Assembly (NCBI GenBank): GCA_963782915.1 | Contig: CAWALK010000012.1 | Span: 192,001 to 256,000 of the forward strand | Source: an uncultured archaeon | GTDB lineage: Archaea > Thermoproteota > Bathyarchaeia > Bathyarchaeales > Bathycorpusculaceae | Direction of reading: 5' to 3' | Length of the DNA stretch: 64,000 bases | Shown here: piece by piece, positions 1 through 64,000 of the stretch | Layout: every line of letters starts with the position of its first letter | Numbering within the stretch: the stretch's first letter is position 1 | Translations under genes and position numbers: made by a program | The notes under the pieces: model-generated | Seen by the model: only the letters and a program-made list of their open reading frames with translations | Databases searched by the model: none | Told to the model about the DNA's origin: nothing

Positions 1-162
1 AAAAAATGCGGTTACACCTTTGCAGGTGGAGCGTACACGCCAGTTACTAAACTCGGCACCGTTGCAAAACGTGCAGCTAAAGGCTTACAAGTTGAGGAAG
101 AACAAGCTCCCGCAACTGGAACTGAAGCTGTTGAATCGGCAACTGAAGAAACCACCGAGTAA
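1..162 (+). CDS. rpl37ae: 50S ribosomal protein L37Ae (eL43), 3' part
   Basis: Frame 1 reads KKCGYTFAGGAYTP (eL43 signature), then an acidic tail; TAA at 160-162. Confidence 0.9.
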   Translation, partial: KKCGYTFAGGAYTPVTKLGTVAKRAAKGLQVEEEQAPATGTEAVESATEETTE

Positions 163-233
163 TTTTTTCTTTCCTTTTTAATTTTTGTTTAATTTTGTTT
201 ATTACATTAGATTTCTATTGCTTAGTGGATGCT

Positions 234-491
234 ATGCCAACGAAAGCTACTGCAACAATAAACCTCAAATTCACCTCTGAAAAACAAATCGATACATTAT
301 TGAATGCATTGATGCCTGAAGCTAAAGCTCCACCAACCAGACGAGCCCGTATTCAACTGAAAAAGGCTGGTTCATTTTTAACGTTGGCGGTTGAAGCGGA
401 GGATACGGTTGCTTTGCGGGCGACGTTGAATGCGTATTTGCGGTGGATAACTTCTACTTTAAACGTTATTGAGGTAGTCGAAAAAGCATAA
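234..491 (+). CDS. pcc1: KEOPS complex subunit Pcc1
   Basis: AEDTVALRATLNAYLRWI motif; follows rpl37ae; ATG at 234. Confidence 0.85.
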   Translation: MPTKATATINLKFTSEKQIDTLLNALMPEAKAPPTRRARIQLKKAGSFLTLAVEAEDTVALRATLNAYLRWITSTLNVIEVVEKA

Positions 492-501
492 GGGTTCTTC
501 A

Positions 502-538
502 GTTGCTCTCAGAGAGACTCCCCTCCCTTATTTATAGG
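502..538 (+). repeat. Dispersed ~40-bp motif, copy A (ctcagagagactcccctcccttatttatagg)
   Basis: Similar to copies at 2136, 33488, 33546, 58837 (rev), 59013 (rev) and 61654. Confidence 0.7.
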
Positions 539-767
539 CTGGACGTTTGCAGCTAACTGCTTGCTTCGAGTTTGCATTCATTGGTCAGGGGTTACTTTGG
601 CTAGGTGAATGTTGGGTAAATATTATTCTGGATATGCGTTTGCAGTGGCCTGGTTTGCATTAGTGCTGAAGGTTTACATTGCTCTTTGCTGATGCCTCTT
701 TTCCCTCTTAGATGACTGGGGTAAATAGCAAGTTTTAATAAAACAAACCCCCGATACTCCAAACATA

Positions 768-1094
768 ATGCTCAACACCAAAACATTGTTCATCCAAAGC
801 CTAATCCTCATAGCCGTCGGCATTACACTTCTCACTATAAATTGGGTTATTTATGTCCCAAAATTTACTGCGCTTCAACATGACCTTCTCGGATGGGCAA
901 ACAATGCCACCCACTCCTCGCCTATGCCTTCTCTCGAAGCATACGGACTCAACTCAACAGCGATAGTAATCAGCAGTATTCTAAGTGGCAGCGGTTTTAT
1001 TCTGGTATTTCTTGGCAGTGCCTTTCTTTTGATTTTGCTGGTTGCAAGACTCCTTAAACTCAAAAATAAAAATCAAGCAGCAAAGCCACTGTAA
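768..1094 (+). CDS. Hypothetical membrane protein (2 TM)
   Basis: 108-aa ORF with two hydrophobic segments. Confidence 0.6.
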   Translation: MLNTKTLFIQSLILIAVGITLLTINWVIYVPKFTALQHDLLGWANNATHSSPMPSLEAYGLNSTAIVISSILSGSGFILVFLGSAFLLILLVARLLKLKNKNQAAKPL

Positions 1095-1139
1095 GGTAAA
1101 GGCTTAAACCTATAGTCGCCAAGTTGCTAAGGAAACAGC

Positions 1140-2097
1140 ATGAAACGCACGTTATACTTGGGATTAATCGGCGCTATTTTGGCTGCAGTATTAGTGGTTG
1201 CATTTCTAATTCCTGCTCTGCCACATCGAATAAACCCTGATTCAGTTGGGATTAGCCTACATTCATTCCCAATGCAAGATGCCGAATTAGTGAAAGATAG
1301 TGGGGCACATTGGATACGTATCGACTGTAATTCCTCCCAGAGCGACTTTGGCGATTACCTCAAGAACGCAAAACAACACAATCTATCAGTGCTTGCCATT
1401 TTAGACAGCTGGATGTTCAATGGGTCTTGCCAATTTACCCTTGACGAATGGAAAAGCAAGGTTACATATTTTGTTTCCCAATATTGCGATCATGTGGATG
1501 CTTGGGAAATCTGGAATGAACCCACAAGCCCAACCTACCCACTTTTAAATTTAAACATTACGAACGAGCAATAGCCAAGAAAACATGTCTAAAATAGTAG
1601 ACTTCTACTATTCAATGGCAGAAACCGCCTATCCAATCATTCATCAGCATGATCCAAACGCAACCATCGTGCTTTTCGGAGGATTAAACCTCTACTCAGG
1701 CGGTGACCCTAACCTTGCACTCGACATGGAATTCGCAACTCGACTTGCGGCAAAGGGCATTCAGCAGTATGGCGACGCAATAGCGGTGCATGCTTACCCA
1801 TGGTCAAATGAAATGAACAGAGTTTTGAACCGCTATAATGATTCAATCTCGATTTACCGGGCTCTTTTCCCCAGCAAGGAGGTATGGGTGACAGAGACAG
1901 GGCAAAAGATTCAAGACGGCTGTACGGCGCAGATGCAAGCTGACTATTTGGTTCAAGCACTTGAATTATTTGATGGCAAGGTTGATTGTGTTTTCTGGTA
2001 TGCCCTCTACGATGATGCAACTGGCAACTTTGGGTTGATAGAAAATGGTGTCCAGCGACCAGCTTATAACTCAATGCAGAAGTCATTAAACCCTTAA
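1140..2097 (+). CDS. Membrane-anchored clan GH-A glycoside hydrolase (GH5/GH39-like), split by a frameshift near 1570
   Basis: N-terminal TM; WEIWNEP acid/base motif in ORF 1140-1574; HAYP and VWVTETG nucleophile motif in ORF 1585-2097. Confidence 0.75.
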
Positions 2098-2135
2098 TTC
2101 GCCCTAGTACAAATCAAAGCTTTGGTAAAGCCTTA

Positions 2136-2175
2136 CTACCTACCTCAGAGAGACCTCCCCCTCCCTTTTATAAAG
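2136..2175 (+). repeat. Dispersed ~40-bp motif, copy B
   Basis: ctacctacctcagagagacctccccctcccttttataaag, very similar to 33488-33528. Confidence 0.75.
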
Positions 2176-2241
2176 CCGCAGACGAACCAACTTTTAGTTC
2201 TCTCTCATTGTCCCTAAAAAAAGGCTTTAACTAAACCCAAG

Positions 2242-2571
2242 TTAATGTAAGAAAACAGTTTGAGTGTTTCCCACTTCGGGTTCAGTTATGATCTGTTGAG
2301 GTATAAACCGCTTGTATAGATAAAGTGTTGAAAACAAAATTATCATTCCTGCAGCAAATATTGGTATTCCTTGGAATAAATATGGTTTAGAACCAGTCAC
2401 GTGAAGCCCTTCAGGGGTTATAAAGTTCTGTTTTTCAAAGTAGTATATCATGAATTGTCCGATTGCTATCAAAATTAACCCAAGAACATTCAATAATATT
2501 TCTAAGCCTGTTATTCTTTTAGTTCTTATATCACTTTTAAAATGAACTTCGCGAGCCCTAAACTGCATCAA
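2242..2571 (-). CDS. Hypothetical membrane protein
   Basis: Two TM segments; AT-rich. Confidence 0.5.
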   Translation of the reverse strand: MMQFRAREVHFKSDIRTKRITGLEILLNVLGLILIAIGQFMIYYFEKQNFITPEGLHVTGSKPYLFQGIPIFAAGMIILFSTLYLYKRFIPQQIITEPEVGNTQTVFLH

Positions 2572-2809
2572 TCCCCATATAAGAGCGCCGCCTAAAATAG
2601 TCTAAATACTATGGCTGAAAATGCCCAGTCGAATCCTGAATAAATATCGAAGGTTTGTCTGTAGACATATACTTGTGTAATTACGAAAGTTAAACCTAAT
2701 ATCCCAAAATTAATTAGATTTATACTGTTGACTAATTCCTTTGTTTTCAAGTCCACGTATTTCGCAACCAAGCGTTAAAAGGTTCTTTGTTAAACGTTTT
2801 ATAATTTTG

Positions 2810-3241
2810 CTATAAGTTGCCTCTTCGCCAAGTCTTAACTGTCTCAAAACAAAAGAAAAACACAAAAACCGCCGTTGCCACCAAAGAGAAAACGTATTCC
2901 CTATAGAAAACATTGGGCTTCAACACCGTTAACTCCAGCATCAAAACAGCGATTGCAAAAACCGAATAAAAGAAGTACCTCGGAATCAAGAAACGGCTGA
3001 TTTTTATGCTGTTCTCCAGCAGATACTTGCTAACCAAAAATCCGCCTGCTTCCCTTTTCAGCAGCCCCGCATCCTCGAGCTTAGCCAAATGATAAGTGGC
3101 GACTGAAGAACTGCTCAAATCCAGCGCTCTCTGCAACTCCCGAGTGCCCACTGGTTTGCTGCTTTTGAGCAGGAAACGGTAAACTTCCAAAGTGGTTCCC
3201 TTGAGCACTTCTTTGGATTCATCGGCAGCTACAGAGCTCAT
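2810..3241 (-). CDS. Winged-helix (ArsR-like) regulator with two C-terminal TM helices
   Basis: LKGTTLEVYRFLL..GTRELQRALDLSSSSVATYHLAKLEDAGLL wHTH followed by hydrophobic segments. Confidence 0.8.
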   Translation of the reverse strand: MSSVAADESKEVLKGTTLEVYRFLLKSSKPVGTRELQRALDLSSSSVATYHLAKLEDAGLLKREAGGFLVSKYLLENSIKISRFLIPRYFFYSVFAIAVLMLELTVLKPNVFYREYVFSLVATAVFVFFFCFETVKTWRRGNL

Positions 3242-3390
3242 ATTCCCATGAATATACTTCAATGGATTTAAGAGCTATCCTTTCTTTGGGCCGCTGTGGT
3301 CGTTCGATTTTTAGAACAGTGTTTCGTAAAAATACTATTAAATAAAACCGTTGTGCCTTCATTAGGTATCATAGTCAGGTATGGAATAGT

Positions 3391-3675
3391 TTGAACCGTA
3401 AAATGCTGCTGGCGCCTGTTCTCGCGGTTGTATTGGCTTTATCGTTAGCGGGTGCCCTGAGCATGTTTCCTCAGAGTCAGCCTGAGGGGGGACATATTAC
3501 TTCCAACCCTGCACCAACTCCGCAACCCACTCATCTACCACAGCCACAGTCTGCTGCTTCTGCGGCAGATTTGTTTTTTGTTCCAGCATTAGCCATATGT
3601 GTTTTCGCTATAGTAATCGTTGCCATAGCGGTTGGGGTCCTTTTCTTCAGGGAAAAAAACCTAAAAATGGATTAG
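3391..3675 (+). CDS. Small membrane protein with Pro/Thr linker
   Basis: Two TMs flanking PAPTPQPT; divergent from the wHTH gene. Confidence 0.6.
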   Translation: MNRKMLLAPVLAVVLALSLAGALSMFPQSQPEGGHITSNPAPTPQPTHLPQPQSAASAADLFFVPALAICVFAIVIVAIAVGVLFFREKNLKMD

Positions 3676-3789
3676 TTTAAGGCGAATTAACGCTATTTTG
3701 ATGTGCTAAAAAACGAACATGACGTGCTAAAGCATTGCATTAAGTACCGCTGCCACCCTGTTACAGACACCTGAGGGAGCTTGAATTAA

Positions 3790-4407
3790 GTGACAATCCT
3801 TATGCCTTCGCCGATTCCATACGTCGTTCTCTTCGTGATAATCACTGTAGTAGCTATGTCTTGTTTGGTTAAATTTTCCTCTTTGAGAAAATACCGCAAA
3901 AAAAGGAATTTGCTTGTTTACGGTGTCGTAGCCTTGTTGCTGAGCCTAACAGGTTACCAATCGGTAAACGTAGCGTATCAGGCATCCATGGGTCCAATGA
4001 TGATTACCTATGACGTAGAATTCCATCGCGCTTCGTTGTATGCGGGGCAAACCAGCCAATTTACTGTGTCTTGTGAGGTTCTTGGACGGCGGGAGACGAG
4101 TTTCTATTTAGTGCTAAACGGCGAAAACGCCTCTCTAACCGCTGACACCCAAGAATATGTTCAGATGAACGATACCGCAATCAAAATACTCTTCACCCTA
4201 AACAGCCCACATCAGGAGGTAACCAAGATAGTGCACTTTAAAATAAACGAAAACGTCACCAGCTGCCGAATCCAAACTGATACAGAACCAATACAGCCCT
4301 CAAATCATGGACCTATCGTTACAGGTGCCACTGACCACATAGATTGCATCCTGAATCCAAGAACTAACAGTTTCAGCTTCACTGATTCGCCAGGACCATG
4401 TGTGTGA
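3790..4407 (+). CDS. Hypothetical membrane protein with extracellular domain
   Basis: 205-aa ORF with two N-terminal TMs. Confidence 0.6.
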   Translation: MTILMPSPIPYVVLFVIITVVAMSCLVKFSSLRKYRKKRNLLVYGVVALLLSLTGYQSVNVAYQASMGPMMITYDVEFHRASLYAGQTSQFTVSCEVLGRRETSFYLVLNGENASLTADTQEYVQMNDTAIKILFTLNSPHQEVTKIVHFKINENVTSCRIQTDTEPIQPSNHGPIVTGATDHIDCILNPRTNSFSFTDSPGPCV

Positions 4408-4412
4408 TAAAA

Positions 4413-5138
4413 ATGAACAGCAAAACCATAACCCGTTTCTCCTTCGCAATTCTGCTGGTTCTAGCCGCCTCAATGCTTGAAGTCGCCGTGGCTAACCCAC
4501 TTAGGACCCCGATGATCTCAGTTAATTCACCCATAAACAACTACGTTTATTCCACTGGTGATGTCTGGCTGCAATTCACTAACTTAGACAGGGTAGACTA
4601 CAATTTTTCCTCCTACAGTTATAGTCTTGACGGCGGGGCTGCACAACCTACAGATGGCAACACTAAATTAACCAATTTGGCAGCAGGGTCACACAAGTTG
4701 ATTATCTATGGAAACGGTACCAACAGTATGTACCCTCATTATGGTTCGCTGCTAGAAATCGTCTATTTCAACGTGAACTATTCAGAGGCATGGGTTACTT
4801 TCGCCCTGTCTTTCTTGGTGTTTATCGCGGTGGTTTCGCTTGGTTTATTTGTAAACCGAAAAAGGCTTATGGTGCGATTAAGAGGCAAGAAGAACGCTTT
4901 CTTCTGGCTTGGACTCTTTGTAGTAGTTTTTGTTTCTATATTTCTTGTGCCAATGGGTTGGAATGAACTCAATAACTATCTGTTCCCCCATGACACTCGA
5001 GGTGCAATAAGTCTCTATTTAGTTCCGTCTATTGTTGGCTTCTTAATTTTGCTCCCTGTTGGGTTTCTGTTGATGGCGCTTGGCACTATGCACATAAAAT
5101 TCCCTAAGTGGGAATCGCCACATCCAAAGAAAAAATAG
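4413..5138 (+). CDS. Secreted/membrane protein with Ig-like domain and 3 C-terminal TMs
   Basis: Signal peptide; SYSYSLDG..TNLAAGSHKLIIYG Ig-like pattern. Confidence 0.65.
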   Translation: MNSKTITRFSFAILLVLAASMLEVAVANPLRTPMISVNSPINNYVYSTGDVWLQFTNLDRVDYNFSSYSYSLDGGAAQPTDGNTKLTNLAAGSHKLIIYGNGTNSMYPHYGSLLEIVYFNVNYSEAWVTFALSFLVFIAVVSLGLFVNRKRLMVRLRGKKNAFFWLGLFVVVFVSIFLVPMGWNELNNYLFPHDTRGAISLYLVPSIVGFLILLPVGFLLMALGTMHIKFPKWESPHPKKK

Positions 5139-5144
5139 TGCCTT

Positions 5145-6324
5145 CTAAGGGTTAACTCTTGTACCGTTCCAGAAAATCAGCTCTTCATAACGGCCCTTAG
5201 CATCCGCCAATAAAGTTGGGTAGTTGCATACTATGTCAAAGCCTGCGCCCTTTTGGCGTATGAGGCTGTCCACATCGCTGTAGATGCCGCGGGTTTGGCT
5301 GTCACCGCTCCAGAGACCCCAAACAGTGTCCGATGGATTCCTAAATCCAAAGCCATAATCAGCAGGCAAAACATAAGCGGTCTTCACATTTTTGTATTCT
5401 GTATCGACGCGTCCATAACTGGAACTGTAATTCCAAAACTTATGAAGCGCAGTCAAATGATCCTGCGTTAAAATACCATACTGTGCTGAATCAACTTTGG
5501 GGTAATCAAAAACAATCGCGTATTTCGCCCCATTGTTGTAGGCCAGTAAGAGATCGTCAAATAATTCAGTGCCCGACTCAATGTAGGGTGAACCGGTAAA
5601 GTTGCTGTATGTCCAAGTTATCATGGCACCCCAATCCCTATCGAACGTTCGTGCCCCACCACGTACCAATGCGATTTGTTGTTCACGGCTGTTATTCCAA
5701 CCGAACTCCGCCAAAACTGCATCGTACCCCGCTTGATAATCAAACCAGTATAACCCATAATCAGCCGTCAAAACATCTATTCCAGCATTTTGGTAGTATT
5801 CAATCTCTGGATTTAACACATCAACATAGCGTTCTGCTGCTTGTGTGTAGCTGCTGGCGCTTTTAACTTCCTGATATTTGCTGTTATCCAGTTGGTCTCC
5901 GCCGGCTTCATCCCACCTGTAAACCGCCACGAATTTGTCACCGTACTTTTCTTTAGCATCAACAACCCATTGTGCCGGCGTGTAATTCATGCCAACCTGA
6001 ATACTGAGAAGTATTAGTGAATAACACGATGAAGTGCAGACCTGAATCAACGATGTAGTTGCAACTCTCATCCAGCAGAGTCCTGTTTATAGAAACCTCC
6101 GGCAACCCCAAGACTACTATGTTGGTGTAGTTTTTTACTTCAGTGACGACTGCTTTTAAGTCGTTAAAGTCGCCGTATGCAACTTCTACGCCTACATAGA
6201 TTTCAGATGACTTAGCAGATTCAGGGGTCCGTGTTATCATAATAGAAGTCATGATTATCGTTATTGCTACGATTGCTAGAATGGCAACTTGCTGTTTTGA
6301 TAGCTTCCTTACCTTTGACTGCAT
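5145..6324 (-). CDS. Conserved hypothetical membrane-anchored protein (TIM-barrel/GH-like), frameshift near 5990
   Basis: ORFs 5959-6366 and 5145-6071 join into one protein; TADYGLYWFDY..GYDAVLAEFGWN motif. Confidence 0.65.
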
Positions 6325-6374
6325 AGTAGGGGTATATGTGTGCTGTAAAGAAAAAAGCTTTGCCAAAAGCCGAT

Positions 6375-6629
6375 TTACTTGTATTTAATTTTGAAAACCA
6401 AAATAATGACTGCTTGGATGCAAGCAAAAAAGTTCGCGAGAATAATCGGCACATGATTAGTTAACAATCCGTAGATGAACCATAGGAATACACCGGCACA
6501 GAAAAGCGAGAACATGCTTATTGAGATGTCTTTGGTTGATTTGGTTTTAACTACCCTGAGTAGCTGTGGAAAAAGCGAAACAGTCGTTATTAGGGCGGCA
6601 AGTAAGCCAAGGATTGTTATTATATCCAT
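6375..6629 (-). CDS. SemiSWEET / PQ-loop sugar transporter
   Basis: GLLAALITTVSLFPQ..KTKSTKDIS..LWFIYG..PIILAN. Confidence 0.9.
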   Translation of the reverse strand: MDIITILGLLAALITTVSLFPQLLRVVKTKSTKDISISMFSLFCAGVFLWFIYGLLTNHVPIILANFFACIQAVIILVFKIKYK

Positions 6630-6963
6630 TGGTTTTCTATGTGACCATTTGATGCTATTTCTATCTTTCTGCTTGAAGACAATTTCTGCCTTAGTCATCA
6701 ATTAATTTTTAAGTTTTTTCTTTAACGGTTGCCTATATTTTTAGGGGAAGAAAATTATGCTGAATACAATAGCTACCTAATGAACGCTAAATTTATGGGA
6801 AGAACTGATTTTAAGTTCAACTCTTTGGTTCATTCGTCCTTTTTGTTTTATTCATTGTTTGTAAGTTTGTTAAGGATATGTATGATTTGTAATTAAAAAA
6901 TTGATTTTTATCTCATAAATATGCAAAGTTATTTATAGTGATAGCTTCCATAGGCTAAAATGC

Positions 6964-7015
6964 GTTGGCAAAGGGCAACCGATTGACCAACTATTTCTGG
7001 TTACTTTTTGTCAAC
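6964..7015 (+). promoter_or_regulatory. Long 5'-leader hairpin upstream of the beta-propeller gene
   Basis: GTTGGCAAAGGGCAACC pairs with GGTTACTTTTTGTCAAC (16/17, 3 G-U); lies between a TATA-like box (~6929-6937) and the AGGAG RBS. Confidence 0.5.
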
Positions 7016-7035
7016 AAAACTAGGAGAAAGAAAAA

Positions 7036-9657
7036 ATGCAAACAAAATTTAGTAAAACCACGGTTATTGCATTAAGTCTTCTTTTGATACTTTCAATGAC
7101 CGCCACAATAGCTATACCACAAACGCATGCAGCTCAATTCCCCGGAGTCAAAATCCCCACCTGGGCGTATCTTGAAGTCGTCCCAGACAAAATAGGCGCA
7201 GGACAAAACGTTTTGCTAGTCATGTGGATCGACAAACCACCGCCAACTGCAAACGGCATCTACGGCGACCGATGGGTAAACATGTCAATCACAATAACAA
7301 AACCCGACGGCACCACTGAAAACTTAGGGCCATTCCAATCTGACGACGCAGGCGGCTACACCGCTACCTACGCACCCGTACAAACAGGCACCTACTCTGC
7401 AGTCATGAGCTTCCCCGGCGAAACCTTAACAGGCTCACAAGGAAACGCTGGCTTCGCCAACCTGAACAACGCAAACGTCGGCGACGTCTACGACGCTTCA
7501 ACCAGCAACACAGTTCACTTCACAGTAGGCGAAGAACAAGTTGCCATGATCCCTGAAAATCCGCTTCCAACAGACTACTGGCAAAACCCAGTACAAGCCT
7601 TCAACCACTACTGGTCTACCATTTCCGGTAACTGGCTTGGAATTTCAGCTGTTGAATTCGGAAACACAGGTAACTACAACTTCGCAGGCAACTTCAACCC
7701 CTATGCTGAAGCACCCATGACTGGCCACGTCGTATGGGCTCAACCACTCGTTCCGGGATCTCCGGGAGGTCAAATGGGCGGAGAATTCGGCGGCAACGCA
7801 GAAAGCAACTTCTACTCAGGCTTCCAATACCAACCAAAATTCTGTCCAATCATCATGAACGGCATACTCTACTACCAAGCAATGCCCAACTATAACTCGC
7901 TAACTCAAGGCTTCGTAGCTAAAGACTTAAGATCAGGCGAAACCATCTGGACCAAGAACTACAACAACTACTTTGCAAACGGCTCACAAGACGTCTTACT
8001 ATGCGGACAAATCTACGTTTACAAGACCATGAACACATACGGTGGACAAGCATACCTCTGGGCAACAAGAGCTAACGGCACAAGCACAAACCTCGACTGC
8101 TTTGACGCAGCAACCGGCAACTTCCTCTTCACAGTGTGGGGCGGAGGCGGCGGAGGCTCATTCGGTCGACAGAACTTCCAAGGCAAAGACGGTAGTCTTC
8201 TGCAATTATTCGTCAACTCCTCAAACGTTGGCGGAGCAACAAGACAATCTCTAACGCTATGGAACTCAAGCCACTGTGTCAACCCAACTGACAGCCAATT
8301 CTTTAACTTCCAACAAAACGGAAACTACCCATACAACACAGGCATAATGTGGTCCGTGCTACTGCCAAACCAGACTTCAACTGGCAGCCCAATTCCAAGC
8401 TGGGTATTCGATGACGCAGGTCACTCTGCATGGGACCCAGATAATAACATAATGATCTTGGGCGCTAGCACCGGCATGTACGCAGCATACGGATGGAACC
8501 CCGGCTGGGTAATGAAAGTAGCAGTCGACATGAACAAAGGAACACAACTTTGGCTAAAGAACACAACACAAACACCCTTCGCAGCATCAATGATGATGCC
8601 CGGCGCATCCAACAGCACCTACGCAGAATACACCAAAGAAACATTCACCTTCATCGGATACAGCACAATCACAGGCGACAAAGTATGGGGACCAACAACA
8701 CCCTTCGTTAACCCATTAGCATACTACGACCAAACAAGTGCAGTCTGTGCATACGGTAAACTCTACACTTGGACATTCGGCGGAGAAGTCTACTGCTTTG
8801 ACATGACAACCGGCGCTAAAGTTTGGAACTGGAGTACCGGTGACACTGGATTAAACACTCCATACGGCACCAACCCATTCTGGATCATCGGCAACTACGA
8901 AGCAACAGTTGCAGATGGAGTACTCTACCTTGAAACCGGCCACGACTATGGTCCACCACTATTCAGCGGCGCAAAAATCTATGCATTAAACGCAACAACA
9001 GGCGAACCAATCTGGGATATACTAAACTTCGCCAGCGGCTCAAGCCTACCAGTAGCATACGGCTACATGCTATCATTCAACGCCTACGACAACCAAATTT
9101 ACTGCTATGGCAAAGGACAAACCAAAACCACCGTAGACACATCCCCCACCATTAACAACAACGCCAACATGTTGATTACCGGCACCGTCACTGACCAATC
9201 ACCCGGCAACACTTGTCTAGGCATACCTGCAGCAGGTACACCTGCAATTTCGGATGCTTCCATGAGCAGATGGATGGAATACCTCTACATGCAATCACCA
9301 AAACCCACCAACGCCTCAGGCGTTCCAGTAACACTAAGCGTTGTGGACGCAAACGGCAACTTCCGCACCATCGGACAAACCACAACCGACGCAAACGGAC
9401 AATTCGCATACACCTACACACCAGACATACCCGGAACATACACAGTCATGGCAACATTCGCCGGATCAAACTCGTACTTTACTTCCTCAGCACAAACCCA
9501 CGTCAACTTTGACATGCCCGCACAAGCTACCGCTTCACCAACAGCTCAACCACAATCAATAGCTGACCAATACTTCCTACCGATGTCAATAATCACAATA
9601 GCTGCAATAGTTGTAATCGGCGCTATACTAGCTTTAATGCTTCGCAAACGCCCATAA
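7036..9657 (+). CDS. PQQ-binding-like beta-propeller surface protein (signal peptide, Ig-like domains, C-terminal TM anchor)
   Basis: YCFDMTTGAKVW and YALNATTGEPIW propeller repeats; paralog of 55834-58461. Confidence 0.85.
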   Translation: MQTKFSKTTVIALSLLLILSMTATIAIPQTHAAQFPGVKIPTWAYLEVVPDKIGAGQNVLLVMWIDKPPPTANGIYGDRWVNMSITITKPDGTTENLGPFQSDDAGGYTATYAPVQTGTYSAVMSFPGETLTGSQGNAGFANLNNANVGDVYDASTSNTVHFTVGEEQVAMIPENPLPTDYWQNPVQAFNHYWSTISGNWLGISAVEFGNTGNYNFAGNFNPYAEAPMTGHVVWAQPLVPGSPGGQMGGEFGGNAESNFYSGFQYQPKFCPIIMNGILYYQAMPNYNSLTQGFVAKDLRSGETIWTKNYNNYFANGSQDVLLCGQIYVYKTMNTYGGQAYLWATRANGTSTNLDCFDAATGNFLFTVWGGGGGGSFGRQNFQGKDGSLLQLFVNSSNVGGATRQSLTLWNSSHCVNPTDSQFFNFQQNGNYPYNTGIMWSVLLPNQTSTGSPIPSWVFDDAGHSAWDPDNNIMILGASTGMYAAYGWNPGWVMKVAVDMNKGTQLWLKNTTQTPFAASMMMPGASNSTYAEYTKETFTFIGYSTITGDKVWGPTTPFVNPLAYYDQTSAVCAYGKLYTWTFGGEVYCFDMTTGAKVWNWSTGDTGLNTPYGTNPFWIIGNYEATVADGVLYLETGHDYGPPLFSGAKIYALNATTGEPIWDILNFASGSSLPVAYGYMLSFNAYDNQIYCYGKGQTKTTVDTSPTINNNANMLITGTVTDQSPGNTCLGIPAAGTPAISDASMSRWMEYLYMQSPKPTNASGVPVTLSVVDANGNFRTIGQTTTDANGQFAYTYTPDIPGTYTVMATFAGSNSYFTSSAQTHVNFDMPAQATASPTAQPQSIADQYFLPMSIITIAAIVVIGAILALMLRKRP

Positions 9658-9883
9658 ACTTGGAAATATTTTATTTCCCCTCCCCCTTTTTAGTTTTAAA
9701 GAAAAAGCGTCTGGTTAAGTTGTCCCTGCATTTTTATTAGGAGGAATTGATCATTTATGCTTCATGGTCAACAGTATTTAATTTCTGCCAAAACAATACG
9801 CCTTCCTTGACTAGGGAAGGTTTAAATAAATACTGACTCATTTCGTATATGCTTCAAAGTTAAAAAACGGATGAAAATTCAGC

Positions 9884-10372
9884 ATGTCACAGGAATACCG
9901 CTATATTGTTCGTATTATGGGTACAGACGTTCAGGGTACCCTTAAGACGTCTTACGCAGTTGCGCAAGTCAAAGGCGTCAGCTCGAGTCTTTCCAATGCA
10001 GTCCTCAAGAAGGCAGGCGTAAACCCTGACCTCCGCGTCGGTCTCATAACTGAATCAGACGTTTCCAAAATAGAGGACGTTATCCGGGATCCAGCGAAAT
10101 ACGGCATCCCAGCATGGATGTACAACCGTCGAAAAGACAGCGACACCGGAAAAGACGTGCACGTTTTAAGCGCAGAACTTGCATTCAAGATAAAAACTGA
10201 TATTGATGGGGCCAAAGAAATCAGGTCTTGGCGCGGATACCGCCACGCTTACAGCCTGAAAGTAAGAGGCCAAAGAACTAAAACTACTGGACGCGCAGGC
10301 AAAGCTTTGGGTGTTAAGAAGAAGACTCTTCTTCAGAAACCCGGCGGAGCCCCAGCTGAAGGAGGCAAATAA
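9884..10372 (+). CDS. rps13: 30S ribosomal protein S13
   Basis: [22 protein letters not shown]. Confidence 0.97.
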
Positions 10373-10374
10373 GC

Positions 10375-10965
10375 ATGGGAGATCCAAGGAAGCAACGTAA
10401 GAAATTCGATACGCCACGTTTCCGCTGGCGAAAAGATGTCCTCCAAGAAGAATTAAAACTTCTAGGGCAATATGGCCTGCGAAACAAGCATGAACTCTGG
10501 AGACATAAAACTACACTATCCAAGACCAGAGGCATTGCCCGTACATTAATCAGTAAATCCACTGAAGAACGTGCAAAGATGGAAATGGAATTGCTGGCCC
10601 AACTTAAAAAGAAGGGTATCCTACAGGAAACTGCAGTGCTCGACAACGTACTCGACTTAACAATCGAAGACATCTTAGAGCGTAGACTGCAAACAATCGT
10701 TTTCCGCAAGGGACTAGCACGCACAACATTCCAAGCACGCCAACTAATCACACACGGTCACGTAACAATCGACAACCGCAGAGTAACCATCCCCGGCTAC
10801 ATCGTACAAAAAGAAGAAGAAGCCAAAATCGTCTACTCACCAGAAAGCGCAATTGCAAAACAAGAACATGCTCTACGTGTCGGATTAACAGTGGTCGCTA
10901 AACAACCAGAAGTTAGACAACAACAAAGAGGCCGAAGAGGCGGACGCGGAGGCGGCAGATTTTGA
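10375..10965 (+). CDS. rps4: 30S ribosomal protein S4
   Basis: [14 protein letters not shown]; [15 protein letters not shown]. Confidence 0.97.
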
Positions 10966-11369
10966 GCAACGCAAACAGTAAACGTAACGATAAATGGGCA
11001 ATAGTCCACATCTTTAGCTCCTACAACAACACCCTAATACACATCACCGACATATCCGGTGCAGAAACAATCTCACGCACAACCGGCGGTATGTTCGTTA
11101 AAGCAGACCGCATGGAATCATCACCATACGCAGCAATGCGTGCAGCAACAGGCGCAGCAGAAATCGCACGAGATAAAGGAATCACCGCAATACACATCAA
11201 AGTTCGCGCCCCAGGCGGAAGCGGACCAAGAACTCCAGGCCCCGGTGCACAAGCAGCAATCAGAGCACTCGCAAGATTCGGATTCAAAATTGAACGCATC
11301 GAAGAAGTTACCCCAATTCCACACGACGGCACAAGAAGGCCTGGTGGAAGAAGAGGAAGAAGAGTCTAA
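10962..11369 (+). CDS. rps11: 30S ribosomal protein S11
   Basis: [12 protein letters not shown]; [19 protein letters not shown]. Confidence 0.97.
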
Positions 11370-11463
11370 ACTCTTTCCCATCCCATATTATTTAAGGGAA
11401 AAATACAAATAATGCACCGAAATATCCTATTGACCGAAAATCCGTTATAGGAACCTTATTGGA

Positions 11464-12294
11464 GTGTCTCAGCAAGTGAAAATTGAAATCTTGGAAAAAA
11501 ACGATATCAACCTCCGCATAATTGTACGTGATGCGGATACGGCTTTAATGAACGCTTTACGACGTTTAGCACTTGCTGAAGTTCAATGCATGGCTATCGA
11601 AGAAGTTGTCATGATAGAAAACTCATCAATTCTGCAGGACGAAATCATCGCCCACAGGCTTGGATTAACACCACTCCGTACAGACTTAGATGCATATAAC
11701 ACTCCAGAAGAATGTGAATGCCAAAGCGAATTCGGTTGCTCAAAATGCCGAGTAACACTCACCTTAGACGCTGAGGCAAAAGACGGCACAAGAACCGTAT
11801 ACTCTGGCGAAATCGTCTCTGAAAACCCAGAGGTACTTCCAGTATCAGACAAGATCCCAATCGTTAAACTAGCTAAAAACCAGAAACTAAAGCTTGAAGC
11901 CTATGCACGGCTCGGCAAAGGCAAAACCCACGCAAAGTGGCAGCCAGTTTCAATGTGTGCATACAAGTATTACCCAAAAATCACTACTCCAACCGAGAAA
12001 TGTGAAGACTGCATAAAATGCGCTGAAATCTGCCCCAAGAAAGTCTACGCAGTCAAAGACGGCAAAGTTGAAGTCAAAGACCTGCTAGCCTGCATCTTAT
12101 GCATGGACTGTGTCGAAGCATGTCCAAAGAAGCCTGCACCATTAGCGGTTGAGTGGGAAAAGAACGCATTCGTAATGAATATTGAATCTACAGGTGCGCT
12201 TCCTCCAGAGCGTGTGCTCAAAGAAGCCACTAAACTGTTAGGCAAACAATTAAACGAGTTTGAAGAACAAATCAAGGCGGAACAACAACAATGA
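11464..12294 (+). CDS. rpoD: DNA-directed RNA polymerase subunit D (Rpo3) with ferredoxin-like insertion
   Basis: NALRR..DEIIAHRLGL; HAKWQP; CEDCIKCAEICP and CILCMDCVEACP. Confidence 0.96.
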   Translation: MSQQVKIEILEKNDINLRIIVRDADTALMNALRRLALAEVQCMAIEEVVMIENSSILQDEIIAHRLGLTPLRTDLDAYNTPEECECQSEFGCSKCRVTLTLDAEAKDGTRTVYSGEIVSENPEVLPVSDKIPIVKLAKNQKLKLEAYARLGKGKTHAKWQPVSMCAYKYYPKITTPTEKCEDCIKCAEICPKKVYAVKDGKVEVKDLLACILCMDCVEACPKKPAPLAVEWEKNAFVMNIESTGALPPERVLKEATKLLGKQLNEFEEQIKAEQQQ

Positions 12295-12653
12295 GAGAAA
12301 CAAAAACTACCAACCCCCAATTAATCGAACTTATCAGTCGTCTACGCAAACTAAGCAAAGAACAAGAAGCCCCAATCTGGCTAGACGTAGCAGACCACCT
12401 AGCAAAATCACGCAGCCAACGCGTAACAACAAACCTGAGCACAATTAACAGACACACAGAAAAAGACGACGTCGTGCTTGTTCCAGGCAAAATCTTAGCA
12501 TCAGGCGAACTTAACCACGCCGTAACAGTTGTTTCCTTCGAAGCTTCTGACTCAGCAAAAGCAAAAGTCACAGGCGCAAAAGGAAAATACCTCACGATCC
12601 CAGAGCTACTGGAGAAAAACCCCAAAGGCTCAAAAGTAAAAATCATTCGGTGA
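12291..12653 (+). CDS. rpl18e: 50S ribosomal protein L18e
   Basis: TNPQL..VPGKILASG..NPKGSKVKII. Confidence 0.96.
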   Translation: MRETKTTNPQLIELISRLRKLSKEQEAPIWLDVADHLAKSRSQRVTTNLSTINRHTEKDDVVLVPGKILASGELNHAVTVVSFEASDSAKAKVTGAKGKYLTIPELLEKNPKGSKVKIIR

Positions 12654-12660
12654 AAAGAAA

Positions 12661-13113
12661 ATGTCACAAACAACAACTAAATCAGCCGTTACATTTGTGA
12701 ATGCTGAAGGCCAAGTCGTCGGCCGTATGTGCAGCAAAATCGCCAAACGTCTCCTCAACGGCGAAGAAGTCATAATACTCAACGCTGAAAAAGCAGTTTT
12801 CTCAGGCAAAAAGAAAGCCAAAGTCCTCGAAGCCCACATATTCCTAGAAGTCGGCGCACCAGCACGTGGACCATTCCACTACCGCAGACCAGACAGATTC
12901 CTACGCAAAACCGTCCGTGGTATGGTACCATTCAAGCAGCCAAGAGGCAAAGCAGCCTACAAACGCCTAAAAGCATACATGGGCGTACCAGTAGAATTTG
13001 CAAACGAAAAAATGATCTCTTTCGATGATGCCCTATCAACAGATTTGAAAGGGCCGCACTTCACCCTTGGCGAATTAGCCAAAGAAATCGGGTGGAGAAA
13101 CAGGATGGAATAA
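12661..13113 (+). CDS. rpl13: 50S ribosomal protein L13
   Basis: GPFHYRRPDRFLRKTVRGMVP. Confidence 0.96.
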   Translation: MSQTTTKSAVTFVNAEGQVVGRMCSKIAKRLLNGEEVIILNAEKAVFSGKKKAKVLEAHIFLEVGAPARGPFHYRRPDRFLRKTVRGMVPFKQPRGKAAYKRLKAYMGVPVEFANEKMISFDDALSTDLKGPHFTLGELAKEIGWRNRME

Positions 13114-13115
13114 TT

Positions 13116-13532
13116 ATGCCAACAACCGCAAAAAAAGTCCTCGTAGTAAGTGGAAAACGAAAAACAGCAGTAGCCCGCGCCATAATCAGACCAGGCGTAG
13201 GTAAAATACGCATAAACTTGACTCCAGTTGAAATTTACGAACCCGACATTGCCAAAGCAAAAATCATGGAGCCACTCCTTCAAGCAGGCGGAGATGTCTG
13301 GCAACAACTAGACATGGACGTTAAAACCAGCGGCGGAGGCTACATGGGACAGGCAGAAGCAGCACGCATGGCAATCGCGAACGGTTTGCTCAAATGGACC
13401 AAGAGTACACACCTGCGCACGGTATTTGCCGAATACGACAGAACCATGATTGCAGGCGACTCGAGAACCAAAGAGACAAAGAAAGTCGGCGGAGCAGGCG
13501 CACGGTCTAAAGAACAGAAAAGCTACAGATAA
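13116..13532 (+). CDS. rps9: 30S ribosomal protein S9
   Basis: [10 protein letters not shown]; [10 protein letters not shown]; QKSYR C-terminus. Confidence 0.96.
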
Positions 13533-13546
13533 GGAGAGAAGAAAAC

Positions 13547-13777
13547 GTGATTATTCCCGTAAGATGCTTCACCTGCGGCAAGTTGGTTGGAGACCGATGG
13601 GACGAATTCACACGCCGAATTAAGACAGGCGAAAATGCAAGCGACGTGCTTGACAGCCTTGGCCTTAAACGCTATTGCTGCCGACGTATGCTTCTCTCTA
13701 ACGTTGAAATCATCGATGAAGTTCTGCGCTTCTATGAAGAAGCAGAGAAACGCAAAGAAGCGCGTAACTTCTACTAA
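13547..13777 (+). CDS. rpoN: DNA-directed RNA polymerase subunit N (Rpo10)
   Basis: [18 protein letters not shown]. Confidence 0.97.
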
Positions 13778-14353
13778 ATTTTTTATTTTTTTGTTTTAAA
13801 TTTTAGCATTAGCTGTTGCTATACCATTTTAGAGTCGCTTACTGTTAGCCTTAGGTTTGGGTGGTTTATTGCGAATTTATTGGGTCTATTACTTCCAAAA
13901 CAGGCTAAAATGAAACGGTTAAGCCAGAAAAAAAGGGCAACTCCTATATGCTAGGTTTCTGCTTGATTTGCACAGAGACAGATTCCAATGAACCGAGAAA
14001 ATTATAAATCAAAAAGAACTCAGCCAAAACGCACAAGCACAGTCAGCAGAGCCAAAATCCAAATGCTTCGAAAACCAGTAATAACAGCAACCGATTCAGC
14101 TAAAAAACTCTCTGCCATTTACTCGCGTAAGACTGAATGGACCACCAGAGTTATTCCTAAACTAAGAGAAAAGTAACCGTTCGTTTAAAGAATGGTTTTC
14201 AAAAACTTATTTTCTATTTCTTAAATTTTAAGCGCTTCAGATGCAACCACAATTTTTGAACCTCGAATTTCAGTGTTTAGCTGCGGCTAAAAAAACAAGC
14301 AGAACAGGAATCTTTATAATCATTCTACAAGTTTCAAGAGAACAGTGAATAAT

Positions 14354-14587
14354 ATGGCTGATTCAATACAAACCAGAGTACAAGCAGCCCTCGACGATAT
14401 ACGCCCCCAAATCCAAATGGACGGCGGCGACGTAGAACTCGTAGCTGTAGAAGGCGGAATTGTGAAGGTTCGCTTGGTTGGACACTGTGCAGGTTGCCCA
14501 ATGTCTCAGATGACACTGAAAAATGGCATTGAAGCCCACCTTAAGTCAGTTGTTCCAGAAGTCCTAAGTGTAGAAGCGGTACGTTAA
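14354..14587 (+). CDS. NifU-like (Nfu) Fe-S carrier
   Basis: IRPQIQMDGGDVELV..GHCAGCPMSQMTLKNGIE. Confidence 0.92.
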   Translation: MADSIQTRVQAALDDIRPQIQMDGGDVELVAVEGGIVKVRLVGHCAGCPMSQMTLKNGIEAHLKSVVPEVLSVEAVR

Positions 14588-14739
14588 GTTAACGGATCGC
14601 AAATTATTTTTTTATTAATTTAATATTTTACCTCTTGGATAGACGAAGTCATCACAAGAATTATTATTGATTCTCTGTTGCGCTTGACGCCCAGCCAATG
14701 CTATGGCTTTTAGTAGATTTTCCAAAGTATAAGTGGAGT

Positions 14740-15740
14740 CTACCTGAACTTGATTTTGGGGTGGTTGCATCCACAGCTGCACTCCCGGAGCTTTCAACAT
14801 GCACAAACTTCCCCGTCTTGTACCTTATCAGCGGAAGGGCTTTTGAGAAGGTAGTTATTACCAGTTCTCCCTCTGTGCCCTCGGCGGATTTGCTGAGTAG
14901 CTGTGCTTTTTGGTGCCCAACGGGGATAATTTCGGGAACACAAGTGTCTAGCCAGACATGAACTCCGCTGTGGCTGGGGCATTCTGACCAAAACGCCATG
15001 TGCTCGATAGGCGAGTAAACCTGATATTTCTCTAAAGATGAATAAGCCTCCGAAAGGCTGTTTTGTTCTTCTCCATAAAAGACGCCGATTCGCGCCTCAG
15101 ACAGAACATCCCTCACCGAGGTGTTCATTGAACCCAACTTTTCAGCAAACGCTTTAGCATTCCTTGTTGAAGCAAAAATTGCGGTCGGACGCCTCTTTTG
15201 AATAAAGTTAATCCAGGACATTCCAAGCGCATCATACCACTCCAACGACCCAATAATAAACTCCAACCCACAGCCCTTCGACGCTTCAGCGTATGACCAA
15301 AGATAAGGTATGAAAGAGCCAATTCTGGGCGGCGTATCAACGATGACGAGGACTATGTCTCCTTTCTGTAACCCGACGGTGTGGCTCATTCTTGTTAGCA
15401 TTGGTGCGATTGCCATGAAGTCTTCGGCGCTGTAGGGGTACCATTCATGTGTGTTTGGTTGGTCGTAGCCTAGGAACCATTGGCTGACTGGGGCGATGCA
15501 GGTTTTGTTGGGTTTTGCTCGGGTGGTTTCAAACAGATTTTTTCTGGTCAGGAAAGGGAACTGGTTTAGGTCGCTTATGTTTAGGAGCATGTCTGGAGTA
15601 ACGTGGGCGGGTTTCCAGAGTTTCTTGTAGAGCGGCGACTGATATGCCATTTTGAGGGTTTCTTTGAGTTTTTGTTCCTGCAACTCTTGGTCCTGTTTTG
15701 TGAATTGCTGCCATTTCTCTTGTACTTCAAGCATTACCAT
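14740..15740 (-). CDS. Phenylacetate-CoA ligase-like protein, divergent paralog (C-terminal frameshift)
   Basis: SECPSHSGVHVW, GELVITT, LPLIRY motifs; an alternate frame gives CGCNHPKIKFR* ending at 14740. Confidence 0.7.
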
Positions 15741-15742
15741 GT

Positions 15743-17197
15743 TTATTCGCCCTCGTATATTACGGTCCCATTCTGGGTAGCTTTTTTGCCTCTGCTTAGG
15801 AGCGGTTCAATTGTGACTTGTGGTTGAGCGAGAATTTTGTTTTCGAGCCCCGTTTTAATGACGTCTACTTCGAGTACCCTGTTTGCGATTACACTTTTGA
15901 ATGCTTCAGGGTTGCTAATTGTGTCGCTTGGTTCAAGCCGAACGATTATTTTGGGACGATAGTCTTCTCTGCTAATCTGCAGCTGCCACCTTCTCGCTTG
16001 CCCAAACTCAGTTGCTGAAAGCACTTTGTCTTCCAGTTTAGCGAATGGAAACCGTATCGCACCCATGCAAATGATTGAGATGTCCGAGCGCCTTGGAACC
16101 TTAATTCTCGGATGAGTAATTCCGCAGCCGCACGGTTCAGTGCCAACTACTTCGATGAGGTCTCCGAATCTGTAACGAATCAGTGGGAGCGCTTCGCCAA
16201 AGGTGGTGAGGACATATTCGCCTCGCATGCCCTTTTCTGTGTCCCAAAGCGGAACAGCCTTGGGCACATATGTGTTGTCTGTGCGTTCTTTTTCGAGTTC
16301 AGCTTCAGGAATGATTTCTGGCAGGCAAATGTCCAGCCACAGATGCATGCCATTATGCATACGGCATTCAACCGAGGGCGGCATGAACTCGGTGAAAGTG
16401 TACATTTCATACGGTTCTATCCCGTACATTCTGGTTAGAACTTCTCTGTATGGGTCAAGGGGTTCACCGCCGAATAGTCCCCATTTGAACTTGGTGAGGT
16501 CTTTGGGCTTGATTTTCTTAGCCCGAGTTAAGAGGTATACGAGGAGTTTTTTTGGGGTCTTCTGTTTGCTGAATTGCTGTTTGGCAACTTTTGGGGCGGA
16601 TTCCTCTATGATTTCCGCTAACCGAGCCGCTAAGCTGGGGAAAGCCAGCATAACGTTTGGTTTAGTGTCAAATGCAAAATTGAATATTTCATCATCGTCC
16701 GTTTGTGTGAGGGCGATGGTGATGCATTGGAGGGGATTGTTGTTTTCGATTCCTCGGATGGCGTTTAGGATTGCTAATCCATCTTCCACGTAGGGTGGCG
16801 GTGCGGTGACGGTGACGAGTTTGAGGTTGCCTGAGGTGGGCATCATGTTGTATAGTCGGTCGCGGATTTGCGTGAACAACTCTATATCTCTGCGGCCATA
16901 CGGCAACCACTTTGACAATCCAGTTGTGCCTGTAGTTGAGAACCAATGTACAGGTTTGGCGCATAATATTTGGTCGAGGGGCTGCTCATATATGGCTTTG
17001 CGGACTTCTCGGCTTGTGGTATAAGGGAGCTTGGCGAAGTCAGCGTAGCTTTTGATTTCTTGGGGTTTGATGCCTGCTGCTTTCCATTTTGCATTGTATA
17101 AGTTTGAGTTACTGGCCCTCTCTAAAGTCTGGTAATAGAGCAAATTTTGCATGCTAAGCTGGGCTAACTGGTCTAGGGGAAGATGTAGGGTATCCAT
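15743..17197 (-). CDS. Phenylacetate-CoA ligase / GH3-like adenylate-forming enzyme
   Basis: STTGTTG P-loop, GGEP, YTFTE, PLIRYRFGD, CGCG. Confidence 0.85.
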   Translation of the reverse strand: MDTLHLPLDQLAQLSMQNLLYYQTLERASNSNLYNAKWKAAGIKPQEIKSYADFAKLPYTTSREVRKAIYEQPLDQILCAKPVHWFSTTGTTGLSKWLPYGRRDIELFTQIRDRLYNMMPTSGNLKLVTVTAPPPYVEDGLAILNAIRGIENNNPLQCITIALTQTDDDEIFNFAFDTKPNVMLAFPSLAARLAEIIEESAPKVAKQQFSKQKTPKKLLVYLLTRAKKIKPKDLTKFKWGLFGGEPLDPYREVLTRMYGIEPYEMYTFTEFMPPSVECRMHNGMHLWLDICLPEIIPEAELEKERTDNTYVPKAVPLWDTEKGMRGEYVLTTFGEALPLIRYRFGDLIEVVGTEPCGCGITHPRIKVPRRSDISIICMGAIRFPFAKLEDKVLSATEFGQARRWQLQISREDYRPKIIVRLEPSDTISNPEAFKSVIANRVLEVDVIKTGLENKILAQPQVTIEPLLSRGKKATQNGTVIYEGE

Positions 17198-17500
17198 TAA
17201 GGAATCGCCAGGAAACTTTGATAAAACTCTAAGTCGTTAGAAGGGGAGTTGACTATGATTTTGATGGTTTGCGGGTTGGGCCAGTTAAAGTTTTTCAAGC
17301 GGTCTACCGTAGTTAACCAGACCTACCGCTGTTTGGAGTATTAAAGTGAGCGGTTCTGGAAAACTATCTCTGACATTCAGTTTTCGAATAAACATCTGCG
17401 CTTCCTTGAGGAAGACACAAAAAAGCGGTTGTAACACTAACTTTTTAAGGCAAGACAAAATGGAAATCTTCATATAACTTCTCTAAGCTAAGAAGCTTCC

Positions 17501-18398
17501 ATGAAAAACGCTTTTGGCTTAGAGCTCCCTGAAATAAAAGCGATTGTAACCGATAAAAGCGTCAAAGAAACCATTAGCTCCCTGCTTTTACCAGTACTGA
17601 TTTATCTGGGTGTTCCAACAAACGAATCAAAAGTAATCATCACTGACTGTTTACATGCAGCAGCCAATTACTCACAGCTCGAAGCTTACGAAGAGCAAGC
17701 CCACTATATTTTGGAAAGAGCGCAGGTTGCCCAAAAAATCCCAGAGAAACTCTCGGCAAGAGCCAGCTTAGTATATTCGCAGATTGCACCCTATCTGTTG
17801 CCGGGTAGCGTTTTAGACTATGGCTGTGGCGATGGCAAAGTAGCTGAACTTATAGCCAAAAATAAACATCAAGAGGTTACGTTAACTGACGTTTATGAAC
17901 ACCCGCATATTAAAGAAACAGGGCTGAAATTTCAACTCTTCCAGCAAGGCGGTAAAACCTTGTTTGGCGATGAGGTATTCGATAATACTCTTGCCTTGAC
18001 GGTTTATCATCACAGTAGCGACCCGATAAATTCAATACGTGATACTTGTCAGGGTTACCAAGAAGAATGGTAGAGTAATCGTTATCGAATCAGTCTATGG
18101 CATAACTGGGCAAGATTTGCCTGAAGCTATGCAACAAAAAGCCAAGGATTACTTGATGTTGTCTGCTGAGCAGCAGAGGAAAATCAACATTTTCTTCGAC
18201 CACTTCTACAACCGCGTCCTACATTATAGCAAAGATGTAAAAACGAAGGTTAATGTGCCCTTCAACTTCAACACCCCATTCAATTGGGAAACGGTGTTTG
18301 CTAAATATGGGCTTAAGCAGGAGGCGCTTGTTCATCTTGGATTGGATCAGCCGACGGTCCCAGAATACCACACTCTCCATGTCCTAAGAAAAGTTTGA
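17501..18398 (+). CDS. Class I SAM-dependent methyltransferase, frameshift near 18045
   Basis: VLDYGCGDG motif I; continues in ORF 18039-18398 (RVTKKNGRVIVIES). Confidence 0.8.
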
Positions 18399-18485
18399 AA
18401 CGATCAATTCTTTAGCGCTATTGTGGAGCTACTTGGCATCTCTGCCCGTGAAGCCTAAATAGTCCTTGATAGTTGGTGACCCGCT

Positions 18486-19472
18486 ATGGCCAGCCAATTC
18501 GTAATCGAGACAAAAGACCTTAGAAAAACCTTTGCGTCTAAAGAGCATGGTGTAAAAAAAGAGGTTGAAGCCGTAAAAGGCATCAATTTAACAGTTAGCA
18601 GAGGCGAAATCTTCGGTTTCTTGGGTCCAAATGGCGCTGGCAAATCTACCACTCAAAAGATGCTTTCCACACTAATGTGTCCGAGCAATGGTGAAGCCAA
18701 GGTTCTTGGGTATGACTTGGTGAAACAACAGGAGCAGATTCGACAGAACGTTGGATGTGTAAGTCAAGCAGGCGGAGCAGATTTAGCTTCTACCGGTACC
18801 GAAAACTTGGTTCTTCAAGCCCAACTCTACGGTATAGCTGCTGAAACCGCCAAAAAATCAGCCGCTGAATTTTCAGAGCGATTCCAAATGAGCTCATTCA
18901 TAGATAGAGCAGCGTCAACTTATTCTGGCGGGCAAAAACGTCGATTAGACATCGCTCTTGGAATGATCCATCACCCTCAACTGCTCCTTCTTGACGAGCC
19001 CACAACGGGTCTTGATCCCCAAAGCCGAGCATATCTATGGGAAGAGATAAAGAAACTCAAAACCGACGGAGTCACCATTTTCCTAACCACACAATACATG
19101 GATGAAGCCGACAAGCTGTGTGATACAATAGCCATTATGGACCATGGCAAAGTCATTGTCACCGGGACACCGGAGCAGCTGAAAGATTCGGTTGGCGGCG
19201 ACACCATAGTATTCAGTTTCACCTCGGAAGACACCGCAAAGAAAGCTGAAACTCTGCTAACAGGGCAAGTCAACTATGAACAAATCCGGACAACCAACAG
19301 CTCCGTATATCTAACAATAAAAAATGGTGAACGTGCCATGCCCGATCTTCTGCGTTTGCTTGATGGCTACAACCTGCAAGTGCAGGGAGTCACACTTTCT
19401 AGGCCAAGTTTAGACGATGTTTTCTTGAAATATACCGGGCGTTCACTTAGAGAGGACGGAAAACCACAATGA
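18486..19472 (+). CDS. DrrA-like ABC-2 exporter ATPase
   Basis: GPNGAGKS, YSGGQKRRL, LLDEPTTGLDP. Confidence 0.93.
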   Translation: MASQFVIETKDLRKTFASKEHGVKKEVEAVKGINLTVSRGEIFGFLGPNGAGKSTTQKMLSTLMCPSNGEAKVLGYDLVKQQEQIRQNVGCVSQAGGADLASTGTENLVLQAQLYGIAAETAKKSAAEFSERFQMSSFIDRAASTYSGGQKRRLDIALGMIHHPQLLLLDEPTTGLDPQSRAYLWEEIKKLKTDGVTIFLTTQYMDEADKLCDTIAIMDHGKVIVTGTPEQLKDSVGGDTIVFSFTSEDTAKKAETLLTGQVNYEQIRTTNSSVYLTIKNGERAMPDLLRLLDGYNLQVQGVTLSRPSLDDVFLKYTGRSLREDGKPQ

Positions 19473-20230
19473 AGCTCTTAACTGACACTAAATTGATGTT
19501 TCTCAATAGCATGCGGCATACTCTCAAGAGTCCAGTTTTCATTTTGGTAAGCATGTTCCAGCCCTTGATGTACTTGTTTCTGTATATGCCCCTTCTAAGC
19601 GGTTTAGGAAATGCCCCGGGATTATCAGGAGGAAACACCGCCAACGTTTTCATACCTGGGCTCTTGGTTATGCAGGCAATCTTCGGCTGTGCATTCGTCG
19701 GGTTTGCATTAATCGATGATATCCGCTCAGGCGTTATCCACCGTTACCTTGTTACCCCCGTGAGCCGCTCCTCGATTCTATTGGGCAGAGTTCTGCGCGA
19801 TGCAGTTATCCTGCTTGCCCAATGCATACTCATTACGTTGGTTGCGATTCCTTTCGGTTTAACTGTAAGCGTGCCGGGCTTCGCATTATCTCTGGTTCTC
19901 TACGCATTGATTGGCATAACCATGTCAAGCATTTCCTATGGGTTTGCGCTCATCTATAAAGTTGAAGATGCCCTCGCACCTACCATGAACACCCTAACAC
20001 TGCCTATATCCTTGCTTTCAGGCATCATATTGCCTTTGGCGCTTGCGCCATTGTGGCTTCAATACCTTGCGAAAGCTGATCCTTTCTCATACGGCGTTGA
20101 TGCGGTGCGTGCATTGTTTGTTGGAGACTTCCAAAACATCGGTATACTCTACGGTTTTGTTATAGTGGGGGTTTTGGCGGTTGTTGTTTTCTATTGGGGG
20201 CTAAATGCTCTTAAGAAAATGGCAACTTAA
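19469..20230 (+). CDS. DrrB-like ABC-2 permease
   Basis: Six TMs; LVTPVSRSSILLGR; DPFSYGVDAVR. Confidence 0.9.
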   Translation: MKLLTDTKLMFLNSMRHTLKSPVFILVSMFQPLMYLFLYMPLLSGLGNAPGLSGGNTANVFIPGLLVMQAIFGCAFVGFALIDDIRSGVIHRYLVTPVSRSSILLGRVLRDAVILLAQCILITLVAIPFGLTVSVPGFALSLVLYALIGITMSSISYGFALIYKVEDALAPTMNTLTLPISLLSGIILPLALAPLWLQYLAKADPFSYGVDAVRALFVGDFQNIGILYGFVIVGVLAVVVFYWGLNALKKMAT

Positions 20231-20425
20231 CAGCCCAACCCATTGCCGTAGCCGGCAGGCACAAAAAAGTTGAGGACCAATAAATATTATGTTTTCATAA
20301 AGCTTTAGAGCTAAACCCAACAATAGATGAGTGGGTTAAGAGGGAATGTATCTGATGGTTCGCCATCACGCATGCATCTCCACAAAACTCTTATCCCCTT
20401 CTCCTCAAAAGCAAAACCGCGTATT

Positions 20426-20587
20426 CTATCTTGACATTTTTTCTTGCAGATGAGCCGTTGAGCAGTGGCGGTCCCATTCGGCTATGGAATCGAATGTTTT
20501 GTTGTCGGCTAAGCAGAGGTATTTGCCGTCTGGGGTTCGTTTTGGTCCTAAGTTGGCTTTGTTGGTTCGTTTAAATGGTTGTGACAA
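20426..20587 (-). CDS. 53-aa C2H2-like zinc-finger microprotein (C-x2-D...H-x4-H)
   Basis: Hand translation MSQPFKRTNKANLGPKRTPDGKYLCLADNKTFDSIAEWDRHCSTAHLQEKMSR; GGAGGTGA RBS before TTG. Confidence 0.65.
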   Translation of the reverse strand: MSQPFKRTNKANLGPKRTPDGKYLCLADNKTFDSIAEWDRHCSTAHLQEKMSR

Positions 20588-20720
20588 AAATTCACCTCCA
20601 ATCTATCTCCAGCAGAACACAGAGCGTAGAAAAAACTTTTGTGACTGCAAAAAGAAACACCACTCGGACGCAATGCTTTAGGGAGACACTCAAGTTCGCC
20701 ATTAAAATTTAAGGAAAAGT

Positions 20721-21026
20721 TTAGCAGGTTTTTTTTCCGCAGAGCTTCATTTCTTCCAAGTCATAGAAAGTGTTGACGAATTCGTCGATGCTTGCTTCCA
20801 AGGCTTTTTGTCCTTTTTCTGTGAGTGAGTAGCGTTTGTTTTCGTCTACTTTGAGTATGTCTGTTTTGTGTAGGTTTTTTAGGACTGGGTATATGGTTCC
20901 TGGGCTTGGTTTTTTTCCTCGTCGTTTTTCTAGTTCTTGGGCGATTTCTGCGCCGGTTTTTGGGTCTTTGCGTACTAGCCATGCTATGAGGAAGGAGAGT
21001 AATCCTTTGGAGCCACATTCGGTCAT
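20721..21026 (-). CDS. PadR-family transcriptional regulator
   Basis: KPSPGTIYPVLK..YSLTEKG. Confidence 0.9.
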   Translation of the reverse strand: MTECGSKGLLSFLIAWLVRKDPKTGAEIAQELEKRRGKKPSPGTIYPVLKNLHKTDILKVDENKRYSLTEKGQKALEASIDEFVNTFYDLEEMKLCGKKTC

Positions 21027-21154
21027 AGGTAGTCGTTTGGGGTTGTTGATATTAAAGTTTGTTGGGTGGTTATCGGGTTTGCGATATATTTATATCTGCA
21101 TTTATCGCATAACCAATATCGTAAACCCAATACAATCCGCTTGGAGAAAAACCC

Positions 21155-21952
21155 ATGACCCACAAAATATACTATTTCTCCGCAACAGGCAACTCACTAC
21201 AAATTACCCACCAACTATCAAAAAAACTAACCGACTGCACAATAAAATCAATGGCAACCCAACCCCCCGACCAACCAGTCGGTGGACCCACAGAATCCGT
21301 CGGCTTCGTATTCCCCGTCTACTACTTCGGCATACCCCGAATAGTCAAACGATTCGTCGAAAACCTCCCAATACTCTCAGAAACCTACTGCTTCGCAATC
21401 ACAAACTTTGGAGCAACCCCACTCGACACATTAGGCATGCTCGATGACATCCTCCAAAAGAAAAATCTGCACTTGTCCTATGCTGACGGAGTAGCGATGC
21501 CCGACAATTACATCCCCCGCTACGACGCAGTTGCACCTGAAAAAGCCCAAAAAATGCTAGAAACCGCAGCCAGCAGAATCGATGAAGCCGCCCAAGACAT
21601 CACCCAACGAAAACTAAAACCAGTAAAAAGAAAAGCCAAGTTACTGGGAAAAACAGTGAGCCGTCTTACCTTATACAGGGATATCTCGGGGTACGACAAA
21701 AAATTTGCAGCAAACAGCAACTGCGTCGGCTGCGGATTATGCAGCCAAATATGCCCAGTAGGCAACATAAAGCTCGAGGACCAGCACCCGGTTTGGCAAC
21801 ACAACTGTGAACGATGCATGGCATGCATTCATTGGTGCCCCAGCGAAGCAATCCAGTACGGCAAAAAAACGGTTGAGCGAACCAGATACCATAATCCAAG
21901 CGTTAAGGCTAAGGATATTGTCGAGGGAAATCGAGGGCTTTTGAGTTCCTAG
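21155..21952 (+). CDS. EFR1-family flavodoxin/ferredoxin protein
   Basis: YFSATGNS; CVGCGLCSQICP; CERCMACIHWCP. Confidence 0.9.
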   Translation: MTHKIYYFSATGNSLQITHQLSKKLTDCTIKSMATQPPDQPVGGPTESVGFVFPVYYFGIPRIVKRFVENLPILSETYCFAITNFGATPLDTLGMLDDILQKKNLHLSYADGVAMPDNYIPRYDAVAPEKAQKMLETAASRIDEAAQDITQRKLKPVKRKAKLLGKTVSRLTLYRDISGYDKKFAANSNCVGCGLCSQICPVGNIKLEDQHPVWQHNCERCMACIHWCPSEAIQYGKKTVERTRYHNPSVKAKDIVEGNRGLLSS

Positions 21953-22026
21953 TAATCATGTTTTGGTAAATTAACGGCAGTCTAATAAGCACAAAAAACC
22001 AATCAGTGCCTTAGGAGACCCTGCAT

Positions 22027-23456
22027 TTGAAAGTCCTCTTCATCGAGCCGCCCAAAGACATATGGTTTGTCATGGGCGAATACCTGCCGCCGCCCTATGG
22101 CATCATCCAACTCGCCGCCTACCTGGAAAAAGCAAGTCGAAAATGTCCAGCTGGAGATTTTGGATTGCAACGCAGAAAAGATTGATTGGAAAATGATGGA
22201 GACGCGTATCTCCGCTTCTAACCCGGATGTAGTGGCTTGCGCTTCCTTGGCTACTTGTAACACTTATGCTGTTGTGAAAACTCTTGAAACCGCTAAACGA
22301 ATGGCACCAAAAGCCCTCACCGTAACAGGCGGGCAACACTTTACTGCAACAGCCCAGGACAGCCTTCAACGTTACCCCGAAATCGATGTCATCATCCGAA
22401 ATGAGGGTGAACAGACTTTAGCTGAATTAGTAAAAGCCCGCCAAAGCGGTGCAGGTTTCCAAAACATTGCTAGGCATCTCCTATCAGAAACGGCACAGCA
22501 ATCACACATAACCCGCCAAGACCCCTGATTGCAAACCTCGAGGACCTGCCGTTTCCAGGCTACCACCTCGTCAAAGAAAACATGCCCAAATACCACTTCT
22601 CCGATTATGGCGGGCAAAAATGCGCCCTACGCACTCATCGAGGGAGCAAGGGGATGCAACCACCAATGCACCTTCTGCACTCAGTGGCGGCATTGGCAAG
22701 CTTGCTGGCGCCTAAAACCTGCGAAGCGTATTGCAGACGAAATGGCGTATGTTAATCGGGAGTTTGGCAGCCAAATGATCTGGTTAACCGACGACAACTT
22801 TGGAACCGGGCAGCGCCCCGCCGAGATTGCGGAGGAAATCATCGCCAAACAATTACCTAAAGACGTGACATGGTTTGTTCAAGCCAGATGCGACGATATA
22901 ATCCGCAACAAAGACATTCTGCCCCGATTGGCTAAATCAGGGTTAAACTGGGTGCTGCTCGGAGTAGAAAATTCGAGTCCCTCCACGTTGGATTACTTCA
23001 AAAAAGGCATCACACCCAACGATGCAAAAACGGCGGTGAAACTGCTACAAGACAACGGCATCTTCGCCCACGCCATGGTCATCATCGGAAACCGCAAAGA
23101 CACCCACCAATCCATCCTTCAACTCAGAGAATTCGCCAACGATTTAGACCCCGACTTCATAATGTTTGGCATCTTAACGCCTTTCCCCGGCACAGAAGTC
23201 TACGCTGAAGCAGAACGCAACGGCTGGATAGAAGACCGCAACTGGAACCACTATGACATGATCCACGCCATAATGCCCACCGAAACACTCTACCACCCAT
23301 CAAGTACAAGAGGAACTCTATGGCTGCTACCGTGGCTTCTACGGCTCTTGGAACAGGCGATTAGGCGGATTCTTCTCAAGTAACCCAATGAAACGGCGCA
23401 CTTTTAGGCATATGGCAACTTGGGGCGTGACGGGCAAAATAAAATCGATGTTCTAG
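22027..23456 (+). CDS. B12-binding radical SAM enzyme (several frameshifts)
   Basis: PPPYGIIQLAAYL; GGQHFT; RGCNHQCTFC CxxxCxxC; DDNF; TPFPGT; spread over 3-4 frames. Confidence 0.85.
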
Positions 23457-23465
23457 GCGAACACT

Positions 23466-24158
23466 TTGCCGCAACCTGTGTCTTCCAAGTTTTTCTTGCT
23501 CTTCTTAGTGGCTGTTTCAATTGTTGGGTTAGCGCTTGTGCCGCTTCTTTTGCTTCAACCTAACCTGCAAGGAGACCTGTCACCTCTTAGACAACCCCTC
23601 GTAAGTGCACTGTACGGTGTAGTCTGCGTTTTGGGCATAGTTGCGGTGTTTTATCCGGGTAGATGCCGTTTGATGTTCCAAAAACCAGCCGCTTCCCCCA
23701 ACCCACAGAAAACTGCTTCTTCGGCCGTAGGGTTTAGGGGGCACCATCCAGACTGCGAAAAATTCGAGGCTAATCGGATTGCATTCAGGGGTTCGGTTTT
23801 TTGTGCTGCATGCACTGGCTTGCTGATTGGGGCAATAGCTGCTATGGCGGGGATAGTCTTGTTTTCTTTAGGCTACTTTAGTTTAGGTGCTGGAAATCTT
23901 TGGGTTTTGGCAGCTGGAGAAGTGTTGATGCTTGTGGGGTTAGCTCAAATAAAATTGGGCGGTTACATCAAAATGGCTGTGAATGCCCTGTTTGTGGTTG
24001 GCTCCTGCATAGTTTTGGTTGCGGCGGATTTGGCTGCTGGGAGCTTTCTGGTTGATGCGTATGTGCTTGGGTTGATCGTTTTTATGTTGTGGTTTAGGAT
24101 TTTGCTCTCAGAATGGAACAATAAAAAAACTTGTTTGATGTGTGGGCGTTGCGTTTAA
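23466..24158 (+). CDS. Polytopic membrane protein with HHPDC..CAAC metal motif
   Basis: About 7 TMs; Cys/His motifs reminiscent of DUF2085. Confidence 0.65.
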   Translation: MPQPVSSKFFLLFLVAVSIVGLALVPLLLLQPNLQGDLSPLRQPLVSALYGVVCVLGIVAVFYPGRCRLMFQKPAASPNPQKTASSAVGFRGHHPDCEKFEANRIAFRGSVFCAACTGLLIGAIAAMAGIVLFSLGYFSLGAGNLWVLAAGEVLMLVGLAQIKLGGYIKMAVNALFVVGSCIVLVAADLAAGSFLVDAYVLGLIVFMLWFRILLSEWNNKKTCLMCGRCV

Positions 24159-24502
24159 GATGGGGTTGGGGGGCGTTCGCGGTATCGTCTTTGCCTATAC
24201 AATGCGCCTAAAACGAGCAGTATGCCGAAGATGATTATTATGAATGGCCAGATATCTATTGATATTTGGTATGCCGCTTGCAAGAATAGGCTTAACCCAA
24301 CAAGGATTACGATGACGCCTATGACAAGAGTTACAATCATGCCGCCGTTTGGTAAGCCGAAGCATTCGTTTTCCATTCGCCGGTAGTGTTCTCGGTCGCT
24401 TCCGGGGTAACGTTGGCCGACTGTGTAGAGGGGTGCGCCGCAGTTTGTACAGTTGGTGTTGGTGTCTGCGTTTTGGGTGCCACATTTGCTGCAATAAACC
24501 AT
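24155..24502 (-). CDS. Zinc-ribbon membrane protein
   Basis: YCSKCG..CTNCG plus two TMs. Confidence 0.8.
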   Translation of the reverse strand: MVYCSKCGTQNADTNTNCTNCGAPLYTVGQRYPGSDREHYRRMENECFGLPNGGMIVTLVIGVIVILVGLSLFLQAAYQISIDIWPFIIIIFGILLVLGALYRQRRYRERPPTPS

Positions 24503-24641
24503 TAGGAATTCCTCAATCATGAGTAACCCCGTTTTGCCTTTAAGACTTGCGGTTACAAGAAATTCTGGAAAATCAGCTGTTTAGATTAAGAGATTAATTT
24601 TTCGACATTTTTGCCCTTCAAGCACTAAAAGAAATTTATTA

Positions 24642-24683
24642 GGACCTTGGGATTTGAACCGACATCTATAGAACCCAGGGCTA
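24642..24683 (-). repeat. Degenerate copy of tRNA-Pro 3' half (att-like remnant 3)
   Basis: ggaccttgggatttgaaccgacatctatagaacccagggcta versus tRNA gggcctcccggatttgaaccggagtctatagagcccaagtcta. Confidence 0.7.
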
Positions 24684-24720
24684 TCCCCACATGGCGCGGT
24701 GCCATTAAGATAAAAACTAA

Positions 24721-24852
24721 CTATTCCTCTCGGGTCTTTTGTCTTTGAAGCCGGTCAGCCTTCTTCTTCTTGCGCTTGTCATCTCTGCCTTTCTTCGTTT
24801 CCGGTTTAGGTTTTGACCTGTCTTGTTGTCCTGTTTCGCCTTTCTTTGACAT
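24721..24852 (-). CDS. 43-aa Lys/Arg-rich microprotein
   Basis: MSKKGETGQQDRSKPKPETKKGRDDKRKKKKADRLQRQKTREE; AGGAAG upstream. Confidence 0.4.
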   Translation of the reverse strand: MSKKGETGQQDRSKPKPETKKGRDDKRKKKKADRLQRQKTREE

Positions 24853-25041
24853 TTACAATTTCTTCCTACATAAAAGAAGTGGCTTCTTCTTGTTCTTGAA
24901 GGTATCCTTGCATTCTTGCACATCAAAGGAGTAACCTCAATATTTTTTTATTTTATAAAAAATTAGCAAGCGTAGAATATCAATTTCAATGGTACAAAGT
25001 CTTAAATCCGCATAACAATAAACATCGGCTTGAGTAATGCT

Positions 25042-25246
25042 ATGAAATGCCCTTCTTGCGATCAAACACTTAAACGAACAGAGGGTGTATGCGGCGAGTA
25101 CACTCTGCCTTAATCCCCAATGCCCTGAAAACAAGAAACCACACATAGGGGCATACAAAGGGTTTTTCGGGCTTACTCAAGCAGAAATATGCCAAAATTA
25201 TAATGCATCATTTACTAAAAAATCGATGGAAGAAATAAGAAAATAA
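25042..25246 (+). CDS. Small zinc-ribbon protein (one frameshift)
   Basis: MKCPSCDQTL..GEY / CLNPQCPENKK in the adjacent frame. Confidence 0.45.
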
Positions 25247-25283
25247 TAGCCAACCCTAAAATAAGATAGGTGAGCTATAAATT

Positions 25284-25436
25284 ATGGAATTGAGGATGAA
25301 AATTTTGACAAACGTTTTATGTACATGTTCTAATTGTGGCAGCAACCACATTGATGAGGATGAAGATATCGTTAAGTGCCTTGATTGTGGCATGGGCAAG
25401 TATAAGCAGGATAGGCATAAGAAATATTTTGTTTAA
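25284..25436 (+). CDS. 50-aa TFIIB-type zinc-ribbon microprotein
   Basis: CSNCGSNHIDEDEDIVKCLDCG. Confidence 0.55.
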   Translation: MELRMKILTNVLCTCSNCGSNHIDEDEDIVKCLDCGMGKYKQDRHKKYFV

Positions 25437-25510
25437 TTGCAAAAATAATGATTTTGAAAATAGAAAATTGCGTTTTTTATCTTTTTCTAATTTAGTGATA
25501 TCTCGACGAA

Positions 25511-25542
25511 TTGTGGGTCTCCCGATTTAAAACCGGGGTCTA
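25511..25542 (-). repeat. Degenerate copy of tRNA-Pro 3' end (att-like remnant 2)
   Basis: ttgtgggtctcccgatttaaaaccggggtcta versus tggtggggcctcccggatttgaaccggagtcta. Confidence 0.6.
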
Positions 25543-25642
25543 AACCTATCATCAATTGGTCAATTCGAAAATGATATGGTTAAACATTGAAAGTTGAATT
25601 GAAAACTTTAACTCTGCTCATGTCTACATAAGGCTCCAAGAT

Positions 25643-26152
25643 ATGGTTGCCATGCATTTTGAAAACGTCATATTTCCCGACTCTCTAAGCTTCCACTGCA
25701 AATGCTGCGGAGTCTGCTGTAGAGACCAACCACCAGATATTAATTTGAAAGAACAACAAAAAATAGAAGCTAAAGGCTTCGTGGATTTTTTAGAAGCACC
25801 TAACGATCCTCAAAACAGGAATATCCGCAAAAAACAAGATGGAAGCTGCATTTTCTTTACCGAAGAAAACACATGTAAGATTCATGACGTCAAACCGTCG
25901 ATATGCAGTTTGGAGCCATTCATCATAACAGACTTTGATCCTAAAACAAACAAGATATTTGTGGACTTAAATCCGCTTGCAGCCAAAAACTGCAAAGGCA
26001 TCTCTAAGGGCGAAATGGTTGCTCCAGAAGAAATCGCAAAAGCTGCCCAAACAATCGTGAAAGACTGTTTAGAAATAGTCGCTGTAAAAACGGGGCTTCC
26101 GGTTACAGATAAGAGGGTTGCTTCATTAACAAGGAAATTATTGTGTCTTTGA
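25643..26152 (+). CDS. YkgJ-family cysteine-cluster protein
   Basis: FHCKCCGVCC..CIFF..CKIHDVKPSICSLEPF..CKG. Confidence 0.88.
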   Translation: MVAMHFENVIFPDSLSFHCKCCGVCCRDQPPDINLKEQQKIEAKGFVDFLEAPNDPQNRNIRKKQDGSCIFFTEENTCKIHDVKPSICSLEPFIITDFDPKTNKIFVDLNPLAAKNCKGISKGEMVAPEEIAKAAQTIVKDCLEIVAVKTGLPVTDKRVASLTRKLLCL

Positions 26153-26227
26153 TTACAATGAATTGTTGAGCTTCAATTTGCAGCTAATCTTTTTGGTGTT
26201 TTATTTAGCCGTCTAACAGGCTTGAAC

Positions 26228-26364
26228 TGCTTGCAGAATCAGCCACAACCAGCCTGCAACCGCCAAAACATGCCCACACCAAAACAGCCGCTGCAGCCAA
26301 GCCTGCTGGTTGTTGTTGAAATAAGAGGGGCCCACAGCAACAACTAACATAAAAAAACAAGCAA
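26228..26364 (+). repeat. ~135-bp structured dispersed repeat R1
   Basis: Exact caaccagcctgcaaccgcc and tgctggttgttgttgaaataaga shared with 46998-47135; reverse copy at 33335-33465. Confidence 0.85.
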
Positions 26365-26380
26365 TTCAGAAGTGATGGAT

Positions 26381-26428
26381 TGGTGGGGTCTCCTGGATTT
26401 GAACCGGCGTCTATAGAGCCAAGTCTAC
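26381..26428 (-). repeat. Copy of tRNA-Pro 3' half (att-like remnant 1)
   Basis: Matches 27120-27168 with 3 substitutions and 1 deletion, from CCA through the anticodon arm. Confidence 0.9.
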
Positions 26429-26444
26429 TCCACCCGGCAGGCGC

Positions 26445-27074
26445 TTAATGAAAATATCTCCCGCCGAACAAAATATAGAAAACAGTCACGAAAATATACA
26501 ACCCTAAACTAACTACAGGAGCCCCAAACGAAAACGCCGTGGCTAACCCATAAACCGTAGGTCCCACAAGAGCGATCTTACTCCTTTTTGAGATTACTTC
26601 TAGGTCGGGTTCCTCGTGGGTTAAATGCCGTATTCGAGGATAGAACCAAAGAACATTGAACAGTATCGAAATCGCCAAAGCGTTTAACCCATAAGTGAAC
26701 ACGGCAACAGGTTGCATAGGGTATCTTCCCAGCAATGCCGTAGAGAAGGGTGCAAGCGCGATACTCATCAGCAAGAGAATATTGATCCACAAAACTTTCA
26801 GGTCGACCACTTCAATATGTCTTAGCATGTTTTGATGGCTTATCCAAAGAACCCCCAGGAAGACAAAAGTGATGATATAAGCGAAGAAGTCGGGAAGTAA
26901 GCCGTAAAGGTCGGCTTCAAGTGTGGCTTCGGTGCTCGGGCCAGTTATTGTTGGTACTACTAAGCTTAGGACTAAAATGGTCATGACGGTTGCAAATAAA
27001 CCGTCGGCGAGAGTTTCTATTCTGTCTATAGTAAAGCCGTAAGAATTCTTAGGTGGCATTTTATGCGAAAACAC
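26445..27074 (-). CDS. TMEM175-family potassium channel
   Basis: RIETLADGLFATVMTILVL; LWISHQ; PFSTALLG. Confidence 0.88.
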   Translation of the reverse strand: MFSHKMPPKNSYGFTIDRIETLADGLFATVMTILVLSLVVPTITGPSTEATLEADLYGLLPDFFAYIITFVFLGVLWISHQNMLRHIEVVDLKVLWINILLLMSIALAPFSTALLGRYPMQPVAVFTYGLNALAISILFNVLWFYPRIRHLTHEEPDLEVISKRSKIALVGPTVYGLATAFSFGAPVVSLGLYIFVTVFYILFGGRYFH

Positions 27075-27119
27075 CTCTAAAACGCTATCATTTTAACTGT
27101 CTAAAAGCTAAAAGTTGAT

Positions 27120-27197
27120 TGGTGGGGCCTCCCGGATTTGAACCGGAGTCTATAGAGCCCAAGTCTACAAGCCTGGACCAAGCTAGCCGAAGGCCCC
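27120..27197 (-). tRNA. tRNA-Pro (UGG), CCA encoded
   Basis: GGGGCCT/AGGCCCC acceptor stem, GTAGA-CT-TGG-GC-TCTAT anticodon arm, TTCAAAT T-loop, ACCA end. Confidence 0.95.
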
Positions 27198-27306
27198 ACA
27201 CAGTGTTGGTGGAACAGTATTTCCCCTGCACCCATAAAAACCTTGTCAAAACCCAAACCGAAACCGTTGCAGGAAACAGCGGTTGATGGGCGTTGAGCAT
27301 CCTTTT

Positions 27307-27477
27307 TTATGGTGCTTTTATTTCTAATCGGTTTTTGGTTTTGGCTTGTACGAATCTGTAGCGGGGGCAAGTGTAGCAGTTGCGGTCGCTGCAGTAGAGT
27401 GCGATTTTTTCGGGGATTTTGGCTGAGTTTAGGAGTGCGCTGCATGTTTTTTTGCTTGTAAGGTATCGGCATGCCAT
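27307..27477 (-). CDS. 56-aa Cys-rich microprotein
   Basis: MACRYLTSKKTCSALLNSAKIPEKIALYCSDRNCYTCPRYRFVQAKTKNRLEIKAP; GGTGA RBS. Confidence 0.6.
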   Translation of the reverse strand: MACRYLTSKKTCSALLNSAKIPEKIALYCSDRNCYTCPRYRFVQAKTKNRLEIKAP

Positions 27478-27877
27478 TCTTAATCACCGTTTGGAATGGG
27501 TGGTTCCTAAATGTGGGAGAAGAAAACTATTGTTCATGGTTGCTTTGGTTGATGGGTTGTGGGTTTTCTCCGATTTTTTGTGGTTTTTGGTTTTGTTTGG
27601 CTTGCATAAAAAGTTCCACCTTTAGTTAAACTTCTAAAAAGTATTAACTAAACTATTGGTGAAAAGCACTCATAAAGGTAGCGGTTGCTTATCTGCCAAA
27701 AACCATGAATAAACAACTTTTTTGATATCACCCGTTTGCTGGGAGGGGGTTCGTCTTGGGTTTTTGCGGTTTTTATGTAAGGTGACCCTCGCCATTAGTC
27801 AGCTAATAGAAAAAAAAAGAAAACAAACCAAGCTGACTTCTCGACGACCCTAACAGCAAGATTAACCCAAGAAGCAA

Positions 27878-28618
27878 TCAGACAGGGTATTTGGCATATA
27901 GCCTATAGATGCTTTTAGTATTTTCAAGTGCTTTATGTCTTAGCGAAAGCAGAGATAGGCCCAGTAACAGGAAAATAGCGCCTAAACCCATTACGCCCAC
28001 AATAGCCAAGACAGAAACCAACCATATTGTATTAAAATAGCTTGGCAGTGAGTTTTCTGTGTCAATAACCGATGATCTCAAATCTCCAAGTGTACTATTC
28101 ACATTATCCAGCTGGACAGTTATACCGTTTATTCTGTTGGGTACATCAGCGGCTTGTTGTCGAATGGAGTTTATGCTTGTGGATACGCTTTGAAGTTTGG
28201 ATGCTGCATCAGTTATTGGTTGACCTATCGAGGATATGGTGGTTCCGACTGAACCAAAAGGGCTAACTCCAGCGATGGAGATGCTGCCTAATGTTTGCCC
28301 AGCGCCAGTCACTGTTGAGCCGATGGAGGTCAGGTTGGTTGCGATGTTGCCGGTTAATTCGCCGCTGCTCGATAATGCTGGTATACTGATGTTTGTGGCG
28401 TCGCTTAGGTATAGTAGGGTGACTTGGGTTGAGTTTATGGCGTTTTGCGCACTTAGTAGAGCATTATCTGCTTTGGTGAGATAAGCTGAGGCGGTGGATT
28501 GTATGTTGTTTAGGGTGTTGTTTATGATTGGGAGGGCGATGCCTGCGCCGATTATGATGCCTATCCCTAGAATGATGCATATTATGCCAGTAAAAAAGGG
28601 TATTTTCATGTCAGTCAT
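27878..28618 (-). CDS. Two-TM protein with long extracellular coiled coil
   Basis: Heptad-like Ser/Thr/Asn-rich region between N- and C-terminal TMs. Confidence 0.7.
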   Translation of the reverse strand: MTDMKIPFFTGIICIILGIGIIIGAGIALPIINNTLNNIQSTASAYLTKADNALLSAQNAINSTQVTLLYLSDATNISIPALSSSGELTGNIATNLTSIGSTVTGAGQTLGSISIAGVSPFGSVGTTISSIGQPITDAASKLQSVSTSINSIRQQAADVPNRINGITVQLDNVNSTLGDLRSSVIDTENSLPSYFNTIWLVSVLAIVGVMGLGAIFLLLGLSLLSLRHKALENTKSIYRLYAKYPV

Positions 28619-28908
28619 AAAAAATGCCTTTCCTTGAAAAACAGAAAACCGAAAGCACTATGCTAAATCAGTGTGTGAATTTTAAGGTTTGTTTGCCTGA
28701 GTGAAGCTCAAAACCTATCTTCTTTATCGCTCAAAGACGTCGCGTGATCTCCAGCCGAGCCTTTTTTGTATCTATAAATGTGGAGGAGATAGATTGCCCT
28801 ATCAGCAGACTCTTAATTCCTTGGCGCTTTGAAGGCATAAAGCACATACAGCCTGCACATAAGCCTTATATTTTCAAAGTTAACCTTCTCTGACTGAAGG
28901 CTCAAAGC

Positions 28909-29979
28909 ATGCACAAAAAACTCTTGATTCCGGGTCCAACAGAAGTAAGTAAAGAAATACTAAATGAACAAACCCAGTACCTAATTGGCCATAGAGAAAA
29001 AGAGTTCTCCGACCTATACGGCGGAATCACAGGTAAAATCGCAAAATATTTCCAATTAACAGCCGATTACAAACCAACAGTCACCACTGGTTCAGGAACA
29101 TTGTGGTTTGACATAATCGGCAGAAGCATAGTAAAAGAAAAAGCGCTTGCATGCGTCAATGGAGCATTCTCCAAACGCTGTGCACAAACCCTCGCTTCAT
29201 GCGGCAAACAAACCGATGTCTTCGAGGTTGAAATGGGCAAAGCAATCAAACCAGATATGGTTGCAGAAAAACTTGCCACAGGCAAATACGACACCCTAAC
29301 CGTTTGCCACAACGAAACCTCTTCAGGTGTCCGAAGCCCAATCGCTGAAATCGGTAAAATGGTCAAAAAAGAATACCCCGACATCATCTTCGCCGTAGAT
29401 GCGGTCTCCTCAATGGCAGGCGACAAAACATTACCCTCAGAATTCAACTGCGACATCGTCTTTGGCAGCACCCAAAAATGCTTCGCACTGCCACCTGGAT
29501 TAGCAGTTGCACTTGTTAGCGACCGAGCAATCCAACGTGCCACCCAAGTGCCCAACAGAGGCGCATACACCGACCTAGTCGACATCTTCGAATTCGAAAA
29601 GAAACATCAAACACCCTTCACACCAAACGTCTCATTACTCTATGCACTAAACAAACGCATGGACCTATTGCTCGAGGAAACCTACGATAAAGTCTACCAA
29701 CGCCACCAAGACATGGCAACCTACACCCAGAACTGGGCAAAGAAACACTTCAGCATGTTCCCAGAACCAGGCTACGAATCCATCACTGTGAGCTGCATAA
29801 ACAGCAACGGCAAAGACGTCAAAGCATTAAACCAGAAACTCGCAGAAAAAGGCTACATGATCTCTGGCGGCTACGGAAAATTAGCTGACAAAACCTTCCG
29901 CATCGGCCACATGGGCGAATGGAACCTCGATGGCATCAAAGACGTAATCGCTCAAATCGACTCTATTTGGGGATTGTAG
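28909..29979 (+). CDS. Class V PLP aminotransferase (serine-pyruvate/phosphoserine aminotransferase-like)
   Basis: LLIPGPT; HNETSSGV; DAVSS; STQKCFALPPG; FRIGHMG. Confidence 0.9.
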   Translation: MHKKLLIPGPTEVSKEILNEQTQYLIGHREKEFSDLYGGITGKIAKYFQLTADYKPTVTTGSGTLWFDIIGRSIVKEKALACVNGAFSKRCAQTLASCGKQTDVFEVEMGKAIKPDMVAEKLATGKYDTLTVCHNETSSGVRSPIAEIGKMVKKEYPDIIFAVDAVSSMAGDKTLPSEFNCDIVFGSTQKCFALPPGLAVALVSDRAIQRATQVPNRGAYTDLVDIFEFEKKHQTPFTPNVSLLYALNKRMDLLLEETYDKVYQRHQDMATYTQNWAKKHFSMFPEPGYESITVSCINSNGKDVKALNQKLAEKGYMISGGYGKLADKTFRIGHMGEWNLDGIKDVIAQIDSIWGL

Positions 29980-30881
29980 TGACCATTAAAATCCTTGTTA
30001 GCGACAAAATCGCTGACGAAGGCATCAAAACCCTCCAAGAAGAAGGCTATGAGGTAACTCGGGGATGGGATATTCCCAAACCTGACCTCCCCAAAATCAT
30101 CGGCGAATACGACGTTTTAATTGTACGCAGCGCAACCAAAGTTAAAGGAGAACTTTTAGACAACGCCAAAAAACTCCGTGTAATCGGCAGAGCAGGCGAA
30201 GGTTTAGATAACGTTGACTATGAACGCGCCAAACAAATGGGTATAACATTGGTTAATACGCCGCATGTTTCCTACATCAGCGTCTCCGAACTCACCATCG
30301 GCCACATGTTAGCACTCGCCCGAAACATCGTACAAAGCACTTTAACTTTGCGTGATGGGAAATGGGAAAAAGAAAAACTCATGGGCATTGAACTTAACGG
30401 TAAAACTTTGGGGGTAATCGGCTGCGGTTACATCGGCAAAGACGTCGAACGCTTAGCATTGGCGTTGGGTATGAAAGTGATTGTAGTCGAAGAATGCGTC
30501 TACGACCGATTTGTACCCTTAACCGATATGTTGCCTCAAGCAGACTTCATAACAATCCATGTACCATTAACACCGAAAACCCGCCACCTGCTTTCCACCA
30601 AAGAATTTGACTTAATGAAGAAAGGCGTACGTATCATCGACTGCTCACGTGGCGGCGTAATCGACCAAGAAGCCCTCTACCAAGCACTCATCAGCGGCAA
30701 AGTTGCAGGCGCAGCCTTGGATGTCTTCGAAGAGGAACCACCCAAAAACAACAAACTCCTCACGCTACCAAACGTGATTGCTACGCCACATATGGGTGCC
30801 CAAACATTTGAAGCGCAACATCGGGCAAGCATACAAATAGCCAATAACGTTATAGATGCGCTTGAAAAACTGAAACTGTGA
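29979..30881 (+). CDS. serA: D-3-phosphoglycerate dehydrogenase (short form)
   Basis: VRSATKV; GRAGEGLDNVD; DVFEEEP; TPHMGAQT; GTG start overlaps the upstream stop. Confidence 0.85.
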   Translation: MTIKILVSDKIADEGIKTLQEEGYEVTRGWDIPKPDLPKIIGEYDVLIVRSATKVKGELLDNAKKLRVIGRAGEGLDNVDYERAKQMGITLVNTPHVSYISVSELTIGHMLALARNIVQSTLTLRDGKWEKEKLMGIELNGKTLGVIGCGYIGKDVERLALALGMKVIVVEECVYDRFVPLTDMLPQADFITIHVPLTPKTRHLLSTKEFDLMKKGVRIIDCSRGGVIDQEALYQALISGKVAGAALDVFEEEPPKNNKLLTLPNVIATPHMGAQTFEAQHRASIQIANNVIDALEKLKL

Positions 30882-30892
30882 GTTGACACTGC

Positions 30893-32170
30893 TTGGTTGA
30901 CATTAGACCCTTCAAAGCCATAACTTACACGCCAAAAGCGGGCAAAACAGAAAACCTCATCACACAACCCTACGACAAAATCGACGTAGAAATGCAAAAA
31001 CAATACTACGCTTTGTCACCATACAATTTCTGCCGCCTCATTCTGCCCATGGAAGAAGACAAGTATAATGTGGCGAATCAACGCATTTCGCAGTGGCTAT
31101 CTGAAGGCGCTATGGCTAAAGAGAGTCAACCGGCATTCTTCATTTCCCGCCAAGAATTCAACTTAGAAGGCAAACGCATTGCCCGAACAGGCATAATTGC
31201 GGCAGTGGAGCTTCATCCATACAGCGATAACATAGTTTTTCCGCATGAAGCCACTTTCAAAGCGCCAAAAGCTGACAGATTAAACATGCTACGCACCGTC
31301 CAAAAAGACCTCGAACCAGTATTCCTCATGTACCAAGACCCTGAACAAAAAACCATCGCATACATGGCGGAAGTAGCTAAAACCAAGCCAATGATAGAAA
31401 CAACCGATTCATTGGGTGTTAAGCATACAGTTTGGAAAGTTTCTGATCCACAAAAAATCGCTGAATTAAAAGCGCTCATTGCCCCCAAAGTCGTAGTCAT
31501 CAACGATGGTCACCACCGATATGAAAGCGCAGTTGCCTACCGCGATGAAATGCGCAGCAAGGGCAACTGGACAGAAGATCAAGCCTTCAATTTTTACATG
31601 TGTTATATGGTTCCGGTTCAAGAACCGGGATTAGTGGTTTTACCAACCCATAGATTGCTAAAGAAGTACAAGTTAACACCCGATGTGGTTGATGGGTTAA
31701 AATGCTTCTTTGAAGTCTCAGATATCAAGCCCACGGTGGAAGCTATCGAAGCTTTCTTAGCCAGCCACGTTGGCGAACATGCATTCTGCGCCTATGACGG
31801 CGCTAAAGCATGCGGCTTAATTCTAAAACATGATCCCTCAGTCCTTCAATATGTATCTCAAACGGTGTCGAAAGAAACCAAAGTCTTCGACGTAGTCATC
31901 CTGCGAGATATCGTGTTTAAGCAGGTTTTAAAAACGGGCCAATTAACCATAGACGACACAATCCTCTATGAGCGCTGGGCAAAAGACGCCGTTGCAAAAG
32001 TCAGCCGCGGCGAAGCAAGCATAGCGTTTCTGGTGAATCCGATTAAGGCTAAAACAGTTGCAGAAGTTGCGGTGCAGCATGAAGTTTTACCTGAAAAGAG
32101 CACTGATTTTTATCCGAAACTGGTATCAGGCTTAGTGCTTATGGATATTTCTGCTAGCGAAAAACTCTAA
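30893..32170 (+). CDS. DUF1015 family protein
   Basis: IRPFKA; PYDKI; PHEAT; DGHHRYE; PTHR; KSTDFYPK. Confidence 0.9.
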   Translation: MVDIRPFKAITYTPKAGKTENLITQPYDKIDVEMQKQYYALSPYNFCRLILPMEEDKYNVANQRISQWLSEGAMAKESQPAFFISRQEFNLEGKRIARTGIIAAVELHPYSDNIVFPHEATFKAPKADRLNMLRTVQKDLEPVFLMYQDPEQKTIAYMAEVAKTKPMIETTDSLGVKHTVWKVSDPQKIAELKALIAPKVVVINDGHHRYESAVAYRDEMRSKGNWTEDQAFNFYMCYMVPVQEPGLVVLPTHRLLKKYKLTPDVVDGLKCFFEVSDIKPTVEAIEAFLASHVGEHAFCAYDGAKACGLILKHDPSVLQYVSQTVSKETKVFDVVILRDIVFKQVLKTGQLTIDDTILYERWAKDAVAKVSRGEASIAFLVNPIKAKTVAEVAVQHEVLPEKSTDFYPKLVSGLVLMDISASEKL

Positions 32171-32263
32171 GCAGAACATCCATTTTAGCGTTTTTTTGTA
32201 TACAACAATTATTTATTAAGACACAGAGAGTAAACGCTAAACAGCTAAAAAGAGGAAAAACAA

Positions 32264-32994
32264 TTGACAAGTGAAGTAGAAAAAGTAGAGAAACCAGCTT
32301 CTGTCCCAACACAAATCAAACCCATCACAAGATACACAGCAGAATTAATCGGCACAATGGTTCTAGTACTCATGGGCTGCGGCAGCGCAGTCATCGCAGG
32401 CTATAACATCGGATTCTTAGGCATCTCATTCGCTTTCGGTATTGCGGTGATGGCAATGGTGTATGCCATCGGCGGCATAAGCGGCTGCCACATAAACCCC
32501 GCTATCACTGTTTCAATGCTTATCGCAAGAAAAATCAGCGTAAAAGATGCCGCTTTATACATAGTTTTCCAATGCATCGGTGCAATAATCGGAGCAGGCA
32601 TACTCTATTCCATAGCAAGCGGTATTCCATCGTATAGTTTGGCAACAACAGGTTTAGGCCAAAACGGTTACGGAACAGCTTCCCCAGCAGGATACAATTT
32701 GATGTCAGCATTAATTGCAGAAATCGTATTGACTTTCATCTTTGTACTTGTCGTGCATGGCTCAACTCATGAACGTGTGCCAAAAGGATTCGCAGGTTTA
32801 TCCATCGGCATTGAGTTTGGTGCTAATTCACCTCGTTGGTATACCAATCACCGGAACATCAGTGAATCCCGCAAGAAGTTTAGGCCCAGCCTTATTTGTC
32901 GGCGGAACTAGCGCTGAATCAAGTTTGGTTATTCATAGTGGCTCCAATCATCGGCGGCATCATAGCTGCTCTTGTCTGGAAACTCTTCAAGTAA
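32264..32994 (+). CDS. aqpZ: Aquaporin Z / MIP channel (frameshifted)
   Basis: SGCHINPA and, in the next frame, [14 protein letters not shown]. Confidence 0.88.
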
Positions 32995-33047
32995 CCAAGA
33001 AGCAAGCAACCAACCATTTCCCCCACCCTTTTTTTGGGGTAAAAGGA

Positions 33048-33194
33048 TTATTTAACGAATTTAGTGGGTTGACGCTTGAATCGTTTCTTACAGACTAAGC
33101 TGCAGAAATGGAAGGTTTCTCCTTCGTAAGAAATTTTGAACTTTGCAGTATTCTCATCGAGAACTGCGCCGCAAACTGGATCTCTCATTGACAT
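33048..33194 (-). CDS. YHS/TRASH-domain microprotein (48 aa)
   Basis: [48 protein letters not shown]. Confidence 0.85.
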
Positions 33195-33334
33195 TAGGTG
33201 TATTATAGCCTCACTGCATCAATTCGCATTTCACCCTTTTATGGTTAGTGGTGCCTTAAAGTTAAAGCGACAAGAAAACTGTGGCTTTTCTCCGAATAGG
33301 TGTTATTTGGAGGCTATTTCTAGTACTTAACCAA

Positions 33335-33465
33335 TTTTTCTATTTGTAGTTGTTGCCGAAAAGCCGCTATACACAACAACAACCAACGGGTTTGGTTTTG
33401 GCGTCTGTTTTGGGGTTGGCTGGTTTAGGCGGTTGCAGGCTGGTTGCGGCGGTTTGGGCAAGCAA
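33335..33465 (-). repeat. ~135-bp structured dispersed repeat R3 (reverse)
   Basis: ggcggttgcaggctggttg at 33428-33446 is the reverse complement of the R1/R2 core. Confidence 0.8.
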
Positions 33466-33487
33466 CTCGGTTTTAAGTGCAGGTGGA

Positions 33488-33585
33488 CCTACCTACCTCA
33501 GAGGCACCTACCCCTCCCTTATATAAAGAATACATAAGCGTACTTTTGTTGCTTTGCCGAGGTACCCCCTCCCTCTATATATAGA
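33488..33585 (+). repeat. Two tandem ~40-bp motif copies (C 33488-33528, D 33546-33585)
   Basis: cctacctcagaggcacctacccctcccttatataaag and ttgttgctttgccgaggtaccccctccctctatatataga. Confidence 0.8.
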
Positions 33586-33847
33586 CTGAATTTGTGAATA
33601 ATTGAACAGCGCAAATCCAGTTGAGCAATATCACAGCACACCACTTATTCGCATTGGACACCCATAAAAAGAAATCCACCACATAAAAAAGTCAGAACCT
33701 GCTCCAACCATTTACCGACGTGGAGGAAGAGATCGAAAACCGTTTTACCGATTTGCTGAGTGCATTAACACTAGATGATAATCAACTTGTAGTTTTTAGC
33801 GTAAATTACATAAGGTACGCTAGTGTTAGCCAAGTAATCGGTGCACA

Positions 33848-35026
33848 ATGACAAGTAGTAACAAAACAATCACGTCTTGCCTTTTTTATGCTTGCACTGT
33901 TAAGTCTAAGCTTGATTGCAGCCCTTCCAAGGGATACAGCTGCGCAGTCAAGAGAACACTTGGGAACTCAAAATACCCAAAACACCTCTAGGAGACGTTT
34001 ATGGCGCAGTTGCCGCAGACGGCAAAATTTACGTTTTCCGAAGTGGCTTTTTCTGCCATGACCCCGCCACTGGCGTCTCGCACCGAAAAAGCACCTTTAA
34101 GAATACCGTTTGAATGGGAAGGTAAAGGAGACGACTGCGCCTATACAGCAGTGACGCTGCAAAACGAGATTTATGTGATAGGCGGAGTTCACAAGGGTAG
34201 ACAGAACAAAGAATTCGATTTTGTAAAAATCTACGACACTACCCATGACTCATGGAGAAATGGCACTGTTCCAAGTTACCAAATAGAATATTTCCCCATA
34301 GCTAACGCGGTTGATGGAAAAATCTATCTTTTGGATGGAAGAAGTGGACACCTTGAAATGTTTGTTCCATCTTCTGACAGTTGGACCGCCAAAACTCCAT
34401 TTCCAGTTTGGTATCTCGCCATGGAAATACAGGACCCACGAATAGATCAAACGGTTGTAATTAACGACAGAATTTATTGTTTCACTTCGCCAAACTATAA
34501 TTCGCCCCCTCGCATGATAATTTATGATACAAAGACTGACAATTGGTTATCTGGAACCAACCCACCTGTTACAAATTCTCAAGCCTCTCATCTTACATTT
34601 GTATGCGCAACAACGGGACGTTTTGCTCCACAAAGAATCTACTATATCGGGGCACAATCATATTATCCAACAACTCCAGCTTTCAGTTATGTCTATGATC
34701 TGTTAAATGATTCTTGGAGCACCGCAGAATCCCTTTCTACTTCAACTTTAGGTTACTCTGCCCGCACCGTGTTGAATGATAAAATATATTATTTTGCAGT
34801 TAACGGCAGCCAAGTTGAAGTGTACACTCCGATTGGGTACAGCACAACGCCTTTGGCGCTTTCGCCATCGCCAACTTACCCACAAAATAGCATTTTACCC
34901 AAAACAAATTATGTGGTTTATGCGCAAGTAGCTGTTGGGGTTATAATCGCTGTATCTATTTTTCTGGTAGCAATTCACTTGCGTAAGTCAAAAGCCAAGA
35001 AAAGAAAGATATCTAGCGACAATTAA
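33848..35026 (+). CDS. Secreted Kelch-repeat protein with C-terminal TM (frameshifts in 5' part)
   Basis: DGKIYV, IYVIGG..YDTTHDSW repeats. Confidence 0.75.
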
Positions 35027-35083
35027 ACTGTTGTAATTAAGTATACCAAAAAACGAAAAGAATCCCTCTAAAGAGGGCGCTAA

Positions 35084-35472
35084 TTAACTGATTGAGACTG
35101 TGTCGTTTTCTACTGTTACTTTATTGCCTGTCTTAAATTTGGAGACGTCAATTTTGTCTACGAATGGGTATTTCGCTGATGATGGCTCCGACTGCGACGA
35201 TGGTTTCGGTTTCTTTGTTTATCATGGCTGCTGGGGCGACGCCGTTCTTTTTTAGGCGATAGAGCGTGTAGCTGCCCACTGTGCTGCCTTTGCCCTGTGG
35301 GAAGACGAGGATTTTGCCCTTCACGCTGACGCCGTTTAATTCGTGCCCTTTTTCCATAACTACGCCTGTGTTGGGGTCAACTCCGCCATAGAAGCTAATA
35401 GGCATCGTAGTTACCAGTGCTTCGCCTTGGGCTTTGCCTTTGTAGATTATTCGTGCCTTTTAATTGTTCCAT
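35084..35472 (-). CDS. Aconitase X small subunit (DUF126), phosphomevalonate dehydratase small subunit; frameshifted
   Basis: [26 protein letters not shown]. Confidence 0.88.
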
Positions 35473-36661
35473 TTTCCGGTCACCGCTGCATTAACGCATT
35501 CTTCCATACTGCCCATCTTGGTTTTCATGAGGCTCTGTCTCGAGTAGAAGCAGCCCTTCGCCGATGTGGTTGCTAAGGCTTTGAATCTGCCTTTTAATGG
35601 CGCTACTGCCATGCAGGTGTCGCATGCGAATTTGCCGCCTGCTGCTTCGATGGTGGCTGTGTAGCCGCGTTTGTCCGCTAATTGTTTGGCTGTTCGTGAG
35701 GTTGCTACCCAGAGTTCTGTGCCTTCTTTGACTTTTTTGCCTTCGAGTAAGTCTGGCGATTTCTTGGATTTCTTTGATTGAGCAATGGGGGCAGCCGACG
35801 CAGACAAAATCTATGTCCTCTACGATCGTCGTTGATGTTGTCGTAGGCGTTTTTGATGTCTGCTGCTTCGATGGTTACTGTTTCTTTGGGTTGGGTTTGG
35901 GCTTCTGCTCCTGGTGTTATGCCTTTCATGTAGAAGAGCGGTTTAGCGCCGTAAGTTACTACTGAGGCGCAGAAGCTTTTGAGTTCATCCAGGGTTGCCG
36001 TTTTGATGCCTGTGATGTAGGGGATTTTGTTTTCTGCTTTTTTGCCGATGGCGTAGCCGAGTGCGCCCCAATCTGAGAGTTTGGTTAAGGGGGTGTTTAC
36101 TTGGACGTGGACATCTGGCACACGGTTTTCGTCGAGGTGTAAGCCGTAGCAGGGGGTTTTGCCCACAAATGCTGCTGCCAGTGCAGATGGTCCGCCTTCG
36201 CGGTTGGTGCGTGCACCCAACACTGAGTTGGCAAAAGTGACTGCGCTGCTTTCTGACCATGCGATGTGTTCGCCGTAGAGTGGCAGGTTGCCGATGAGGT
36301 AGGGTGTGCAGGTGCAGCTGATTAGGATGCCCATGCGTTGGAATGCGTCGATGACGAGGTTTTGTTTTTCTGCGAATTCGGGGCTGATGCCGAGTTGCTT
36401 CCAGTTTTCGAGGTCCATGCCTGCTGGGTTTAGGGTGGTCAGGACTTTGACTCTGCCATCCTTTGCGAGTGAGTCGAGGAATTCTAATCCGGCATCGCCG
36501 AGGTTATGGTAGCTTACGCCGGCTACTTGGACGCTGCCTACATCGATGAGGCTTTTAGCGCCGAAAATTTCTCCCAGCGCAACCAAGATTTCCATGCTTT
36601 TGCGGACGGCGTAGCCTTCTTTGCCATCCAGCATTGCTTGCTCTTGCTTAGTCAATTCCAT
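35460..36661 (-). CDS. Aconitase X large subunit (DUF521), phosphomevalonate dehydratase large subunit; frameshift near 35820
   Basis: TCTPY; WSESSA..NSVLGARTNREG; GCPH; DTCMAVAP. Confidence 0.9.
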
Positions 36662-36666
36662 AGCTA

Positions 36667-37983
36667 TCACAGGTACTTGTTTAGGTCAACTTTTACGTAG
36701 TCTACTTTACTAAAGCCTTTTCCCGTCGAAACCAAGGGTGCGGTGGCGTCTAAGCCTGCTTTGGCTGTGGTCGCCTTTTTGCCCTCGCTTAAGTCGCCTG
36801 AGGGGTCAAGAGATGAGCCGGGCTGGTTAGAGAGGATGACGCTGTTTTTGTCTGCTTGGAAACGTGTAGCGATTGCCCATTCCACGTCGTGTGGGTCATA
36901 GATGTTGATGTCTTCGTCGACTATGACGCAGTGCTTGAGTGAGCCATGCCCCTTGAAGGTGGCATCTATGGCTTTTCTGCCGTCATCCGGGTTTTGTTTT
37001 TTGATTTGGACAACGGCGTGTAGCCAGCTGCATCCGCCGGGTGTGATGTAGACGTCTTTGCATTGGCAGACTTTGCTGACTTCTTTGTAGATGGTTGGTT
37101 CTTTGGGCATGCCCATTAGGAATTTGTGCTCGTTTCTGCCCGCAAGGATGGTTTGGTAAATGGGGTTTTGGCGGTGTGTGACGCATTTGATTTCGACCAC
37201 GGGCTGTTGGCGTGTGCGGTCAACGATGCCGGTCAAGTCAAGGAAGGGTCCCTCTGTGGCTTTCTCTTTGGTAATTCTGCCTTCAAAGACGAATTCGCAG
37301 TCAGCGGGGACTTCTAAGTCAACTGTTTTACATTTCACCAAATCAGTTTTTTCTAGCACGTTTGCCATGCTTAACTCGTCAGCGCCCATCGGCAGGGTGG
37401 TGGCTGCTGAAAGCAGGGTTGCGGTTGAGTTGCCAAGGCAAATTGCGATGTCTAATTCGCCGCCTGCCTTAGCCAGCGCGGTATCTGTGCCTCTGTGCTC
37501 GACGATGCGGGCGACAAAATGGTTCTTGTCTTTAAGCATCAATCGGTGGAAGCACATGTTGCGTTTGCCCGTTTCCGGGTCTTTGACGATGGAGACGGCT
37601 GAGGCGATGTATTTTCCGCCGTCCTTGTCGGTGTAATGCATTATTGGGAGTTTGGTTAAGTCCACATCTGCGCCTGTATGGACGACTTCTTGGCAAGGGG
37701 CTTTCTCTACCATTTGTGGCGCAACTGGATGCTCGATGGCGTCAAGCAGTTTTGGCAGAAGTTGCTCTTTTGTGATGCCCATACTGCGGCAAATCAGCTC
37801 TTTAGAAGAAACCAACCCAGCCACCACTGGGATGCTGGATTCTTTGACGTTCTCGAAAAGGACTGGTTTTTCGCCGAGTGCAGCGATGATGCCTGCCATC
37901 TCAAACTCGGTTGAGACGGGCTTTGTGATCTTGGTTAATTCATTGGTTTTTTGGAGTTGTTCTATAAAGTTTCTTAAGCCCAC
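36667..37983 (-). CDS. UbiD-family decarboxylase (probable anhydromevalonate phosphate decarboxylase)
   Basis: DGGKY; EGPF; VDEDINIYD..VEWAIATR; SSLDPS; co-oriented with the AcnX genes. Confidence 0.9.
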   Translation of the reverse strand: MGLRNFIEQLQKTNELTKITKPVSTEFEMAGIIAALGEKPVLFENVKESSIPVVAGLVSSKELICRSMGITKEQLLPKLLDAIEHPVAPQMVEKAPCQEVVHTGADVDLTKLPIMHYTDKDGGKYIASAVSIVKDPETGKRNMCFHRLMLKDKNHFVARIVEHRGTDTALAKAGGELDIAICLGNSTATLLSAATTLPMGADELSMANVLEKTDLVKCKTVDLEVPADCEFVFEGRITKEKATEGPFLDLTGIVDRTRQQPVVEIKCVTHRQNPIYQTILAGRNEHKFLMGMPKEPTIYKEVSKVCQCKDVYITPGGCSWLHAVVQIKKQNPDDGRKAIDATFKGHGSLKHCVIVDEDINIYDPHDVEWAIATRFQADKNSVILSNQPGSSLDPSGDLSEGKKATTAKAGLDATAPLVSTGKGFSKVDYVKVDLNKYL

Positions 37984-38325
37984 TTTGGTTCGCCTTTAGC
38001 AGATTTAGCTGGTTGCTTCTTAAAAAACAATCGGCGTTTTGTCTTTTTTCTTTTGGGTGGGGGCAGTGCGGTTTGGGGTGTCCCATCCCATCTGGGGGTT
38101 GTGGGGGCGGTTGGTTTTTGTGTTTGGGCTGATTTTCAAGTGTTTTGTGGGTGGGTGGAGCTCTTTTTTTGTCCCATCGGGTATGTTGAGCTATGTTGGG
38201 TGGGATGGGGTGCGGATGGGGCAGTATGTTGAGTTGAGCAGATTTTTTGTTGGGCAATTTTTTGTTCTTCAGGTTCTGAGTAGGGAATTTATAAGTTTCT
38301 AGTGGCAACAGAGTTATCGATAGTT

Positions 38326-38787
38326 ATGCCGGGTAAAGTGTGGAAGGCAGAAGAAGAAGCACAATTAAGAGCCCTTGTTGAAGCCAACTTGAACGTGGAT
38401 GAAATCGCTGCTAAACTCAAAAAGACGCCCAAAGCAGTGATTACAAAAAGTCAACGTTTGGGTTTGCAGTTGCAGGTTAAGGGATATGTTGATACTGCGA
38501 TTGATCTTCCAAGGGAGTTGCTCAGTGTTGAGGAAACCGCAAAGATCCTATCAGGTGTCTTAAAGGCGTCCGTTAAACCCGGGTTGAACAGGCTTGAGGT
38601 CCAGCGGTTGATGGCTGTTGCTAACATCTCAAAGACGTATAAGGAAATAATTGTTGACTACATCCACATGCGAGAGGTGGAAGAAAAATTAGAGGAGGTA
38701 GTTGAGCAGAATGCGGCGCTCCAGCAGGCGATTCGAGAAATTCGGGAAAGAACCCCGAGCTTATCGCCCCAACCAGTTCCTAGCTAA
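38326..38787 (+). CDS. HTH plus coiled-coil protein, putative terminase small subunit
   Basis: WKAEEEAQLRAL..DEIAAKLKKTPKAV..RLGL HTH; overlaps the TerL start; TATA-like tttataag at 38288. Confidence 0.65.
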   Translation: MPGKVWKAEEEAQLRALVEANLNVDEIAAKLKKTPKAVITKSQRLGLQLQVKGYVDTAIDLPRELLSVEETAKILSGVLKASVKPGLNRLEVQRLMAVANISKTYKEIIVDYIHMREVEEKLEEVVEQNAALQQAIREIRERTPSLSPQPVPS

Positions 38788-40180
38788 GTACCGTGAGCTT
38801 GAGCGGGAACATAATCAACTTAGGCAAACAGTTACGGAGCGGACGCAACAATTAAGCGCTAATACTGCTGACTTTTTTGAGCAGGTCTTGGGTTTTAAAC
38901 TCTTTGCCTATCAAAAAGAGTTCGCGGATATCTTTGAAAATAACCAGTTTACGGCTGCCCGTTGGTGTCGCCAAAGCGGAAAAAGCCAAACCATATCTGC
39001 GCTGCTGCTAAAGTACGCGGTTACCCACCCCAACGCGGAGATCGGTATAGTGGGGCCTTCTTGGCGGCAAACCAAAAGAATCATATCACGAATAGCCATC
39101 CTCGCCCACAAGCTACCACCAAGCATTGTCTTTAAGCCACAAAAAACCCGGATCAGTTTTGTTAACGGAAGCAGCATTGAAGCTTTCCCTAACAACCCTG
39201 AAACAATCAGAGGCCCAACATTTGATGTAGTGTATGCGGATGAGTTCAACTTTGTAGCTAACGACCAAGACCTCTACGACGCCATCCTCTACACGCTTGC
39301 AACTACCAATGGTAAATTCGTCTGCAGCAGCACGCCCTGGAACACTGATAGCGTCTTTTACAAGATTTTTAACCATAAGAATTTTGGGGAATTCAAAACT
39401 TCGCATGTTACATTCAATCAGGCGCTAAGCCCAAATGGTCCACTCTTGCCAAAAACCCTGCAGAGTATCAAGACGCAGATGGGCGAGGACCCCTCCCGTT
39501 GGCAGAGGGAAATGATGGCGGATTGGGTTGAAGACGATAACGTCTGGCTAAATCAGAGCCTAATTGCTTCCTGTATTGGCACTGAAAAAAGTTGCAGCAT
39601 GGATCTACAGTTGTTTAACTCCGAGAAAAGCTATGAAGGCGACTTCTATTTGGGTTTGGACCCGGCACAAACCAGGGACTTTCACGTGTTGTCAGTGGTG
39701 GAGGTAGTTGATGAAAAGCTTTTGCTGAGGCATCTAAAGATTTTTCCACATCCCACCTATGACGCCACCGTTTTGGGTTACATCAAAGCCCTGCAAGATC
39801 GCTGGGGCGGATTCCAAAAAATTCGAGTCGACATCACCCGTGAAGGTCCAAGCTTCATTGCTGACATGGAAAATGCCGACATAGAGAATGCTGAGGGCGT
39901 TAACTTCAGTGTACCCCGCAAAAGCGAGATGGCCAACCTACTTAAGAAACGCATGCAAGACAGACGCTTCTTCTATCCCATGGTGTCGTTTGAGAAACCA
40001 TACCGGGGCGATATCTGCAACGAGTTAAATATAGAGCGGTTTGCGCTGCGTGCAGACGGAGGATTATCATTTAGTCATCCGCAGGGAACACACGACGACG
40101 TTTTCTGGAGTATAGCCTTAGCTGTATATGCAACGGCTGACATGGCACCTGAACCCTACTTGGCAGTTATGCCAAGGTAA
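38711..40180 (+). CDS. Terminase large subunit (ATPase plus RNase H-like nuclease)
   Basis: LFAYQ, CRQSGKS Walker A, IRG..VYADE Walker B, SSTP, LGLDPA, HDDVFWSIALA; start codon uncertain (38702 or 38711). Confidence 0.9.
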   Translation: MRRSSRRFEKFGKEPRAYRPNQFLAKYRELEREHNQLRQTVTERTQQLSANTADFFEQVLGFKLFAYQKEFADIFENNQFTAARWCRQSGKSQTISALLLKYAVTHPNAEIGIVGPSWRQTKRIISRIAILAHKLPPSIVFKPQKTRISFVNGSSIEAFPNNPETIRGPTFDVVYADEFNFVANDQDLYDAILYTLATTNGKFVCSSTPWNTDSVFYKIFNHKNFGEFKTSHVTFNQALSPNGPLLPKTLQSIKTQMGEDPSRWQREMMADWVEDDNVWLNQSLIASCIGTEKSCSMDLQLFNSEKSYEGDFYLGLDPAQTRDFHVLSVVEVVDEKLLLRHLKIFPHPTYDATVLGYIKALQDRWGGFQKIRVDITREGPSFIADMENADIENAEGVNFSVPRKSEMANLLKKRMQDRRFFYPMVSFEKPYRGDICNELNIERFALRADGGLSFSHPQGTHDDVFWSIALAVYATADMAPEPYLAVMPR

Positions 40181-40640
40181 TCGGAAAATGTTAGATTCCG
40201 CAACCAATTTCGCCATATAGGTGCAGAGCCCAAGATAGACCCTGAGATATCGTCTAAATCGCGATAGTGGAGCGGCAAAAATATCCTACAACGAGCAATT
40301 AGGCCCGGATATGGGCATAGAAGCAATCACCTACCAGAGTCAAAGTCGACGATGGCAGAAATGAACCAAAAACTAAGCACTTTTAACAGAATAGTAATCT
40401 ACCCCAAATACCGAGCTATATGTCTCCGAGAAAAAATAAATCGCGTTAAAACCCACCGCGTGTTGGTGCTGAATAATTTGATGGTGATGAATATTTTTCA
40501 GTCGTTGATTCGTGTTTGTTATCCTCGGGAAAGCATGCAAGGACCCGATCGTTTCGGGTTGTTTGCGTTGTATGAGTCGCAGAATAAATGATTCTGTGGA
40601 CTAGAGAGATCTTACACCTAACTTTGGTCCAGAACCTGGT

Positions 40641-41083
40641 TTAAAGGTACGTTGATTGAGCTGGGCTTTGTGCAACACTCGAAACCTTAACTAACCAAGC
40701 ATCCCAGTAGTCAGTTCCAAAAGTGTTTGTGGAACCTGACAGTACAAAACCTCGTCACTAGATAATCATAGAAATCAATTGGTCGTCACCTGTTCCTCCG
40801 TAGGTTTGATTCCATAAATGTTGCCAGAAGAATCGGTCTTAACTAACCAAGCGTCCGCTTTGCCCTCACCCGAAGAGGCTGTGTAGCCTGCAGTGGCGTA
40901 TCCGCCGTCGAATGTTTGTATTACAGAAAAAGCCCACTCCGCTCAGGTTCCTCCGAAGGTTTTGCTCCAAACCTGACTGCCAGACTGGGTTGAATCAGTG
41001 AATGCGTCAATTGTATTGGGCGCATTTGCCGCTGCAACTGTTACGATCAACAGCAAAACCAAGCTTTTGTTTAGGATACTCAT
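40641..41083 (-). pseudogene. Decayed secreted beta-propeller (WNQTYGG-repeat) gene
   Basis: Minus strand reads signal peptide, WSKTFGGT, SVIQTFDGGY, DAWLVKTDSSGN, WNQTYGG, with multiple shifts/stops and truncation. Confidence 0.7.
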
Positions 41084-41265
41084 GGGTTCGCTTTTTATGG
41101 CGGGCAATAAATATCCTTATTTGTCCAATTTTCTTGTCTAAGTCTTGTGAAGGTTTCTGGACTAAATCGGTGGCGTCGATAGCGGTCGATTACAATCTTA
41201 ATTGGCACTGTTTAGATGCGTAAAAACTAAAAAGAAATTGAGACTGGGCTTTTGTGCCCAGCTGT

Positions 41266-42207
41266 TTAGTAGGTTACGATGCCGATTCTGGTCATCAAAT
41301 AATCGTAGCCTGCACCTTTGAAGGCACCTACGACTTTACCTTGAACTTCTTTGCCGGGAGTCAGTGCAACCATGCAACCTCCGCCTCCGCCGCCGGTCAA
41401 CTTGGCGCCGAATGCACCCTGCTTACGGGCGATATCAACGAGTTGGTCAAGTTCTTTGCTGGACACGCCGATTTCTTGGAGTATGCGGTGGTTTTCGTTC
41501 ATGAGGTCGCCGCATTTTTTGAGATCGCCTGCTTCGAGTGCTTTTCGCCCTGCAACTGCTAGAGATTCCGCTTGTTTGAAGAGTGGGTCATATTTGGCTG
41601 GGTTAGCTTTTTTGCGGTCAGCGACGCCTTCAACCATGGCTTTGGTGTTGGCGGTTTTGCCTGTGCTGCCGATGACGATTTCGATTGGTTTGCGTACATG
41701 GATTTTTTCGACGAGGTCTTGTCCGCCTGCGGGGTTTTTCTTGAACCACATTAAGCCGCCGTAGGTTGCTGCGGTGTTGTCGATGCCTGATGGGTTGCCT
41801 GCGTAGGCTTTTTCGCCCTCGTAGGCGACTGCGTTGATTTGCTCGTTGGTTAAGCCTAAGTTGAGTTCTTCGCTGATGGCTCGTGCGATGGCGACGCTGG
41901 ATGCTGCTGAAGCGCCTAGGCCGCTGAAGCCGGGTAATGTGCCGCCTATCCAGATGTCAAGCGGAGTTTTGGGGTCTAATTTCATGGCTTTTAGCATGCG
42001 TTCGATGGATTCGATTTGCTGGAGCCGTTTTTCTTCGCCGTAGCCTTTGGCGGTTTTGCGGTCGTCTTTTACGTTTAAGCCTTTTATGGCTTTTTTGACT
42101 TCTGCATCAGTGGAGGAATCAATCGCTGAAACTATGCCGGGAACTCCGTGGACAACGAAGTGTTCGCCGAATAGGATAACTTTTCCGTAACCTGAACCTT
42201 TACCCAT
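41266..42207 (-). CDS. mvk: Mevalonate kinase
   Basis: GKVILFGEHFVVHG; SGLGASAA; PSGIDN; KLTGGGGGG. Confidence 0.93.
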   Translation of the reverse strand: MGKGSGYGKVILFGEHFVVHGVPGIVSAIDSSTDAEVKKAIKGLNVKDDRKTAKGYGEEKRLQQIESIERMLKAMKLDPKTPLDIWIGGTLPGFSGLGASAASSVAIARAISEELNLGLTNEQINAVAYEGEKAYAGNPSGIDNTAATYGGLMWFKKNPAGGQDLVEKIHVRKPIEIVIGSTGKTANTKAMVEGVADRKKANPAKYDPLFKQAESLAVAGRKALEAGDLKKCGDLMNENHRILQEIGVSSKELDQLVDIARKQGAFGAKLTGGGGGGCMVALTPGKEVQGKVVGAFKGAGYDYLMTRIGIVTY

Positions 42208-42305
42208 TGTATGTTCACCTTGAAAGGTAGGTATGGGTTGCTTTTAGATAAAAATGTATGTTTTAGGAAGCAATTTTTGTTGCGGCTTTGATTCTAAATG
42301 GGGGG

Positions 42306-43422
42306 TTACGTTTGGTTGTCTAGTGCCCGATTGAAGTTCCGCAGCTTATCCTGCAGCAGCACCAACGCCAAAGCAATCGCCCCGGCAGCCGCCGCCGCAA
42401 TCCCCGCAGTCAAACCGAAATAGTTGCTATAGGTTACGTAGCGGTTGACTTCGTAGTTGACCTCTTTGCTGGTTGAGTCAGGATTATAGAAAACAATGTA
42501 GCGTGTGACCTGCTGATTTTCTTGTACCCATGCACTGATTGTGAATTGGCCCTTAGTGCCATTGAAGTTGGGGTTCATAGGTACGGTGGTGCCGTTTGGC
42601 CAGTACCCAACCGTTCCGTTTTCATTATTAACGTAAACTTCCACGAAACCGATGTCGGCATCAACTTGGAAGGTGTAGTCGCCTGTTTGATCTTGATAAG
42701 TTATGCATTGCTGGCCGTTTGCAGCTAAGGGGGTGATGCCTTTTGAAACTGTCTCTTGCCCCTGCAACGGATGGGAAAAAGTGTTTGCCGCCCAGAGCCC
42801 CGCCCCAAGAAGAATAATGGCGATTAATAATGAGGCGCCTTTTTTGCCAGTCCACTTGAAAGTCACAACTTTTGCCCTATTCTTAACCGTCCATACAGCG
42901 GGAACAGCCAAGAAACCTAGTACACCCGCCGCCATGAGAGCAATCCCTGCATAATAGCCTGCAGGATTTGATTCATACCAGTCACGCGAAACCTCAAAAT
43001 TCACCTGCTGCACAGCCGCTTCTGGGTTCCAGAAAACAACGTTAGCAACATCCGAAGAACGCGTTAACTACTCTCCAGTAATCCATTCTGTAAGAATCAT
43101 AATTGCCATGGTCCTCGGTTCCAGCCCATGACGCATTATAGTTGCCGCATAGCCAATCTTGTAGGGATTGATTGGAGATGGCGGCGGAAAAAACTGTGCC
43201 CGAATCCTTTGGAATACTAACATAAAGAGTGTAATCCCCCGACGCATCAAGCGGAACACTTCGATAGGTTGTTTGGTTGGCTGCTAAAGGGAAAGTTTCT
43301 GAACTTACAGCTACAGACCTTGCCTGAGGCCCAGAATAGTTCTCCTCCACGATCCATCCTGAAATAAGCATTAACACCGCAATCGCCAATACAAGAACCG
43401 AGAGCTTTCTGAAACGTGACAT
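42306..43422 (-). CDS. Hypothetical membrane protein with duplicated extracellular domains (frameshifted)
   Basis: ORFs 43042-43422 and 42306-43013 share a PLAAN..GDYT repeat. Confidence 0.6.
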
Positions 43423-43536
43423 GTTATTCTATAAGGCGTTGGCTTGTTGGGGTAAAGCCATTTGTGCGTACAAAAAAGTACCGTCTAACCCTTATAGCCC
43501 ACAGAGGGGTGCTTTAAACAGAAAGGCATAAACCGT

Positions 43537-44160
43537 ATGAGTCACGCAAAAACCGTTTATCGGGGCTTCACTGCTGCATCCAGTGCAATCTGTTTATTCT
43601 TGACTGCGCTTTGGCTGCCCCGCTACCTGAATCTGGCGGTTTCGTTAGCGTTTTTTGCCGTTTTAGCGGTTCCCTTCGCCTTAAACTGCCTCAAAACATT
43701 GGATCAATCAAACCAGCATAACCCCGATGCCCATGAAAGCGTCAAAAAAGCAAAAACATTCCTGATGGCACTGCAGGGGTTTGGGTTTGCCTGCTGGTTC
43801 TTCGATGTCATCTCAACCATATTTCTAATTAACATTTTAGGGACAGCTGAGGAGCTGAACATTCTGGGTTGGCCTTTTAGTGCGTTGGGTGCGTTGGCGT
43901 TTTATGTGCCGATGGTTTTTGTAGCTTACTTTTTGCTGTTTGGTATGAAATCAAAGTTGTCGTTCTATGGGACAGCGGTGATTTCTGTGTTGGTGGTGTT
44001 TATGGGCGCTTTGAACCTTAATGCTGCACTGTATAACTTTGGCAAAATCGATCCTTATTCGTCGTTGGGGGATTTTGTGGTGGTTGGGTTGTGGCTTGGG
44101 GTTTTGGCGGTTTTGGCAGTTGTTAATGTTGCCGCTGTTAGAGCTAAAAGACAAGCTTGA
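43537..44160 (+). CDS. Hypothetical polytopic membrane protein
   Basis: About 6 TMs; DVIST..ELN motif. Confidence 0.7.
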   Translation: MSHAKTVYRGFTAASSAICLFLTALWLPRYLNLAVSLAFFAVLAVPFALNCLKTLDQSNQHNPDAHESVKKAKTFLMALQGFGFACWFFDVISTIFLINILGTAEELNILGWPFSALGALAFYVPMVFVAYFLLFGMKSKLSFYGTAVISVLVVFMGALNLNAALYNFGKIDPYSSLGDFVVVGLWLGVLAVLAVVNVAAVRAKRQA

Positions 44161-44263
44161 TGTGGAATAATCGGAAAACCGCTAACTTGAGTTAGTAGGA
44201 CTTTTCCCACTATATTCCTTGGCAAGAAGTCTTTTTATTGCCATCAGGTTCTATTAGCTATCT

Positions 44264-44506
44264 ATGGGTGCTATAGCCAAAGGTTCTGTTAGTCCCAGCA
44301 TCAAGACGTACTTAGTGATTGGGCTTGGCGTTATTGGTGCAATTTTACTTGTTCTTGGCATTATACTTTCAATATACGGATTTAATGCAGGCATTGGGCT
44401 GGCTGTTTTTGGCTTAATAATTATAATAGTTACAGTCATCGTTTTCATAGTGGCGACGGACGGTATAGACACATCACCTGGAGGTTACATCAATTCTGGA
44501 CCATAA
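44264..44506 (+). CDS. Small two-TM protein
   Basis: 80-aa hydrophobic ORF. Confidence 0.55.
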   Translation: MGAIAKGSVSPSIKTYLVIGLGVIGAILLVLGIILSIYGFNAGIGLAVFGLIIIIVTVIVFIVATDGIDTSPGGYINSGP

Positions 44507-44667
44507 ACAAACAAAGCATCGAAAAACCGCTAAACTAAATCAAATATCTTTCGAGCGATGTAGTGGACCCATCCTATGTTTATTGTTAGGTCAAGAAACC
44601 TTGACTGGGCTTAGTCAAGAAACCTATACAAGAATACTTTTAACCAAAGTCCACCCTAAAGAGGAAT

Positions 44668-46101
44668 ATGCGAAAAACTGGTAAGGTCTTAGTAGTACTG
44701 ATAGCCGTAATCTTCCTAAGTTCAATGGCTGTCTTCCAAACTGCACCAGTTAAAGCACAATCAAAAACAATCGTTGTTCCTGATGATTATCCAATGATTG
44801 CTTCAGCGATGGGAAATGCAACAAATGGCGATATAATACTTGTAAGGTCAGGAACTTACAATGAACTGACGTTACAGACAAACAAGAGCATATCATTGAT
44901 TGGTGAAGGTTCAACCAGCACCATAGTTAACCTGCATCCACCAAGTGAACCAATATACATTATGGGACAATATACCGGCATGGGAGCAACGGCGATCTAT
45001 TTTCGTGCAAATAATTTGGTTATGTCAGGATTAACAATAAACAGCTATGGAGGCATGTCTGTCATTGGCAATAATGCGATTATTATGGGTAATACGATTA
45101 ATGATTATGCGCAGTCTTGGTTCAACGTCGTAGGCAACTATGAAACCATCTCAAACAACACGTCAAACACAGTTATCAATGTTGAATGCTCCTATTCGAA
45201 AATCTGTGGTAACAATGGAATAGGCGGTATAAGTAATTCTGGTTCTTTCAATTCTATCTTCGCCAATAATATGGCGATGGTTGTAGGTGGTTATTTTAGT
45301 AGTTCGAACCTTTATTATGGGAACATTGTTAAAAAATGGAAAAGGTATCTATGTGGGCAATAGTGATATTGTTTATAACAATACCATTACTCAATGCACT
45401 CAAGGTATCTGTATTGCACAAGGTTCACACAACGTTATCGTTGGTAACACTATAACTTATAATTCTGGACCAGGTCTTGCAACAGTAAGTTATGTGCAAG
45501 GTAGTTTGCAAACGAATACTGGATTCGATAATACTAGTTTACGGGAACAATGTGGCTCATAATGCTATTGGTGTTCGTACTTTCACTCTTAATATTTGGC
45601 ATGGGGCAACTATACTTTCTATGATAATAATTTCGTTGACAATGCGCAACAAGCAGAAGTCATTGTTTCTAATTCCACATCGACTTATGAGAACTATTTA
45701 TGGCAAAACCGTCCTTGGAGCGATTACTGGAATAATAGTGGAGCGGGCAATTACTGGAGCGATTACTTGTCCTAGTTACCCTAATGCGTCTCAAGTAGAA
45801 TTATCGGCGGTATGGAATACGCCTTACGTTGTAGGTGGCATAAACTGGATAATTTTCCACTTATAATCCTTTCAACGCTTCAAGTTTGAATGTCCAAGTA
45901 CCTTCTTGGGCAGATGTTAAAATTCCAACTCCGCTTCTAACGCCTTCATTTCCAACACCCCATCTTTCTAAATCTACGGGTTCCACTCCAATAGCTTCTC
46001 CCAGTCCTGCCGTTCCAGAGTTGTCTTGGTTAGCAATCTTGCCTTTTCTTTTAGCCACCCCTTTGATTGCCTTAGTACTTCTAAGAAAAAAGAGGAGCTA
46101 A
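44668..46101 (+). CDS. NosD-like right-handed beta-helix surface protein with PEL/PEF-type C-terminal sorting signal (multiple frameshifts)
   Basis: TIVVPDDY..GDIILVRSGTY; Asn-rich helix repeats; GNYWSDY; VPELSW-TM-RKKRS. Confidence 0.75.
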
Positions 46102-46102
46102 A

Positions 46103-46963
46103 ATGAACAAACCTGTCTTAGCCCTAATACTAATCTTAGCAGCCTCAAGCCTAATAATAACCCAAACAGCCTCCGCAGTATCTAAACCAATGACGCCAGA
46201 ATTCACCGTACAGTACGTTGATAACTCATACGATATACCCCCAAATTACACCACAGACCCCTATACAGGAAGAAACACCACCACAAACGGTTCAGGCGAA
46301 CATATAGACGACTGCTCGGTAACATTCACAATCGAAAACCAACCGTTTACACCCTATACCGATGCAAGCGGCAACCAAATTCAACTATACTATAACTTTA
46401 GATTCAAAGGCCACTACGGCGACACATGGATCTACTACCCATTCAATGGCACACAAACCACTCATTCCTACGGTGCATATTCAGGCGGATTCTTCAAACC
46501 CTATCCAGCTTCAACCAACACATACACAATTTACTCCATTAAACTCAGTACATTGCTAGCCCACACTTACGGCAGTGACATTCCATCCGGCAGCACACTT
46601 GATTTTCAAGTGCAGACACAGATAGGCCACATTGATCCGATAAACTCAGGCATGATAGCAGGGAATTTCTATAACTTCACCGGAGAATCAAGTGACTGGA
46701 GCAGCATCCAGACTGTAACAGTAGGGAAGGGTTCGGTATCTGTACCGACGCCGACACAATCTGCACCGACCCCAACAGAACCCGCTTCACAGAACCCAAA
46801 TTACCCAGCCACCAGCCCAATACAACCAGCCACCCAGACGGATACACTGCTGGGTCTTGATTGGAGGGATATGGCTATTGTTCTATTGGCTGTGGCGCTT
46901 GGCACAGTGGTTTTGGTTGTGGTGTTTTCGCGCAGGAAACATGGCGCGGTATCTTCACCTTAG
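46103..46963 (+). CDS. Secreted hypothetical protein with C-terminal TM
   Basis: Signal peptide; PEFTV..SYDIPP..DPYTG; FQVQ..IG; GESSDWS. Confidence 0.75.
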   Translation: MNKPVLALILILAASSLIITQTASAVSKPMTPEFTVQYVDNSYDIPPNYTTDPYTGRNTTTNGSGEHIDDCSVTFTIENQPFTPYTDASGNQIQLYYNFRFKGHYGDTWIYYPFNGTQTTHSYGAYSGGFFKPYPASTNTYTIYSIKLSTLLAHTYGSDIPSGSTLDFQVQTQIGHIDPINSGMIAGNFYNFTGESSDWSSIQTVTVGKGSVSVPTPTQSAPTPTEPASQNPNYPATSPIQPATQTDTLLGLDWRDMAIVLLAVALGTVVLVVVFSRRKHGAVSSP

Positions 46964-46997
46964 TTTTTCTCGCTTAGCAGTAGATCAGAAGTTTGTT

Positions 46998-47135
46998 CTG
47001 CTGCAGAAGTCTCCTCAACCAGCCTGCAACCGCCTAAACTAACCAATACCAAAACAGCTGCTGCACACAAGTTTGCTGGTTGTTGTTGAAATAAGAAGGG
47101 CACATGGCAACAACCAAATAAAGGAAAACAAGCAA
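46998..47135 (+). repeat. ~135-bp structured dispersed repeat R2
   Basis: Aligns with 26228-26364 over its full length. Confidence 0.85.
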
Positions 47136-47310
47136 CCCCCAAAGTAAATCTACTGTTAAACAAGCGGCTATGTCTCTCCCTGAGAAGTTACGTGGTTTCT
47201 CCATGGACAAAGCTGCCCCTCTGCGGTATGTGCTAGAAGCTATGGAGCTATCTTTCCGAAACCTAAAATAAGCCCCTAACAAAAATATAGCCACTTGAGG
47301 TTATAGTTGC

Positions 47311-48563
47311 GTGTCATCAATCATCGAGGACCTCATTGCCCGAAAAATTTTCAATAACCGCGGCGATGAAACCATAGAAGTCGATGTAATCACTGCGGGT
47401 GGATTCGGACGTGCAGGTGCTCCAGCAGGCAAAAGCAGAGGCAAAGCTGAAGTAGTATACTATCCACAAGGCGGCGTTGAGGCAGCCATAAAAAAAGTCG
47501 ATGATTTGATTGCACCTGAACTTGCAGGCTTAAACGCCGATTTCCAAGAAGAAATCGACAATACACTCCACGAAATCGATGGAACCACAGATTTCAAGAA
47601 CATCGGCGGAAACACCGCATTCGCCGTAAGCCTCGCAAACGCAGAAGCAGCAGCCAACGCCACGGATTATTATTATTCCAGTTTCTTGGCGGAAACGCAG
47701 CAACCACCCTACCTTACCCATTGGGTAACTGCATAAGCGGCGGCGCACATGCCCGCGGCAAAGCACCCAGCGTACAAGAATACCTAGCGTTGCCCCATGG
47801 CGCGGAAAGTTTCCTCGAAGCCCAAACCGCCAATACACAAATCCACAAAAAAATCGGAGACTCACTCAAAAAGAAATCCACCACGTTTAACGGTGGCAAA
47901 AGCGACGAAGGCGCATGGATAGCAAACATCTCAACCGACGACGCCTTCGAAGTTATGGCTAAAGCCTGCGAAGAAGTAGGCAACGAAATGGATTTCGAAT
48001 GCGGCTTTGGCATAGACGTTGCAGCTAGCAGTTTCTGGAAGCCAAAAGAAGAAAAATATATCTATGAAAACGAAGGCATAAAACGCGATACAGCCGAACA
48101 ACTCGAGTACATGCTAAGTTTAATAGAGAAATATCATTTAGAATATGTTGAAGATCCATTCCATGAAGATGACTTCGACAGCTTCGCAGAACTTACCAAG
48201 AAATCAAAGAATTGCTTAATTTGCGGCGACGATTTGTTCACAACTAATACTGAAAGGTTAAATAACGGAATTAAGATTAACGCTGGAAACGCTATCATCA
48301 TCAAAGTCAACCAGATAGGCACATTAACCGATGCAGCTGAAACAATCGAGACCGCATTACGCAACGGTTATGTTCCTGTCGTGTCACATCGGTCAGGCGA
48401 CACATGCGATTGGCACATCGCCCATTTGGCTGTAGCCTACAAATGCCCAGTCATCAAAACTGGCACAGTTGAAGGTTCACGTATAGCCAAACTAAACGAG
48501 CTAATACGCATCGAGCATTTCCTTGGCAACAGAGCCAAAATGGCTGACCTAAATATACACTAA
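47311..48563 (+). CDS. eno: Enolase (frameshift near 47660)
   Basis: IFNNRG..EVDV; GGAHA; EDPF; GDDLF; IKVNQIG; SHRSGD. Confidence 0.92.
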
Positions 48564-48570
48564 AGAGAAG

Positions 48571-49368
48571 ATGAACCCAATGTCTGAAGACCAAGTTAAA
48601 GAAAATCAACCAACAGAAAACCCGGAAGAAGAGCAAGAAGAAGAAATCGAAACCGTAGAGGCTCCACAAGAAGAAACCACTGAAGTCGCCGCTGAAGAAA
48701 CCGCAGAAGGCGAAGCAGAGGAAGAAGAAGCACAGGAAGCCCAACCGGAAGAAACCCTCCTTCTACCAAGAGACACCCTGCTCTCCGCAGGCATCCACAT
48801 CGGCACAAGGATGAAAACACTCGACATGGAACCATTCATCTACCGTGTCCGACCAGACGGCTTATTCGTCTTAGACGTCAAAAAAACAGACGACCGCATC
48901 AGAGTAACAGCAAAATTCCTTTCACGATATGAACCATCCAAAGTTGCCATAGCAGCAACCCGCCTATACGCACATGAACCAGTCAAAATGTTCTGCAAAC
49001 TAACAGGCGCAACACCACTCATCGGCAGATTCATCCCAGGCCAACTATCAAATCCACAATACAAAAACCGCGTTGACCCAGAAGTCATCCTCGTATGTGA
49101 CCCACGTGCAGACGCACAAGCAGTCAAAGAAGCATCCACCGTCGGCATACCCATCGTTGCACTCTGCAGCACAGACAACGAATTCTCAGGCGTAGACCTA
49201 GTCATCCCAACCAACAACAAAGGCCGCCGTGCACTCGCAGTCATATTCTGGCTCTTAGCACGCCAAGTCCTCAGAGAAAGAGGCGAATTAGGCGCAGACA
49301 AAGACCCATCCGTAACCATCGAAGACTTTGAAGCAAAAGTCACACGCGAAGAGGAGGAGGACACCTAA
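48571..49368 (+). CDS. rps2: 30S ribosomal protein S2 with acidic N-terminal extension
   Basis: AGIHIGT; GRFIPG; IPTNNKGRRALA. Confidence 0.95.
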   Translation: MNPMSEDQVKENQPTENPEEEQEEEIETVEAPQEETTEVAAEETAEGEAEEEEAQEAQPEETLLLPRDTLLSAGIHIGTRMKTLDMEPFIYRVRPDGLFVLDVKKTDDRIRVTAKFLSRYEPSKVAIAATRLYAHEPVKMFCKLTGATPLIGRFIPGQLSNPQYKNRVDPEVILVCDPRADAQAVKEASTVGIPIVALCSTDNEFSGVDLVIPTNNKGRRALAVIFWLLARQVLRERGELGADKDPSVTIEDFEAKVTREEEEDT

Positions 49369-49372
49369 AAGT

Positions 49373-50226
49373 TTGTCTCCGCTCCGGCGTGCAGTAGTTG
49401 CTTCTCAATTTTATGAGGGCAGCGCCGAAGCGCTCAGAGCACAACTTAACGGTTGTTTTCTCCATAAACTCGGACCACAAAAAACCCCCAAAATTAACCA
49501 AACAACTCACCCACGAAACATCGTGGGTTTAATTTGTCCCCACGCAGGCTACTTGTATAGTGGCCCCGTGGCGGCATCTGCTTTTTACGAATTAGCTATC
49601 GATGGCAAACCCGACACTGTCGTTCTTTTAGGACCTAACCATACTGGGTATGGCAGCGCACTTTCAATTATGCGTGAGGGCACATGGCAAACCCCACTTG
49701 GCAATGTGGAAATCGATTCGGCAGTGGCTGATGCGATTCTTGCATGAAACCAAAATTTTAGACGTTGACGAACTTGCGCACCGCTTTGAGCATTCACTCG
49801 AAGTCCAACTGCCTTTCCTGCAGTATCTCTATGGCAACGCATTCAAGATTGTGCCCATTTCGTTTTTGATGCAGGATTATGATTCAGCAGTTGAAGTTGG
49901 CAGAGCACTGGTTGAAGCCTTGGATGCCACAAATTCAGTTGTAATTGCCTCTTCTGACATGACCCACTATGAACCTGCGAAGGTGGCGGCAGCTAAAGAC
50001 CACGCCGCCCTCGAAGCAAGTCACCGCCCTAAATGCCAAAGGCTTCTACGAAACCGTTGAAAGCCAGAACATCACCGCATGCGGCTACGCCCCAATAACC
50101 GCATTAATCACCTATGCAGTCGGCGTCAACGCAAAAGCCGAATTGTTCAGCTACCATAACAGCGGCGACATAACAGGCGACCCCTCAAGCGTCGTCGGCT
50201 ATGCAGCAGTAAAATTCAGCAAGTAG
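49373..50226 (+). CDS. amrB: MEMO1-family protein (AmmeMemoRadiSam protein B), frameshifted
   Basis: PHAGYLYSG; GPNHTG; EHSLEVQLPFL; SSDMTHY; CGYAP; VVGY across three frames. Confidence 0.9.
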
Positions 50227-50285
50227 CTGCTCCGAAAAAATCTTATACACAATGCCCTGTATTTAGCAACCAAGGGATAACAGGC

Positions 50286-50849
50286 ATGAAAATCAATTAC
50301 TTAGGCCTAATAGCCGCAATACTCGCCATTGCAGGTTTAGCACTACCATGGTTCACTTTTACGATGAATGCACCCTACGATAACATCAACGCAGCCTTCA
50401 CCGTTTACCTCTACCAAATCCAAGGCACCATAAACGGGGTTTCAGCCACTGCATTTGCCAACGTCTGGTTTGTCTTTGGCGGTTTAGCTTTAGCGGCAGT
50501 TACTGTTGTATGCTGTTTTGCTGGGGCTTTTTTGGCGGGTAGGAAAGGGCAGGTTTTGCTGTTGCTGGCTGGCATCATGGCGTTGCTTTCTATGGTGGCA
50601 TTTGGCGGCGGGTTGCTAATGAGCGACTATGTACGCACAGCCTTAGAACCTGGTGCGGTGATGGCTTTCTTCCCAAGCAACGCTTTAGGCATAACAACTG
50701 ACACTGCAATGGGCGCTTTTTACAATAACATAGAGTGGTGGCTTGGTTATGGTTTCTGGGTAACCATAGGCACTGCGATACTGGCGTTTATGGCTGCTGT
50801 GGCTCCTTCGCTTTCAAAGAAGTCTGCGGCTAAATCAACCGAAAAATAA
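50286..50849 (+). CDS. Hypothetical membrane protein
   Basis: LPWF, four TMs, GYGFW. Confidence 0.7.
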   Translation: MKINYLGLIAAILAIAGLALPWFTFTMNAPYDNINAAFTVYLYQIQGTINGVSATAFANVWFVFGGLALAAVTVVCCFAGAFLAGRKGQVLLLLAGIMALLSMVAFGGGLLMSDYVRTALEPGAVMAFFPSNALGITTDTAMGAFYNNIEWWLGYGFWVTIGTAILAFMAAVAPSLSKKSAAKSTEK

Positions 50850-50876
50850 ACTTTTTTCCTTTTTTGAACTTTATCG

Positions 50877-53162
50877 TTAAACAGTAAATCTAACTATGAA
50901 CTTTGTACCCTTTCCTTCCTCACTTTCAAACGTAACTGTTCCACCCATAGCTTCAGTCATACGTTTAACCACGGCTAAACCGAAGCCTTGTCCCGTCGAT
51001 TTGGTGGTCATTAAAGGCATGAAGAGTTTAGCTTGGACCTCTTTTGGTATGCCTTCGCCTGTATCTTGGATTGATATTTCTGTTTGGCCTGCACTGTTGG
51101 TTGCTGTTATTGTTAGATTTCCACCGTTAGGCATAGCTTGTACCGCGTTTTGAGTTAAATTGACGAGTATGCGCTTTATCATCGTAGAATCAGCGATTAG
51201 CAATGGAAGGTTACCTGAGGTTTTCAGGTTTACTTCTACTTTGTCTGAAATAGTTACCATCGCTAAGGCGTTTTTTATTATCTGTTCGACATCTATTTGT
51301 TCTTTTTTAGGGTTTAAGGGTCTGGCAAAATCTTGTAAGTCTGCAACTATTTTGTTTATGTAGAGTAGGTTTTCTTCTATGCTTTGGATGTTTTCTTGAA
51401 GCGGTAGTTTACTTTCGTCATCGGAAAGTGAGTTAATTTTCTTTTTGGTTAGGTAAAGATGATTGGTTATCGCCTGCAATGGGTTTCTTATGTCGTGACC
51501 CACCATGCCTGCCGTTGCTCCAATTGCTGATAGCCGTTCTGCATCTTTGAGTTGTCTTGTTCTCTCTTCCGCTAATTGCTCCATTTGAGATGCATATTCT
51601 TCAACTTCAATAGCTTTCTTTTCTAACTTATTCTGCAGTTCCTTCTGAGTGTTAAGAGCTTTAGCAAGCTTTAGATTGGCATGGCTAATTTTTGAAATTT
51701 TATCTGATAATTTAGAGTAGAATTGCATGAGGGTTTCTGTTTGAATCCGGTTATATTTTGGAATACGTTCAAAGGCTGCCAAATAGGCGATTTTATCAAA
51801 ACCGTATTTTTCTGCTTGAGTTTCAAACAGCTTCCGATCTGGGACTTCATCATCAAAAAAGAATTGCCCGAAGAACACGTTGCCTACATGTTTATCTCCT
51901 ATGAAAAGCGGTGTAACGACATCCCACATATTATTTTTGCATTTATAGAAGCGCACTTGACCCTTCTCTAACCCGCTTGAGAGTTCAAGGTCACTTTCTT
52001 TGCAGTTTTTACATGTCTGTGGGTTAGTTCGATGGAATTTGAAGCAAATATCTTGCCAGCCTGTACCCACCAGGACATTACCTTTAAGGTCTATGAGTGC
52101 AAAACCCATGTTTGTAACTGTATAGAGGTAATCCATCGTTGCCTGTAGGGATGGTACGTCAATTATGTTGGCTAAGTCTTTTTCTCCCAGTTCAATTTCG
52201 GGGCAAAGTACCGAATCAAGTTTTAGCTGTAGGCGCTCTTCGCTTTCATGCAGCGATTGTTCAACGTTTTTACGTCGAGTTACGTCTTCAAATATACCTG
52301 CAAAATAGCCTTTCTTGGGGCTGTATACCGTAATAGATAACCAAACGCCTAGTTGCTTAAAGAAAAGCTCGGATTTCTCCCCTAATCCAGTTTGGGCAAT
52401 CTTCCCAAGTTTGTCTAATAATTGTGAACCAGCCATCTTTAATTCAGGCATTAATTCAGTTGCTTTCTTCCCAATCAAAGCCTCTTTCTTTACACCCATA
52501 ATTCGCTCGAAGGCTTCGTTAACTTCTAAACAAACGAAATCACAGGGTTTCTCTTCCTCATCGAAAATTGTTTGGCAATAAACAAATCCATTTAGCATGT
52601 TGGCAAATAGAGAGTGGTATTTCTCTTTGGACTCACGCAATTCGCTCTCGGCGAGTCGCTGTTGAAGAATTTTGTTAAGTTCACTCGCAATGACTTCCAG
52701 CTGGACAATATCCTCTTCCGAGTAGGGGGTTTTTTTGTTGCCAACGCCGAAAATGTTGCCGACTTTACCCTGCTCAAGCATGGGGATGCTCAACATTCGT
52801 TTAATCGGGACATGGCCTTCTGGTAAGCCTTTCTGATTTGGGCTTGCCGCGAAGTCGTTATATATGATTGGCTTTTTTAGGCGGACGCAATCTGCCCAGT
52901 TCCCTGCTTTTTCAATGGGGTAATGGGTGGAATAATTTGCAGTGCAATTCTTGAGTGCTTGCTTATTCCAAGTGGTCAATACTATGGTTTTTTCATCTTT
53001 GCCGACGAAATGGAAAAAGCCAATTTGGCTCTTGGTTAATTTGACGGCGAGGTCAAGGAAGTATTCATAGAGGTCGTTTTCATAGAGGCTTTGGGCTTTT
53101 CGGTATAATTCAAGAAGAAATCTGCCCTGATCCTTCGTATCCTCACCCTTAGCTTCTGCCAA
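50877..53162 (-). CDS. Cytoplasmic sensor histidine kinase (GAF-PAS-PocR-HisKA-HATPase)
   Basis: GNK..PY GAF; PAS; WQDICFKFHR..C..SD..YKCKNN PocR; HDIRNPL; DTGEG; GQGFGL. Confidence 0.9.
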   Translation of the reverse strand: MAEAKGEDTKDQGRFLLELYRKAQSLYENDLYEYFLDLAVKLTKSQIGFFHFVGKDEKTIVLTTWNKQALKNCTANYSTHYPIEKAGNWADCVRLKKPIIYNDFAASPNQKGLPEGHVPIKRMLSIPMLEQGKVGNIFGVGNKKTPYSEEDIVQLEVIASELNKILQQRLAESELRESKEKYHSLFANMLNGFVYCQTIFDEEEKPCDFVCLEVNEAFERIMGVKKEALIGKKATELMPELKMAGSQLLDKLGKIAQTGLGEKSELFFKQLGVWLSITVYSPKKGYFAGIFEDVTRRKNVEQSLHESEERLQLKLDSVLCPEIELGEKDLANIIDVPSLQATMDYLYTVTNMGFALIDLKGNVLVGTGWQDICFKFHRTNPQTCKNCKESDLELSSGLEKGQVRFYKCKNNMWDVVTPLFIGDKHVGNVFFGQFFFDDEVPDRKLFETQAEKYGFDKIAYLAAFERIPKYNRIQTETLMQFYSKLSDKISKISHANLKLAKALNTQKELQNKLEKKAIEVEEYASQMEQLAEERTRQLKDAERLSAIGATAGMVGHDIRNPLQAITNHLYLTKKKINSLSDDESKLPLQENIQSIEENLLYINKIVADLQDFARPLNPKKEQIDVEQIIKNALAMVTISDKVEVNLKTSGNLPLLIADSTMIKRILVNLTQNAVQAMPNGGNLTITATNSAGQTEISIQDTGEGIPKEVQAKLFMPLMTTKSTGQGFGLAVVKRMTEAMGGTVTFESEEGKGTKFIVRFTV

Positions 53163-53322
53163 AGTTCCCTCTCTCTTCTAAGTATTCAGTTATTGAATAA
53201 AAAAAGTCTGCTTTCGCCCTATATATTCTAACGTATGTCTGGGAATAAACCAACCTTGGATTTTAGGAATATCCCTGACAGATCTTATGGTTAAGATAGG
53301 TTGCCTTGTAAAATTGGTCTAG

Positions 53323-54090
53323 TTAATACTCTTGCAGTAGTTTATCAAAGAAGGCTTTTGTTTTAGCGATGTCTTCCATGGGTGTGCCGTGTTTTAGTTC
53401 CAGCGTTATTGGTCCCTCGTAACCGCACCCATGTAGTGTTGTGAGGAAATGGGTTAACTCGGGCGCTTTCTCCATGAATGGTTGATGGGATTTGTTTGCC
53501 ATATGCACGTTGCAGACCCGCTTGCCATATTTATCCAGAAGTTCATCCATCACTTTAGTTTCTAAGGCATGGCATAAATCAAAGGTAATTCCCATCTCGC
53601 CCTCTGGGTCAATAACGCCGAATACCTCTTCTAGCTGCTCAACGTTCTTGCCAAAACCCGTCGAGTTAAACGACAGATTCTCCAGTGACAGCTTGATGCC
53701 CAGTTTTTTGGCGAAGGGTTTGATTTCCCCAAAAACTTCAGCTAAACACTCCTCCCTGACCTGTCTTGGCAACTGTTTGGAAACGTTCGAATGCACAGTC
53801 ATCAATTGGGCATGCAATGCTCGGGCGCATTCAAGCGAGATTTTGCCATAATAAACCGCCTGATGCACCTCAATCGGGTCCTTAACATGCAAAACCGCGG
53901 AGTGCAGTGTTAAACAGTTCAAGCCTGAAGCCGCCAACGCCTTCTGCTCGCGGTAAACGTCGGTGTCATGCTCTTTTTTGATGGATTTCATGTTGAATTC
54001 GATGTCATGAAACCCAAGCTGTTTAGCGGCAGCAAAGTTCTCGTTTATGCGTAGCTTGCTAAAGATTCCGTTGGATAAACTTAACCTCAT
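53323..54090 (-). CDS. Sugar phosphate isomerase/epimerase (AP endonuclease 2-like TIM barrel)
   Basis: LSLEN; FDLCHA; NVHM; GPITLE. Confidence 0.85.
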   Translation of the reverse strand: MRLSLSNGIFSKLRINENFAAAKQLGFHDIEFNMKSIKKEHDTDVYREQKALAASGLNCLTLHSAVLHVKDPIEVHQAVYYGKISLECARALHAQLMTVHSNVSKQLPRQVREECLAEVFGEIKPFAKKLGIKLSLENLSFNSTGFGKNVEQLEEVFGVIDPEGEMGITFDLCHALETKVMDELLDKYGKRVCNVHMANKSHQPFMEKAPELTHFLTTLHGCGYEGPITLELKHGTPMEDIAKTKAFFDKLLQEY

Positions 54091-54545
54091 TTCGTCACTA
54101 CCTTCTCAAAACAGATAAGGCTCAATTTGCCAGAAACCGCCTCTGTCTTAAACGCCCTATAACCCTCTTTTTCGTACAAATGGATATTTTTAGCGCTCTT
54201 GATTCCAGTGAAAAGCTCAAAGCGTTTACAAGAGGCACATTTGCGTTCAATTTCGGAGAGCAGCTTTTTTCCGATGCCCTGATTCTGAAATTTGGGGTCA
54301 ACAACTAATCTGCCGATATGACAGGTTCCATTGTTCAAAGATGCCCTGACTGACCCAACGATTTTGCCATCGACTGTGGCTTTGAGAAAAATGTGGTTCT
54401 TGAAAAGTTGTTTTAACTCTTCTATGGTTTCTGTGAGCGGAGGAATCTCGAAGTCGTTGTATGCTTTTGCTTCGCTTTGGAATGCTTCTTTTTGAAGCAG
54501 CAGTATTTCCGCTGCGTCATTGATGTCTGCGGTTTCAATCTGCAA
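54087..54545 (-). CDS. GNAT acetyltransferase
   Basis: LVVDPKFQNQGIGKKLL; NIHLYEKEGY. Confidence 0.9.
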   Translation of the reverse strand: MQIETADINDAAEILLLQKEAFQSEAKAYNDFEIPPLTETIEELKQLFKNHIFLKATVDGKIVGSVRASLNNGTCHIGRLVVDPKFQNQGIGKKLLSEIERKCASCKRFELFTGIKSAKNIHLYEKEGYRAFKTEAVSGKLSLICFEKVVTK

Positions 54546-54888
54546 CTCTGTATCCTCTTGCTGTTTATGCTTAATACTTGCTCAATGTAGCTTATGCGTT
54601 TTATGTTGGCTTGCTTTTTTGTTGTTCCCGCAACCTCTTGATATGCGCATCATGGCTGATGTCTTCAGCCGTATCCATCGGCGGCCTAAAACTGCGTTTC
54701 TTTAGGGTTTCCTCCATTTCTTTTTCTTCTTCTTTTGTCATAAGATGGATTCAGGGTCTGTTTAGAATAAGCCTTTGTTGTATCAGAGTGTCTCTACAGA
54801 TATCTTGCAGTCCGGTTTTACCAAACTGGCGATATTTCTAAGAAGAGAACGCTAAACGTTACAATTAAAAAATTATATACTAATTGAG

Positions 54889-55701
54889 TTGTTAAAGAAA
54901 GTACTAATGCTAAATGATTGCAGCCAAGACACCCAAATACTAACACGACTAGGGTTAACTCCTCTTCAGGCTGAAGTATACCTGACTCTTGCCAAAATGG
55001 ATAAAGCAACCATCAGAACCCTTTCTTCAATTTTAAAAATAGATCGAGCAAACATCTACCGAGTATTAACAAGATTACAAGAGCTTGAATTGGTTAAAAA
55101 ATTATTAACTAACCCCAATATTTTCAAGGCCTTACCTGCGATTGAGGGCATCCAGATGTTACTTGACCAGAAAGAGGCAGAAGACCAAAAAATTAAAACT
55201 CAGACTAAAGAACTAATAAAAAAATACAAAAATACTTACCAAAGCGCTGTGGACGAAAAAAACTGCGAGTTCGCTCTAATTCCTCACGGAAAATTCACCA
55301 AGCGAAAAGTAGCTGAAATGATTAGTTCAAACCAAAAAACCCATGAAATTATCATTTATTGGAGTGACTTTGCCTCCGACCAAAACGCAGTTGTTGCTAT
55401 GTGGAAAGAAGTCTTGCTTAAGAATATAAAAATGAGAATTATCGTTTTCTTACAGGAAAACGAAGAGCTACCTGCAAAAATAATTGCCATAAAGAAAAAT
55501 CCTTTGTTTGAAATCAGAAAAACACTATCCACCCCTAAAGCAACATTATCGATAATTGACGGAAAACAAGCACTCATCAGTGTTACGCCAATTATTTTAC
55601 CTGGCGGGAAACCTGGTTTGTGGATTAATAATCCTGGAGTTGTTAGCTTAATCCAAGAATATTTTGAGTCAACATGGCGAAATTCTCAAGATTTGCCGTA
55701 G
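54889..55701 (+). CDS. TrmB-family transcriptional regulator
   Basis: LGLTPLQAEVYLTL..RANIYRVL; C-terminal IIDGKQ PLD-like effector domain. Confidence 0.85.
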   Translation: MLKKVLMLNDCSQDTQILTRLGLTPLQAEVYLTLAKMDKATIRTLSSILKIDRANIYRVLTRLQELELVKKLLTNPNIFKALPAIEGIQMLLDQKEAEDQKIKTQTKELIKKYKNTYQSAVDEKNCEFALIPHGKFTKRKVAEMISSNQKTHEIIIYWSDFASDQNAVVAMWKEVLLKNIKMRIIVFLQENEELPAKIIAIKKNPLFEIRKTLSTPKATLSIIDGKQALISVTPIILPGGKPGLWINNPGVVSLIQEYFESTWRNSQDLP

Positions 55702-55833
55702 CATCCGTCAGGATTCAAGCTATTTTGGTCTCTAGCTAGCCCAATTCAAAGGTTGCTATTGTAGCCTACACACGCCATTGATTAAAAATAAAAAATGCAA
55801 AAGGTAGGCCTATAACCTTAAGGAGAATAAAAA

Positions 55834-58461
55834 TTGAAACAATTTTCTAAAAACAAAACTATTGCAACCTCGATAATCGCAATTCTTCTACTAAGTACCG
55901 CTATAACACTTACTTCTGTACCCACCGCAGGAGCCCATACCCCTGCATGGCAGATACCAACTTTTGCTTTCATCAACGTTTCACCCAACCCTGCTGGAAT
56001 AGGTCAACAAGTAGCCGTCGTAGTCTGGCTTGACAAGATACCTGACGGCGCCTTAATTACAAACAACATCCGTTTCCACAACTTCAAAGTCGTAATCACT
56101 GCGCCAGATGGAACAACTGAAACAGTAAATTGGGAAACCGTTTCTGATACCACATCATCAGCGTATACAGCTTTTACCCCTGACCAAATTGGAACTTATA
56201 CATTCAACTTTACCTTCCCAGGACAAAAATACACCGACTACACATACAGTACAACCTCAGCATACGTAAACGATACATACCTACCCAGTACAGCATCCAC
56301 AACTTTGACAGTACAAGAAGAACCAGCACCAGGCGGAGACATAACACCCCTGCCAACAGAGTACTGGTCAAGACCTATCGAAGGACAAAATGCCAACTGG
56401 TTCCAAATATCTTCAAACTACATCAACCCATTCGGCGCAGCCTACAGCTTCGGCTCAGTACGACTCCAACCAGACGGCACCGCTCCAGATAGCGCACACA
56501 TCATGTGGAGCAAACCAATCACCTTCGGCGGCATCATCGGTGGAAATAACGAAGCCCAATTACCAAACTCACCTACAGCCCCAACAGGCGTTGAAGGTGC
56601 AGCATTCTACACTGGTCTATCATACGAAACAAAATTCAACACACCAATCGTCATCAGCGGCAGACTTTACTACGGATTACCCCACAGCAACAACGGTGCT
56701 GGCGGCGGATTCATCTGTGTCGACTTACGCACAGGCCAACAAATATGGATGCAAAACTACACCGTAAACCCATCATTCGGCGCAATCATAAACACTGAAA
56801 CACCAAACCAACACGGCGCAATATCATACTTAATCGCAACTCAAGGCACCACTTGGATGATGTTTGATCCATGGGACGGAACCTGGGTATTCAACATAAC
56901 TGACGTACCAGCAGGAACCAGAAGTTACGGACCATACGGCGAACCAATCATCTACCAAATCAACCTCGCAAACAAATGGCTAGCCCTATGGAACTTCACA
57001 CAAGTCGTAAGCAACGGTCCAGTAAACCTCTTAGGAGCCAACGGATACCGACCAGTAAATGCCATCTACAACACAACACAACGCCAATCATACTCTTGGA
57101 ACGTAACCCTTCCAACTCTACCTACAACAGGTGCAGGCATAGGATGGGCAATCGATAACGACTTACTGCTAGGCTATGGCAACATGAGATCCAGTTTCGG
57201 TCAACCGACTTGGGGTGGCGTCGCAGAAGGCAGCACTACACAATATGGAACTGTCTGGGCAGTCAGCCTCAAAGATACCTCCAGAGGCACACTCATGTGG
57301 ACCAAAAACATCCAAGTGCCCGCAGGCAACATTACATTACAACTCGGTACAGTGGACCCAACAAACCGTATTTTCTTCGTAAGCACTAAAGAAACAATGC
57401 AGTGGTACGGCTATGACCTTGACACTGGCAACGCTAAATGGGGCCCAGTCGGTAACACACGCTCATTCAACTACTACCCAACCATCGGAAGCGGCGGTGT
57501 TGCACAAATCGGCTATGTCGCATACGGTAAACTCTACGTCGGCGGCTACGGCGGCGAAGTCTTCTGCTATGACACAAAAACAGGCAATGAACTCTGGACT
57601 TACGGTGGCGGCGGCGCAGGCAACAGCACAAACAGCGGAACTGAAACCTCATGGGGACTATACCCAACATTCATCGCATCAATAGCTGATGGAAAAGTCT
57701 ACGTATACAACAACGAACACTCTCCAAACGTACCCCTCTACAGAGACGAAAAAGTACGATGCCTAAACGCTACAACAGGCCAAGAACTTTGGACCCTTGA
57801 CAGCTGGGCTGCAGTAGGCGGCTTCGGCGACTTTGGCTTCCCAACAGCAGACGGACAAATAGCATACCTCAACGCCTACGACATGGAAGTCTACTCCATC
57901 GGCAAAGGACCAAGCGCAATGACCGTCGACGCACCAAAATCAGCGGTTGAACTAGGCAAATCCTTAGTTATCAGCGGTACAGTCACCGATATCTCTGCAG
58001 GCACAAAGCAAGCCGAACAATTAGCACGCTTCCCCAACGGTGTTGCAGCAGTCTCCGACGCAAGCATGGGCAGCTGGATGGAATATGTCTACATGCAAAA
58101 GTCACTCCCAACAAACGTTGTTGGTGTGACTGTCGAACTCAGTGTCGTTGACTCAAACGGAAACTACCGATCCATCGGAACAACAACCGCAGACGCAGAC
58201 GGATTCTTCAGCTATAGCTGGATCCCAGACATCGAAGGTAAATACACAGTCTATGCTTCCTTTGCTGGCAGTAACTCTTACTATCCATCACATGCAGTCA
58301 CAGCTTTCACAGTTGACACAACCGCAGCAGCAACCTCAACACAACAACCAACTCAGGGAACCTCTTTAGCTGATCAGTACATTCTTCCGGGAATCATCGC
58401 TATCATTGTTGCTATAGTCATTGGCTTTGCAGCTACAATACTGATCCTAAGAAAGAAATAA
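55834..58461 (+). CDS. PQQ-binding-like beta-propeller surface protein (paralog of 7036-9657)
   Basis: VDLRTGQQIW, YDTKTGNELW, LNATTGQELW; SDASMGSWMEYVYMQ; C-terminal TM. Confidence 0.85.
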   Translation: MKQFSKNKTIATSIIAILLLSTAITLTSVPTAGAHTPAWQIPTFAFINVSPNPAGIGQQVAVVVWLDKIPDGALITNNIRFHNFKVVITAPDGTTETVNWETVSDTTSSAYTAFTPDQIGTYTFNFTFPGQKYTDYTYSTTSAYVNDTYLPSTASTTLTVQEEPAPGGDITPLPTEYWSRPIEGQNANWFQISSNYINPFGAAYSFGSVRLQPDGTAPDSAHIMWSKPITFGGIIGGNNEAQLPNSPTAPTGVEGAAFYTGLSYETKFNTPIVISGRLYYGLPHSNNGAGGGFICVDLRTGQQIWMQNYTVNPSFGAIINTETPNQHGAISYLIATQGTTWMMFDPWDGTWVFNITDVPAGTRSYGPYGEPIIYQINLANKWLALWNFTQVVSNGPVNLLGANGYRPVNAIYNTTQRQSYSWNVTLPTLPTTGAGIGWAIDNDLLLGYGNMRSSFGQPTWGGVAEGSTTQYGTVWAVSLKDTSRGTLMWTKNIQVPAGNITLQLGTVDPTNRIFFVSTKETMQWYGYDLDTGNAKWGPVGNTRSFNYYPTIGSGGVAQIGYVAYGKLYVGGYGGEVFCYDTKTGNELWTYGGGGAGNSTNSGTETSWGLYPTFIASIADGKVYVYNNEHSPNVPLYRDEKVRCLNATTGQELWTLDSWAAVGGFGDFGFPTADGQIAYLNAYDMEVYSIGKGPSAMTVDAPKSAVELGKSLVISGTVTDISAGTKQAEQLARFPNGVAAVSDASMGSWMEYVYMQKSLPTNVVGVTVELSVVDSNGNYRSIGTTTADADGFFSYSWIPDIEGKYTVYASFAGSNSYYPSHAVTAFTVDTTAAATSTQQPTQGTSLADQYILPGIIAIIVAIVIGFAATILILRKK

Positions 58462-58836
58462 TAAGCGTAAAAAACCAAATCAACTTTCCCTCCCTTTTTT
58501 AGTTTAAATTAGCGTCTCAAACTGGGGCTGAGTGGGCTTCTGGAAATTTCACGTATCTGCCTGCCCAGGTGTTGCGTGAGATAGCATTTGCATTTGCTCT
58601 TCTCCTAAGTTGATCCAGAGCTCCAGCAAACCCAGCATAAAGTTAGTTTGTTGTTTAGGGCTTTTTTTGTTCGGTTTTATCAGATGAGATTGCTTATAGA
58701 GATGACTGGCGGTCTGGATTTTAGCGGACGAATGTTTTCTGATTGCAATTCTAGTGCCTGGCTGTATTTTGTTGTGCACTGATTCCTTTGCCGTTCACTG
58801 TCCATCAAGCAATTATGGGTTCAACTCTTGGTTTAA

Positions 58837-58877
58837 TCTATATATAGGGGAGGGGGTACCTCGGCAGAGCAACAAAG
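58837..58877 (-). repeat. Dispersed ~40-bp motif, copy E (reverse)
   Basis: Reverse complement ttgttgctctgccgaggtaccccctcccctatatataga is near-identical to 33546-33585. Confidence 0.85.
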
Positions 58878-59165
58878 CCCCCTGCAAACCGTATCTTTTA
58901 GGTCTCTGCCGCAAGCGCATAGCAACCATAAAAGCCGCCTAACAACCGCACAAACCCACCCGTTTCAAACCAACAAACGCCTACCCCCGCTTTGTTCTTA
59001 TCTGCATTCGTGGAGCCTATAAGTAGAGGGGGGATAGACAAAAAATCGCACAAGCTACCATTAAAAAACTGTGCAATCGCAAGGTTTATGGAATAATTTA
59101 AAATAACCCCTCTTGTTTATATCAAGGAAATACAAACAAAACAGGCATAGGGGAACAAGAAAGTC

Positions 59166-59366
59166 ATGAGTGATGAAGGCGATACATTCTGGGTATCCTT
59201 TGCAGAAAGAATCTTCGGTTTAGCTTTAATCGTAATCGGCGCAATAATGCTTTACTTCACAGCTACAACAGCTGAAATCGGCGGATTTGGCGTATTCTTC
59301 GGTGTGCTAAGCGTCATCTTAGTTATCATCGGCGTATTCCTCTTAGTCGTTAAGCCGCCACAATAA
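59166..59366 (+). CDS. Small two-TM protein
   Basis: 66-aa hydrophobic ORF with host-like codon use. Confidence 0.65.
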   Translation: MSDEGDTFWVSFAERIFGLALIVIGAIMLYFTATTAEIGGFGVFFGVLSVILVIIGVFLLVVKPPQ

Positions 59367-59377
59367 ACCCCAAAATT

Positions 59378-59707
59378 TTATTCCCTTCTTTCAACCACAA
59401 TTCTACAGTTAGCAACCAACGCAGCAATCACACCCAACGCTGCAAGCCAAGGCGCAAAAACCACACCCACGACACCGACGGTTGCCGGAATCTCTAACAA
59501 AGTTTTACCTGCCTCATCCTTCACAATCAAACGCGTAACATTCCCTTCATGCAACAGTTGGCCAACACGATCAACCAAATCCTTGCCAGAAACCTTGTAT
59601 TCTTCACTCGTAAACTTCGCCGTCGGAGCACCGCAAACAGGGCAATATTTATCGTCGGCTTTTAACGGTGAACCACATTTAACGCAATAAGGCAAATCAA
59701 ACACCAA
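59378..59707 (-). CDS. DUF4342-domain protein with N-terminal zinc ribbon
   Basis: YCVKCG..CPVCG; HEGNVTRLIVK..LEIP. Confidence 0.85.
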   Translation of the reverse strand: MVFDLPYCVKCGSPLKADDKYCPVCGAPTAKFTSEEYKVSGKDLVDRVGQLLHEGNVTRLIVKDEAGKTLLEIPATVGVVGVVFAPWLAALGVIAALVANCRIVVERRE

Positions 59708-59852
59708 TCAACCAGAAGTCACAGAAGAAATAAAAGCTTTATCAAAACAAGCAAAAGCTACATTAGCCACTTAAAACACAAAATAGAATGAACGTATTTA
59801 TTAACTAACAGTAGATACATTTTCAGCTTAATTATTAGGAGAAATAACCGAG

Positions 59853-61640
59853 ATGCCCACTCGCCAACCAATAGTCTGTGTTCTAGGACATGTAGATGCA
59901 GGCAAAACCAGCCTACTCGATGAACTGCGCAAAACTAACGTTCAACTGCGTGAAGCAGGCGGCATGACCCAGCATATCGGTGCAAGCTTTTTCCCTGTGG
60001 AAACCCTAAAGCAGCTTATTGGACCCTACATGGTTACGTTTAAAACAGGCATCGAAATCCCCGGCTTATTAATCGTTGATACACCCGGCCACGAAGCCTT
60101 CACAAACCTCAGGCGCAGAGGCGGAAGCGTCGCAGACATCGCAATCCTTGTTGTCAACGCCGTACGCGGCTTCGAAGCACAAACCTTCGAATGCATAGAG
60201 ATACTAAAAGCAAAAAAAACACCCTTCATAGTAGCAGTTAACCAAATTGACCGCATCCCCGGCTGGAAAATCCATGACCACGCGCCCTTTCTGCAATCGT
60301 ATAATGCTCAATCGAGCTTTGTACAAGAAGAACTAAACAACAGCCTCTACCGTGTTATGGGCGAATTCAGCCGTCTCCAATTTAAAACAGACCGATTCGA
60401 CCACATTAAAGATTTCACCCAAAACATCGCTTTGGTGCCAACCAGCGCCAAAACCGGCGAAGGCTTATCCGAATTAGTTATGGTTTTGGTTGGGTTAACG
60501 CAGCAGTTCCTCAAAAAACGCTTGCAAACCACCGATACCGCAGCAAAAGGCTCCATCCTCGAAGTAAAAGAGGAACCCGGTTTAGGAGTCACCTTAAACA
60601 CAATCGTTTACGACGGCACACTACACAGAGACGATTTAGTCGTGGTAGGCGGCAAAGACGGCCCCATCTCCGCACGAGTCCGCACTATTCTTGTACCCAA
60701 ACCGCTGGATGAGATGCGTGATCCCCGGGACAAATTCACAAGCGTCGATGTTGTTTACGCGAGTGCAGGAGTAAAAATCGTTGCACCCGGCTTAGAAACA
60801 GCGTTGGCCGGAGCACCATTACTGGCAGTGCCACAGGGTGAAGATGTAAACAAATACTGCAAACAGATCACAGAAGAAATCGGCAGAATCCGAATCACCA
60901 AAGAAATCGACGGCGTCATCGCCAAAGCAGACACGCTGGGTTCTTTGGAAGCTATGGCTGAAATCCTCAAAGCCAACAACGTGCAGGTCCGCATAGCCGA
61001 CATCGGCGACATAAGCAAACGCGACGTAATCGAAGCATCCGTCGTAAAACAACGCCAACCCCTCGTCGGCGCAATCTTAGCATTCGGCGTTAAAACTTTG
61101 CCTGACGCAGAAACAGAAGCAGAAAATAGCGGCGTTAAAATCTTCAAAGACCCAATCATTTACAACTTAATCGACAACTACCTAGAATGGGTAAAGACTA
61201 AGCGTGAGGCTAAAAGCGAAGAAGAATTCGATGCCCTCATTAAACCCGGCAAAGTCCAGGTTTTGCCTAACTGTATTTTCCGCCGAGCCAAACCCTTAGT
61301 TGTCGGCGTAGCAATTCAGGGTGGACGATTGAAACCGAAGGTGTCGCTTATCCGTGCAGAAGACGGCTCAGACCTTGGTGAGATCGAGCAGATTCAGGAT
61401 AAAGGTAAAGCAATCGGCGAAGCCAAAGTCGGCATGGAAGTCGCGATTTCCATGGATAAACCCATCGCCGGCAGGCACATCTTTGAACGCGATGTCCTAT
61501 TTGTAAAAGTTCCCGAGAAAGATGCCAAGATACTCTTGACAACTCATCTGGATGATTTGACCTCCGCGGAAGTGGATGTGCTAAAAGAGTACGTTAACAT
61601 GATGCGTAAAAAGATTCCCTTCTGGGCAGGCGTCATGTAA
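59853..61640 (+). CDS. infB: Translation initiation factor IF-2 (aIF5B)
   Basis: RQPIVCVLGHVDAGKT; EAGGMTQHIGA; DTPGHEAFTNLRRRG. Confidence 0.97.
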   Translation: MPTRQPIVCVLGHVDAGKTSLLDELRKTNVQLREAGGMTQHIGASFFPVETLKQLIGPYMVTFKTGIEIPGLLIVDTPGHEAFTNLRRRGGSVADIAILVVNAVRGFEAQTFECIEILKAKKTPFIVAVNQIDRIPGWKIHDHAPFLQSYNAQSSFVQEELNNSLYRVMGEFSRLQFKTDRFDHIKDFTQNIALVPTSAKTGEGLSELVMVLVGLTQQFLKKRLQTTDTAAKGSILEVKEEPGLGVTLNTIVYDGTLHRDDLVVVGGKDGPISARVRTILVPKPLDEMRDPRDKFTSVDVVYASAGVKIVAPGLETALAGAPLLAVPQGEDVNKYCKQITEEIGRIRITKEIDGVIAKADTLGSLEAMAEILKANNVQVRIADIGDISKRDVIEASVVKQRQPLVGAILAFGVKTLPDAETEAENSGVKIFKDPIIYNLIDNYLEWVKTKREAKSEEEFDALIKPGKVQVLPNCIFRRAKPLVVGVAIQGGRLKPKVSLIRAEDGSDLGEIEQIQDKGKAIGEAKVGMEVAISMDKPIAGRHIFERDVLFVKVPEKDAKILLTTHLDDLTSAEVDVLKEYVNMMRKKIPFWAGVM

Positions 61641-61653
61641 GCGCAAGAGTTCC

Positions 61654-61690
61654 TTTTGCTCTCTGCGACCTACCCCCCTCTATATATAGG
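61654..61690 (+). repeat. Dispersed ~40-bp motif, copy F
   Basis: ttttgctctctgcgacctacccccctctatatatagg, just after the infB stop. Confidence 0.65.
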
Positions 61691-61799
61691 TACTAAAAGT
61701 CTCAAGAGGCGTTTGTTGCTCTTACAGAGAACCCTCCATAGGTTTTACATAGAACCGCTGATGGGCTCCAAATGTTTCGTTCTTTCCCATACATTCTTT

Positions 61800-61854
61800 T
61801 TTAGGTGTGCCTAAACCTTTATATGATTTTACCGCAGATTTAGGTATGCCTAAA
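61800..61854. promoter_or_regulatory. Two DtxR/IdeR-type operator palindromes flanking a TATA box
   Basis: TTTAGG-tgtg-CCTAAA (61800-61815) and TTTAGG-tatg-CCTAAA (61839-61854) around ctttatat. Confidence 0.8.
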
Positions 61855-61874
61855 AAAATTAGGGATGAGGACCC

Positions 61875-62609
61875 ATGCAACAAAAATCAACACAAGATTA
61901 CCTCAAAGCCGTATACGGGCTATCAAAAAACGGAGACCTCGTCGGCAACACCCAAATAGCCAAAAAACTCGACGTTGCCCCCGCAAGCGTAACGGAGATG
62001 CTAAAAAAACTCTCCGAAGAAGGATACGTCAAATATTCACCCTACCACGGCAGCACCCTCACAGAGAAAGGCCTAATCGAAGCTCAAAAAGTCACCCGCA
62101 AGCACCGGCTTCTGGAAAAATTCCTTACTGACGTGCTTCATATTGGTAAAGACAAGGTTCACACCCAAGCATGCCAAATGGAACATGCCCTCTCAGATGA
62201 AGCAGAAGAATCCCTCTGCCGCCTACTCAAACACCCCGACACCTGCAGCGACGACGGCAAAACCATACCCGCCTGCGACTTGCCATTTTCTACCTGCGAA
62301 GAATGCATAAAACTCCACGAGCAAGGGCTTAGAAGAAGTCGGCAAACGCCATGCAAACTTAACCCCAATTCGCGAGTTAAAGAGCGGCAAATACGGCAAA
62401 ATCAGCTTCATCCGAGGCGAACATAAGGTTCTGCAGCGCCTATTGGATATGGGGCTTAACTCCTGGAACAAGGATCAGTGTTGTCAAAGGTGGCGCCGAT
62501 GGATGGACCCGTCGAAGTTTCTGTGCGCGGCTCCAAGTTGGCGATTGGGCAAGACATCGCCTGCAACGTTTTCGTTGAAGTTGAAAAAGAAGCCGTTAAG
62601 GAGGCATAA
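61875..62609 (+). CDS. DtxR/MntR-family metal-dependent repressor with C-terminal FeoA domain (frameshifted)
   Basis: QDYLKAVY; PASVTEML; [10 protein letters not shown]; ACQMEH; [16 protein letters not shown] in other frames. Confidence 0.88.
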
Positions 62610-62611
62610 GC

Positions 62612-64000
62612 GTGTCATGCCACACGGAACCAACGACCTCCAAAGCCAAATCAGCCAACGGCAAAAACGGTAAAAAACTAACCTTCGCCTTAGCAGGCAA
62701 CGCCAACGTCGGCAAAAGCGTCATATTCAACCAACTCACCGGTTCAAACCAAATAATCGGCAACTGGCCAGGCAAAACCATCGACCGAGCAGAAGGCACC
62801 CTAAGCTTCGAAGGATACGAAATCAAAATCATCGATTTACCAGGCATCTACTCATTCTCCACGTTTTCAATGGAGGAACTCGTATCCAGAGACTACATTG
62901 CACTCGAGAAACCCGACGCCGTCATCAACGTCGTCGATGCATCAGTGTTGGAACGCAACCTCTTCTTCACCCTGCAACTACTTGAGATGAATGCGCCGCT
63001 AGTTCTGGTTCTAAACCAAGTGGATGTTGCCAGAAGCAAAGGCATGATTATCGACAAAGACAAACTGCAAGACACCCTGGGCGTACCAGTGGTCTTTGCC
63101 ACAGCAACTCGCGGTGAAGGCGTCTACGAAGCAGTTAAAGAAGCAGTTAAAGTCGCCACACACAAACCCAAACCTAAGCACCTCAAATACCGAAAAGAGC
63201 TTGAAGAAAAAATCGAGCAACTACAACGCATAATCGAGAAAGAAAACATTGAACTTCAGTATCCCCCACGGTGGCTATCGATTAAGCTGCTGGAAGGCGA
63301 CGCAGAAATCACCAAAATCGTCGCAGCCAAATCCCAAACAATCGCCAACGCCGCTAAAACCATAGCTGCCGAGTTGCAGAAGAGCTGCCAAGAACAATGC
63401 TTCTCAATCATCGCCTCCGAACGCTATGCAGCTAGCAAGTTCCGTTGTTGCATCGGCGCTTCAGCAGAGCGAAATATGGAATACCTTCTCAGACAAACTC
63501 GAATGGGTAACCACCCACAGAGTATTCGGCTACGTAACCTCCGCAGGTGTCATAGCTGGTTTGCTGCTCTGGACCTTCTTCGTCGGCAACGCCCTCTCAG
63601 GCTTAATTGCAGGCGGATTAGGCATGATTCAACCCGTCGACCCCGCCTTAACAACGACACAGCCAATCCTAGCCGTCATACTCAACGGTGTATGGGGAGG
63701 CATAACCGCAGGATTAACCCTAATCATCCCGTTTGTGGTACCCTTCTATCTGCTCTTGGCATTCATAGAGGATTCAGGCATCTTAACCCGTGTTGCATTC
63801 ATGATGGACAGCGCCATGCACAAGATGGGCTTACACGGCAAAGCCTTAATCCCCATCATCTTGGGGTACGGCTGCAGTGTGCCAGCGATTCAATCCTGCA
63901 AAATCATGGAAACCCGACGGGAACGCCTCTTAGCAGCATTTGCCATCACGTTTGCACCCTGCTCTGCAAGAACGCTTGTACTGTTTGGTATGGTAGGCTT
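62612..64000 (+). CDS. feoB: Ferrous iron transporter FeoB (runs off window; frameshift near 63430)
   Basis: GNANVGKS; GNWPGKT; DLPGIYS; NVVDAS..ERNL; EDSG..RVAF; GLHGK; PCSAR. Confidence 0.93.

Follow-up and report, generated by a model that had tools for sequence, protein, structure and literature searches.

The three partial tRNA copies that follow the tRNA-Pro(UGG) gene of an uncultured Bathycorpusculaceae archaeon are attachment-site scars, left by insertion of DNA into the 3′ half of that gene. They reside in a 64,000-nucleotide stretch of one contig (here called the window), and the integration target (attB) is the last 46–49 nt of tRNA-Pro(UGG), its 3′ end. Integrase-bearing elements probably integrated here serially, with their integrases later lost by deletion. 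The genome under study is labelled G000, and its congeners are G-numbered genomes of the same genus, of which 120 genomes were searched. The features of the locus are as follows.

27120–27197, minus strand: tRNA-Pro(UGG) with CCA encoded (ARAGORN; Rfam RF00005, 49.9 bits)
26445–27074, minus strand: TMEM175-family gene (PF06736; Pfam E = 5.8e-23)
26381–26428, minus strand: copy 1, once the 3′ half of the gene and now displaced, tRNA positions 30–78 (blastn, alignment)
26346–26380, minus strand: native flank following the tRNA, moved along with copy 1 (blastn, alignment)
26227–26364, unstranded: copy of repeat R1, a dispersed repeat of about 135 nt (63 blastn matches in G000)
25643–26152, plus strand: CxxCxxCC gene (PF03692, YkgJ-type; Pfam, synteny maps)
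25515–25542, minus strand: copy 2, a weak remnant, tRNA positions 46–73 (local alignment)
24984–25469, plus strand: block of small zinc-ribbon ORFs (ORF list, blastn)
24718–24919, unstranded: conserved small-gene block (ORF list, blastn)
24650–24683, minus strand: copy 3, the oldest displaced 3′ half, tRNA positions 31–64 (local alignment)
24155–24520, minus strand: first gene of the conserved left flank (zinc-ribbon plus membrane protein)

All three copies are on the same strand as tRNA-Pro(UGG) and downstream of it. Copy 1 is identical to the gene at 45 of 49 positions and differs by 3 substitutions and 1 deletion (E = 7e-10 in a genome-wide blastn search), and because these changes disrupt T-stem pairs it is not functional. 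Copy 2 matches at 24 of 29 positions with 2 gaps (score 17) and copy 3 at 28 of 34 (score 22), which places both at about 82–83% identity over 29–34 nt. For every copy, tRNA-Pro(UGG) is the top match among the 46 tRNAs called in G000, with runner-up tRNAs scoring 24, 13 and 16. As a chance control, tRNA-Pro was aligned to 131,284 windows of 100 nt that cover the 3.28 Mb genome on either strand; outside tRNA genes, a score of 22 is reached at only about 5 other loci and a score of 17 at roughly 15–20. The chance of such a match on the same strand within the 2.5 kb just downstream is approximately 0.002 in the case of copy 3 and 0.01 in that of copy 2. A first-pass annotation had listed these three same-strand copies, the changes in copy 1 and the greater divergence of the distal pair, all of which alignment and the chance control bear out, although its limits of 25511–25542 and 24642–24683 are a few bases wider than those aligned. 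Functional 3′ halves of a split tRNA were considered and rejected, given that stem pairs are broken and an intact tRNA-Pro(UGG) is present. Across G000, 8 variously decayed 3′ fragments lie downstream of 6 tRNA genes.

Empty sites in relatives demonstrate insertion with duplication of the target, in line with the earlier reading of the copies as att-type duplications. Three congeners (G121, G134 and G106) match window 27250–27116, which holds the intact tRNA with its upstream DNA, and their tRNA 3′ half and downstream flank align separately to copy 1 and 26346–26380, the latter being homologous to the DNA directly after their intact tRNA-Pro. Specifically, blastn matches G121 6010–6085 to window 26428–26355 (83%), G134 to 26428–26346 (80%) and G106 to 26428–26363 (84%). 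G121, G134 and G106 have an empty site for the packet that holds TMEM175. An empty site for the whole array is found in G012, where 145 nt separate an intact tRNA from the left-flank gene and this tRNA takes the place of the G000 copy 3. The left flank itself (22500–24570) is 77–81% identical in seven congeners.

The order of events is also demonstrated by these comparisons, with the newest insertion nearest the tRNA as the first-pass annotation had proposed. The closest relative, G113, whose core locus is 90% identical, shares copy 3, the microgenes and the YkgJ-type gene, and dodecin and MGS genes replace TMEM175. TMEM175 is likewise missing from the tRNA-side slot in G121, G134 and G106. 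Copy 3 has an orthologous counterpart in G113 (score 24); that of copy 2 is weak in G113 (score 13) and was not found in G014. The microgene block is absent from G060. Since the other species compared have no fragments between the left flank and the YkgJ-type gene, it is uncertain which of the two older events came first, and the microgenes may have come in at an old fragment instead of the tRNA.

Tandem 3′ copies are widespread in the genus. At least 19 of the 120 genomes carry two or three UGG-type core copies on one contig and one strand, and each of 14 retrieved loci in which a tRNA-Pro was called has extra copies, without exception downstream on the same strand. A 29-nt core of the 3′ half is identical in most congeners; the exact core has no match in a viral contig collection. 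Locus content varies strongly between species, rather than following the fixed gene order that would have spoken against the serial capture first proposed.

The intervals between copies measure 691, 838 and 827 bp, as the earlier estimate of about 0.7–0.85 kb had it, and their G+C content declines along the array (0.44, 0.40 and 0.36; contig, 0.45). Pfam and ORF analysis agree with the gene content first read from the letters (TMEM175, YkgJ, zinc-ribbon). Packet 1 (26429–27119, 691 bp) is filled by the TMEM175 gene, the sole member of its family in G000 (a single tblastn match), and is gene-tight: 16 nt separate the stop codon from copy 1, and 12 nt lie between the tRNA and the limit of homology to the closest outside relative. 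This relative, metagenome locus L083, matches 27108–26445 only, which corresponds to the gene plus 34 nt upstream. In congeners, TMEM175 occupies a different, conserved neighbourhood, and beside its 14 metagenome relatives neither a tRNA-Pro fragment nor an integrase was found, nor was the source element. Sequencing data comprised eight runs with word shares of at most 0.14, available as contigs only, in which depth and uncovered stretches are uninformative; no more than two joints and a few pieces entered the analysis. One contig of 5,580 nt (run X2) carries a TMEM175 packet shortened by a 591-bp deletion, such that only the last 77 bp of the gene remain between tRNA and fragment.

The more distal packets hold older material. 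Because the YkgJ-type gene has the same left flank on one side and tRNA-Pro on the other in eight species or more (including G113, G121, G085, G054, G097 and G060), it has long resided at the locus and is not a recent capture; it is also near tRNA-Pro in G014. The zinc-ribbon block encodes a 50-aa ORF at 25284–25436 and ORFs of 23 and 53 aa at 25043–25246, and is 72–78% conserved in other congener contexts (blastn: G003, G021, G013 and G024). The 24718–24919 block holds a 43-aa lysine-rich ORF on the minus strand (24721–24852). Among congener homologues of TMEM175 (4 loci), YkgJ (8), zinc-ribbon (5) and lysine-rich (3) genes, tRNA-Pro fragments occur in G020 only; isolated matches to other tRNAs at these loci are within chance. 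R1, which also adjoins the tRNA-Pro fragment in G007, is outside the att system.

A cognate tyrosine recombinase, which by its sequence is predicted to be specific for exactly the tRNA-Pro 3′ half, exists in congeners, as the first-pass annotation had anticipated. Larger insertions of 8.7–15.7 kb at the same tRNA in G056, G060 and G076 have exact repeats of 46–52 nt and carry at their distal ends a PF16795 (SSV-type) tyrosine integrase of 286–292 aa, the family having been found in 3 of 57 ORFs scanned. Its gene starts with TTG, and its first 16 codons, which read MVGPPGFEPESIEPKS, are the reverse complement of the tRNA-Pro 3′ end and constitute att. Correspondingly, attB on the plus strand from 27119 reads as the initial 16 codons of the congeners' integrase, and the integrases of G060, G056 and G076 match window 27119–27166 at 81–94% of 16 aa (tblastn). 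The integrase and its att site are thereby established. Because att is codons 1–16, the ORF stays whole after integration and only its promoter is severed. Indeed, integrated copies keep complete ORFs that start in the fragment, with open frames of 296–366 aa.

The family is present in 57 of the 120 genus genomes, and remnants in several stages of decay lie beside tRNA-Pro fragments: frameshifted in G105, with 14 stops in G101, as stumps in G087 (first ~105 aa), G020 (98 aa), G107 (81 aa) and G114 (49 aa), and as C-terminal pieces in G085 and G116. The G020 stump begins in a tRNA-Pro fragment and is followed, after about 200 bp, by a gene homologous to the lysine-rich one that adjoins copy 3, which places the stump between fragment and gene. 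Collapsed elements with integrase fragments, which the first-pass annotation had named as the alternative to cassettes, thus have partial counterparts in relatives and none in the window. As that annotation had stated, the intervals between copies lack an integrase: none, intact or remnant, was detected at 23000–29000 or 24000–27400 by Pfam scans, tblastn or a family profile, and copies 1–3 show no integrase trace past the 16–23 residues encoded by att. The G000 assembly (93.5% complete) has no intact PF16795-family integrase, with fragments only elsewhere. Three further queries have no match in the arrays: a PF00589 tyrosine integrase from G007, an integrase-like ORF of 682 aa from G001 and a G000 fragment. 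A phmmer search against PDB chains gave at best E = 0.14, to ‘Probable integrase’ chains, and an NCBIfam search returned nothing useful.

These observations are consistent with a model in which a circular element would recombine with the 3′ 46–49 nt of tRNA-Pro(UGG) and give the gene a new 3′ half, and every insertion would displace the old 3′ half and its native flank downstream. The recombinase would be the PF16795 (SSV-type) tyrosine integrase of the congeners. Since this integrase gene opens with the tRNA 3′ end in reverse complement, it would lie distally in the element, with its start in the displaced fragment and its promoter cut off. We infer that the three packets here once carried such an integrase and then lost it. 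In G000, the integrase-bearing parts would have been deleted afterwards, leaving as surviving cargo TMEM175, the older YkgJ-type gene and the zinc-ribbon and lysine-rich microgenes.

Loss by deletion gains support from the graded integrase remnants beside congener fragments and from the TMEM175 deletion form of run X2, which reveal that decay does occur. Counting against it are the lack of any integrase trace beyond the att residues at all three copies, the absence of an intact family integrase from the G000 assembly, and the tightness of packet 1, in which any deletion would need to have ended just before a fragment under no selection. Intervals that lack an integrase yet keep their repeats well are also common in the genus (G054, G097 and G007). 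It is possible, although in our judgement unlikely, that att-bounded packets without an integrase excise as one-att circles and re-insert into tRNA-Pro or an old fragment by means of an integrase acting in trans, forming an integron- or CIME-like cassette store at the tRNA. The gene-tight packets agree with this, as does a 1.87-kb ABC-2 packet in G054 that is integrase-free, has a 46/46 identical repeat and has an 84% identical counterpart with the same boundaries in G069; a core locus of the two genomes is only 71.5% identical, and their distal flanks show no relation. In G097, a zinc-ribbon unit and YkgJ stand in reversed order behind the tRNA. A related archaeal integrase is described as excising DNA between direct att sites on its own, and att plus enzyme as being enough for its integration (PMC7253208); family integrases would be at hand in the 57 genomes noted above. 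However, the best-sampled packet, vapBC, which aligns end to end in five species at 73–91% identity, fits vertical descent, because its identity follows that of the core locus (69.5–79.7%, same pairs) and the same pair is closest in both. Moreover, homologues outside the locus (TMEM175 at the 14 metagenome and 4 congener loci, YkgJ and the microgenes) lack a tRNA-Pro fragment except in G020. We accordingly regard as doubtful the broader proposition that gene-sized DNA between two tRNA-Pro att copies, such as TMEM175 (0.74 kb per repeat unit) or the ABC-2 pair (1.9 kb), is a cassette moved by the PF16795 integrases of transient elements. It is equally doubtful that these enzymes require only the att core, where their own gene starts, and that the tRNA locus is a store without resident integrase, an archaeal analogue of the integron. 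Of the capture of tiny integrase-free units first proposed, the cognate integrase stands, and unit capture is on balance the less likely route.

Two further explanations dispense with the integrase. Circular DNA that carries a piece of tRNA-Pro could insert by homologous (Campbell-type) recombination, in which case the length of tRNA duplicated would be whatever length the incoming foreign or excised DNA carried. The 5′ limits of the duplicated part do vary genus-wide (positions 5, 8, 11, 14, 21, 27, 30, 32–35 and 40), and the near-invariant 29-nt core would offer the homology. Yet recent exact repeats cluster at positions 33–35 to 78, coinciding with the start of the integrase, every duplication is a 3′ part in direct orientation, and the longest copies come from a different structure, in which vapBC lies between two tRNA-Pro copies; this route is thus very improbable. 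Chance resemblance, or decay of tandem tRNA duplicates (pseudogenes) with no mobile DNA involved, is hardly credible, and for copies 1 and 3 it is largely refuted. In its favour, the sequences of copies 2 and 3 are both short and diverged, and blastn-short at E ≤ 0.01 reported neither, but their position and strand are improbable by the genome-wide scores, copying is limited to 3′ parts, copy 1 moved with its native flank, and relatives have empty sites.

A tRNA gene that acts as an insertion hot spot is of a known kind, and the small integrase-free packets are unusual. She et al. 2001 is reportedly tied to ‘gene capture in archaeal chromosomes’. As in SSV-type systems, att here lies within the integrase ORF and is translated (in congeners), the 3′ part of a tRNA gene is targeted, trapped elements decay while foreign genes and tRNA-fragment repeats stay, and the enzyme matches PF16795; in contrast, att is codons 1–16 with no Int(N)/Int(C) split, and the window itself is integrase-free. 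CIMEs of the streptococcal ICESt1/ICESt3 type are att-flanked, deletion-derived units without recombination genes that can be mobilized by the integrase of a tandem neighbour. The packets resemble them in being att-flanked, devoid of recombination genes and in tandem at one site, whereas CIMEs are bacterial and conjugative and mobilization of the packets is putative. Class I ‘suicidal’ SSV-type integrases, with att within the integrase ORF and no need for helper proteins, are described from Sulfolobales, Thermococcales, Archaeoglobales and a few Methanosarcinales (PMC8371274, PMC7253208). The host here belongs instead to the Bathyarchaeia.

Tandem arrays are described for integrated elements at tRNA genes of Thaumarchaeota (iMGE; PMC6563490) and for the ssrA islands of Dehalococcoides at the tmRNA gene (PMC3146451), and share with this locus the reuse of one RNA gene as attB, 3′-end direct repeats between insertions and the newest insertion beside the gene. 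The smallest cryptic integrated element given for Thaumarchaeota is 2.6 kb and integrase-bearing by definition (PMC6563490), whereas the units here span 0.69–0.84 kb and hold one or two genes. A row of small packets between recombination sites, and the vapBC toxin–antitoxin packets of other arrays in the genus, are reminiscent of integrons. The locus is not an integron, and the ‘integron-like’ label of the first-pass annotation was not upheld: no intI, attI or shared promoter adjoins the packets, tRNA halves serve as the sites in place of attC hairpins, and the genes lie in both orientations with their own upstream regions, that of TMEM175 being conserved with its outside relative.

The locus shows in fine detail how single accessory genes are gained and lost at an archaeal tRNA gene. 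The slot beside the tRNA differs between close relatives, and the only TMEM175 gene of G000 occupies such a slot. An integrase whose first 16 codons are themselves the att site adds a new arrangement to the att-in-ORF integrases and brings them into a genus of sediment archaea. If the packets are mobile as units, the locus would represent a cassette system with no integrase of its own; if they are not, it provides a clean example of element decay.

The source genome G000 (an archaeal assembly of 3.28 Mb in 25 contigs, 45% G+C, 93.5% complete) carries a single tRNA gene in the window (C12:192001–256000), tRNA-Pro(UGG), downstream of which the first-pass annotation had reported recurrences of its 3′ half in the same orientation. 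Alignment recovered three such copies, with limits near those reported, and they bound intervals of 691, 838 and 827 bp.

27120–27197, minus strand: tRNA-Pro(UGG), CCA encoded
Interval nearest the tRNA (packet 1): TMEM175-family gene (PF06736)
26381–26428, minus strand: copy 1, 45/49 to tRNA positions 30–78, genome-wide blastn E = 7e-10
Second interval: repeat R1 and a CxxCxxCC/YkgJ-type gene (PF03692)
25515–25542, minus strand: copy 2, 24/29 with two gaps to tRNA positions 46–73
Third interval: small zinc-ribbon and lysine-rich ORFs (microgenes)
24650–24683, minus strand: copy 3, 28/34 to tRNA positions 31–64

Each copy matches tRNA-Pro(UGG) best among the 46 tRNAs called in G000. Copies 2 and 3 are weak on their own, because blastn-short at E ≤ 0.01 reported neither. 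When tRNA-Pro was aligned to 131,284 windows on both strands of the whole genome as a chance control, the score of copy 3 was reached by about 5 other non-tRNA loci and that of copy 2 by about 15–20; the chance that such a hit falls, on the strand of the tRNA, within the 2.5 kb downstream of it is roughly 0.002 and 0.01, respectively. Copy 3 is present at the orthologous place in the relative G113, where the counterpart of copy 2 is only faint.

Interval sizes, gene content and the missing integrase were all borne out. The stretch 23000–29000 was scanned for integrases with genome-wide Pfam searches, four different integrases as tblastn queries and a family profile; none was found, the sole matches being 16–23 residues encoded by the tRNA-like stretches themselves. 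The term 'integron-like' was not retained: the array is not an integron. R1 (26227–26364) is one copy of a dispersed repeat of about 135 nt with 63 blastn hits in G000 (71–96% identity); it occurs across the genus, encodes a hydrophobic stretch on one strand, and in G007 also abuts a tRNA-Pro fragment, on the other side. At 25043–25246, a 23-aa ORF with CxxC overlaps a 53-aa ORF that is read in a different frame and has its own Cys pair, and the two look like one zinc-ribbon gene split by a frameshift.

Comparison with congeners identifies the copies as scars of insertion. The tRNA of G121, together with its upstream DNA, aligns to 27250–27116; separately, its 3′ half and the 27 nt that follow align to copy 1 and beyond (26428–26355, 83%). 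The same split alignment is found in G134 and G106, and the native downstream flank was therefore displaced together with the old 3′ half. The packet 1 insertion comprised about 0.74 kb, one attachment (att) site copy plus TMEM175. Because the YkgJ-type gene follows the tRNA of G121 after 150 bp, that genome has the empty site. The left flank (22500–24570) is 77–81% identical in seven congeners; at the place of copy 3, G012 has the tRNA itself, 145 nt from the first gene of this flank. G113, the closest genome compared (core locus 90% identical), shares the left flank, copy 3, microgenes and YkgJ (81–85%) with G000, but where G000 has R1, copy 1 and TMEM175, from YkgJ to the tRNA, it has dodecin and MGS-like genes; packet 1 is therefore the youngest, in agreement with the proposal that the newest packet lies nearest the tRNA. 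Upstream of the tRNA, G113 has about 23 bp in place of 27342–29073, a 1.73-kb stretch that contains a Cys-rich ORF of 56 aa and the gene of a 246-aa membrane protein and shows no tRNA fragment at either end.

The older two events may have occurred in either order. Between left flank and YkgJ, G060 has a spacer of 39 bp, and G121, G085, G054 and G097 have 0.55–1.8 kb of unrelated DNA; no tRNA-Pro fragments were found in these spacers. The microgene block between copies 3 and 2 may therefore have been inserted at an old fragment instead of the tRNA. TMEM175 of packet 1 may have relocated inside the lineage or may be of outside origin. Its orthologues in G001, G010 and G023 adjoin a Band-7 gene block, whose G000 counterpart (C18:43.4–46.2 kb) has no TMEM175 and is next to a degraded integrase-like ORF. 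That locus (L053, C18:39000–47000) has two small membrane-protein ORFs where congeners have TMEM175, and the large integrase-like ORF, fragmented there, is intact in G001 at 682 aa.

The tRNA-Pro locus is a hot spot throughout the genus. The expected variation between relatives proved strong: DNA following tRNA-Pro is almost completely different among 12 relatives' loci, with genes including metallo-beta-lactamase, OsmC, SRPBCC, cupin, PIN, DUF2196, ABC-2 and PAS-kinase. Downstream 3′-half fragments occur in four of these loci, and upstream or inverted fragments in none. A 29-nt tRNA-half core (≤3 mismatches) has matches in 111 genomes of the 120 from the genus. Among the matches listed, which leave out 58 others, at least 19 of the 120 genomes carry two or three UGG-type copies on a single contig and strand, spaced 0.75 to 15.8 kb apart. 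Six tRNA genes of G000 are followed by 3′ fragments, eight in all, and two others are preceded by 5′ copies, two in all. The tRNA-Leu(UAG) on C20 (2356–10819) with three downstream 3′-part fragments (5843–5895, 3678–3703 and 2356–2380) forms a second array in this genome, and fragments of tRNA-Met (C18) and tRNA-Pro(GGG) (C23) lie only 0.69 and 0.64 kb away.

A tyrosine integrase matching the tRNA-Pro 3′ half was found in G056, G060 and G076. Their insertions span 8.7–15.7 kb between repeats exact or nearly exact over 46–52 nt. Of 57 ORFs scanned, 3 encode PF16795 proteins (286–292 aa), one at the far end of each insertion. The gene opens, from a TTG start, with 16 codons (MVGPPGFEPESIEPKS) that are the reverse complement of the last 48 nt of the tRNA, CCA included; the att site thus forms the gene's 5′ end. 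The integrated ORF stays whole, beginning within the displaced fragment and cut off from the circle's upstream DNA. The family is found in 57 of the 120 genomes. In G000, one copy, split over two frames, lies on C24 beside an exact 42-nt 5′-half duplicate of tRNA-Gly(UCC), itself 2.8 kb upstream of the gene with the homologue directly after (151783–154741); here the same family is aimed at a tRNA 5′ half. The only other match is a weak hit on C19 (115529–115726), near an exact 46-nt tRNA-Thr(GGU) 3′-half copy (112414–112459) that also has tRNA-Asn nearby and whose gene is on a different contig. An integrase in G093 (C5:97139–97999), 68% identical to that of G060, starts at a tRNA-Pro(CGG)-type core match, which suggests a target switch within one subfamily. 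In G007 (L043, C56; 1952–3581), the N-terminal coding region of a PF00589 integrase of 334 aa contains a tRNA-Ala-like 3′ fragment, and the immediate neighbour of this integrase gene is a YkgJ-type gene (67% aa to that of the window).

We consider it fairly probable that the packets are remains of decayed integrase-bearing elements. Beside tRNA-Pro fragments, integrases are frameshifted (G105), interrupted by 14 stops (G101), reduced to stumps (first ~105 aa in G087; 98, 81 and 49 aa in G020, G107 and G114) or to C-terminal pieces (G085 and G116). A homologue of the lysine-rich block, which begins 35 bp after copy 3 in G000, follows the G020 stump by about 200 bp. Mobilization of integrase-free packets in trans seems unlikely, although several observations favour it. 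Packet 1 is gene-tight; its closest outside TMEM175 homologue (87% aa) aligns only to 27108–26445, and no integrase residues were found after copy 1. An ABC-2 packet without integrase has a 46/46 repeat in G054 and recurs in G069 with identical limits at 84% identity versus 71.5% for a core locus, the G069 fragment being decayed and its distal DNA unrelated; G097 carries the zinc-ribbon unit and YkgJ in opposite order. According to PMC7253208, which does not mention Bathyarchaeia, a related integrase, unaided, cuts out DNA flanked by two direct att sites, and integration requires no more than att and enzyme.

Two further patterns argue for decay of integrase-bearing elements. In metagenome run X2 (contigs only, one record), a 5,580-nt contig runs from the tRNA end and 7 further nt straight into the final 77 bp of TMEM175 (2 differences), followed by a 15-nt spacer and a tRNA-like fragment, and represents packet 1 minus 591 bp. 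A vapBC packet is common to five species end to end, with both flanks differing between species; its identities (73–91%) track those of a core locus (69.5–79.7%), with the same closest pair, which fits old vertical inheritance. This module (PIN; ~740 bp; loci L059, L062, L066, L070 and L019 of G099, G074, G060, G098 and G002) lies between tRNA-Pro and a near-complete second copy, and it may represent a different type of structure.

Arrays of tyrosine-recombinase elements at one target (PMC6563490) and decayed archaeal elements at tRNA genes (PMC8371274) are already known. The cryptic elements of PMC6563490 have a minimum of 2.6 kb, whereas the packets here are smaller; the SSV-type 'suicidal' integrases of PMC8371274 share the att-in-ORF principle, but here the protein is not split. 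The less usual features are the smallness of the packets and an integrase with the att site as its own first codons.

What the first reader, a model, noticed from the sequence alone, without database searches (positions are those of the whole stretch)
38288..40180. Intact orphan terminase pair (TerS-like plus TerL) with no other virion genes
Seen: TerL keeps all catalytic elements (Q motif, Walker A RQSGKS, Walker B VYADE, coupling motif STP, nuclease aspartates in LGLD, RVD and HDD). It has no frameshift, although many neighbouring genes do. An overlapping HTH/coiled-coil gene precedes it, with its own TATA-like box. No portal, capsid, tail, integrase or replication gene is recognisable in the 64 kb. 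Known: Caudoviricetes TerL normally sits beside portal and capsid genes, while gene transfer agents use domesticated terminases. Inference: a domesticated, host-expressed DNA cutting/translocating module (GTA-like packaging in trans, DNA mobilisation or anti-viral decoy) rather than a decaying provirus.
Basis: partly seen in the sequence, partly recalled or inferred. Interest (0 to 1): 0.8.

Follow-up and report, generated by a model that had tools for sequence, protein, structure and literature searches.

The report
Orphan viral DNA-packaging gene pair
An archaeon carries an intact pair of virus DNA-packaging genes with no virus around them, and related species have kept the same lone pair unbroken for a very long time, so it probably still does a job.

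Summary
Window 38327-38787 encodes an HTH/long-helix protein and 38711-40180 an intact large terminase (TerL) with all ATPase and nuclease motifs. No virion or integrase gene lies in the 64 kb.

The pair comes from a provirus. A 47-aa remnant of the viral gene that follows TerL sits at 40304-40444. The pair splits an otherwise contiguous mevalonate operon (GHMP kinase | UbiD-AcnX).

It is not simply decaying:
- The same pair sits at the same junction in at least 7 sister Bathyarchaeia species and 8 metagenome contigs.
- TerL dN/dS is 0.05-0.12, like its host flanks, with dS comparable to theirs.
- This TerL belongs to a clade of 43 sequences. None of the 28 loci with enough flank has virion genes. 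Outside the clade, 23 of 26 metagenome loci and 79 of 79 viral contigs do.

Neighbouring frameshifts look like assembly indel errors.

The TerS identity is not shown; the fold resembles GcrA. Expression could not be tested.

My reading is a selected, working, virion-less terminase cassette that acts in trans with or against related viruses. The mechanism is inferred only.

The parts
38288..38294 (+). TATA-like box (TTTATAA) of the pair's own promoter
   Evidence: Read directly from the sequence. The about 55 nt ending in (A/C)TTTATAAG are conserved upstream of the HTH gene in G014 and G012. The function is inferred.
38327..38787 (+). HTH / long-helix gene (putative small terminase or TerL-linked DNA-binding partner), 153 aa from ATG 38327 (ORF opens at GTG 38302)
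   Evidence: ORF. 23-sequence alignment with start MTGKxW. AF2 model has pLDDT 79.5, with three short helices (16-52), a helix at 76-90 and a long helix at 97-150. The N-domain matches the GcrA DNA-binding domain 5yiu (TMt 0.85, rmsd 1.1 Å). PHROG_323 5.9e-9 and Pfam GcrA 1.3e-4, below cut-off. It precedes TerL in viral contigs, where its family F10 was listed in 73 of 79 loci.
38711..40180 (+). Large terminase subunit (TerL), 489 aa from ATG 38711 (ORF opens at TTG 38702)
   Evidence: Terminase_6N 1.3e-16 and PHROG_2 3.2e-36. T4 gp17 8.9e-15 with motif alignment. Motifs conserved. Sequence confirmed by X1 contigs.
38711..38787 (+). 77-nt overlap of the two genes in different frames
   Evidence: Coordinates. 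The same 77-86-nt overlap is seen in G014, G022 and G012 by mechanical ORF calls. Both frames are conserved as protein.
40213..40241 (.). Possible decayed tRNA-3'-half-like fragment (att-site remnant), antisense to TerL
   Evidence: It aligns with the clear CTGGGATTTGAACCC-type fragments that lie 41-48 nt after the TerL stop in 10 other orphan loci. Here it is degenerate. Weak evidence.
40304..40444 (+). 47-aa remnant of F12, the ABC-type ATPase gene that follows TerL in the related viruses
   Evidence: blastx 49% identity over 47 aa to F12 of G005, 1e-5 in a small database. blastn 82.6% over 92 nt to the F12 gene of the C11 provirus remnant. tblastn. F12 follows TerL in most of the 79 viral loci.
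36667..37983 (-). UbiD-family decarboxylase, left flank of the insertion (host operon)
   Evidence: Pfam UbiD 1.1e-63. Orthologue found in 38 of 41 genus genomes.
41266..42207 (-). GHMP kinase (mevalonate-kinase-like), right flank of the insertion (host operon)
   Evidence: Pfam GHMP_kinases_N/C. It lies 12-22 bp upstream of UbiD on the same strand in 8 more distant genus members.

Best explanation
The locus is a provirus-derived two-gene cassette: its own promoter, an HTH/coiled-coil DNA-binding protein and TerL. It was left behind, or installed, between the mevalonate-kinase-like gene and UbiD in an ancestor of a group of Bathyarchaeia species. It has since been inherited with the chromosome and kept intact by purifying selection.

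It belongs to a TerL lineage that, as far as sampled, exists only as such virion-less pairs. These often occur in several diverged copies per genome, in variable regions next to toxin-antitoxin and defence-type genes.

Because all ATPase and nuclease residues and the partner gene are kept under constraint as tight as in virus-borne TerL, I take it to be a working terminase. In this reading the HTH protein picks a DNA site, and TerL cuts there and can translocate DNA.

The cassette has no capsid of its own. The most likely mode is therefore action in trans during infection or induction of the related tailed viruses that are common in these genomes. It would use their procapsids to package and spread DNA that starts at or near the cassette, in the manner of a satellite or of lateral transduction.

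Shown: identity of TerL, provirus origin, orphan state, shared junction, selection.

Inferred: activity, DNA-site recognition by the HTH protein, dependence on helper capsids.

I put about 0.8 on 'functional and selected' and about 0.35-0.4 on this particular mechanism; the confidence given here (0.4) is for the whole statement including the mechanism.
For: Identity and intact motifs.

Provirus origin:
- In four relatives' proviruses and in the IMG/VR loci the order is tail genes-F9-(F25)-HTH-TerL-F12. Virion families were found in 79 of 79 IMG/VR loci.
- The window keeps an F12 remnant.

Insertion site:
- The kinase gene and UbiD are 12-22 bp apart in 8 genus genomes.
- The pair lies 320-420 bp from UbiD in G000, G014, G022, G054 and G055, and 5-14 kb away in G012, G023 and G010.
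- G005 has a 56-aa TerL stub there.
- G000, G014 and G012 share the junction sequence.
- 8 metagenome contigs have UbiD beside the pair.

One clade: the 8 site copies plus one other copy form a clade with support 98.

Selection:
- TerL NG86 dN/dS is 0.049-0.124 in 26 of the 27 computable pairs of 36. The 27th is the near-identical G022-G054 pair (0.269).
- HTH is 0.07-0.28; UbiD is 0.03-0.11.
- Against the closest contig with DNA (L188): TerL dS 0.80 and ω 0.106. Flanks: UbiD dS 0.99 and ω 0.074; kinase dS 1.02 and ω 0.084.
- Median ω is 0.085 in the orphan clade and 0.070 in virus-borne TerL at 75-90% identity.

Virion-less clade:
- 15 of 15 genome loci and 13 of 13 metagenome loci with at least 1.3 kb of upstream flank lack all virion families.
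- Outside the clade, 23 of 26 have them.
- The best IMG/VR identity to this TerL is 64%.

Movement between genomes or contexts:
- G008 and G005 copies share only 1.88 kb, exactly promoter plus pair, in unrelated contexts.
- G022-G054 pair dS is 0.02 against UbiD dS 0.17.
- G010-G023 TerL dS is 1.18 against UbiD 0.38 and HTH 0.31.

Related viruses are present: provirus remnants at C11, C18, C19 and C1 of the same genome, and 19 of 24 genus genomes have TerL matches.
Against: - No expression data.
- No integrase, replication gene or flanking repeat that would make it a conventional satellite.
- No pac site was identified.
- If headful packaging carried the flanks along, the flanks should be homogenised between species. 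Yet UbiD is more diverged than the pair in G022/G054.
- Two genomes with the pair have no resident capsid gene of this family, so any capsid must come from infecting viruses.
- The HTH protein matches no TerS family or fold.
- dS is saturated for many pairs, so ω values are rough. 9 of 36 pairs were undefined and dropped.
- The base of the enlarged 43-row clade had a low node label (23) in the FastTree.
- 'Virion-less' means no hit to my own 26 families. Only the 25 commonest of 62 PHROG families were visible for 134 neighbour ORFs.
Confidence: 0.4

Rival explanations
1. Anti-viral interference. The host keeps the orphan terminase as a defence. The HTH protein recognises the packaging site of related incoming viruses. 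TerL then cuts their concatemers prematurely or occupies their portals unproductively, lowering virus yield. Several diverged copies per genome would match several virus lineages.
For: - The pairs sit in variable regions with PIN/MazE-type and MNT/HepT toxin-antitoxin pairs, an AAA_14/DUF4143 ATPase and a pPIWI-associated nuclease.
- There are multiple diverged in-clade copies per genome, for example G015 with 3 and G012 with 2.
- The HTH partner evolves faster than TerL: ω 0.07-0.28 against 0.05-0.12.
- The pair is present in genomes without any resident capsid gene, G010 and G022.
- Related viruses are common in the genus.
Against: - No PADLOC family matches either protein.
- No terminase-based defence turned up in my searches.
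- Constraint is as tight as in viral TerL over the whole protein. That is more than a cutter alone would seem to need.
- Association with defence genes is only neighbourhood evidence.
Confidence: 0.25
2. Plain relic. The pair is a non-functional leftover of a provirus. It looks conserved only because it is repeatedly overwritten by recombination with TerL genes of infecting viruses, or because decay is slow.
For: - There are provirus traces beside it.
- Many TerL fragments and broken copies occur in the same genomes.
- Signs of recombination: G010-G023 TerL against HTH, and G022-G054 pair against flank.
- The genome also holds decaying provirus modules, including a clean 1790-bp deletion of HTH-TerL in the C11 provirus.
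Against: - ω is about 0.1 over dS of about 0.8-2.7, with intact frames in at least 28 loci.
- The junction is shared by species whose host genes differ at dS of about 1.
- No virus-borne TerL falls inside the clade that could serve as donor. The best viral identity is 64%.
- In bacteria, terminase genes are preferentially lost from incomplete prophages (PMC7744054, passages read).
Confidence: 0.13
3. Gene-transfer-agent-like domestication. The pair serves resident, TerL-less head-tail modules elsewhere in the chromosome, packaging host DNA for the host's benefit.
For: - The same genome has head-tail modules without a cognate TerL, at C11 (terminase deleted) and C18.
- The closed genome G014 has 4 intact capsid genes. 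Two of them lie far from any TerL match.
Against: - The C11 and C18 modules are fragmented in several genes. Assembly errors blur this.
- G010 and G022 keep the pair without any capsid hit.
- The orphan-clade TerL is only 55-65% identical to the TerL types that travel with those modules.
- No conserved regulator or cluster was seen.
Confidence: 0.08
4. A cellular DNA transaction unrelated to viruses, such as site-specific cutting for repair, recombination or chromosome processing, by an exapted ATPase-nuclease with its DNA-binding partner.
For: Only the general facts point this way: long vertical retention and ω like housekeeping neighbours.
Against: - Patchy distribution. The site is empty in 8 genus genomes and the pair has been lost in others.
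- The family is multi-copy and variable.
- It is located in variable islands.
Confidence: 0.05

Closest known systems
TerL with its upstream HTH gene in tailed viruses and proviruses of Bathyarchaeia (IMG/VR contigs; proviruses in G014, G040, G005; a Bathy-6 provirus with terminase, integrase and structural genes is mentioned in PMC11697101, passages read)
   Same: Same two gene families, same order and overlap, same catalytic motifs. 50-64% TerL identity.
   Different: In viruses the pair follows the tail genes and is followed by F12 and, further on, an integrase. Here, and in the whole clade, nothing viral remains but an F12 stub.
Domesticated genes of defective prophages in bacteria (Bobay, Touchon and Rocha 2014; recalled, not read here)
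   Same: A vertically inherited prophage remnant under purifying selection.
   Different: The retained genes are the terminase pair. That class is preferentially lost in incomplete bacterial prophages (PMC7744054). The host is an archaeon. The retained pair forms a multi-copy clade of its own.
Gene transfer agents (RcGTA type; knowledge recalled, listings seen)
   Same: Virus-derived terminase kept by a cell lineage, vertically inherited and under selection.
   Different: GTAs keep a complete head-tail cluster with the terminase. Here no intact structural cluster accompanies the pair, and some genomes have none.
Phage satellites that carry their own packaging genes (PICI and capsid-forming PICI; recalled)
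   Same: A chromosomal element without a full virion gene set that encodes packaging specificity and depends on a helper.
   Different: No integrase, replication module, repressor or att pair. The unit is only about 1.9 kb.
Phage T4 gp17 (PDB 3ezk, 3cpe, 2o0h)
   Same: ATPase domain and first nuclease motif align at 8.9e-15.
   Different: Distant sequence. The C-terminal nuclease is only weakly matched by Pfam Terminase_6C at 0.031.

Membership tests
Large terminase subunit (Terminase_6N/6C, T4 gp17-like) | N-terminal ASCE ATPase with Walker A, Walker B and coupling motif | tested here: met
   Terminase_6N 61.4 bits against a cut-off of 22. Motifs align with gp17 and are conserved in 30 of 30 rows.
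Large terminase subunit (Terminase_6N/6C, T4 gp17-like) | C-terminal RNase-H-like nuclease with acidic catalytic residues | tested here: inconclusive
   Terminase_6C scores only 14.7 bits against a cut-off of 22.6. The PHROG_2 match runs to residue 476. D320, D377 and D465/D466 are invariant. The fold was not modelled.
Large terminase subunit (Terminase_6N/6C, T4 gp17-like) | Encoded with portal, capsid and other virion genes of the same element | tested here: not met
   No virion family in the window, nor in any of 28 clade loci with adequate flank.
Small terminase subunit (TerS) | Gene immediately upstream of, and coupled to, terL | tested here: met
   77-nt overlap. The pair is conserved in 23 of 23 first loci. 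Its family was listed in 73 of 79 viral loci.
Small terminase subunit (TerS) | N-terminal DNA-binding HTH plus helical oligomerisation region | tested here: met
   AF2 model with pLDDT 79.5, HTH at 16-52 and a long helix at 97-150. GcrA DBD match. This is architecture only.
Small terminase subunit (TerS) | Homology (sequence or fold) to a described TerS family | tested here: not met
   No TerS family in Pfam, PHROGs or NCBIfam. PDB and BFVD fold hits are GcrA-like or other HTH proteins, with none named terminase among those listed.
Small terminase subunit (TerS) | Ring oligomer that binds TerL | not testable with these tools
   Needs biochemistry or a solved structure; see Tried and rejected.
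Gene transfer agent | Complete head-tail gene set in the same genome | tested here: not met
   G000 has only fragmented modules at C11 and C18, with one intact capsid gene at C18. G010 and G022 have no capsid hit.
Gene transfer agent | Vertical inheritance with purifying selection | tested here: met
Gene transfer agent | Particles carrying host DNA | not testable with these tools
   Needs particle purification and sequencing.
Phage/virus satellite (PICI-like) | Own integrase and att sites | tested here: not met
   No Phage_integrase hit on contig C12. No flanking direct repeats. Only a degenerate tRNA-like fragment on one side.
Phage/virus satellite (PICI-like) | Replication and regulation module | tested here: not met
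   No conserved neighbour families across 36 orphan loci other than host genes and TA pairs.
Domesticated defective-provirus remnant | Orthologous position across species, remnants of other viral genes, dN/dS well below 1 | tested here: met
Known anti-phage defence systems (PADLOC-DB 2.0) | Match to a catalogued defence protein family | tested here: not met
   0 families for both proteins.

The most novel reading that the evidence does not exclude
Bathyarchaeia harbour a previously undescribed kind of minimal element: a 1.9-kb 'terminase-only' cassette (promoter, DNA-binding partner, TerL). It split off from tailed viruses, lost every other viral gene and has since persisted, diversified into paralogous lineages and moved between genomes. 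It would be either a minimal hitch-hiker that packages cassette-adjacent DNA into helper-virus capsids, or a terminase-based anti-virus system. Either would be a new use of a viral packaging motor.
Probability: 0.35. Interest if true: 0.85.

Novelty: new variant of a known kind. Interest (0 to 1): 0.65.

Why it matters
Terminases are viewed as strictly virion-linked hallmark genes and are used as markers to call proviruses.

A whole TerL lineage appears to live without virions, under constraint as tight as in viruses, in an abundant sediment archaeal class. This would mean three things:
- Terminase hits alone over-call proviruses in Bathyarchaeia.
- Packaging motors can be kept for another purpose, such as gene mobilisation or virus interference.
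- There is a concrete, testable entry point into virus-host conflict or gene transfer in an uncultured archaeal group.

The pattern also runs against what is reported for bacterial cryptic prophages, where terminases are among the first genes lost.

Tried and rejected
- Rfam scan of 36000-43000 at E up to 1: no RNA family.
- NCBIfam: no family for either protein.
- PADLOC: none for either protein.
- Terminal repeats or target duplications around the pair in six loci: only short chance-level repeats. Inverted repeats were not searched separately.
- tRNA genes: no full tRNA beside any of 11 orphan loci scanned. Only tRNA-3'-half-like fragments were seen.
- Complex prediction of TerL with the HTH protein: no verdict, score 0.02 against a mark of 0.32. 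I draw nothing from it.
- The look-up of sequencing runs: no RNA holder listed, so expression could not be examined. The DNA holders were used only to check sequence and indels.
- Fold searches of the HTH model for a TerS-like fold found none among the listed hits.
- I considered a transposon with TerL as transposase. No terminal repeats and no conserved ends beyond the genes were found, so I did not pursue it.
- I considered that contig C13 (second intact pair) shows a second orphan in this organism. Its TerL is nearly identical to copies in G002 and G011, although host genes differ by about 12%. The 12.7-kb contig may therefore be recent transfer or mis-binned, and I give it little weight.
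- Literature: searches found no description of orphan or virion-less terminase pairs in archaea. Only listings and abstracts were seen, except for passages of PMC11697101, bioRxiv 10.1101/2023.08.24.554615 and PMC7744054. They may hold provirus gene lists or proteomics that bear on expression.
- Rows dropped: dN/dS pairs with undefined dS, 9 of 36. In one search only 34 of 78 orphan pairs and 27 of 150 sampled viral pairs had a defined dS inside the identity bands shown. Generic families F18 (ABC transporter) and F23 (PQQ-like) were left out of the linkage counts. TerL ORFs over 600 aa (intein-bearing or fused) were left out of the trees.
Full report
**What is there**

The second is a large terminase.
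- Pfam Terminase_6N gives 1.3e-16, above its cut-off. Terminase_6C is weak at 0.031, below its cut-off.
- PHROG_2 'terminase large subunit' gives 3.2e-36 across residues 52-476.
- Against solved structures it matches T4 gp17 (8.9e-15). RQSGKS aligns on Walker A, VVYADE on Walker B, SSTP on the coupling motif and LGLD on the first nuclease aspartate.
The acidic residues D320, D377 and D465/D466 are invariant in a 24-row alignment.

The first ORF encodes an HTH protein.
- An AlphaFold model built on 23 homologues (pLDDT 79.5) has a three-helix N-terminal domain and a long helix at 97-150.
- The N-domain superposes on the GcrA DNA-binding domain (5yiu, TMt 0.85).
- Neither sequence libraries nor PDB or BFVD fold searches gave a small-terminase match. 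'TerS' therefore rests on position and architecture only.

Homologue alignments place the real starts at ATG 38327 and ATG 38711. That gives a 77-nt overlap. A TTTATAA box at 38288-38294 is conserved in two sister species.

**The frameshift argument**

Conserved host genes around the pair do carry frameshifts. AcnX has two, and two other genes have one and two. That is about 5 in about 8.9 kb compared.

At the two AcnX sites, short-read contigs from other public runs lack one base relative to the window (table 4). These are most likely indel errors of the assembly.

At that rate about one error would be expected in the pair. Its clean frame therefore carries no weight. The closest run (X1) confirms three parts of TerL with 0-2 mismatches and no gaps.

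**Where it came from**

The TerL family is large: 1521 proteins at E ≤ 1e-10. Sources name them as Bathyarchaeota/Bathyarchaeia terminases or 'FluMu gp28-like'.

TerL matches occur in 31 of 41 related genomes, and in 19 of 24 of the genus. Often there are several intact copies plus fragments.

In four relatives' loci (G014 twice, G040, G005) the HTH-TerL pair is the last part of a roughly 17-kb tailed-virus module.
- That module includes an HK97-type capsid protein, a cement or scaffold protein, a tail tube, a gp10-like protein and tail proteins.
- The pair is followed by an ABC-type ATPase (my family F12). Further on comes a tyrosine integrase, which lies next to tRNA-Leu in one provirus.
- All 79 IMG/VR loci with a full-length TerL of this family carry virion genes of the same families.

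The window keeps a 47-aa stub of F12 124 nt after TerL. It also keeps a degenerate copy of a tRNA-3'-half-like fragment. In 10 other orphan loci that fragment lies 41-48 nt after the TerL stop, and it occurs in none of the viral contigs.

The same genome also holds provirus remnants of this family:
- C11, whose HTH-TerL was removed by a clean 1790-bp deletion. A broken inverted pair lies nearby.
- C18, with an intact capsid gene.
- C19 and C1.

So the pair is of provirus origin.

**The insertion site**

The flanks are a UbiD-family gene and a GHMP kinase, with AcnX beyond UbiD. From recalled knowledge these are genes of the archaeal mevalonate route.

I looked at this site in 25 genus genomes besides the window's own.
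- In 8 genomes the kinase and UbiD are 12-22 bp apart on one strand.
- In G000, G014, G022, G054 and G055 the pair lies 320-420 bp from the UbiD start, transcribed divergently.
- In G012, G023 and G010 it lies 5-14 kb away.
- G005 keeps only a 56-aa TerL stub there.
- Seven others have gaps of 0.1-2.3 kb with no TerL trace.

G000, G014 and G012 share the junction sequence up to the promoter. G012 has a 6.8-kb secondary insertion in it.

Eight metagenome contigs show UbiD beside the pair. A wetland contig joins UbiD directly to the kinase gene (table 5).

**Selection**

The eight site copies plus one translocated copy form one clade with support 98.
- TerL dN/dS (NG86) is 0.049-0.124 in 26 of the 27 pairs with a defined dS, out of 36. 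The near-identical G022-G054 pair gives 0.269.
- The HTH gene gives 0.07-0.28. UbiD in the same genomes gives 0.03-0.11, with dS 0.17-2.9.
- Against the closest contig with DNA (L188, same synteny), TerL has dS 0.80 and ω 0.106. The flanks have dS 0.99 with ω 0.074, and dS 1.02 with ω 0.084.
- Median ω in the orphan clade (0.085) is about that of virus-borne TerL (0.070) at 75-90% identity.

The pair has thus diverged about as far as its flanks, under constraint like a housekeeping gene, since before these species split.

There are also signs of exchange. The G022-G054 pair dS is 0.02 against 0.17 for UbiD. G010-G023 TerL dS is 1.18 against 0.38 for UbiD and 0.31 for HTH.

**A virion-less lineage**

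Of 22 intact TerL loci first examined, 4 lie in virion modules and 18 do not.

In trees with 75 IMG/VR sequences, the window's TerL falls in a 15-row clade made only of orphan pairs: 8 at the UbiD site and 7 at other loci. Support is 99-100, and an IMG/VR contig is sister. No IMG/VR contig exceeds 64% identity to it.

Adding 62 metagenome TerLs enlarges the clade to 43 rows, still without any viral or provirus-linked row. The node label in that FastTree was low (23).

Among clade members with at least 1.3 kb of upstream flank, 0 of 13 metagenome loci and 0 of 15 genome loci have any virion family. Outside the clade, 23 of 26 metagenome loci do.

Between a G008 and a G005 copy in unrelated contexts, homology is confined to 1.88 kb. 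It runs from about 60 nt before the HTH gene to the TerL stop.

Recurrent neighbours are host genes and PIN/MazE-type pairs. Beside the C13 copy lie MNT/HepT and a pPIWI-associated nuclease. A PHROG scan of 134 neighbour ORFs showed no head, tail, portal or integrase family among the 25 commonest of 62 families.

Capsid genes of this virus family occur in 10 of 24 genus genomes, against 19 of 24 for TerL. G010 and G022 have the intact pair and no capsid hit.

**Reading**

Provirus origin, orphan state, age and purifying selection are shown. Function is inferred.

I favour a working terminase acting in trans with capsids of related viruses, giving cassette-centred packaging and spread. Anti-viral interference is a close rival. 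The plain-relic and GTA readings are less likely.

In bacteria, terminases are reported as preferentially lost from incomplete prophages (PMC7744054). My literature searches found no description of such orphan terminase lineages. Expression remains untested.

Noticed in passing
window 38038-38254: GT-rich stretch of about 170-220 nt between UbiD and the HTH gene, with 9 further copies (76-82% identity) on other contigs of the genome. It is not next to the other TerL copies and is absent from the proviruses. No Rfam match. A diverged version lies upstream of UbiD in G014, G012, G022 and G054. It could be a MITE, a promoter-bearing repeat or an unknown RNA.
   Followed up: partly
window 35460-36670 (-), 47311-48560 (+), 49328-50217 (+): Frameshifts in well conserved host genes: AcnX twice, two other genes once and twice. 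At the AcnX sites (about 35754 and about 35825) short-read contigs of other runs lack one base. These are probably assembly indel errors.
   Followed up: yes
G000:C11:130962-146700 (loci L003-L005, L010): Provirus remnant of the same virus family. Its HTH-TerL was removed by a clean 1790-bp deletion, from HTH codon 38 to 41 nt before the TerL stop. A multiply broken inverted HTH-TerL copy lies 12 kb to the left. Capsid, F15 and tail-tube genes are split.
   Followed up: partly
G000:C13 (L009) 4339-6401 and flanks: Second intact TerL (58% identical). Its HTH gene is split into two ORFs. It is flanked by an MNT/HepT pair and a pPIWI-associated nuclease. A clear tRNA-3'-half-like fragment lies 42 nt after the stop. 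Its TerL is almost identical to copies in G002 and G011, so it is either recent transfer or a mis-binned 12.7-kb contig.
   Followed up: partly
many genomes of the genus; G000:C20:432026-432382, C15:284427-284519: Numerous short fragments that cover only the C-terminal 25-120 residues of TerL are scattered through these genomes. Some lie directly after an intact copy (G010, G022, G054). This suggests repeated insertions or replacements ending at the TerL 3' end.
   Followed up: no
proteins P0022, P0026, P0044: Some close TerL homologues (75-85% identity, 573-645 aa) carry Hint/intein domains (PF14890, PF07591), so they are intein-bearing terminases.
   Followed up: no
window 40600-41107 (-): Short ORF with a signal-peptide-like N-terminus, followed by out-of-frame continuation. 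A homologous stretch (40839-41011) lies in the kinase-UbiD gap of G015. It looks like a decayed secreted-protein gene between TerL and the kinase gene.
   Followed up: no
G000 whole genome: No intact tyrosine integrase was found by Pfam Phage_integrase. There were three fragmentary hits, and only one reached the cut-off when taken with its neighbours.
   Followed up: no
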